Below, piece after piece: positions 1 to 29,017 of a stretch of DNA of 29,017 nucleotides (the stretch's first letter is position 1; the number at the start of each line of letters is the position of its first letter). The stretch is taken from positions 1 to 29,017 of IMG/VR virus record IMGVR_UViG_3300044476_000097. The stretch is one strand, 5' to 3'. A program made the position numbers and the translations under genes. The stretch is from a virus. Lineage: Duplodnaviria; Caudoviricetes. The notes under the pieces were generated by a model, which did no database searches, had not been told where the DNA came from, and saw only the letters and a program-made list of their open reading frames with translations.

Positions 1-18
1 GCGTAGCGTGCGGTTCGG

Positions 19-51
19 TTGTCAAAGAGCCGGGGAGGCGAGGCCTCCGGC
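19..51 (-). promoter_or_regulatory. Hairpin plus boxA-like antitermination element (rrn-leader-like)
   Basis: The minus strand reads GCCGG-AGGC-CTC-GCCT-CC-CCGGC (hairpin), overlapping GCTCTTTGACAA. This differs at one position from the E. coli rrn boxA core GCTCTTTAACAA. Confidence 0.45.
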
Positions 52-57
52 CCCGAC

Positions 58-86
58 AATGTGCCGCCGCCGCCGCCGAAAGTCAA
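58..86 (-). promoter_or_regulatory. Leftward sigma70-type promoter (TTGACT-17 nt-CACATT)
   Basis: The reverse complement of 81-86 is TTGACT, the spacer is 17 nt (64-80), and the reverse complement of 58-63 is CACATT (weak -10). The predicted start near 51 coincides with a hairpin followed by a boxA-like sequence. Confidence 0.45.
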
Positions 87-223
87 GTCGGGCCGCAAGT
101 CGTTGAGCCGCAACGGGTTCCGGCCGGACGGCCCGGATTCCGGCCGAAACGGGACCGCCGCCGACAGGTTGCAGACCACGCGCGAACGTACACGCGAGGG
201 TGGGTGCGTGCGCGCGCGAGCGT

Positions 224-422
224 GGGTCCCCCTCTCTGGCTATACCCCTGCTCCCTCGCCCTATCCGCCCCAGGGTCAACAACTTGGGTCCCCTTTCCGG
301 GTACTTTCCTTATTTTTTACGTAGAAACGGCCCAGGAGCCCTTATTTTTTAAGGTGAGTATGGGGTACGGGTCCCCTTTTGCATGGCCTTCTAGACCCCC
401 TACAACGCAAAGGGGCCCCCTT
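224..422. repeat. Cluster of short direct repeats: GGGTCCCC x3 (+1 variant) and CCTTATTTTTTA x2
   Basis: GGGTCCCC starts at 224, 286 and 369, with the variant GGGCCCCCTT at 413. CCTTATTTTTTA occurs at 308-319 and 340-351, 32 bp apart. No credible ORF covers the region. Confidence 0.7.
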
Positions 423-491
423 CTGGGAGCCCCGGTCGGCGTTGGTAAAAAGGCGGGGCCAGCCTTGCACTAGCCCCTAGGGGTTGGTGGG

Positions 492-770
492 TTACGGAAC
501 CTTGCCCTCGTCCGTACTTTCCTCCGGTACCCTATTGACGAGAAGCTGAGAGGGGATCACAGCTTCAGTCAGGGTATCCGCAAGGGATAGCAGAGACTCT
601 GCCACCCGGAGGAACCCCCTTGATAGGAAGACGATAGCCTTTCTTACGGCGACTACAATTGAGACCCAGATGCTGACATGAAGGGGTACGACTACGACTT
701 CCTCTGAGACGAGCTTGCCGTCGGCGGTCAGCGTCGTAACTGTATAGCTTTCGTACTTGTCTTTTGCCAA
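492..770 (-). CDS. Small hypothetical protein with a hydrophobic segment (92 aa, TTG start: MAKDKYESYTVTT...)
   Basis: 3' part of ORF 492-1004. A GGAGGG RBS lies just upstream of TTG at 770, with a promoter immediately upstream of that. Hydrophobic stretch VVVVPLHVSIWVSIVVAV. Confidence 0.6.
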   Translation of the reverse strand: MAKDKYESYTVTTLTADGKLVSEEVVVVPLHVSIWVSIVVAVRKAIVFLSRGFLRVAESLLSLADTLTEAVIPSQLLVNRVPEESTDEGKVP

Positions 771-789
771 TGTCCCCTCCGTTAGCGGG

Positions 790-818
790 AATATCTCACA
801 CCGCCGATACGTTGTCAA
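790..818 (-). promoter_or_regulatory. Sigma70-type promoter TTGACA-17 nt-GATATT driving the 492-770 gene
   Basis: Perfect -35 (reverse complement of 813-818), 17-nt spacer, -10 GATATT (reverse complement of 790-795), then RBS and start codon. Confidence 0.65.
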
Positions 819-825
819 GTGGTAC

Positions 826-854
826 TTGACTCCTATGGACACTGGGGTTACAAT
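826..854 (+). promoter_or_regulatory. Sigma70-type promoter TTGACT-17 nt-TACAAT, predicted start ~861
   Basis: TTGACT at 826-831, 17-nt spacer, TACAAT at 849-854; each hexamer matches consensus at 5/6. Confidence 0.7.
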
Positions 855-860
855 ACCGGA

Positions 861-1450
861 AACTTCAAGGCGGTGGGATTCACCGCGGCTCTTATTCAGC
901 GCGACCAACCAGAAGAGGTCAACCAGATGCGAACCGAACTGGCCCAGGTGGACAAAACGAAGGCGGATCCGCTCGTGCGGCATAGGCCTAGTTTGCGCCG
1001 CCATCTACCCCTGGGCCGGTTTTTTACTTTCATCGATGTGGAAACCCCTGTTCTCCGGCGCGGAAAAACCAGTAACCGGACCAGCTTTGCAGGCTATACC
1101 GGTGGCGCCCGTTCGAATGACGGAGGCGCCTGCTCAGTATCAAACATTCGTGGCCGCAGATACCGTCGTCAAGACGGGACTCTTGGTTTGCCTTCGGAGG
1201 GAGCAAGGAACATCGGAAATCGGCGTTGTATTCCCGGCAACGAGACGGTATTCGATCCGTCAATTACGCCCTGCGTCCGGGTCAGCATGTCAAACCCCGA
1301 TGTGTTCGGGGGAGCCTCGCCGAGTATAAAGATGTTCACCGCCGGTAGTAGCCTGCATGCCCAGTCAAATAGTGGAGGGGGACTCCGCGCCATGGGTTGT
1401 TCGGTCAGTAGCTAAACTGGGCCCAACATCCGGCCGCAACGGTTCCTCTC
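861..1450 (+). ncRNA. Candidate large structured non-coding RNA (~600 nt), family unassigned
   Basis: Bounded by two promoters. Complementary segments: 937-948/1010-1021 (12 bp), 1057-1064/1384-1391 (8 bp), 1088-1105/1339-1357 (18 bp with one bulge), 1208-1214/1331-1337, 1359-1365/1416-1422, plus many local hairpins. The overlapping ORFs do not look protein-like. Confidence 0.6.
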
Positions 1451-1456
1451 CTCTGT

Positions 1457-1486
1457 TTGACGGAGGGAATGGGCGAGGTCTATAAT
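1457..1486 (+). promoter_or_regulatory. Sigma70-type promoter TTGACG-18 nt-TATAAT for the packaging operon
   Basis: TTGACG at 1457-1462 and a perfect TATAAT at 1481-1486. RBS AAAGGGGA at 1494-1501 and ATG at 1506 follow. Confidence 0.65.
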
Positions 1487-1505
1487 GACTACGAAAGGGG
1501 ATCCC

Positions 1506-1940
1506 ATGATCAGCAATGACCCGGAAGTACCATCGGTGACCAACGCAAGCGACTATATCGGTAAATTCAGGGACAACCAGGACGGCTCAGTCGGCATCGG
1601 ATTTTCAGGATTCGCATCCCAAAACTACTGCATGTGGTGCGGCGAGACTGGCGGTGGACATCGGCCATGGTGTCGATACTGCGTGGATATCGTGGATCGT
1701 CTGGCGCCGGTAGTCAGCGAGCCACCCAAGCAGGCGGAGCGATGGGTTAAGGTAAGGGTCCCCCGGTACGATGCCCGTACCAACTATCATGTGGCTGGCC
1801 TCGCCAAGTGCGGGGTAGACGTAGTTGAATTCCCGCCGCTGATGATGGACTGCGAGAAGCAGTATCTCTTCCCGGACATCGATCCCTACACCAGCGAGAC
1901 CAAGGGTGCGTTCTTCTTCGTTAGGAGTAAGGATGCCTAA
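1506..1940 (+). CDS. Hypothetical protein with a CxxC-x6-H-x3-C putative Zn finger (144 aa); positional terminase small subunit candidate
   Basis: Motif CMWCGETGGGHRPWCRYC. ATG 1506 is preferred over 1485 because it has an RBS and 1485 overlaps the -10. The stop overlaps the terL start. Confidence 0.65.
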   Translation: MISNDPEVPSVTNASDYIGKFRDNQDGSVGIGFSGFASQNYCMWCGETGGGHRPWCRYCVDIVDRLAPVVSEPPKQAERWVKVRVPRYDARTNYHVAGLAKCGVDVVEFPPLMMDCEKQYLFPDIDPYTSETKGAFFFVRSKDA

Positions 1941-3585
1941 GGTTCGCGGGACCAACGTAGATCGCGTTGGGAAGGGTCCGGCCCAGGAAAAGAATAGGTT
2001 TAGGGCTGCGTACAAGAAGTCGCTAAAGATGATGCAGGATGCCCTCCACGAGGATGGGCCGAAGTATCCGCCGGTCCAGCAGGGTAACGGTAGGGGCGAG
2101 ACGCCACTCCATCCCAACGAGGTCAAGGCGTCCCATGGTGTCGATACTTCTGGCGTGCCAGAGGATATCGCATGGGCTCCCCAACCCGGGCCCCAGACGG
2201 CACTCCTACTCTGCCCTGTAGAAGACATTTTCTTTGGTGGCGCGCGAGGGGGTGGAAAGTCGGATGCCCTGCTCGGGGACTGGCTTATGCATCGTCATCG
2301 CCATGGAAAGTTCGCCAAGGGAATCCTGTTTCGGCGTACCTATACCGAGTTGGAAGAACTTATCCAGCGGTCACTGGTTATCTATCCGGCAACCGGGGCC
2401 GAGTACAACAAGTCGGAGCATACGTGGTACTGGCCGGATGGTTCTATCCTCAGGATGAGATACCTAGAGGCCGACGAGGATGCCGCCCGCTATCAAGGGT
2501 TTAACTTCACGTGGATGGGTATCGATGAGATGGGGAACTTCCCGTCTCCACGCCCCATCGACATGCTCTGGGCAACGCTTCGTTCTGCTCACGGAATTCC
2601 CTGTGTAAGGCGCTGTACGGGCAACCCGGGTGGCCCCGGTACCCAGTGGATCAAAGAGCGCTATATCGACCCCAGCGAGCCCTGGGTGCCATTTACGTGG
2701 GCCCCCATCAAGGACCGCCCAGACCTGACCATCGAGAGCGTCTTTATCCCGTCCAAGCTAGAAGACAACGCACGCCTCATGTCGGCGGACCCTCGCTACG
2801 AGTCCCGCCTCGCGGCCATCAATGACCCCGAGATGTTCAAGGCTTGGCGTGAGGGTGACTGGACCATCCTCGCCGGGCGCTACTTCACTACGTTCACTGA
2901 AGACAGCTGCACGGAGGACCCCAAGTATCTACCACCCTGGCTGCCACGCTGGATCTCGATCGACTGGGGCTACAACCACCCGTCTGCTATTTACTGGGCG
3001 GCGTATGACGGGGAGGTAGTCCACGTATACGACGAACTGGTTATCTCCCAGCAGGTTCCCACGGACCTGGGCAAACGTATCGCAAACAGGACGAAGATCA
3101 ATAGCCAGGGGTCAAAGATATCCCGGGTTGTGCTGAGCCCAGATGCTTTCGCGCGTAGGTCATCCCAGAAGACCATCGCCTCCGAACTGGCACAGGTCAT
3201 CCCATGGCCAATCGTTCAGGCAGATAACGACCGAATCGGCGGCTGGAACCTCATGCGTCAAATGTTCGCGTCTGGACAGCTAAAGATCTCAAAGGTATGC
3301 CCGGAGGTAATCAAGAAGCTTAGGACGGCCCAGCGTGACCCACGTCGCCCCGAGGATGTCATGAAGCACGACGGGGACGACGAGATTGATTCGCTGAGAT
3401 ATCTTATCAAGACGGCAGACCTTGAGGTCGCAATTCCTGCCGATGTCGTGTTCAATGACGCTATCAAGGGGTACCTTGAGAACGGCGACTACATGAACGC
3501 ATTCGTTGAAAAGCTTAGACTTAGGGACGCCCAGAAGAATCGGAACAAGCCAATCAAAATCAAACCTAGAAAACGTATGGTATAA
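1933..3585 (+). CDS. terL: Terminase large subunit (550 aa)
   Basis: Q-motif PQPGPQ, Walker A GGARGGGKS, Walker B WMGIDE, coupling motif TGNPGGPG, RNase H-like nuclease motifs SIDWGYNHP and DDEIDSLRY. AGGAG RBS before ATG 1933. Confidence 0.97.
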   Translation: MPKVRGTNVDRVGKGPAQEKNRFRAAYKKSLKMMQDALHEDGPKYPPVQQGNGRGETPLHPNEVKASHGVDTSGVPEDIAWAPQPGPQTALLLCPVEDIFFGGARGGGKSDALLGDWLMHRHRHGKFAKGILFRRTYTELEELIQRSLVIYPATGAEYNKSEHTWYWPDGSILRMRYLEADEDAARYQGFNFTWMGIDEMGNFPSPRPIDMLWATLRSAHGIPCVRRCTGNPGGPGTQWIKERYIDPSEPWVPFTWAPIKDRPDLTIESVFIPSKLEDNARLMSADPRYESRLAAINDPEMFKAWREGDWTILAGRYFTTFTEDSCTEDPKYLPPWLPRWISIDWGYNHPSAIYWAAYDGEVVHVYDELVISQQVPTDLGKRIANRTKINSQGSKISRVVLSPDAFARRSSQKTIASELAQVIPWPIVQADNDRIGGWNLMRQMFASGQLKISKVCPEVIKKLRTAQRDPRRPEDVMKHDGDDEIDSLRYLIKTADLEVAIPADVVFNDAIKGYLENGDYMNAFVEKLRLRDAQKNRNKPIKIKPRKRMV

Positions 3586-3586
3586 T
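3578..3586 (+). promoter_or_regulatory. Extended -10 promoter TGgTATAAT overlapping the terL stop; probable leaderless transcript
   Basis: TG-G-TATAAT at 3578-3586. ATG 3593 lies 7 nt downstream and has no Shine-Dalgarno sequence. Confidence 0.5.
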
Positions 3587-3592
3587 CCGGTA

Positions 3593-3907
3593 ATGATTCG
3601 CAATCTATTCACGAGAACAGCCATTGCAATCGTATTGATCCTGACCGGATGCTCGGCGCCACCTATTCGTGTTGCCACGCATGTGAACAATCGAGAGTTC
3701 TACTACGCAAGATACATTGAGGAATGCGTCGAGATCAGTCAGCCGATCGCACCACCGGGGTGCGCTGCATTTCGTATCGAGGTTAATCGCTACAAGCGCG
3801 TCATCGAAGAGGCCTACCAGGCAAACGAACGTGGTGGGAAGTATCCACTCCAGCTAAAGGAGATGGCAAAACAGCTAGAGAGGGTTAAGCGTGCCAGGGG
3901 TAACTGA
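3593..3907 (+). CDS. Lipoprotein (104 aa); possible outer-membrane spanin or exclusion protein
   Basis: MIRNLFTRTAIAIVLILTG-C has a basic n-region, a hydrophobic h-region and lipobox LTGC. The mature part looks helical and has two further Cys. Confidence 0.75.
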   Translation: MIRNLFTRTAIAIVLILTGCSAPPIRVATHVNNREFYYARYIEECVEISQPIAPPGCAAFRIEVNRYKRVIEEAYQANERGGKYPLQLKEMAKQLERVKRARGN

Positions 3908-4067
3908 CGCTATCGCGGCGCTAATGGAGTTCATCAATAAGTCCGGACTCCCGGATAAGCTGAAGATGGTATTCGACAAGCAACGTGAAACGGAAAAGAA
4001 ACTTGGGTCTAGCGTGGCCGGGATGAAAGACGCACCGGCACCAAAAGGAGTAGACAATGGCAGGTAA
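3891..4067 (+). CDS. Small hypothetical protein (58 aa, GTG start: MPGVTDAIAALMEFINKSGLPDKLK...), absent from the ORF track
   Basis: Manual translation. GAGAGGG RBS upstream; fills the gap between neighbours with short overlaps; amphipathic N-terminal helix. Confidence 0.6.
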   Translation: MPGVTDAIAALMEFINKSGLPDKLKMVFDKQRETEKKLGSSVAGMKDAPAPKGVDNGR

Positions 4068-4254
4068 GCTGGATATCGCGGAAATCTTCACCGACCTCAC
4101 CAAGATCGCTGCTATCGTTGACAAGGCGAAGTCAGTCGAGGCCGCCCTCCCAGTCGATACCCCAGACGTAAAGAAGGGTACCGCAATCGCGAGAGCAGTC
4201 GTCCCGGACCTTTGTGATCTTATTGATTCTGTCGCGGATCAGGTGAAGTCATAA
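4057..4254 (+). CDS. Small hypothetical helical protein (65 aa)
   Basis: AAGGAG RBS; TAATG overlap with the next gene. Confidence 0.75.
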   Translation: MAGKLDIAEIFTDLTKIAAIVDKAKSVEAALPVDTPDVKKGTAIARAVVPDLCDLIDSVADQVKS

Positions 4255-4640
4255 TGGAACGAGAGACACCGAGGTCAATCAAGATCGGGTCCGCAATCAT
4301 CCTGGCCATCGTTATTGCCATGGCTGGACTAGCGGCACTTGGCGATGTCGTATCGTTTCAGCAGGTATGGAACAACGAGGCGACAAATGCCACCGCATGG
4401 ATTCCGACCAATTCGGGTAACGAGGCGCAGGTCACGATTGCTGGGGTTGGTGGATTCGATGGTACGGTGACCGTATATACATGCCCAGCGAAGGACGTGG
4501 ACTCCTGCGTTGCAGTAGTCACGAAGGTATCCCCGACAACGGCTACGACGTATGTCGGTACATCATCCGCCCTGCTATACCTGACGATTACCGGAAGGAC
4601 AGTGGGAACTACCGACGTATATGTCGTCCTAAAGGGGTAA
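4254..4640 (+). CDS. Hypothetical exported or membrane-anchored beta-sandwich-like protein (128 aa)
   Basis: N-terminal hydrophobic segment IGSAIILAIVIAMAGLAALG, then a Thr/Val-rich beta-strand pattern with a Cys pair (CPAKDVDSC). Confidence 0.75.
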   Translation: MERETPRSIKIGSAIILAIVIAMAGLAALGDVVSFQQVWNNEATNATAWIPTNSGNEAQVTIAGVGGFDGTVTVYTCPAKDVDSCVAVVTKVSPTTATTYVGTSSALLYLTITGRTVGTTDVYVVLKG

Positions 4641-4641
4641 C

Positions 4642-7167
4642 ATGAAACGTATTCTTGCGGTTCTAGTAGCCGCACTACTACTAAATAGCACGGCCCGTGC
4701 CGAGTGGCCAGCAATCGCGACCGGATGGCATGAGGTCCAGACAAGCGGTGGCGGCGGCGGCGTCACCAACTCCGCCGGAAACAACGTCGTTCCCAAGAGC
4801 GACGGGACGAACCTCGTCGCGTCCACGGTGACCGACGACGGGACGCTGGTCACGATCAACACGCGGACGAAGGCGCGGGCCACCGTGCTGACGGACGGCA
4901 CGGGCGCGTTCCTCGACGTAACGGGGACGCTGCCGGCGAGTCCGACCCAGCCGGTGGCCGGTATAAAGGCGACGATCACTGGAGCAGGTAGCGCGGCGCA
5001 GACACAGACCGGTGTGGATATCACCGTCTTGTCTGGGTACACGGGTTCTTCGCGGTCAACAGGGTTGAAGGTCGCGAACGACACTCCGAACGCAAACGAC
5101 ACCGGACCGGTAATCGCCATACTTGGCTCATCCTCTGCGCCAGCACAGGGTGATAGGTACGGTGTTACCGGAATCGCGGAAAACCAAGGCGCGGCGTACT
5201 CCTTCGTCGCCGGAGTCTACGGTGGCGCGTATAACAATAGTGGCGGTAATGCTAGTGCCGCTGGCGTCAGGGGGGTCGCGACCGGCTTGAGCCAGTCGGC
5301 CGGTGGGTTCTTTTCTCTTAGCGAATCTGGTTCCGCACATGTACCAACTGCCATAACCTCAGTTTTTCCGGAAACCGCCGCCCTCCTCGCCGACAACGGC
5401 GCAGTCGCCGCCCCGATCTTCCTTGGCCGCGACAACGGCACCACCAAGTTCAGCATTCTTGACGGCGGCGCAGTCCAGCTGGGCACGCCGGGCTCCGGCA
5501 CCAATGGAGCGGCCACCAGCGGGACGATTCAAGCGGCACCGGGCACGGGCACGGGCGCGGTCTCTCGTCTTCTCCTTGGTGGTCCCGTCCTTGGTTCTAC
5601 CGGCTCCACCGTCCAGACGATCGCGACTCCGGTCTCCATCGGCGGCGAGGTGAAGGCGGATGGAACGGCTGGCTTCCTCGACGTGACGGGGACGCTGCCT
5701 GCGAGTCCGAGTGCCGGAACCGCCGCGGTCAAGATCAGCCCCACCTTTGCGGCGCAGACGGCGCAGCATCAGGACGGTCTGCGGGTCGAGACGCCGAACA
5801 CTGGTGTTGCCGCTGGCGGTACGGCGGCTATCTACGGGAAGAACGCGAACTACGCGACGAACGGCGGATATCAGGCCGTCGGTGTCTACGGGTTTTCGGA
5901 GGGTGGCGGGGGCGACCAGAACGCACGGGTAGGGGTGAAGGGAGTCGCTGGCGCCTACACGTCTGGGTACTACGGCGTGGGCGTGCTTGGTAACGTGACG
6001 AACATCGCTGCCGGGTCGTACTACGCGGCCGGGTTATTCTCGCTTGGCGCCGTCAATGCGGACAACGCGCTGGCATTTGCCACGCAAGCCGCCCTCCTCG
6101 CGGACAACGGCTCGGTCGCCGCCCCGATCTTCCTCGCCCGCGACAACGGCACGACCAAGTTCAGCATCCTCGACGGTGGCGCGGTAGACATCAACAGCCC
6201 CTCTATCGCGACGGACGGCACCATCCCCGCGCTGAAGGTCACGGCGACGCTGCCGGCTAGCACAAGCCAGTCCGTTAACGGGGTACTGCTCGATATCACG
6301 GGAGCAGGTACGGCGTCGCAGGAGCAGCGCGCATTCCGCGCCGTACTGAACTCAGGGTACACCGGGTCGTCGGCCACGTTCGCCTCACGCTTCCTGAACA
6401 GTTCGGCTGGGATCGGGACGGCCATCAACTACGCGAACATCGGAGTCGAGGGATCGGTTGACTCGACGACGACCGGAACCAATATCGGCTATTCGAGCTA
6501 CGCGGTGAATCGCGGATCCGGCAAGGCCGTAGGTCTTGCCGCTATCGCCGCGCACAGCCTTGGAACCGGGAACAAGGTCGGGACGTACACGCTTCTATCG
6601 GCCGCGGACGACACGAGCAAGGGGGCCGCGCTCTTCGCGCGCCTTGGCGCAAACGGCGAGTTCGATGTGCCAGCGATCTCGACCACAACGGTCGCGATCC
6701 TCGACAATGGCGGTCTCACAACGGCGCCGATCCTCACCATGCAGAAAGGCGGGGCAACCGTCTCTGGATTCGGAGCGTCTGGCAACCTGTACGGTAACCT
6801 CTCCAAGACGCTTACCGAGTCCTCGGCCACCGGCTTCGTCGAGATCGCGGTTGCCTCCGGCAACGTCGTCAGTGCAGAGATCGACTACGAGATCGAGGCG
6901 AACGACGCGACTGACTATCAGGTTCTTTCGGGAACCATCCGCGTGAACGGCGTCAATAAGGGCGGCACAGTCACGGCCTCAATCGGCGAGGTCGGCTCTC
7001 AGGTATCGACGCTCTCCACCGGCACGCTTACAACGACGAACACCGTCACGGCTGGCACCGGCAAGTTCACCGTCAACGCGAACGCCGTCTCGTCTCTCAC
7101 CCAGACCACTCTACGCATTAAGTATTTCGTTCGGTCGGCCAAGCCGATCACTGCGACGGGGCTCTAA
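4642..7167 (+). CDS. 841-aa Gly/Ala/Thr-rich repetitive fibre/adhesin-like protein with a Sec signal peptide
   Basis: MKRILAVLVAALLLNSTARA|EW has an AxA cleavage site. Three internal modules (xVTGTLPAS... to ...DNGxxAAPIF). GVxG-type repeats suggest a beta-helix. Confidence 0.8.
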   Translation: MKRILAVLVAALLLNSTARAEWPAIATGWHEVQTSGGGGGVTNSAGNNVVPKSDGTNLVASTVTDDGTLVTINTRTKARATVLTDGTGAFLDVTGTLPASPTQPVAGIKATITGAGSAAQTQTGVDITVLSGYTGSSRSTGLKVANDTPNANDTGPVIAILGSSSAPAQGDRYGVTGIAENQGAAYSFVAGVYGGAYNNSGGNASAAGVRGVATGLSQSAGGFFSLSESGSAHVPTAITSVFPETAALLADNGAVAAPIFLGRDNGTTKFSILDGGAVQLGTPGSGTNGAATSGTIQAAPGTGTGAVSRLLLGGPVLGSTGSTVQTIATPVSIGGEVKADGTAGFLDVTGTLPASPSAGTAAVKISPTFAAQTAQHQDGLRVETPNTGVAAGGTAAIYGKNANYATNGGYQAVGVYGFSEGGGGDQNARVGVKGVAGAYTSGYYGVGVLGNVTNIAAGSYYAAGLFSLGAVNADNALAFATQAALLADNGSVAAPIFLARDNGTTKFSILDGGAVDINSPSIATDGTIPALKVTATLPASTSQSVNGVLLDITGAGTASQEQRAFRAVLNSGYTGSSATFASRFLNSSAGIGTAINYANIGVEGSVDSTTTGTNIGYSSYAVNRGSGKAVGLAAIAAHSLGTGNKVGTYTLLSAADDTSKGAALFARLGANGEFDVPAISTTTVAILDNGGLTTAPILTMQKGGATVSGFGASGNLYGNLSKTLTESSATGFVEIAVASGNVVSAEIDYEIEANDATDYQVLSGTIRVNGVNKGGTVTASIGEVGSQVSTLSTGTLTTTNTVTAGTGKFTVNANAVSSLTQTTLRIKYFVRSAKPITATGL
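5377..6185 (+). repeat. Intragenic direct repeat, 98 bp x2 (5377-5474 and 6088-6185)
   Basis: Manual alignment gives 88/98 identity, with mostly synonymous differences. Encodes AALLADNGxVAAPIFLxRDNGTTKFSILDGGAV. A second repeat pair, 4909-4945 and 5674-5710, is 35/37 identical. Confidence 0.9.
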
Positions 7168-7697
7168 TGCCTACCACAGCGTACGAACTGAATGGGGAAT
7201 GGACAGATAGCCAATCGCCAGCGCTGTCCGCACGTATTGGTGTTGCCGCCCCAACTTTCGCCGCGATGAATGGTGGGATATATGGTATCAATTTTGCCAC
7301 CAACGATGAGGTCCACGGGTCAATACAGTTGGCTCACTCGGCGATTCCAGGTGGCGAGCTTAGGCTCCATGTCCATTTCAGGTTTGCGAATGGTTCCTCT
7401 CCGGTCGCGGGTGAAACAGTTATATGGTCTATAGAGTATGAGATCGCCGCCGTGACCGCCTCGTTCGGAACGGCATCCACGCAGAGTGGTACATACACCA
7501 TTCAGTCTGGGGATGCAAACAAGCATTTGGTTCAGGCAATCCATACGGTTACAATGCCTTCTCCAGCACAGTCGTGCATCGTTAACTTCCGCTGCTATAG
7601 AAGCGGTGGCACAAGTACAGTTAAACCATACCTACTTAGCGTTGATGGCCACTTCCAGCAGGGATCGTACGGAACAACTGCCGAGTATCCGGCATAA
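7167..7697 (+). CDS. Hypothetical beta-sandwich protein, probably virion- or fibre-associated (176 aa)
   Basis: TAATG-coupled to the 841-aa gene. The segment SIQLAHSAIPGGELRLHVHF resembles a QxPH...HVHW pattern recalled from phage fibre-distal domains (unverified). Confidence 0.7.
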   Translation: MPTTAYELNGEWTDSQSPALSARIGVAAPTFAAMNGGIYGINFATNDEVHGSIQLAHSAIPGGELRLHVHFRFANGSSPVAGETVIWSIEYEIAAVTASFGTASTQSGTYTIQSGDANKHLVQAIHTVTMPSPAQSCIVNFRCYRSGGTSTVKPYLLSVDGHFQQGSYGTTAEYPA

Positions 7698-7708
7698 GGA
7701 GATAGTTA

Positions 7709-8071
7709 ATGGCAAGTTATACCTTCAATACGACGACCGCCCAGGAGACAATCGTGACCCGCGCCCGAACCGAGAGCAATAACGCTGCCTGCGATTCCAT
7801 TGGTATCGCCCGCGGCTCCACGCAGGCGCAGGTCGATGCCTTCATCGCCGCAGCCGCCGCGCAGACCCCGCCCAAGATCATCCCGGCCACCACGGTCTAC
7901 GACGACAACAGGACCTATATCCTGTCCGTGCTGGTCGAGGAGTTCAAGCGGATCAAGGCGCTTCAGTCGTCTACTGATAAGCGTTCGTACGAGACCGCCC
8001 TCGCGTCCGCCACACAGGCACAGAAAGACACGATCGCCACAACGCTTGGCCTCCCTGCCGGAACGCTATAA
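7709..8071 (+). CDS. Hypothetical Ala/Thr-rich helical protein (120 aa); possible fibre chaperone
   Basis: AAGGAG RBS and tight operon packing. Function inferred from position only. Confidence 0.7.
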   Translation: MASYTFNTTTAQETIVTRARTESNNAACDSIGIARGSTQAQVDAFIAAAAAQTPPKIIPATTVYDDNRTYILSVLVEEFKRIKALQSSTDKRSYETALASATQAQKDTIATTLGLPAGTL

Positions 8072-8083
8072 GGAGTGATACAA

Positions 8084-8740
8084 ATGAGTTCTTACGACTC
8101 GGTAATGCAGATTCTCGTTAATGAGTACGATTGGGATGCATGCTCTAGCGCGGCACCGGACAAGGGTGTGGTAGAAGAGGCGATTGCAGCTGGCCAGGTT
8201 GATGAGGATATCGCCGCCAGTCTAACGACGTTTGCGCTTGGCTACTTTGATCCACCCCCGGGGTACACTGGCGACGAGTGGGCATACAAACTCTTCTATA
8301 CATTCGGTGGTGGCTGCCACTTCGTCGAGCTAAATACCGCGCAGGCCCTTGGTCTTCAGCCGCAGGATCCGCCGGTCGAGAAGATCCAGCCGTCGTACAC
8401 GGCGGAGCAGGCCATCGAGGCGGCGAAGCAGGGCTGGCACTACATCGGTGACGCCAAGCTCTCCTTCGACCCGAACACGCCGGAGGGCATGGACGAGTAC
8501 GAGCTTCGCGATGAATTCGGGAAAATTCTCCCACCTTCGTGGCAGGGTGTTGGCCCGGATCTCTATTGGTACCTAGTAGTAATCGGTACTATCCCGCGAA
8601 CGTTCCCGCCGTTCGGTGTCTTCCAGTCTCCCAAGCCCAAGGAACTCTACGGCTTTAACCTTCAGAAGTGGCTCGATAACGAATGGGCCCTACGCCAGAT
8701 GAAGCAGCCGGTATGGGTAAAGGGCGGGGTACCAGCATAA
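8084..8740 (+). CDS. Hypothetical acidic, aromatic-rich protein (218 aa)
   Basis: AGGAG RBS 8 nt before ATG 8084; long ORF in operon context. Confidence 0.75.
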   Translation: MSSYDSVMQILVNEYDWDACSSAAPDKGVVEEAIAAGQVDEDIAASLTTFALGYFDPPPGYTGDEWAYKLFYTFGGGCHFVELNTAQALGLQPQDPPVEKIQPSYTAEQAIEAAKQGWHYIGDAKLSFDPNTPEGMDEYELRDEFGKILPPSWQGVGPDLYWYLVVIGTIPRTFPPFGVFQSPKPKELYGFNLQKWLDNEWALRQMKQPVWVKGGVPA

Positions 8741-8809
8741 TCGATCAACGGTTGCGTGGGCGGTCTAACTGGGCCGCTCGCGTTTCCGATTCGTGGGGGT
8801 CGGCGCGAG

Positions 8810-9025
8810 ATGAAGACACTTCTACAGTCAAATGCTACCAAGGTAATCATCCTGATGTTTGTGGCGCAGATGCTTGTCGAGCTTGCGCCGATGCTACGTA
8901 ACCATTCGATTGACGTATGGAAACTCGGTGAGCAAATGGCCATCCACGCGGCGGCACTCATCGGGAACGCGCTACGTCCCGATATTAACGCGCCAGGGTT
9001 GAACTGGTTTAACAAGGACAAGTAA
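8810..9025 (+). CDS. Holin-like small membrane protein (71 aa)
   Basis: Two hydrophobic segments (VIILMFVAQMLVELAP; MAIHAAALIGNAL) and a charged C-terminus NKDK; two genes upstream of the endolysin candidate. Confidence 0.55.
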   Translation: MKTLLQSNATKVIILMFVAQMLVELAPMLRNHSIDVWKLGEQMAIHAAALIGNALRPDINAPGLNWFNKDK

Positions 9026-9570
9026 TGGGTTGGCTCCGGCGCTCAAGCATGCTGTTGGTAGGCGCGGCGCTGCTATGGTTCGGATTCGAGTTGGCAGCAT
9101 CCGCAAATCAACAGACATCGGCGTACGTGACGATGGCCGACATGGAGAGGTACTTCATTACGCGTGGTCTAACCGCGTTGATGACGCTAATCGGCGGGAT
9201 ATGGCTAATCTACGGTGCGTTCGAAAAATCCAAGGCCAGAGCTGACGATATTAGATGGAGAACTGTCACCGAATCGATGGCCAACATGGCCAACAGTATC
9301 ACTATCCTAGCCAAGTCACTAAAAGACCACAACGAAGACGCTGACGCGCACCCTGTTGCTTCGCGCGAGAATCACGAGCCAATCTTTAACCTACTCACCA
9401 AGCTGGAGGCTGGCCAGATCTCGCTCGATCTAAAGCTGACTAGGCTTATCGCTGAACATGAAATCATCCGCGATAACGAGTGCAGAATCCTCCAGGTTAG
9501 GAATAACCGCTATAGGTCGTCGGACTCTGAAGACGACATCGCAATCGCAAATTCAAAGAGGACTCAATGA
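9025..9570 (+). CDS. Membrane protein (181 aa) with a signal/TM helix, a second TM helix and a coiled-coil tail; probably lysis-associated
   Basis: Hydrophobic segments MLLVGAALLWFGFELAASA and GLTALMTLIGGIWLIYGAF; heptad-like C-terminal region; ATGA overlap with the peptidase gene. Confidence 0.7.
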   Translation: MGWLRRSSMLLVGAALLWFGFELAASANQQTSAYVTMADMERYFITRGLTALMTLIGGIWLIYGAFEKSKARADDIRWRTVTESMANMANSITILAKSLKDHNEDADAHPVASRENHEPIFNLLTKLEAGQISLDLKLTRLIAEHEIIRDNECRILQVRNNRYRSSDSEDDIAIANSKRTQ

Positions 9571-9974
9571 TCGAGCCGATGAGGTTCGTTAGTGGCGACC
9601 TAGAGGTCCAATGGGACTCGGGCGAAGGACACGGGGTCAAGATTCATCCGGTGCTTATCGAATTAGCCGGTGATTTTTGTCGATACGCATTTACTGCTCA
9701 CGGTTGGATTCCGGAGGTTACCTCTATCGTTAGGTCCAAGGAGGATGATGCTGCGCTTGGTGGCACGGCAATCCATACGCTTGGGCGTGCATTGGACATT
9801 AGGACCAGGTCAATTCCGCCGCAAATCATTGTGGATTGCAAGGCTTACATTGACAAACATTGGCGATATGATAAAATGCGTCCCAAAATGAGTACGTGTA
9901 TCACTAAGCCACACGGGTCCGGTCCGCACGTTCACCTACAGGTTCATGCAAATACGGAGAGGATCAGTGGTTAA
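9567..9974 (+). CDS. Peptidase M15-like (Hedgehog/DD-peptidase fold) Zn peptidase, probable endolysin (135 aa)
   Basis: VTSIVR, H-x6-D (HTLGRALD) and HxH (PHVHLQ) match the LAS-type Zn-ligand pattern of M15 peptidases. Confidence 0.8.
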   Translation: MIEPMRFVSGDLEVQWDSGEGHGVKIHPVLIELAGDFCRYAFTAHGWIPEVTSIVRSKEDDAALGGTAIHTLGRALDIRTRSIPPQIIVDCKAYIDKHWRYDKMRPKMSTCITKPHGSGPHVHLQVHANTERISG

Positions 9975-10194
9975 CGATCACGTCGTACTGATCTCGCTCG
10001 TGGCTGTCGTAATTGTATTGCAGGTTCTTCTCCATATTCGCCTTTCGGGAAACGCGAAAGCGTTGGACAAGTTAGAGAGGACGGGGATCCTAATCGAGGA
10101 CATCCACAGTTCAAAGATGAAGCAACTCAAACCAGCGACACCGAGGCAGCGCCAGCGTTTCCTTGAGCGCGCACTTAACAGCGGGAGCAGGTAA
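9967..10194 (+). CDS. Small protein with an N-terminal TM helix (75 aa); possible inner-membrane spanin-like
   Basis: GGAGAGG RBS before GTG 9967; TM segment VVLISLVAVVIVLQVLLHI; basic helical tail. Confidence 0.65.
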   Translation: MVNDHVVLISLVAVVIVLQVLLHIRLSGNAKALDKLERTGILIEDIHSSKMKQLKPATPRQRQRFLERALNSGSR

Positions 10195-10199
10195 TCCAG

Positions 10200-12581
10200 A
10201 TGGATCTAACCAGCCTTATGTCGGCATTCAAGTCCGGGCCGGAAGCGCCGATGCGAAGCGAGATTGTCCCGGTCAGCCTTGCCGGTGAGGTTGTGGATGG
10301 CGAGACTGGTTCCGAGGACATGCCCATCAACGAGACTACTGAAGTCAGTGGGCAGCTCGACGAAACAGAGAAGCAGCTTATTGTTACCCTAGCAAAGGAG
10401 ATCGTGTCTGAGTCCGATACCGTGAGGCGGTGGCAGCTTCAGCGTATTCGGAAGTCACGCGATTACTACAACGGTCGCCAATGGCAGGTATGGTCTGCCG
10501 AGAAGCAGACGTATATCCCCATGGCAGAGGTTCCCGCCAGCGTCTACGGCGGCGAGACCGACGACGAAGATGACGATCCTATCTACACGTGGAACCTGTA
10601 TAAGGCAACCGGTGAGTTCATCGCATCCATCATCACCGGTTCATCACCGACCGTAAGGTTCTACCCCGAGAACGCATCCAATCCAATGGATATTGCCACC
10701 GCGAAGGCGGCGAGCGATATTGTTAAGATCTTCCATCGAACTAACGATATCGATAATATCCTCGACCAAGAAGCATTCTACCTGTACAACGATGGGATGT
10801 TTGCGGCATACGTACGCCACGTCAAGGACAAGGCAAGGTTCGGTACCAGGACGGTCCCGGTTATGGGAATGGTTCCGTACGAGATTGCGCCAGCGATGAA
10901 CGTCTGCGGTCGGTGCGGATTTCCGGGTCCGGAGATCCAGCAGCCCGAGCAGTGTGGCCAGTGCGGAGCAGTAAAGACACCCGAGTCCAACGTACCGGCC
11001 CAAATGGGTGAGCGCGAGGATCAGGTTGGCGAGAGGGAAGAAGTTAATGGGGCCGAGGTCCTAGATCTATACGGGGCACTCGATGTTCGTGTGCCACCAG
11101 AGGCCCGGGAGCTTCAGGACGCCATGTACCTAATCCACCAGCAAGAGGTGGATCCCGCCATTATCGCCACGCTCTATCCGGCTGCCGCGCAGGACAAGTC
11201 GTTCGCGACAGCGAATACGTCCGACATTGGTATCCCTGAAGAGCGCATGGCGCGCGCCCAGCAGTCGCACGCACTCTGGATGTCTGGCCCATTCTCCGGA
11301 ACGGACGAGAACTACAAGCGCGTAACCTATACCAAAATCTGGCTACGCCCGGCTGCGTTTAACAGGATCGAGGATCCGGCGACGCGCCAGAAGATGCTTT
11401 CCCTGTTCAGGGACGGGGCGTTCTTTGCGTATGCTGGCAACACGTACCTAGAGTCGCGCAACGAGTGTATGGACGACTACTGGGTTCTTTGCCACGCATA
11501 CCCGGGTGACACCAGCATGCGGCCATCCATCGGCGAATCGATGCTGGATCCGCAGGACGCCCTCAATGACCTGATGTATTCGGAAATGCAGGTGGCACGC
11601 CATTCGGTCGGGGCGCTATTTGTAGACTCCAACGCACTGGATCCAGACTATGTTCGTCAGTCAAGAGTACGCGGCGGGATGATGATGCCCGTCAGGCGTA
11701 TCGACGGCGAGCCGATCGGATCCAACTTCTTCGCGATGGAGCCAGCCGGTATCAATCCGCAGGCCGTTGGTCTTAGGCAGGAAATCTTCGGCGGAATCAG
11801 TCAGTATCTATCCGGGACTCTACCCGGCGTAACTGGACAGTCCGACCCAAACCTGAAGACTGCAAAGGCGTACGCGCAGGCCCGCGAGCAGGCAATGGGC
11901 AGAATCGCGATGATTTGGCGGCAGATGAAGCGCGCCCACTCGCGAATTGCCAGCCTAGCGGTTAAGCACTTTATCGCCAACCGTAGCGGCGACTTTAGCT
12001 TCTCCGAGCTAACACCGTATGGGTTCAAGGACAAGGTAATCAAGTACGCCGATCTCGGCGGCCAGATTATCGCCTATCCAGAAATGGATGAGGCATATCC
12101 GGTATCCGCGTCGGATAGGCGCGAGCAACTCCTGAACCTACTGGGTACCGGCAACCCAATCCTCTCGGAGGCCGTTGTCTCGCCAGAGAACTTCGACTAC
12201 TTCAAGTCGGCCCATGGGTTGGCGGGACTTAAGTTGCCGGGTGAGGCTGCCCGTAACAAGCAGTTCCGCGAGATTCAAAAGCTATTGCAGGCGGAGCCGA
12301 TTATCCAAGAGATTCCGGAGCAGCTCAGCATGGATCCGAATACCGGTCAGCCAATTATGCAGCCACCGCAACAGATCGAAACGCCATCAATCCCGGTGGA
12401 GCAAATCATGGATGATCACCAGGCAGAGTTCAGGGCGTGCCAGATTTGGCTGAACTCCGAAGAGGGAGAGGAGGCGCTGACGAATAATCCGCAGGGTCAC
12501 AGAAACGTAGTACTTCACGGAGAAGCCCATTTCAACGCAATGATGTCAATGCAATCGGCCCAGCAGGGCCCGCCACAGTAA
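10200..12581 (+). CDS. Portal protein, P22-like/podovirus type (793 aa), with a Zn-ribbon insertion
   Basis: Size and position before scaffold and capsid; motifs DYYNGRQW, YTWNLYK, PTVRFYP...DIATAKAA, SIGESMLDPQDALN, GTLPGVTGQ; Gln/Pro-rich C-terminus. Confidence 0.9.
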   Translation: MDLTSLMSAFKSGPEAPMRSEIVPVSLAGEVVDGETGSEDMPINETTEVSGQLDETEKQLIVTLAKEIVSESDTVRRWQLQRIRKSRDYYNGRQWQVWSAEKQTYIPMAEVPASVYGGETDDEDDDPIYTWNLYKATGEFIASIITGSSPTVRFYPENASNPMDIATAKAASDIVKIFHRTNDIDNILDQEAFYLYNDGMFAAYVRHVKDKARFGTRTVPVMGMVPYEIAPAMNVCGRCGFPGPEIQQPEQCGQCGAVKTPESNVPAQMGEREDQVGEREEVNGAEVLDLYGALDVRVPPEARELQDAMYLIHQQEVDPAIIATLYPAAAQDKSFATANTSDIGIPEERMARAQQSHALWMSGPFSGTDENYKRVTYTKIWLRPAAFNRIEDPATRQKMLSLFRDGAFFAYAGNTYLESRNECMDDYWVLCHAYPGDTSMRPSIGESMLDPQDALNDLMYSEMQVARHSVGALFVDSNALDPDYVRQSRVRGGMMMPVRRIDGEPIGSNFFAMEPAGINPQAVGLRQEIFGGISQYLSGTLPGVTGQSDPNLKTAKAYAQAREQAMGRIAMIWRQMKRAHSRIASLAVKHFIANRSGDFSFSELTPYGFKDKVIKYADLGGQIIAYPEMDEAYPVSASDRREQLLNLLGTGNPILSEAVVSPENFDYFKSAHGLAGLKLPGEAARNKQFREIQKLLQAEPIIQEIPEQLSMDPNTGQPIMQPPQQIETPSIPVEQIMDDHQAEFRACQIWLNSEEGEEALTNNPQGHRNVVLHGEAHFNAMMSMQSAQQGPPQ

Positions 12582-12635
12582 TTGGCCGGATCGCGTACGG
12601 ACGCGTAATTCCGTTACCGGCCGGAATGGAGATTT

Positions 12636-14129
12636 ATGGAAACACTCGAAATCGCTAGCGTAGGCGAGGGAGCGGCACCGGTACCTCAGACTGAGGCTCC
12701 GGTCGTTGCCACTCCTCCTCCAGCTTCGCCGCTGGAACCCAAGGACAGCGATTATTTCAGTAGGATGCAGGAGGCAGTACTAGCCGCCGATAGCTCCGCT
12801 GGGATGAGCGCTGAGGATGAAGCGGCCCAGGTTATCAGCGAAGTAACGGACGCACCCGTACAAGGCGACAATGAGCTTCGCGAGGCCGAAGGTGTCCAGC
12901 AGGATCAGGATACCGGGCAGCAGACTCCAGGCACCGATGGGACACAGACCGGCGTGGAGGACGCCAAGCCAAAACCCGTAATCAATTACGACCAGCTTCC
13001 GGAGAACATGCGCGCGGAACTCCGACGCGCGAACCTCGCACCAGAGGTCAAGGAAGCGCTGGCCCAGTCGTGGTACGAGCGCAAGGCATACCATGACGTT
13101 GGTTTTACGGTAGAGCAGGCTAGGGCGCTAAAGCAGGTCGGTGTTACACCGGAGATTGTCGAGGATCGACTTCGAGTCCACCCAACGCTTGACGACGCTG
13201 TCGAGGATTCGAGACTGGCAAATCTAGCCAGAACGTTGGTCAACGACTTTCAGAGTAACCCGTCCTCAATGCTTGACGGGCTATCGATGCATGCGCCGGA
13301 AGCTTTCCCCCAGTTCGCGGAAGCGGTAGCAAATAGACTGCAACAGGCAGCGCCTGATGTCTATCGTCGTCTTGCCAGCCGCGCCATGTACCGCGCACTG
13401 GAAGTCCTCGGCAGTGAGGTTGACGAGAACGACTACGAGACCAAGGAAAAGGTCGAGTTTGTTCGTAACCGTCTATTCCCACAGCAGGCGGAGCAGGGGC
13501 AAAAGCCCGGAGCATTTAATCCAGAGGATCCTATCCATCGTCGCTATGCTGAGCTACAAGAGCAGCAGCAGCGGGCGTATCAGACGCAGGCGGTCCAGTT
13601 CACCTCGGCAGCCGAGCAGTACGGTACGCAGGCGGTAATGGCGGAAGTCGGCCGTAGAGTCTCGGAGGCACTACCCAAGGGTGCCAGCGATCAGGTCCGT
13701 CAGCGTGCAGCTGGCGAGATCATGGCTCGCGTACAGCAGGACTTCTTTGGTAACAGGGGGATCGTTGAGTCGATCAACCGAATGGTTGCCCAGTCCGACC
13801 TTAGCCAGGAATCGCTTAACCAGATCGTCCAGCACGCGTACAGCAGGGCAGTCCCGCTGATCGCAGTCCATTCCAAACCCGTCCTTGAGTTCTGGTCACA
13901 GAGCGTCAAGGTACCAGACCAGCCCCCACAGCCAGCCGTTAAGGCCCAATCGGTCCAGCAGGCATCCTCGCGTACGGTGGCCAATGCGCCATCATCCGCG
14001 AAGGTCGCTGGTACCGCACCAACCCCAAACGCCCCTCAGGCCCCGCCTGCCAGCTTCATTGCTGATGGTCGAAAGAAGGGATGGGATACCGGGAAAATTA
14101 TCGGGGAGTGGCTTTCCGGGCGAAGGTAA
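12636..14129 (+). CDS. Capsid scaffolding protein (497 aa)
   Basis: Lies between portal and capsid. Acidic disordered N-terminus, helical core, Pro/Ala linker and a short basic C-terminal helix, as is typical of scaffolds. Confidence 0.75.
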   Translation: METLEIASVGEGAAPVPQTEAPVVATPPPASPLEPKDSDYFSRMQEAVLAADSSAGMSAEDEAAQVISEVTDAPVQGDNELREAEGVQQDQDTGQQTPGTDGTQTGVEDAKPKPVINYDQLPENMRAELRRANLAPEVKEALAQSWYERKAYHDVGFTVEQARALKQVGVTPEIVEDRLRVHPTLDDAVEDSRLANLARTLVNDFQSNPSSMLDGLSMHAPEAFPQFAEAVANRLQQAAPDVYRRLASRAMYRALEVLGSEVDENDYETKEKVEFVRNRLFPQQAEQGQKPGAFNPEDPIHRRYAELQEQQQRAYQTQAVQFTSAAEQYGTQAVMAEVGRRVSEALPKGASDQVRQRAAGEIMARVQQDFFGNRGIVESINRMVAQSDLSQESLNQIVQHAYSRAVPLIAVHSKPVLEFWSQSVKVPDQPPQPAVKAQSVQQASSRTVANAPSSAKVAGTAPTPNAPQAPPASFIADGRKKGWDTGKIIGEWLSGRR

Positions 14130-14136
14130 ATAAGCT

Positions 14137-15390
14137 ATGCCTCAGACCTATTCCGATGTAGTGGGCGTTCAGATCGAAGTCGTATCCCCCCTTATCTCCG
14201 GATTCTTTGACGAGGAGGATTCCCTCTTCTCGAAGATGGAGAAGGTCCCCACCACCGAGCAGTCCGGCCGCGCAATGCGTATCCCGATCGAGCTTCGGCC
14301 CGGCGGTAAGCTCCGCGCTGCCAACCTCGACGGTGGCGCACTTGGCACCGGCTCCGGTCCCGTCTACGAGTACGCGTCACTAACCCCCGTGGACTCAACG
14401 TTCGCGATCTCTTGGAACCTCAAGACGAAGTTCACCACGGACTCCAAGTCGAAGGCCGTAGTTGACACCGTCCAGCGCACCATCGCGTCCGCTGTCAAGG
14501 AGGCCAAGATCCACGTTGACAAGCACCTCCAGACCACGGGCACCGGTATTCTCGCCACGATCTCTAACGTCAATGGTCTCGTTCTGACCTGCGACACCAA
14601 CAGCATCGATCCGTTCGGCGTTCGCCTCCTCCGGTTTGGTGACCCCGTCTCCATCTACGATGCCACGCAGGCAGCGTACCGTGGGTCGGCAACCGTAACG
14701 GCTATCGACTACAAGAACAAGAAGGTTACGGTTGACGCCGTCCCGGCCAACACCGTAGCTACCGACAAGATCTGTGTTGGCGGTCTCACGGCTACCCCGC
14801 CCACGTATATCTACGGTATCCCCTATCACCACAACGCCTCCACCGCCGGTACGTGGCTCGGCTGGACGCGCGCCAACTATCCCGAGATCATCACGCCCAA
14901 CGAGGCCGGTGGTCAGGGCCCGCTTACTCTTGAGATGGTTCACCGTCTCATGGCTAAGATGGAAGGCGAGCTTGCCGACGTATTCGACAGCGGCAACTGG
15001 ATCTGGTACATGCATCCGAAGCAGCACTTCCAGCTTCTCTCGCTAATGACCCAGATCTCCGAGATCCACCTTCCGATGGGTGGCGGCGGTAACGGCGAGG
15101 TTGACCTTGCGTTCAACCGTAAGCGTCAGCGTATCCTCGCCAGCATCCCCGTCCACACCAACATCAACGCCGACCAGGGCCGTATCGACCTGATCGACCT
15201 CCAGAACTGGTTCCGTGGCACCTATAAGGATCTCGGGTTCCTTAAGCTCGGTGGTTCCACGGTTCTCCCGGTTCCCAACGCGACCTCGTACGATGCGTCC
15301 GAGATCAGCTACCTCGCGTGGTCCCAGCAGTTCGCCTGCAAGAACCCGCGCCGTGGTGGGTACATCTCCGACCTCATCCTCCCCTACTAA
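14137..15390 (+). CDS. Major capsid protein (417 aa, HK97 fold expected)
   Basis: Position after the scaffold, size, strong C-ending codon bias suggesting high expression, C-terminal QFACKNPRRGGYISDL typical of capsid ends, and a downstream terminator hairpin. Confidence 0.88.
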   Translation: MPQTYSDVVGVQIEVVSPLISGFFDEEDSLFSKMEKVPTTEQSGRAMRIPIELRPGGKLRAANLDGGALGTGSGPVYEYASLTPVDSTFAISWNLKTKFTTDSKSKAVVDTVQRTIASAVKEAKIHVDKHLQTTGTGILATISNVNGLVLTCDTNSIDPFGVRLLRFGDPVSIYDATQAAYRGSATVTAIDYKNKKVTVDAVPANTVATDKICVGGLTATPPTYIYGIPYHHNASTAGTWLGWTRANYPEIITPNEAGGQGPLTLEMVHRLMAKMEGELADVFDSGNWIWYMHPKQHFQLLSLMTQISEIHLPMGGGGNGEVDLAFNRKRQRILASIPVHTNINADQGRIDLIDLQNWFRGTYKDLGFLKLGGSTVLPVPNATSYDASEISYLAWSQQFACKNPRRGGYISDLILPY

Positions 15391-15405
15391 CCCTTAGCCG
15401 TGGAC

Positions 15406-15430
15406 GGGGGCGGGTAATACCGCCCCCTTT
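15406..15430 (+). terminator. Intrinsic terminator-like hairpin after the capsid gene
   Basis: GGGGGCGG-GTAATA-CCGCCCCC-TTT: 8-bp GC stem with a short U-tract, probably leaky. Confidence 0.65.
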
Positions 15431-15448
15431 CCACTACGAAAGAGTACG

Positions 15449-16054
15449 ATGGCTACAATTCGTATCGGCGAGGTCCACAGCAAAGACGTACCACCAGGTA
15501 TCAGTGAATACCTGGAGTTGGTTGGCGGTAAGAATCTTTACGGCCAGCCGATGTACACTATTGCTTGGGCCAATAACCTCACCAAGGAGACGCGCACGGA
15601 ATACCCTGATCTGGGTGGCGTCTCGGTAGTCGAGAGGCCGCGTAGGCTCAAGTACGGCAAATCGCTGGTCAAGGATAGGTTCGTTATCGAAAGATGGCAA
15701 CCACCTAGCGCATATGGCGATCCGGCAGACTGGGTTGAAACGGAGTGGCTAAAGACAGGCACCATTGTTGATTATGGTCCGTATCCGCACCAGGGTCGCT
15801 ATACACTGGTTGATATTGTCGAGGATTCCAATAGTCAGTACGTTGAGCCTACGCGCGCCTACATCGACGCCGTACTCTTGGCGTCACGGAACAAGGAACT
15901 GACAACACCGGGACAAGAGATGGCGTACATCAGGGCGCAGGAGGAGCGCGAGGAGGAGGAGAGGTTCAACCGCCGCCTCGATATCATCAAGGATGCGAAT
16001 AGGCCATCCAACTTCCACGATGTGTGGGTGTCAATGAACACCCCAGGAAAGTGA
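15449..16054 (+). CDS. Hypothetical protein (201 aa)
   Basis: ORF in operon context; charged helical C-terminus. Confidence 0.8.
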   Translation: MATIRIGEVHSKDVPPGISEYLELVGGKNLYGQPMYTIAWANNLTKETRTEYPDLGGVSVVERPRRLKYGKSLVKDRFVIERWQPPSAYGDPADWVETEWLKTGTIVDYGPYPHQGRYTLVDIVEDSNSQYVEPTRAYIDAVLLASRNKELTTPGQEMAYIRAQEEREEEERFNRRLDIIKDANRPSNFHDVWVSMNTPGK

Positions 16055-16061
16055 GACTAAC

Positions 16062-16610
16062 GTGAGTTCTAAGGCTTATATCTATAGCGTAAACCCGATT
16101 GACCTGCTAGTAAGCGCTGGCCAGTTCGGGCATATCAACGTTTTTGGCGCTGGCAACAAGGTATTTGGGAAGACCAAGGTAGAGGGGCGCACGCTCCTAA
16201 AGGATCTTGGCAACGACAACTTCCAGCCATTCGAGGTCACCGCCAAAGAAATCGTTGATGACATTGTCGGTCGCTACGACAATGACGGTCTCTTTACAGT
16301 GGACGGAAATGACGAGCCCGATCCGGCCCGCCTTCGCGCAGAAGTCGAGAAGTTCCGGGCGAACTGCGTCGTAATCTGTCGTCATGCCGATGCCATTTGG
16401 GATCGTAAGCATGACAGAGAAATGATCGAAGAGCGCGCTAGGCGTGCGGCCAAGTACCTTAACCTCGACAAGCCATGGGCCGACTCGAAGGCTGAGGATA
16501 CAAAGGAATGCCCGTATTGCGCCGAAGTAATCAAGTACCGGGCGACTGTTTGTAGGTTCTGCCAGAAAGACCTAACCCAGCCGCAGGTATCTGTCCAGAC
16601 CAAGAAGTAA
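16062..16610 (+). CDS. Hypothetical protein with a C-terminal zinc ribbon (182 aa)
   Basis: CPYCAEVIKYRATVCRFC (CxxC-x10-CxxC); GTG start. Confidence 0.8.
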   Translation: MSSKAYIYSVNPIDLLVSAGQFGHINVFGAGNKVFGKTKVEGRTLLKDLGNDNFQPFEVTAKEIVDDIVGRYDNDGLFTVDGNDEPDPARLRAEVEKFRANCVVICRHADAIWDRKHDREMIEERARRAAKYLNLDKPWADSKAEDTKECPYCAEVIKYRATVCRFCQKDLTQPQVSVQTKK

Positions 16611-16619
16611 GGAGGGCGG

Positions 16620-17291
16620 ATGGCTGTCATTCCAACAGTAGGCGAAGTATCGGACCTAGCGAGGGCTACGCTCGCCGACGTTGCGGGTGATGTCTATAGC
16701 AATACCGTTCTCGCCCCGTTCATGAAGCGCGCTGCCCAAAAGGCTGCCCGTTTCTTTCGTGCGTCAGGGAGCAGCATTTTTAGAAAGCAGTCGGGTGACA
16801 TCAGCGTGGCCGCAGCCTCAACGTCACTTGTTCGCGGAGCTGGTCCGACCGGTATCTACCCGGCGGATATGCTTAGGCCAATCGAAATCCGTGAGCGCGT
16901 GACGACGGAACCGGTCACCGAATACAAAGTCATGAGGTGCCAAAACGGCTTTCTCCCAGCGGATGTGGCAACTGGCGACTACAGGCAATACTGGGATTGG
17001 ATCGGCGATACAATCGTATTTCCTGCTGGAGCGAAAAACAGTTACTTCCAGATCCAGTACGAAGCGAACTTCACAGACCCCAACGACTATACTACACCGG
17101 CAAACACCATCAATATCCCAGAAGCTGGCGAGGCGCTAGCGCTACTAACGGCGGCATACGCATTTGCCGCACGCGATGAGCGCGAGAATTTCGCGAAGCA
17201 TTACGAAATGGCAATGGACGACCTGTCGCAGATCGCCGCCGCCGAGGCTGCGGTACCGACGGCACGCGCCGCAAGGTACGGGAGCCAGTAA
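16620..17291 (+). CDS. Head-tail adaptor / ring protein 1 (223 aa)
   Basis: GGAGG RBS. Helix-helix N-terminus, beta insert with YPADMLRPIEI and a helical C-terminus, the layout of podovirus adaptors; lies upstream of the nozzle. Confidence 0.75.
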   Translation: MAVIPTVGEVSDLARATLADVAGDVYSNTVLAPFMKRAAQKAARFFRASGSSIFRKQSGDISVAAASTSLVRGAGPTGIYPADMLRPIEIRERVTTEPVTEYKVMRCQNGFLPADVATGDYRQYWDWIGDTIVFPAGAKNSYFQIQYEANFTDPNDYTTPANTINIPEAGEALALLTAAYAFAARDERENFAKHYEMAMDDLSQIAAAEAAVPTARAARYGSQ

Positions 17292-17950
17292 TGTCAGAGA
17301 CGCTGAACAGGCTGACGCGGTCAGTATCAACCATCGTCAACCAGCCGGGCGGTCGCCAGTTCAAGGACCCAGAGATCAAGGAATTCATCAACCTTGCGCT
17401 CGGCTGGGCAACCAAGGAACTCGATAGCACCCCGGTAAAGGACATCCGTTTCGAGACGGATGTTACCCTGCCACAGGGCCAGACGACGCTCTCGGTGGGC
17501 GTTACAAACGAGTTACCGGCTGATTTTATCGTACCAATCCGCATGTGGGAGTCGAGGGACGGGAAGTGGATGGAGATGACGATGGCTCCCGATCACCTTC
17601 CGATCAATAAGACTCCGGATCAAAATCTTCTATGGTGGGAGTGGAGGAGCGGTAAACTCTACTTTACTGGTGCCACCCGTAACGTCACGGTAAGGATCCA
17701 TTACCGTGGATCCATCAGCAAGATGTCCGTACCGCTGGACACCATGATCATCAACGGGCTTGAGGATGTTATCGTTGCGAAAGCAGCGGCGATGTGTTCT
17801 GTCGTTGGGAAATCAGACCAAGCTGCATACTGGGATGGTACCGCTTCCAGGCTGCTCGACAGGTTCATCCAGACAAACATCAAGCCATATCAGGCGACCG
17901 GATTCCGGCGCAAACGGCGGCGTATTAGCCTGCCGCCATGGAGGTACTAA
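17291..17950 (+). CDS. Head-tail adaptor / ring protein 2, paralog of the preceding gene (219 aa)
   Basis: LPADFIVPIRMWE aligns with YPADMLRPIEIRE; WWEWRSGKLYFTGA aligns with YWDWIGDTIVFPAGA. Confidence 0.75.
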   Translation: MSETLNRLTRSVSTIVNQPGGRQFKDPEIKEFINLALGWATKELDSTPVKDIRFETDVTLPQGQTTLSVGVTNELPADFIVPIRMWESRDGKWMEMTMAPDHLPINKTPDQNLLWWEWRSGKLYFTGATRNVTVRIHYRGSISKMSVPLDTMIINGLEDVIVAKAAAMCSVVGKSDQAAYWDGTASRLLDRFIQTNIKPYQATGFRRKRRRISLPPWRY

Positions 17951-18339
17951 TGGCTACAGCTACGGCGACATTCACACTTGACAAGACCGCTACCGATGTT
18001 AGCATGCGATGCGTTACTTACAAGGGAACCGTCGCAATCCAGGCTGGCCCAGCGACGTACGCCACGGGTGGCCTGACACTTAACCTTGCGGTTGCGGGGG
18101 TTCTCCAGAAGGAGAAGCCCATTGACTGGGACATCAAGCCTAACACTGGTAACTGGATGCCGAAATACGTTCCGGGCACTAACATCACTGATGGCAAGAT
18201 TGTTATCCTCGGGGTGGAGCCTACGGATGCCACTGCTGGCATCGTTCCTTTCCCTGAGTTTAGCAACGCCACTGCTGTCCCAGCAACGATGTCCGGAAGC
18301 TCATTCCCATTCTCCTTCAAGGTCCGTAAGGGACGCTAA
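17950..18339 (+). CDS. Small beta-rich virion protein, possibly capsid decoration (129 aa)
   Basis: GGAGG RBS and TAATG overlap give start 17950. Thr-rich beta pattern with YATGG. Confidence 0.7.
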   Translation: MATATATFTLDKTATDVSMRCVTYKGTVAIQAGPATYATGGLTLNLAVAGVLQKEKPIDWDIKPNTGNWMPKYVPGTNITDGKIVILGVEPTDATAGIVPFPEFSNATAVPATMSGSSFPFSFKVRKGR

Positions 18340-18349
18340 GGATCCAAAG

Positions 18350-20854
18350 ATGTACGAAGGTTTCGAGCCCGTAGTCGTTGACGTTCTGGGTGGGCTATGC
18401 ACCCGCATCGAGCGCTCAGATTTACCCATTGGCGTGTCCCCACGGGCCGAGAATGTTCGATTCTTCCCGGGCGGGGTCAGGTCACGGGGCGGGTTCGATA
18501 TCCTTTTCGGCGATAGCGGGGACCCATCTGCGGGGTACTGGGGTGGGTTCGGGTGGGTTTCTTATAACGGGGAACGTTATTACTCGGTTCTAATGGGACA
18601 GACGGGTGCCATCAGGTCGTGGTACCCGTCTTCCCTCTCTTCCTCCCCAACCGTCACCAATATCGAGCGCATCGGGAAGCCAGCCTATTCTACGGTCAGG
18701 TCAACCTCGCTGTATGGTAGGAATTATGTTTGCGTTGGCGACGGCAAGCGTGGAATCATCCCGCCATTCCAATTCGACGGCAGGACTGATCCATGGTACA
18801 TCGGGTCATCCGGTGGACATGAAGCGCAGATTACGAGGAACGTTGGCGGTGGCAACATGGTTGCTGGCCGCTACTTTATTGCGGTTGCATTCGAGAACAT
18901 CAGTGGCTTCATCAGCCCGGCAGTTAAGCTGAACTACGAAACGTTGTCCAACGGAGACGACTTCTCGCTTACGTCTATCCCGATCGGACCACCGGGTACG
19001 ATTAAGCGCAGGATCTTCGTGTCGCTACCAGACACGTTTGATCTGTACAACCCGGCTGCGCTTGTCATCAACGACAACACATCAACCTCCGGTGGGCCAT
19101 ACGACCTATCCGTCGATGAGATTGCGGCCGGTCTTCCGTACCAGACGGTCGCACTACTACAGCAGCCCGCTCCGCATCTTGGCGTTGTTGACTACAACAA
19201 TCGACTCGTTCTCTGGGGTGGCAACAACCGAATCTTCTCTTTCTTTGGCCCAACTACAACAGGAATCAATCCATCGTACTCATCGATTGGGCTGATTAAC
19301 CTTGACTTCTCCTCGGACGCTGCGTCTGCGTACACGTGGAATGTGGCCGGAGAATATGGCGAGTGGTATGGGTCCACTACGGCCGCGACCGTAATGGCGG
19401 GAACCAAGGGTGACGGGGAACTCGCGAATTATCTGCGCATCACCTCGACGGGTGGCGTTGCGGATGGAGACCTCAATCAGGGATACGGTATCTACTATGC
19501 CACCCTAAGACCAAACCGTGACGCTATCGGCAACCAGTATCTAGTTCCAGGTAGGAAATATGGCATCAGGGTTAGGGCTCGCAGGAGCAATGGGGCTGTT
19601 GCTGGCAATCTAAACGTTACCCTGTATACCAACCCAAATCTTTCGTCAAGGACAACCGTCACGGCCGCCAGTTTCCCGGTATCATCGATGACGACCGAGT
19701 GGGCAATTTACGAGTACTCCGGAACAACGGCCGTCAATAACGATGCCTGCGTTTCGATGAACGTCAAGCTCACCAGTGTTACGGCAAACGAAACGATCGA
19801 CATCTCGCATATCGAAGTGTTTGACACCGCCGACACACGCACCGCGTCATCGCTCTACATCTCTCGCGCGGATGATCCAGAGTCGTTTGACGAACTTCTC
19901 GGCAAGATCATTGTCAACGATCGCGACGGCGAGGACATCCGTAACGTATTCGTTCTCCACGGCAATCTATATGTGTGCAAGGAGAACTCGCTCTACGTGA
20001 TCCAGGATAACGGGCAAGAGCCAGCCACCTGGTCAACCGAGAAGGTTTCTGGCGTAGTCGGCACAACTTCTGTCCACGGTGTCGGCATCGGTGACAACTT
20101 TGCGCTCATCGTGTCAAGGGATGGCCTCTATATGATGACGGGCGGTATGCCCGAGAACGTCTCCAAGGAGATCGAGCCAACGTGGGCGCTCTTCGACTGG
20201 ACAAAGGGTGAGCAGATGTACTGCGCGGTTGACTCGGCGAAACGCTACGCTGTCGTTGGTGGGCCGACTACTGGCGGTGGTTCGCAACAGCTATACGTTG
20301 ACTTCTCGCTTGGATGGGGCGACCCGATGGGTGGTGGCGAGGCGGTGCGCAAGTGGGGCATCGACAAGAGAGCCGTCAATGGTGTCGAGTACGGATTCTC
20401 GTCAGCGTTCACCACTGTCATGCCAGACGAGAGTAGCGCCATCGTTTACACCGCTGCAAATCCACAGGCATTGCTGATGTTCGAGGATAGCAGTAGGCCG
20501 TTCGATATGACGGCGATCCTATCGGTCGAGCGTCAGCACATCGATGTCGCATACGAGACAGCACCGATTGGATCCGACATCGGGAGGTCGTTGTTCGGCG
20601 GGGTTGTACTCAAGATCAGGGGAAGCGGGACGCTACTGTCATCGTTTGTACGCCCGAGCGGAACGTCTGTTTCGCTACCGTCGCGCTCACTAACCGACGC
20701 GTCCAACCATGACGTAGAAATCAGGACAATGAATTCAGATACCCAGCTTGGCTACCTCATGTCCCTCAACAACGAGACCAACGCATACTTCATCGCGAAG
20801 AGGATTGCGGTGCTAATCAAGAAGCATCCGTCCGCTAGATTCAGGGGGTACTAA
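18350..20854 (+). CDS. Tail nozzle / DNA-stabilisation protein (P22 gp10 / T7 gp12-like beta-propeller, 834 aa)
   Basis: N-terminal LGGL...DLP...SPRAENVRF...GVRSRGG and blade motifs NRLVLWG, LYISRADDPESF, LYVCKENSLY, DGLYMMTGG..ENVSKEI. ATG 18350 follows an AAGGA RBS. Confidence 0.85.
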   Translation: MYEGFEPVVVDVLGGLCTRIERSDLPIGVSPRAENVRFFPGGVRSRGGFDILFGDSGDPSAGYWGGFGWVSYNGERYYSVLMGQTGAIRSWYPSSLSSSPTVTNIERIGKPAYSTVRSTSLYGRNYVCVGDGKRGIIPPFQFDGRTDPWYIGSSGGHEAQITRNVGGGNMVAGRYFIAVAFENISGFISPAVKLNYETLSNGDDFSLTSIPIGPPGTIKRRIFVSLPDTFDLYNPAALVINDNTSTSGGPYDLSVDEIAAGLPYQTVALLQQPAPHLGVVDYNNRLVLWGGNNRIFSFFGPTTTGINPSYSSIGLINLDFSSDAASAYTWNVAGEYGEWYGSTTAATVMAGTKGDGELANYLRITSTGGVADGDLNQGYGIYYATLRPNRDAIGNQYLVPGRKYGIRVRARRSNGAVAGNLNVTLYTNPNLSSRTTVTAASFPVSSMTTEWAIYEYSGTTAVNNDACVSMNVKLTSVTANETIDISHIEVFDTADTRTASSLYISRADDPESFDELLGKIIVNDRDGEDIRNVFVLHGNLYVCKENSLYVIQDNGQEPATWSTEKVSGVVGTTSVHGVGIGDNFALIVSRDGLYMMTGGMPENVSKEIEPTWALFDWTKGEQMYCAVDSAKRYAVVGGPTTGGGSQQLYVDFSLGWGDPMGGGEAVRKWGIDKRAVNGVEYGFSSAFTTVMPDESSAIVYTAANPQALLMFEDSSRPFDMTAILSVERQHIDVAYETAPIGSDIGRSLFGGVVLKIRGSGTLLSSFVRPSGTSVSLPSRSLTDASNHDVEIRTMNSDTQLGYLMSLNNETNAYFIAKRIAVLIKKHPSARFRGY

Positions 20855-21369
20855 TGGTTCGTAGGGTTACCGTACCGAAGATCCGTGGCCGGATAACCGA
20901 TCCGGCGATGTACGAGACGCTGCGCGACATGGCGAATGTCACGTCGTCTATCATGCAGGAACTCGACGGTGACAAGGTCGGTGGATCCGGAACAAGTGGA
21001 TACCTTCCGAACTGGAGCGATTCCGGATCTAGCCTTGCCGACTCTCCGGCCTATACCGATGGCTCAGGGATTGGCATTGGAACGGAGGCGCCCGGGTCGC
21101 CACTTGATATCCTTGATGATGGGGTTGGCTGCCTCAGGCTCTCTGGCAGCTCGTCCGGATTTGTCGGACTTAGGCCAGCCGCTGCTGCTGGCTCGGTAAC
21201 ATACACTATGCCGTCGGCTGATGGTTCCGGCGGTGATGCATTGGTAACCAATGGGGCCGGTACGCTATCGTGGACTACAATAACCGGTGGCGGTGGCGGA
21301 TTCCCGTATGTTGACCTCGGGCTAATCACCGAGGCCGTCACCACTAGCGTTGACCTCGGGGGATTGTAA
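20854..21369 (+). CDS. Tail fibre-associated protein (171 aa)
   Basis: Fibre-type motifs GIGIGTEAPGSPLDI and TYTMPSADGSGGDALVTNGAGTLSW; TAATG-coupled at both ends. Confidence 0.75.
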   Translation: MVRRVTVPKIRGRITDPAMYETLRDMANVTSSIMQELDGDKVGGSGTSGYLPNWSDSGSSLADSPAYTDGSGIGIGTEAPGSPLDILDDGVGCLRLSGSSSGFVGLRPAAAAGSVTYTMPSADGSGGDALVTNGAGTLSWTTITGGGGGFPYVDLGLITEAVTTSVDLGGL

Positions 21370-22910
21370 TGTCAACCGTTTTCAAGCCACGACGCGGCAC
21401 GACCGTTCAGCACTCTACCTTTACCGGCGCGGCCGGGGAGATGACGCTCGATACCACAAAGAATACCATCGTTGTCCACGATGGGGCTACCGCTGGTGGA
21501 TTTCCTCTCGCAAAGGAGGGCGGAACCGGCGCGCCGTCTAACGCAGAGTATATCGTAGCGACAGCCGATGCCGGACTATCCGCGGAGCGCGTGCTCACCG
21601 ATACGAATTCTGTTGCGTGGGACAAGGCAACTGCCGGGCAGGTAAAGGCAAATGTCCAGTTCGGAGCCACCGGTACGACGGCATGCGTTGGTAACGATTC
21701 GCGGCTATCCGATGCGCGTACGCCAACGGCCCACACCCAGGCTGTCAGCACCATCACGTTCTCGGCCACAGACAAGCTGGCGGGTAGGTCTTCTGCTGGT
21801 GCCGGGGCTGGCGAGGAAATCACATGCACCAGTTACGGGCGTAGCCTACTGGACAACACAGCACTATGGTGGGACAAGGTAAACAGTAGGCTGGGTATCG
21901 GTACCAATCTTCCGGACGATGCGATTCACGTATTGCGCACCGGGTCGCGCGCCGTAATATTCCTGCAAGCATCCGGGACTAACGGCTACGCTGGTCTCAA
22001 GATGGGATCCATCGACCAGTCTAGTGAGTATATGCTAATGGCTGGTCGCGTTAACAACGCTGATGCGTCCGGCCTGGTTATTCGCGACACCGATGCTGGC
22101 GCCGACAGGATGGTGATCAACGATACGACCGGTAAGGTGAACTTTCCGGCCGGAGCGCAGTCTGCTGGTACGGATGTTTCCGTTATCGGGCATACGCATT
22201 CTACGTCGGATGTTCAGTTCGCTGCCACAAACAAGTTGCTCGGCAGGTCAACAGCTGGTGCCGGTTCGGGCGAGGAGATTACGTGTACGGCTGCTGGCAG
22301 AGCATTGCTGGACGATAACGATGCTGCCACACAGCGGACCACCCTCGGACTTGCCGCCCTGGCAACAAAGGCGACAGTTGGAACCACCGATATCGACGCT
22401 GCCGCGGTAACGTACGCCAGGATTCAGAATGTCTCGGCTACCGACAAGGTGCTTGGCCGCAGTACCGCTGGCGCTGGTTCGGTAGAGGAAATTGCATGCA
22501 CTGCGGCAGGAAGGGCGCTCATTGACGACGCCTCCGCCTCCGACCAGAGGACCACGCTAGGACTGGGGACAGCAGCGACGCAGAGTGTCGAGGCTATTCG
22601 ACAGATTCCCCAGAACAGCCAGAGTGGCGCCTACGTTGTAGTAGCCGGTGATGCCGGTAAGCACATCTATATCTCGACCGGCGGCGTGACGTTCAACGCG
22701 TCCGTGCTGGCAGTCGGGGATGCCGTAACAATCGTCAATAACTCCAATGCGAACCAGACGATTACTGCTGGCGCAAGTGTTACCTTTAGACTTGCTGGTA
22801 CTGCAACAACCGGTAATAGGACGCTGGCCCAGTACGGAATCTGCACGTTCCTTTGCGTTGTCGGCGGAGCGACACCTACGTTTATTTGCTCTGGGGCTGG
22901 CCTATCGTGA
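21369..22910 (+). CDS. Tail fibre with an Mtd_N-like N-terminal domain and three internal repeats (513 aa)
   Basis: RRGTTVQHSTFTGAAGEMTLDTTKNTIVVHDGATAGGFPLA matches the major-tropism-determinant N-terminal pattern. Repeat ATDKxxGRSxAGAGxxEEIxCTxxGRxLxD occurs three times; also RLGIGTNLP. Confidence 0.85.
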   Translation: MSTVFKPRRGTTVQHSTFTGAAGEMTLDTTKNTIVVHDGATAGGFPLAKEGGTGAPSNAEYIVATADAGLSAERVLTDTNSVAWDKATAGQVKANVQFGATGTTACVGNDSRLSDARTPTAHTQAVSTITFSATDKLAGRSSAGAGAGEEITCTSYGRSLLDNTALWWDKVNSRLGIGTNLPDDAIHVLRTGSRAVIFLQASGTNGYAGLKMGSIDQSSEYMLMAGRVNNADASGLVIRDTDAGADRMVINDTTGKVNFPAGAQSAGTDVSVIGHTHSTSDVQFAATNKLLGRSTAGAGSGEEITCTAAGRALLDDNDAATQRTTLGLAALATKATVGTTDIDAAAVTYARIQNVSATDKVLGRSTAGAGSVEEIACTAAGRALIDDASASDQRTTLGLGTAATQSVEAIRQIPQNSQSGAYVVVAGDAGKHIYISTGGVTFNASVLAVGDAVTIVNNSNANQTITAGASVTFRLAGTATTGNRTLAQYGICTFLCVVGGATPTFICSGAGLS

Positions 22911-23668
22911 CAATACTTCAATCGCTACTCGGGACGCCATCGTCTAGTTCCGGCGCGCAGTTTATCGCCGCAACAGGTGGCACTATTACATACGATGGCA
23001 ACTACAAGGTCCACACGTTCACGTCGAATGGAACGTTCCAAATTACAGATGCACCAGCCAACCCAACAGTGTGGGCATTTGTCGTTGGCGGAGGTGGAGG
23101 CAGTGGCACGGGAACTGGCGCGAATGGAGGCGGTGCTGGCGGAACGATTGCGGAAGATGCTGCTCTGTCGGTATCCGTTCAGAGTTATTCCGTCGTAGTC
23201 GGTTCTGGCGGTGCGGCTGGCAGTGCCGGTAATAACTCTACCTTCTCGACGCTTACTGGCGCTGGTGGTGGTCGCGGTTCCGGGACGACCGCGGCTAACA
23301 CTGGCGGCGGAAGTAAGGGTGGTGGTGGTGGGCCAACGTTTACGACCGGCGCCGGGTCAGGATCCAACAAGGGTGGAAACTATGCGTTCTATAGTGCTAG
23401 CAGATATGGCTCTGGCGGTGGCGCTGGATCCGGTGGAGCAGGTGGGGATGCACTAGCGTCCCCATCACAGGGCCGTGGCGGAGCGGCAGGTGCTGGAACC
23501 GCATCGTCAATCAGTGGTTCAAGCGTAACGTACGCTCCGGGTGGCTACGGAAGAGGATCGGTCGTAAACGGTACCGCCGCTACTGGCGATGGAAACGCTG
23601 GCTGCGGTGGGTCACTAGATGCATCCGGTGTAAACGGTGTGGTTATCATCAGGTATCAGTACCAATAA
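22907..23668 (+). CDS. Glycine-rich fibre-tip / adhesin-like protein (253 aa)
   Basis: GTGA overlap with the fibre stop. ATGGTIT..YKVHTFTSNGTF, VVGGGGGSG...GGGAGG and C-terminal GVVIIRY match phage glycine-rich (polyglycine II) domains. Confidence 0.82.
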   Translation: MTILQSLLGTPSSSSGAQFIAATGGTITYDGNYKVHTFTSNGTFQITDAPANPTVWAFVVGGGGGSGTGTGANGGGAGGTIAEDAALSVSVQSYSVVVGSGGAAGSAGNNSTFSTLTGAGGGRGSGTTAANTGGGSKGGGGGPTFTTGAGSGSNKGGNYAFYSASRYGSGGGAGSGGAGGDALASPSQGRGGAAGAGTASSISGSSVTYAPGGYGRGSVVNGTAATGDGNAGCGGSLDASGVNGVVIIRYQYQ

Positions 23669-23669
23669 C

Positions 23670-23748
23670 ATTGACGCTCGTGGTAAACTATACAAACAAT
23701 TGACGATAGGCGCTGGCGCACGCTACACATCGCGCCAACAATAGGAGG
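23670..23748 (+). promoter_or_regulatory. Intergenic regulatory region before the ejection-protein module
   Basis: AT-richer 87-bp gap with an extended -10-like TGgTAAACT (23681-23689), ATTGACG x2 (23670, 23699), a hairpin TGGCGC/GCGCCA (23714-23737) and RBS AGGAGG. Confidence 0.45.
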
Positions 23749-23755
23749 CGATAAC

Positions 23756-24367
23756 ATGGGTCAGAATGGAGTCAATATGGGTGGCGCATACGGTAGTGGG
23801 GGCGGGCAGAATCCATTTGGCAGTATCACGCCAACGCCCGGGAGTCTCAACCCGCGTGGTGGTGTTCGGCCGGGTGTACCCGGCCCGAGGCCAACGCCAC
23901 CGATTCGCGGTGGTAATAGCGGTGGCAATGGCGGCGCCACAGGTGGGCCTACTGTCGGCCCGAACGGCGGAGTTCCCGTTGACGGACCGATGCCTCCGCC
24001 CACACCACCGGCACCCGATCCATTCTGGGATGGCCCCCCGACACCGGTTGGTGGATGGGGACCAGTATCCGGTGGCGGTCAGGGACCAGTATATCTTCCG
24101 CCCCCAACGTGGAGCCCCGGAAGCGGCCCGGTAAACCCACCCAATAATCCGCCCAATCCACCGTCAACCGGATATCCGCCGCCAGCGCTACCGGATTTCC
24201 CTGGGCCTGTTGATCAGCCCGCACCACCGTCACCAATGCCACGCCCAACCCCGCCACCGCAGGGTAGGCCGATCCCGGGTCAGGGTGGTCCACAATTCAT
24301 GTCCCGGGAATTTGGCGCCGACAGGAGGCGCCCGCGTCCAGTGGGGCCCAAGGGAGGGTCGCTATAA
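23756..24367 (+). CDS. Pro/Gly-rich intrinsically disordered protein (203 aa)
   Basis: AGGAGG RBS; almost entirely P/G low complexity; TAATG-coupled to the next gene. Confidence 0.75.
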   Translation: MGQNGVNMGGAYGSGGGQNPFGSITPTPGSLNPRGGVRPGVPGPRPTPPIRGGNSGGNGGATGGPTVGPNGGVPVDGPMPPPTPPAPDPFWDGPPTPVGGWGPVSGGGQGPVYLPPPTWSPGSGPVNPPNNPPNPPSTGYPPPALPDFPGPVDQPAPPSPMPRPTPPPQGRPIPGQGGPQFMSREFGADRRRPRPVGPKGGSL

Positions 24368-25068
24368 TGGGCGCTGGTCTTGGTCAGGGCGGCTACGGTG
24401 TCGGTCCGGGTAGCTACGGTGGCGGCTACGATGGCGGTGGCTGGAATGGTGGTGGCTATGGTGGTGGTGGATATGGCCCTTACCGAGGTCAGAACTATCA
24501 ACCACGCCAACCGCGTCCCAATTACCCCACTGCACGCTACGGTGGTGGGAATAGCACTGGCGGGTATGGAGACGGTGGCCAGCAAATCGATCCCATTGGA
24601 AATGGACAGATGAGACTAGACGAATGGGTTAAGGGTGTCCGGCACATAAATCCGGACCAGGACTATTACTGGCGTTCGCTTCCCAATAGCGAGAAGAGGC
24701 CGTCCGGTGAGCCGATGCTCACGACATACGATCCGGACCCGGAGAGGTTCAGGGTTAGTACCAGCCAGGGTATGGGTGGTCCGGCCCCAACGTCACTAGA
24801 GACTGGCAATACCAAGACTGGCGATTCCATCGCTTCCGGGCCCGCTCCGTACGAAAACCCACTCGTCAAGCCAACGCGCCCCGGACCCGATCTGTCCGGT
24901 GGTGGGCCAGCATTGGGCGGGTCACCAGCCGGTAAGCCGACGCAGTATCCACAGCCAAACAAGCCCGGTAGGCTTCCGGGGGGCGGATTCATGGGGCAAC
25001 CCGGTTCATATTCTGGTCCAGCCAGGGGTCCGCATGGAATGCCTGGCTATAACCCGGGGCCACGCTAA
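24367..25068 (+). CDS. Gly/Tyr/Pro-rich low-complexity protein (233 aa)
   Basis: GGAGGG RBS, GGYG-type repeats at the N-terminus, short ordered-looking core (RLDEWVKGVRH...YYWRSLP); TAATG overlaps at both ends. Confidence 0.75.
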   Translation: MGAGLGQGGYGVGPGSYGGGYDGGGWNGGGYGGGGYGPYRGQNYQPRQPRPNYPTARYGGGNSTGGYGDGGQQIDPIGNGQMRLDEWVKGVRHINPDQDYYWRSLPNSEKRPSGEPMLTTYDPDPERFRVSTSQGMGGPAPTSLETGNTKTGDSIASGPAPYENPLVKPTRPGPDLSGGGPALGGSPAGKPTQYPQPNKPGRLPGGGFMGQPGSYSGPARGPHGMPGYNPGPR

Positions 25069-25325
25069 TGGGAATGGGCGGCAATAGCAACTACGACTCA
25101 CCCGACCCCAGCTTCAATACGGTAAGCATTAGCCAAGCCGCCGCTAAGCAAGCCGCCAAAACGGCAATGGATTACATCGGAATGGATGATAGCCTATTGT
25201 CGTCTGGCGGCGCAGCCAGTCAGCCAGCGATGGCCGAGGCGTACACGGATGCGCAGGAAGTAGATAGGCGCAAGAAATCTTGGGAGGATATGATTGCGGC
25301 AATCGGCAGCAAATACGTCGGGTAA
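25068..25325 (+). CDS. Small hypothetical protein, possibly internal virion (85 aa)
   Basis: TAATG-coupled; Ala-rich helical sequence with an MG start. Confidence 0.7.
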   Translation: MGMGGNSNYDSPDPSFNTVSISQAAAKQAAKTAMDYIGMDDSLLSSGGAASQPAMAEAYTDAQEVDRRKKSWEDMIAAIGSKYVG

Positions 25326-25755
25326 GCTGTCCTCAGGGCCAGCGTTTACGATCAGGCCATATACGCCTGCGGATCGGGAGGCGGTTCTGGCCCTAAGAGA
25401 GAAGCATGACAAGACGCTTTGGTTTGCCGATCCAGACCATCCCATTAACTTCGAGTCGTATCTAATGGAAGTTGATGGACAGTTGGTTGCGATCATTACG
25501 GGTAGAATGACAATCGAGGGGTTCGTTATGGTTGACAACGGCTATGGCGAGCCCCAAACCCGGTTGGAAATCCTCGAAACAATGATAGACGCGGCGGCGA
25601 AACGTGCAGAAGAACTGAGGATTCCGGAGGTTCACATGGGCGTTATGCCGGAAAACAGAGCTTGGCTAAGAAGGCTTTTGAAAATGAAGGGAGTCTTCCG
25701 TGATTTCAGAAACCACGTAATCCTTGCCGCTGGCGGCAGACTAGAGGAGAACTGA
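25294..25755 (+). CDS. GNAT-fold acyltransferase-like protein (153 aa)
   Basis: FTIRPYTPADREAV (GNAT beta1-helix1), YLMEVDGQLVAI, and C-terminal V.PEN.AW.R.L.K..GVF pattern. GGAGG RBS before the TTG start. Confidence 0.7.
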   Translation: MRQSAANTSGKLSSGPAFTIRPYTPADREAVLALREKHDKTLWFADPDHPINFESYLMEVDGQLVAIITGRMTIEGFVMVDNGYGEPQTRLEILETMIDAAAKRAEELRIPEVHMGVMPENRAWLRRLLKMKGVFRDFRNHVILAAGGRLEEN

Positions 25756-28160
25756 TGGGCGTTAGTTTTGGGATGGGCGGTAGCCAGAAGGATCAGACTG
25801 GCAACACGTCCAATTATTTTCTAGGGGATGATCCTACCCACCAGTGGTCTCCGTCGCTGGACCTTGTCTACCGAATGGCGGAGATGGCCAACCAGTCCGG
25901 GGCCCAGTCTAACCTCCTCTTTGGTGGAGAGGGCTATGGCGGATCGTTTGAATCCGCTGAGCAGCGGGCAGCGCGCGAGGCTGGCTGGAATCACAACGCA
26001 AAGCCATATGGCGGCTGGGGCGGATACGGATCCGGTAATCCAGCACAAATGTGGGACCCAGCTACGGGGTCGTACGCGAATGGCTACAGTCCAAACAATT
26101 CCTACTATGGTGGGTCACCGGCGAGTCAGCCACCAAAGATTTCGGATGGCGGTCAGCTAACGAGTGTTCCGCCTGCTCCACCAAAGCCGGGCACCCCGGG
26201 TGGCGTACCCCTTCCGGGTCAACCCGGTGGCCCAGCAACTGGGCCCGCAAAGCCACCTAAGAAGGCACCATGGGATCCTGGTGGTGGATATACTATCGAT
26301 TCAGATAATCCCTACTTCAAGGCGGCTGCTAGCGCTGGCGGGGCCAATCCGGGCCCAACCGATCGCGTTAGTGCGGTCTATAGCCTACTACAGGGGGCTG
26401 GTGTTCCGACCGATCACCTAAACGCAGAAAATGTACGCGAAGCGTTGGGCCGTGGTATCGACCCGAATACACTAGCGAATCACTACTACGATCAGGTCAA
26501 GAGCTACTCAAAGGGAGCATCGCCACAGCAGCTATCCGAGGGTGCGTATAAGGCATGGACTCTCACGCATAGCAATGGAATGCTCGACAATGATGCATAC
26601 GATAGGCTAGCCAACGCCGGTCCATCGGCCTTTAATGCGCCGAGCCAAGCATTGGCCACGCGTGAAGAGATGAATGCCTATCACGGCAATTCTACTGCAT
26701 CACCGTTCATGCCAAATGGGATCCCGCAGAACACGGATCCAGCAAAGGCCGCTGCTGCTAGAAGTGAGTGGATGGCCGCGAAGAGGGGCGAGGCCAAGCC
26801 GGGTCCGCAGACGACGGCAACGCCTCCGCCAGCAACAGGCGCTGTACCGCCGCGGACTGCCACTCCGACTACTGGCAACCGCGCTGGCGTCAACCTCGAC
26901 GGTGGGATGTCATCGATGATGGCGACTGCCCCCGGCGGTAGCTACGGCAACAACGAAGAGGGCGACGGATCTACGGACGGCGAGAACCTCCCCACCAAGG
27001 AGCCTTCGAACCCAACCACGACACCTCCACCGCGGCGCAAGCTTCCGCCCAATAACCCATGGCCGACAGGTGGCCCGGGCGGAACATATGGCGGTGGCGG
27101 AACTACTCCAATGCCGGGATACGGTGGTGCTGGTGGGCGTGATGATGGCGGCGCTACCGATGGGTCAACCGAACCGACTGGTCCGCGTGGGCCAGTGAAT
27201 CAGGACAATAATCCAAACGGTCCGGGTGGCGGCGGCACACAGGGAGAGGCTGGGTATCCATACCCAATCTGGGGCAACTACCCATTGGATGGCAGCGGTA
27301 AGCCGGTTGACTTCTACTTCCAGCAGGGGTCAAACGATGGCATGACCCCCGACGCATGGTCAACCTCTGCTCCGTGGAGGCCGACAACCCCAACCGGTGG
27401 CCTGTACGGCGCGTACTCTGAGCTTGCTGGTGGAACCCTAACCCCGTACGAAAACCAGATTGGTGACGCGTGGCGTGGGCGGGCAATTGATCCTGTTGGC
27501 TGGGCCGATCAGGATTACATGAACCAGCTTGGTGAGTATCAGCATAGCCCCGGAAAGGGCATCGATGAGGCGTATAACGCCTACAATTCGATGATCAACT
27601 CACAGGGTTACTCACCGCAAGAGAAGGCCGCTATCGAAGCGTCGGCTGTCAAGGGTGCGAACCTTGGTTACCAGCGTAGCTCTGACGATATCAAGCGTCA
27701 GGCTGCTCGGACCGGGAACTCCAATTCGGCGTACGCTGCGCTAGCGAGTATGGGGACAAACTATGGCGCTGGTCTCGGCGATATGAACCGAGAGAATCAG
27801 ATTCGATTCGCCGATGAGACCCAGAAGCGTCACGAGACCGGCGCTAGCGGAATGACGAACGTTGCTGCGCTCGCCAACTCCAAGGCACAGTTTGGTCTCA
27901 ACCAGGGCTCTCAGTTCGCGAATGAACTAGCTCGTCGTCAGGAAACCGCGATCCGCGGCATGGGCGACTATGCATCGTTCGGACGCGGCCTACAGCAACA
28001 GGGCCTCGCTGGCCTTAACGATCTGTACAAGCAGCAGCAGGGCCAGACGCAGAACTGGTACAATCAGATCGCGAACCTACTCGGTCGTCAGGTTGGTACG
28101 CGTATGTATGGCGAGTCTTCCGGTGTTGGCGTCAACGGTGGCGTCACCGGTGGATCATAA
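25755..28160 (+). CDS. Internal virion / DNA ejection protein candidate with long Pro/Gly disordered tracts (801 aa)
   Basis: Follows the GNAT gene in the podovirus ejection-module position. The C-terminal ~200 aa are Gln/Asn/Ala/Gly-rich and helical, as in pilot/ejection proteins. Confidence 0.75.
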   Translation: MGVSFGMGGSQKDQTGNTSNYFLGDDPTHQWSPSLDLVYRMAEMANQSGAQSNLLFGGEGYGGSFESAEQRAAREAGWNHNAKPYGGWGGYGSGNPAQMWDPATGSYANGYSPNNSYYGGSPASQPPKISDGGQLTSVPPAPPKPGTPGGVPLPGQPGGPATGPAKPPKKAPWDPGGGYTIDSDNPYFKAAASAGGANPGPTDRVSAVYSLLQGAGVPTDHLNAENVREALGRGIDPNTLANHYYDQVKSYSKGASPQQLSEGAYKAWTLTHSNGMLDNDAYDRLANAGPSAFNAPSQALATREEMNAYHGNSTASPFMPNGIPQNTDPAKAAAARSEWMAAKRGEAKPGPQTTATPPPATGAVPPRTATPTTGNRAGVNLDGGMSSMMATAPGGSYGNNEEGDGSTDGENLPTKEPSNPTTTPPPRRKLPPNNPWPTGGPGGTYGGGGTTPMPGYGGAGGRDDGGATDGSTEPTGPRGPVNQDNNPNGPGGGGTQGEAGYPYPIWGNYPLDGSGKPVDFYFQQGSNDGMTPDAWSTSAPWRPTTPTGGLYGAYSELAGGTLTPYENQIGDAWRGRAIDPVGWADQDYMNQLGEYQHSPGKGIDEAYNAYNSMINSQGYSPQEKAAIEASAVKGANLGYQRSSDDIKRQAARTGNSNSAYAALASMGTNYGAGLGDMNRENQIRFADETQKRHETGASGMTNVAALANSKAQFGLNQGSQFANELARRQETAIRGMGDYASFGRGLQQQGLAGLNDLYKQQQGQTQNWYNQIANLLGRQVGTRMYGESSGVGVNGGVTGGS

Positions 28161-28172
28161 TAGGAGTTCACG

Positions 28173-29017
28173 ATGGCTGGAGTACCACAGGATTTCCTTC
28201 GGTTCATGGCTGAACTCGAAAGCGGCGATGACGTTATGGCTGGTCTCGGGCAGACAGGCGTCAGGGGTCGTAGTCTTACTGTCGGTGGTGGGGCCGGTTC
28301 ACGTACCGGCTCCCGTTCTGCCAGCGTCTCTGGATCCCAACAGGTAAGCCCGGCCTACCTCGGCCAGCAGGATGCGTCGATTGAGGCGAAAGATCCCGGG
28401 ACGTTGGCCCCCAGTGCCGCAGAAAAGTATCTTGCGTACAAGCAGGATCCGGAGTGGCAGCATTGGAATAAGATGCGCGGCGACGCCGTCAACTCGCTAA
28501 AGAGCGGCGGTGGTTTCTGGAACTGGGCAACGGGTGGTCGTCACGGTGCAGCGGTAAACAGCGAGATCGCTAATGCCGACTACATGGCGCGTCAGGTTGA
28601 GCAGCGTTATCTCAACGAGGCCTCTCTCTGGGCGTCTAATCAGGAACAGTTCACGGGGGAAGTCAAGAACGAGATCAACCCGGAGACCAACTCGTGGGAT
28701 CGCGTTACCTATGGTTCGCATGGAACGCGTCGTGTTCTCGGAGCGGCGCCGCAGGAAATGGAGCAGGGTCTCGATCAGTTCGGACGCCCCTATAACCGCG
28801 TCAAGCGTCCGATGGGCACGGCAATGGTTGTTGATCCGAAGTACGCTGGCCTCAAGGAAGATACCAGCACGCCACGCGAGAGCGATCCACTCGTCCCGGA
28901 AGATCTCGCCAACGAGATGAAGCTTGCTGCCGCCCGCCAAAACGGTATTGATCTCACTAGCGGCCAAGCCGAGGTTGGCCCCGGCATGGCTCCGCTTGTT
29001 GATAGCAAGTATACCAG
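28173..29017 (+). CDS. Probable internal virion / ejection protein, truncated by the window end (MAGVPQDFLRFMAELESG...), absent from the ORF track
   Basis: AGGAG RBS, ATG 28173, and a frame open to the window end on manual translation (281 codons). Confidence 0.8.
   Translation, partial: MAGVPQDFLRFMAELESGDDVMAGLGQTGVRGRSLTVGGGAGSRTGSRSASVSGSQQVSPAYLGQQDASIEAKDPGTLAPSAAEKYLAYKQDPEWQHWNKMRGDAVNSLKSGGGFWNWATGGRHGAAVNSEIANADYMARQVEQRYLNEASLWASNQEQFTGEVKNEINPETNSWDRVTYGSHGTRRVLGAAPQEMEQGLDQFGRPYNRVKRPMGTAMVVDPKYAGLKEDTSTPRESDPLVPEDLANEMKLAAARQNGIDLTSGQAEVGPGMAPLVDSKYT

Follow-up and report, generated by a model that had tools for sequence, protein, structure and literature searches.

This locus raises the question of what is encoded in the ~600 nt (861-1450) that lie in front of the packaging genes of a tailed phage. 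The window, by which we mean the whole stretch of DNA that was analyzed, comprises 29,017 nt of the IMG/VR record IMGVR_UViG_3300044476_000097, which is present in sediment metagenome runs. CheckV puts the record at ~53% completeness, giving an estimated genome of ~55 kb, of which the window is about half. Annotated genes in the window encode a large terminase, a portal, a major head protein, and tail proteins; matches of podovirus type were weak (SU10 adaptor; capsid_maj_Podo below cut-off). A reading of the sequence alone, here called the sequence-only reading, had proposed that 861-1450 specifies a new class of large non-coding RNA with its own promoter, possibly linked to packaging or assembly. 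Our analysis indicates that the region is very probably a real structured RNA, whatever its function. The proposed novelty holds to the extent of a conserved, structured non-coding RNA without an Rfam family; it is likely a rare, uncatalogued family among the large structured phage RNAs. The features are listed in Table 1.

Table 1. Features of the RNA region and its neighbors, in window coordinates
Feature	Position	Strand	Remarks
Divergent unit	492..818	-	Promoter-like site 818-790 and 92-codon ORF 770-492; left bound of the RNA gene
Sigma-70-type promoter-like site	826..854	+	Points into the RNA; predicted start near 861
5' leader with hairpin 870-886	861..936	+	Folds no better than shuffles (861-930, z -0.2)
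Open frame, 162 codons	927..1415	+	ATG with AGAGG upstream; likely not a protein gene
5' module, three-way junction	937..1021	+	Closing 12-bp helix 937-948/1010-1021, probability 0.94
3' domain, ~400 nt	1035..1430	+	Outer helices 1035/1430, 1043/1398, and 1057/1391 are candidates, from sequence
A-rich stretch and CAGUA motif	1065..1081	+	Kept in both homologues
Candidate pseudoknot	1075-1081/1399-1405	+	5' strand within 1065..1081; complementarity in sequence
Central bulged helix 1088-1103/1341-1357	1088..1357	+	Closes the core
Predicted H-type pseudoknot	1104..1150	+	Stem 1104-1112/1120-1130; loop 1114-1119 pairs with 1145-1150
Arm	1208..1337	+	Helices 1208/1337, 1220/1323, and 1233/1281; hairpins 1244-1261 and 1295-1311
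Candidate pseudoknot 1359-1365/1416-1422 and 3' AGUAGCUAA motif	1359..1422	+	
Separate promoter-like site	1457..1486	+	Precedes the 144-aa ORF and terL
144-aa ORF	1506-1940	+	Between the RNA and terL; two CxxC motifs
Large terminase subunit (TerL)	1933..3585	+	PHROG 2, E 2.8e-33; basic N-terminal extension of ~75 aa

All ten strings and pairings listed in the sequence-only reading are in place. Compared with shuffled sequences, the + strand of 861-1450 folded weakly better (z -1.39; 10 of 100 shuffles were as good), and the - strand gave z -0.73. Two shorter windows, both picked after inspection, gave z -3.4 on both strands, or -2.9 on repeat (1085-1360), and z -3.7 with 0 of 200 shuffles as good (930-1030). 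The preference for the + strand that had been read from G-U-type pairs was not borne out by these scores, which for 1085-1360 were equal on both strands. The 18-bp bulged helix was equalled or bettered in 2 of 60 shuffles, and among 276-nt coding control windows 1 of 21 fell below z -2.9. One coding control window, at ~25400-25676, gave z -4.3 against 20 shuffles.

The layout that emerged, a 5' module (937-1021) followed by a knotted 3' domain (~1035-1430), lies near the alternative of a ~165-nt and a ~420-nt piece that had been offered beside a single ~600-nt transcript. The inner helices 1088/1357, 1097/1347, 1208/1337, and 1244/1261 were predicted at ensemble probabilities of 0.93-0.99, and the three outer helices of the 3' domain at 0.03 or less. 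Within the arm, helices 1208/1337 and 1220/1323 flank a purine-rich internal loop that is loosely loop-E-like. The loop at 1252-1256 could pair with 1032-1036, in conflict with helix 1035/1430.

Database searches upheld the suggested novelty in that GOLLD, ROOL, OLE, raiA, RNase P, and group I and II introns gave no match in Rfam; searches at the gathering threshold and at E up to 10 returned weak, irrelevant matches only. No tmRNA or riboswitch was matched by Rfam models or ARAGORN. No copy of the RNA emerged from phage, plasmid, IMG/VR, JGI, or GTDB collections, whether DNA, patterns, or models served as queries, and the DNA searches of phages and plasmids gave short chance matches or nothing. 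Pattern scans returned 15, 74, 7, 1, and 8 loci in viral sequences, 23 in metagenomes, and 16 in genomes, all judged by eye to be chance and, except for the viral sets of 1 and 8 loci, also checked by nhmmer or blastn. The viral scans with 15 and 74 loci and the metagenome and genome scans are weak blanks, because their patterns required an AGTA at 1136 that one homologue (P0121, below) does not keep. A translated-frame scan of viral contigs gave 25 stretches, none of which was confirmed.

The regions upstream of related terL genes had been named as the place in which to collect relatives of the RNA. Single-sequence covariance models run beside 81 more distant terminase loci (L001 and the best 80 of 324), which included six of the eight loci from the eight-locus pattern scan, gave nothing below E 0.35. 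The same was true when the models were run over the full length of six records from the nearest IMG/VR relatives, one of them at least 90% complete. The literature searched, mostly open access (including PMC12990946 and bioRxiv 10.64898/2026.09.22.753630), contained no description of this RNA. The available text of PMC10690425 reports 8,495 short IMG/VR motifs of 29-151 nt, and that set could include a sub-part of this RNA.

Two independent, diverged homologues were found. The first is a Logan protein cluster (P0121/P0127), recovered with translated 927-1415 as 1 of 49 candidates (45% identity, E 1.5e-24). The second is a 152-nt sediment contig from run X4 (one contig, depth 3), which matches 1090-1150 at 54 of 61 positions without gaps; its loose 5' end carries the A-run and CAGUA motif at unchanged spacing. 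The 5' leader is outside the span of both homologues, and runs X2 and X3 leave the RNA stretch uncovered.

The claim that the region contains no protein-like ORF stood in part: the 927-1415 frame is open, with a start codon and a potential ribosome-binding site, but its codon score is unlike that of the phage's genes (-0.11 vs +0.05 to +0.28 for all 10 other ORFs). A second open frame, 757-1329, also scores unlike these genes and had no relatives among 1.84 billion proteins. Stop-free frames of 160 codons occurred in 5% of 1000 shuffles. The exact 927-1415 ORF was absent from the protein collection, shorter relatives of it were not found, and its product had no family or atlas support.

The homologues bear directly on this frame. 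In the Logan homologue, the same frame is open for 158-159 codons and ends at the same stop, and the net length differences between conserved blocks are multiples of three. The block at 966 gave 22 of 24 codon-consistent matches in the register of the ORF; its neighbor at 992 gave 26 of 30 in another register, a unique score among 57,974 positions, so that the DNA of the 5' module is kept across a frame shift. In the X4 contig, inspection by eye showed three TGA codons in the ORF's frame within nine codons past the aligned block, and three residues after 1149 that are preserved via synonymous changes. A frame kept with synonymous-biased substitutions and without helix covariation had been named as an outcome that would speak against an RNA; the substitutions found gave a mean BLOSUM score of -0.63, vs -0.26 to +0.19 for eight terminase pairs. 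The one-base-reachability test gave 0.57, inside the comparison range of 0.47-0.60.

Conserved blocks in different registers, stops within the frame of the contig, and the atypical codon usage of the ORF point to an RNA and not to a protein. We take P0121 to be, probably, a false gene prediction where a homologous RNA is encoded. If 927-1415 were a genuine gene for a 162-aa protein, either in place of the RNA or in addition to it, this would account for the ATG with AGAGG upstream and for a translation of 45% identity that shares both frame and stop. Against it stand the frame shift and in-frame stops, the poor codon score, the ease with which frames of this length arise in shuffles, the missing database support, and the recovery of 1 cluster vs at least 6 close terminase clusters, and we consider a protein gene very unlikely.

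We then compared the predicted pairs with the homologue. P0121 and P0127 are known as translations, and base changes were deduced from their amino acids; the test took the bases that the codons of P0121 permit at paired positions, counting free codon positions as pairable, and in the control the substituted residues were swapped for random ones at equal nucleotide distance. For the four testable helices of the sequence-only reading, named before the homologue was known, 30 of 30 pairs were possible (control 25.9 +/- 1.6; 14 of 2000 controls reached this). With helix 1220/1323 of the MFE fold included, the count was 36 of 36 (2 of 2000 controls as good), and all eight helices, among which 1233/1281 and the pseudoknot 1114/1150 were chosen after seeing the homologue, gave 51 of 51 (5 of 2000). 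Forced changes affected 25 possible helices. Of these, the six model helices and 7 of 19 others were kept, 13 in all, whereas the remaining 12 of the 19 non-model helices break. Both forced changes in the central helix keep their pairs.

Forced double changes were pairable at four of four positions (1209:1336, 1212:1333, 1225:1318, and 1245:1260), vs 61 of 158 background pairs. All four fall in the arm, and one pairs through a G-U that is possible on the + strand only. Hairpin feasibility in the variable regions gave 81 of 424 positions. These codons, from one homologue, appear to provide covariation-type support for a multi-helix structure in its core helices. The same data bear on whether the fold might be a chance property of G+C-rich control-region DNA that is conserved for DNA-level reasons. 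Such an explanation would fit the weak z-score of the whole region, the one coding window in 21 that folds equally well, and the proximity to repeat-rich DNA at the left end of the contig. The four pair-keeping double changes, including the strand-specific G-U, and the permutation test argue against it and make it highly improbable.

The 1065-1157 core is nearly invariant, with at most 87 of 93 bases unchanged in the homologue. Within it, 1104-1150 is the most conserved block, with zero changes and hence no covariation. The predicted H-type pseudoknot in this block has loops of 1, 0, and 14 nt, lengths that fit typical H-type geometry. Both strands of its 1114/1150 pairing are unchanged in P0121, and the X4 match stops at 1150; as modeled, this loop pairing could fit an intermolecular contact as well as an intramolecular pseudoknot. 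The 3' strand of the candidate pseudoknot 1359/1422 lies past the homologue's stop. The invariant core and variable side hairpins together suggest a tertiary fold under strong constraint.

Several smaller motifs had been proposed from the letters. The first supposed T-loop (1113-1119) is better read as the loop of the H-type pseudoknot, complementary to 1145-1150. The second, in the 1244-1261 hairpin, is not conserved, as the homologue differs at 1251-1252. Of the repeated AGTA, five copies are present, but the copy at 1136 is altered in the homologue (at 1137). Two other candidates were rejected: a likeness of 1219-1242 to the divergent promoter, which 319 of 500 shuffles align equally well, and an excess of palindromes.

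The 3' domain could also be a ribozyme of a class not yet described, or could derive from an RNA that once spliced itself or was mobile. Its near-invariant core, its several possible pseudoknots, and the purine motifs that are conserved outside helices would fit such a reading, and large complex bacterial RNAs are often catalytic according to the available text of PMC5737381. No group I, group II, or RNase P match appeared at E up to 10, however, no gene is interrupted, and neither a reverse transcriptase nor a homing nuclease is named among the window's annotated genes. We consider a catalytic role quite unlikely.

With respect to expression, both promoters that had been proposed were recovered. 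TTGACT-17-TACAAT at 826-854 matches the consensus at 10 of 12 positions, and transcription of the RNA is likely to start from this site; TTGACG-18-TATAAT at 1457-1486 matches at 11 of 12 and, with a ribosome site, serves as a separate promoter-like site for the genes downstream of the RNA. Positions 1-3000 contain three promoter-like sites vs 0.9 expected. The sequencing runs listed as containing the phage included no RNA run, a result that is neutral with respect to expression. To the left, the divergent 92-codon ORF has a ribosome site upstream and a hydrophobic middle, with no NCBIfam match, and its unit has a terminator-like hairpin at 477-455. To the right, the 144-aa ORF forms a one-member protein cluster without a family or atlas match. 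Beyond these units, window positions 1-490 look non-coding; they contain runs of G/C and of A/T as well as short repeats, both direct and inverted, and may represent a genome end or packaging-start region. Judging from the record coordinates, a contig of run X1 continues for ~9.5 kb past the left end of the window. Elsewhere in the window, the tail protein at 21369-22910 carries an Mtd_N domain, as in tropism proteins.

This arrangement allows the region to be viewed as a cis-acting leader or switch, in which transcription would stop at a U-run or read through and the 3' domain would tune entry into the packaging operon. The U-run at 1020-1025 directly follows the 12-bp helix of the 5' module, a pairing of 1089-1094 with 1128-1133 competes with the central helix and is still possible in the homologue, and no canonical terminator was found after 1430. 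On the other hand, the downstream genes have the 11/12 promoter-like site and ribosome site of their own, the U-run is kept in P0127 but lost in P0121, and no riboswitch or leader family was matched. A cis-acting role appears rather unlikely.

The stretch 937-1430 is conserved at the DNA level and not as a protein, and it is likely a free-standing RNA gene. A promoter-like site for the RNA, a separate one for the downstream genes, and an invariant core combined with variable side arms fit an RNA that would act in trans. For the transcript, a small junction at the 5' end and a ~400-nt pseudoknotted domain are predicted. By analogy with GOLLD and ROOL, we favor, with about even confidence, an RNA that would be abundant in infected cells and would work there as a scaffold or as a particle that binds protein.

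The position of the RNA also raised the question of packaging. The suggested link to packaging or assembly is retained as far as position and a basic TerL tail carry it, but the packaging genes have a stronger promoter of their own. The RNA region ends ~500 nt before terL. The TerL tail (window 1933-2160) has 10-12 K/R in 36 residues, as it also does in all three full-length relatives at 71-76% identity, and its MPKV...RFRAAYKKS motif is missing from 15 more distant TerL among the matches listed. Related terminases (P0008, P0010, P0012, P0014, P0017, P0018, and others) include many of 740-900 aa, most of which carry PF14528 or PF05204 domains, presumably a sign of inteins with homing endonucleases. 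In two relatives at 54-55% identity (L017 at ~3400-3900 and L019 at ~3250-3915), an ORF with an HNH-like motif, recognized by eye, precedes terL instead of the RNA.

A packaging cofactor would assemble on the prohead or the terminase by pairing between loops, would be held there by the TerL tail, and would work like phi29 pRNA. The RNA is the unit directly before terL, the basic tail is shared by the window and the three close relatives, and a small terminase subunit is not named in the window. Yet the window is about half of the genome, so terS may be elsewhere, terminase relatives at 47-55% identity have no copy of the RNA, and the RNA homologues are not placed beside any terminase. According to the available text of PMC5066667, pRNA occurs in phi29-like phages only, and TerL corresponds in structure to pRNA and ATPase combined. 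We regard this role as unlikely. It would be just as unlikely, in its wider form, that in a clade of terminase-type tailed phages a 500-nt knotted RNA is part of the packaging motor, docked by the basic TerL tail; if true, the phi29 family would no longer be the only one with a packaging RNA, and this RNA would be a second, independent case.

Large, intricate RNAs of bacteria and phages are rare, and GOLLD, ROOL, and OLE gave unexpected RNA-only assemblies while their functions are still open. Another such class, with a knotted core that is nearly invariant, lends itself directly to probing and cryo-EM, and with the RNA adjacent to terL and a clade-restricted basic TerL tail, the long-standing view that no phages but the phi29-like ones have a packaging RNA becomes testable in vitro. 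Because few examples of this rare RNA family have been sampled, its weight is limited at present.

Taken together, these features place the free-standing RNA that we favor near several known systems. In the available text of PMC12286853, GOLLD is a large phage RNA with multiple junctions and pseudoknots whose function is unknown, GOLLD and ROOL form protein-free cages, and one covariation-predicted pairing proved intermolecular; by analogy with GOLLD, some of the loop pairings drawn here as pseudoknots could be intermolecular. Like GOLLD (RF02032, a model of 416 positions), as described there, the RNA has a conserved ~400-nt 3' domain and a separate, more variable 5' part. Unlike GOLLD, it has no match to RF02032 and measures ~500-570 nt, whereas GOLLD often exceeds 800. 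It also departs from the frequent setting of GOLLD, in that it lies before terL, is very rare, and has no tRNA gene in the window of a record that is ~53% complete.

ROOL (RF03087), as far as PMC5737381 was available, is similar in length (581 nt on average), in having several junctions, and in its phage or prophage host; it has three pseudoknots, and here there are three candidates from sequence and model. The RNA differs from ROOL in the lack of an RF03087 match (one added ROOL search, run without a positive control, was empty) and of a tRNA island, and its conserved blocks are high in identity, whereas ROOL is described in the sources available as having few highly conserved bases.

In the text available from PMC5066667, no packaging motor is known to contain an RNA other than the pRNA of phi29. 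The present RNA resembles it as a phage-encoded structured RNA with complementary loops and differs from it (174 nt; 20-kb terminal-protein phages) in that TerL is present, the genome is ~55 kb, and no Rfam match was obtained. Finally, the cabRNA of staphylococcal phages, in the available account (PMC10686824), is likewise a structured RNA of ~400 nt at a terminase locus. In contrast to cabRNA, which lies inside terS-terL coding sequence, the RNA described here lies between genes behind a promoter-like site of its own, and its conservation is that of an RNA.
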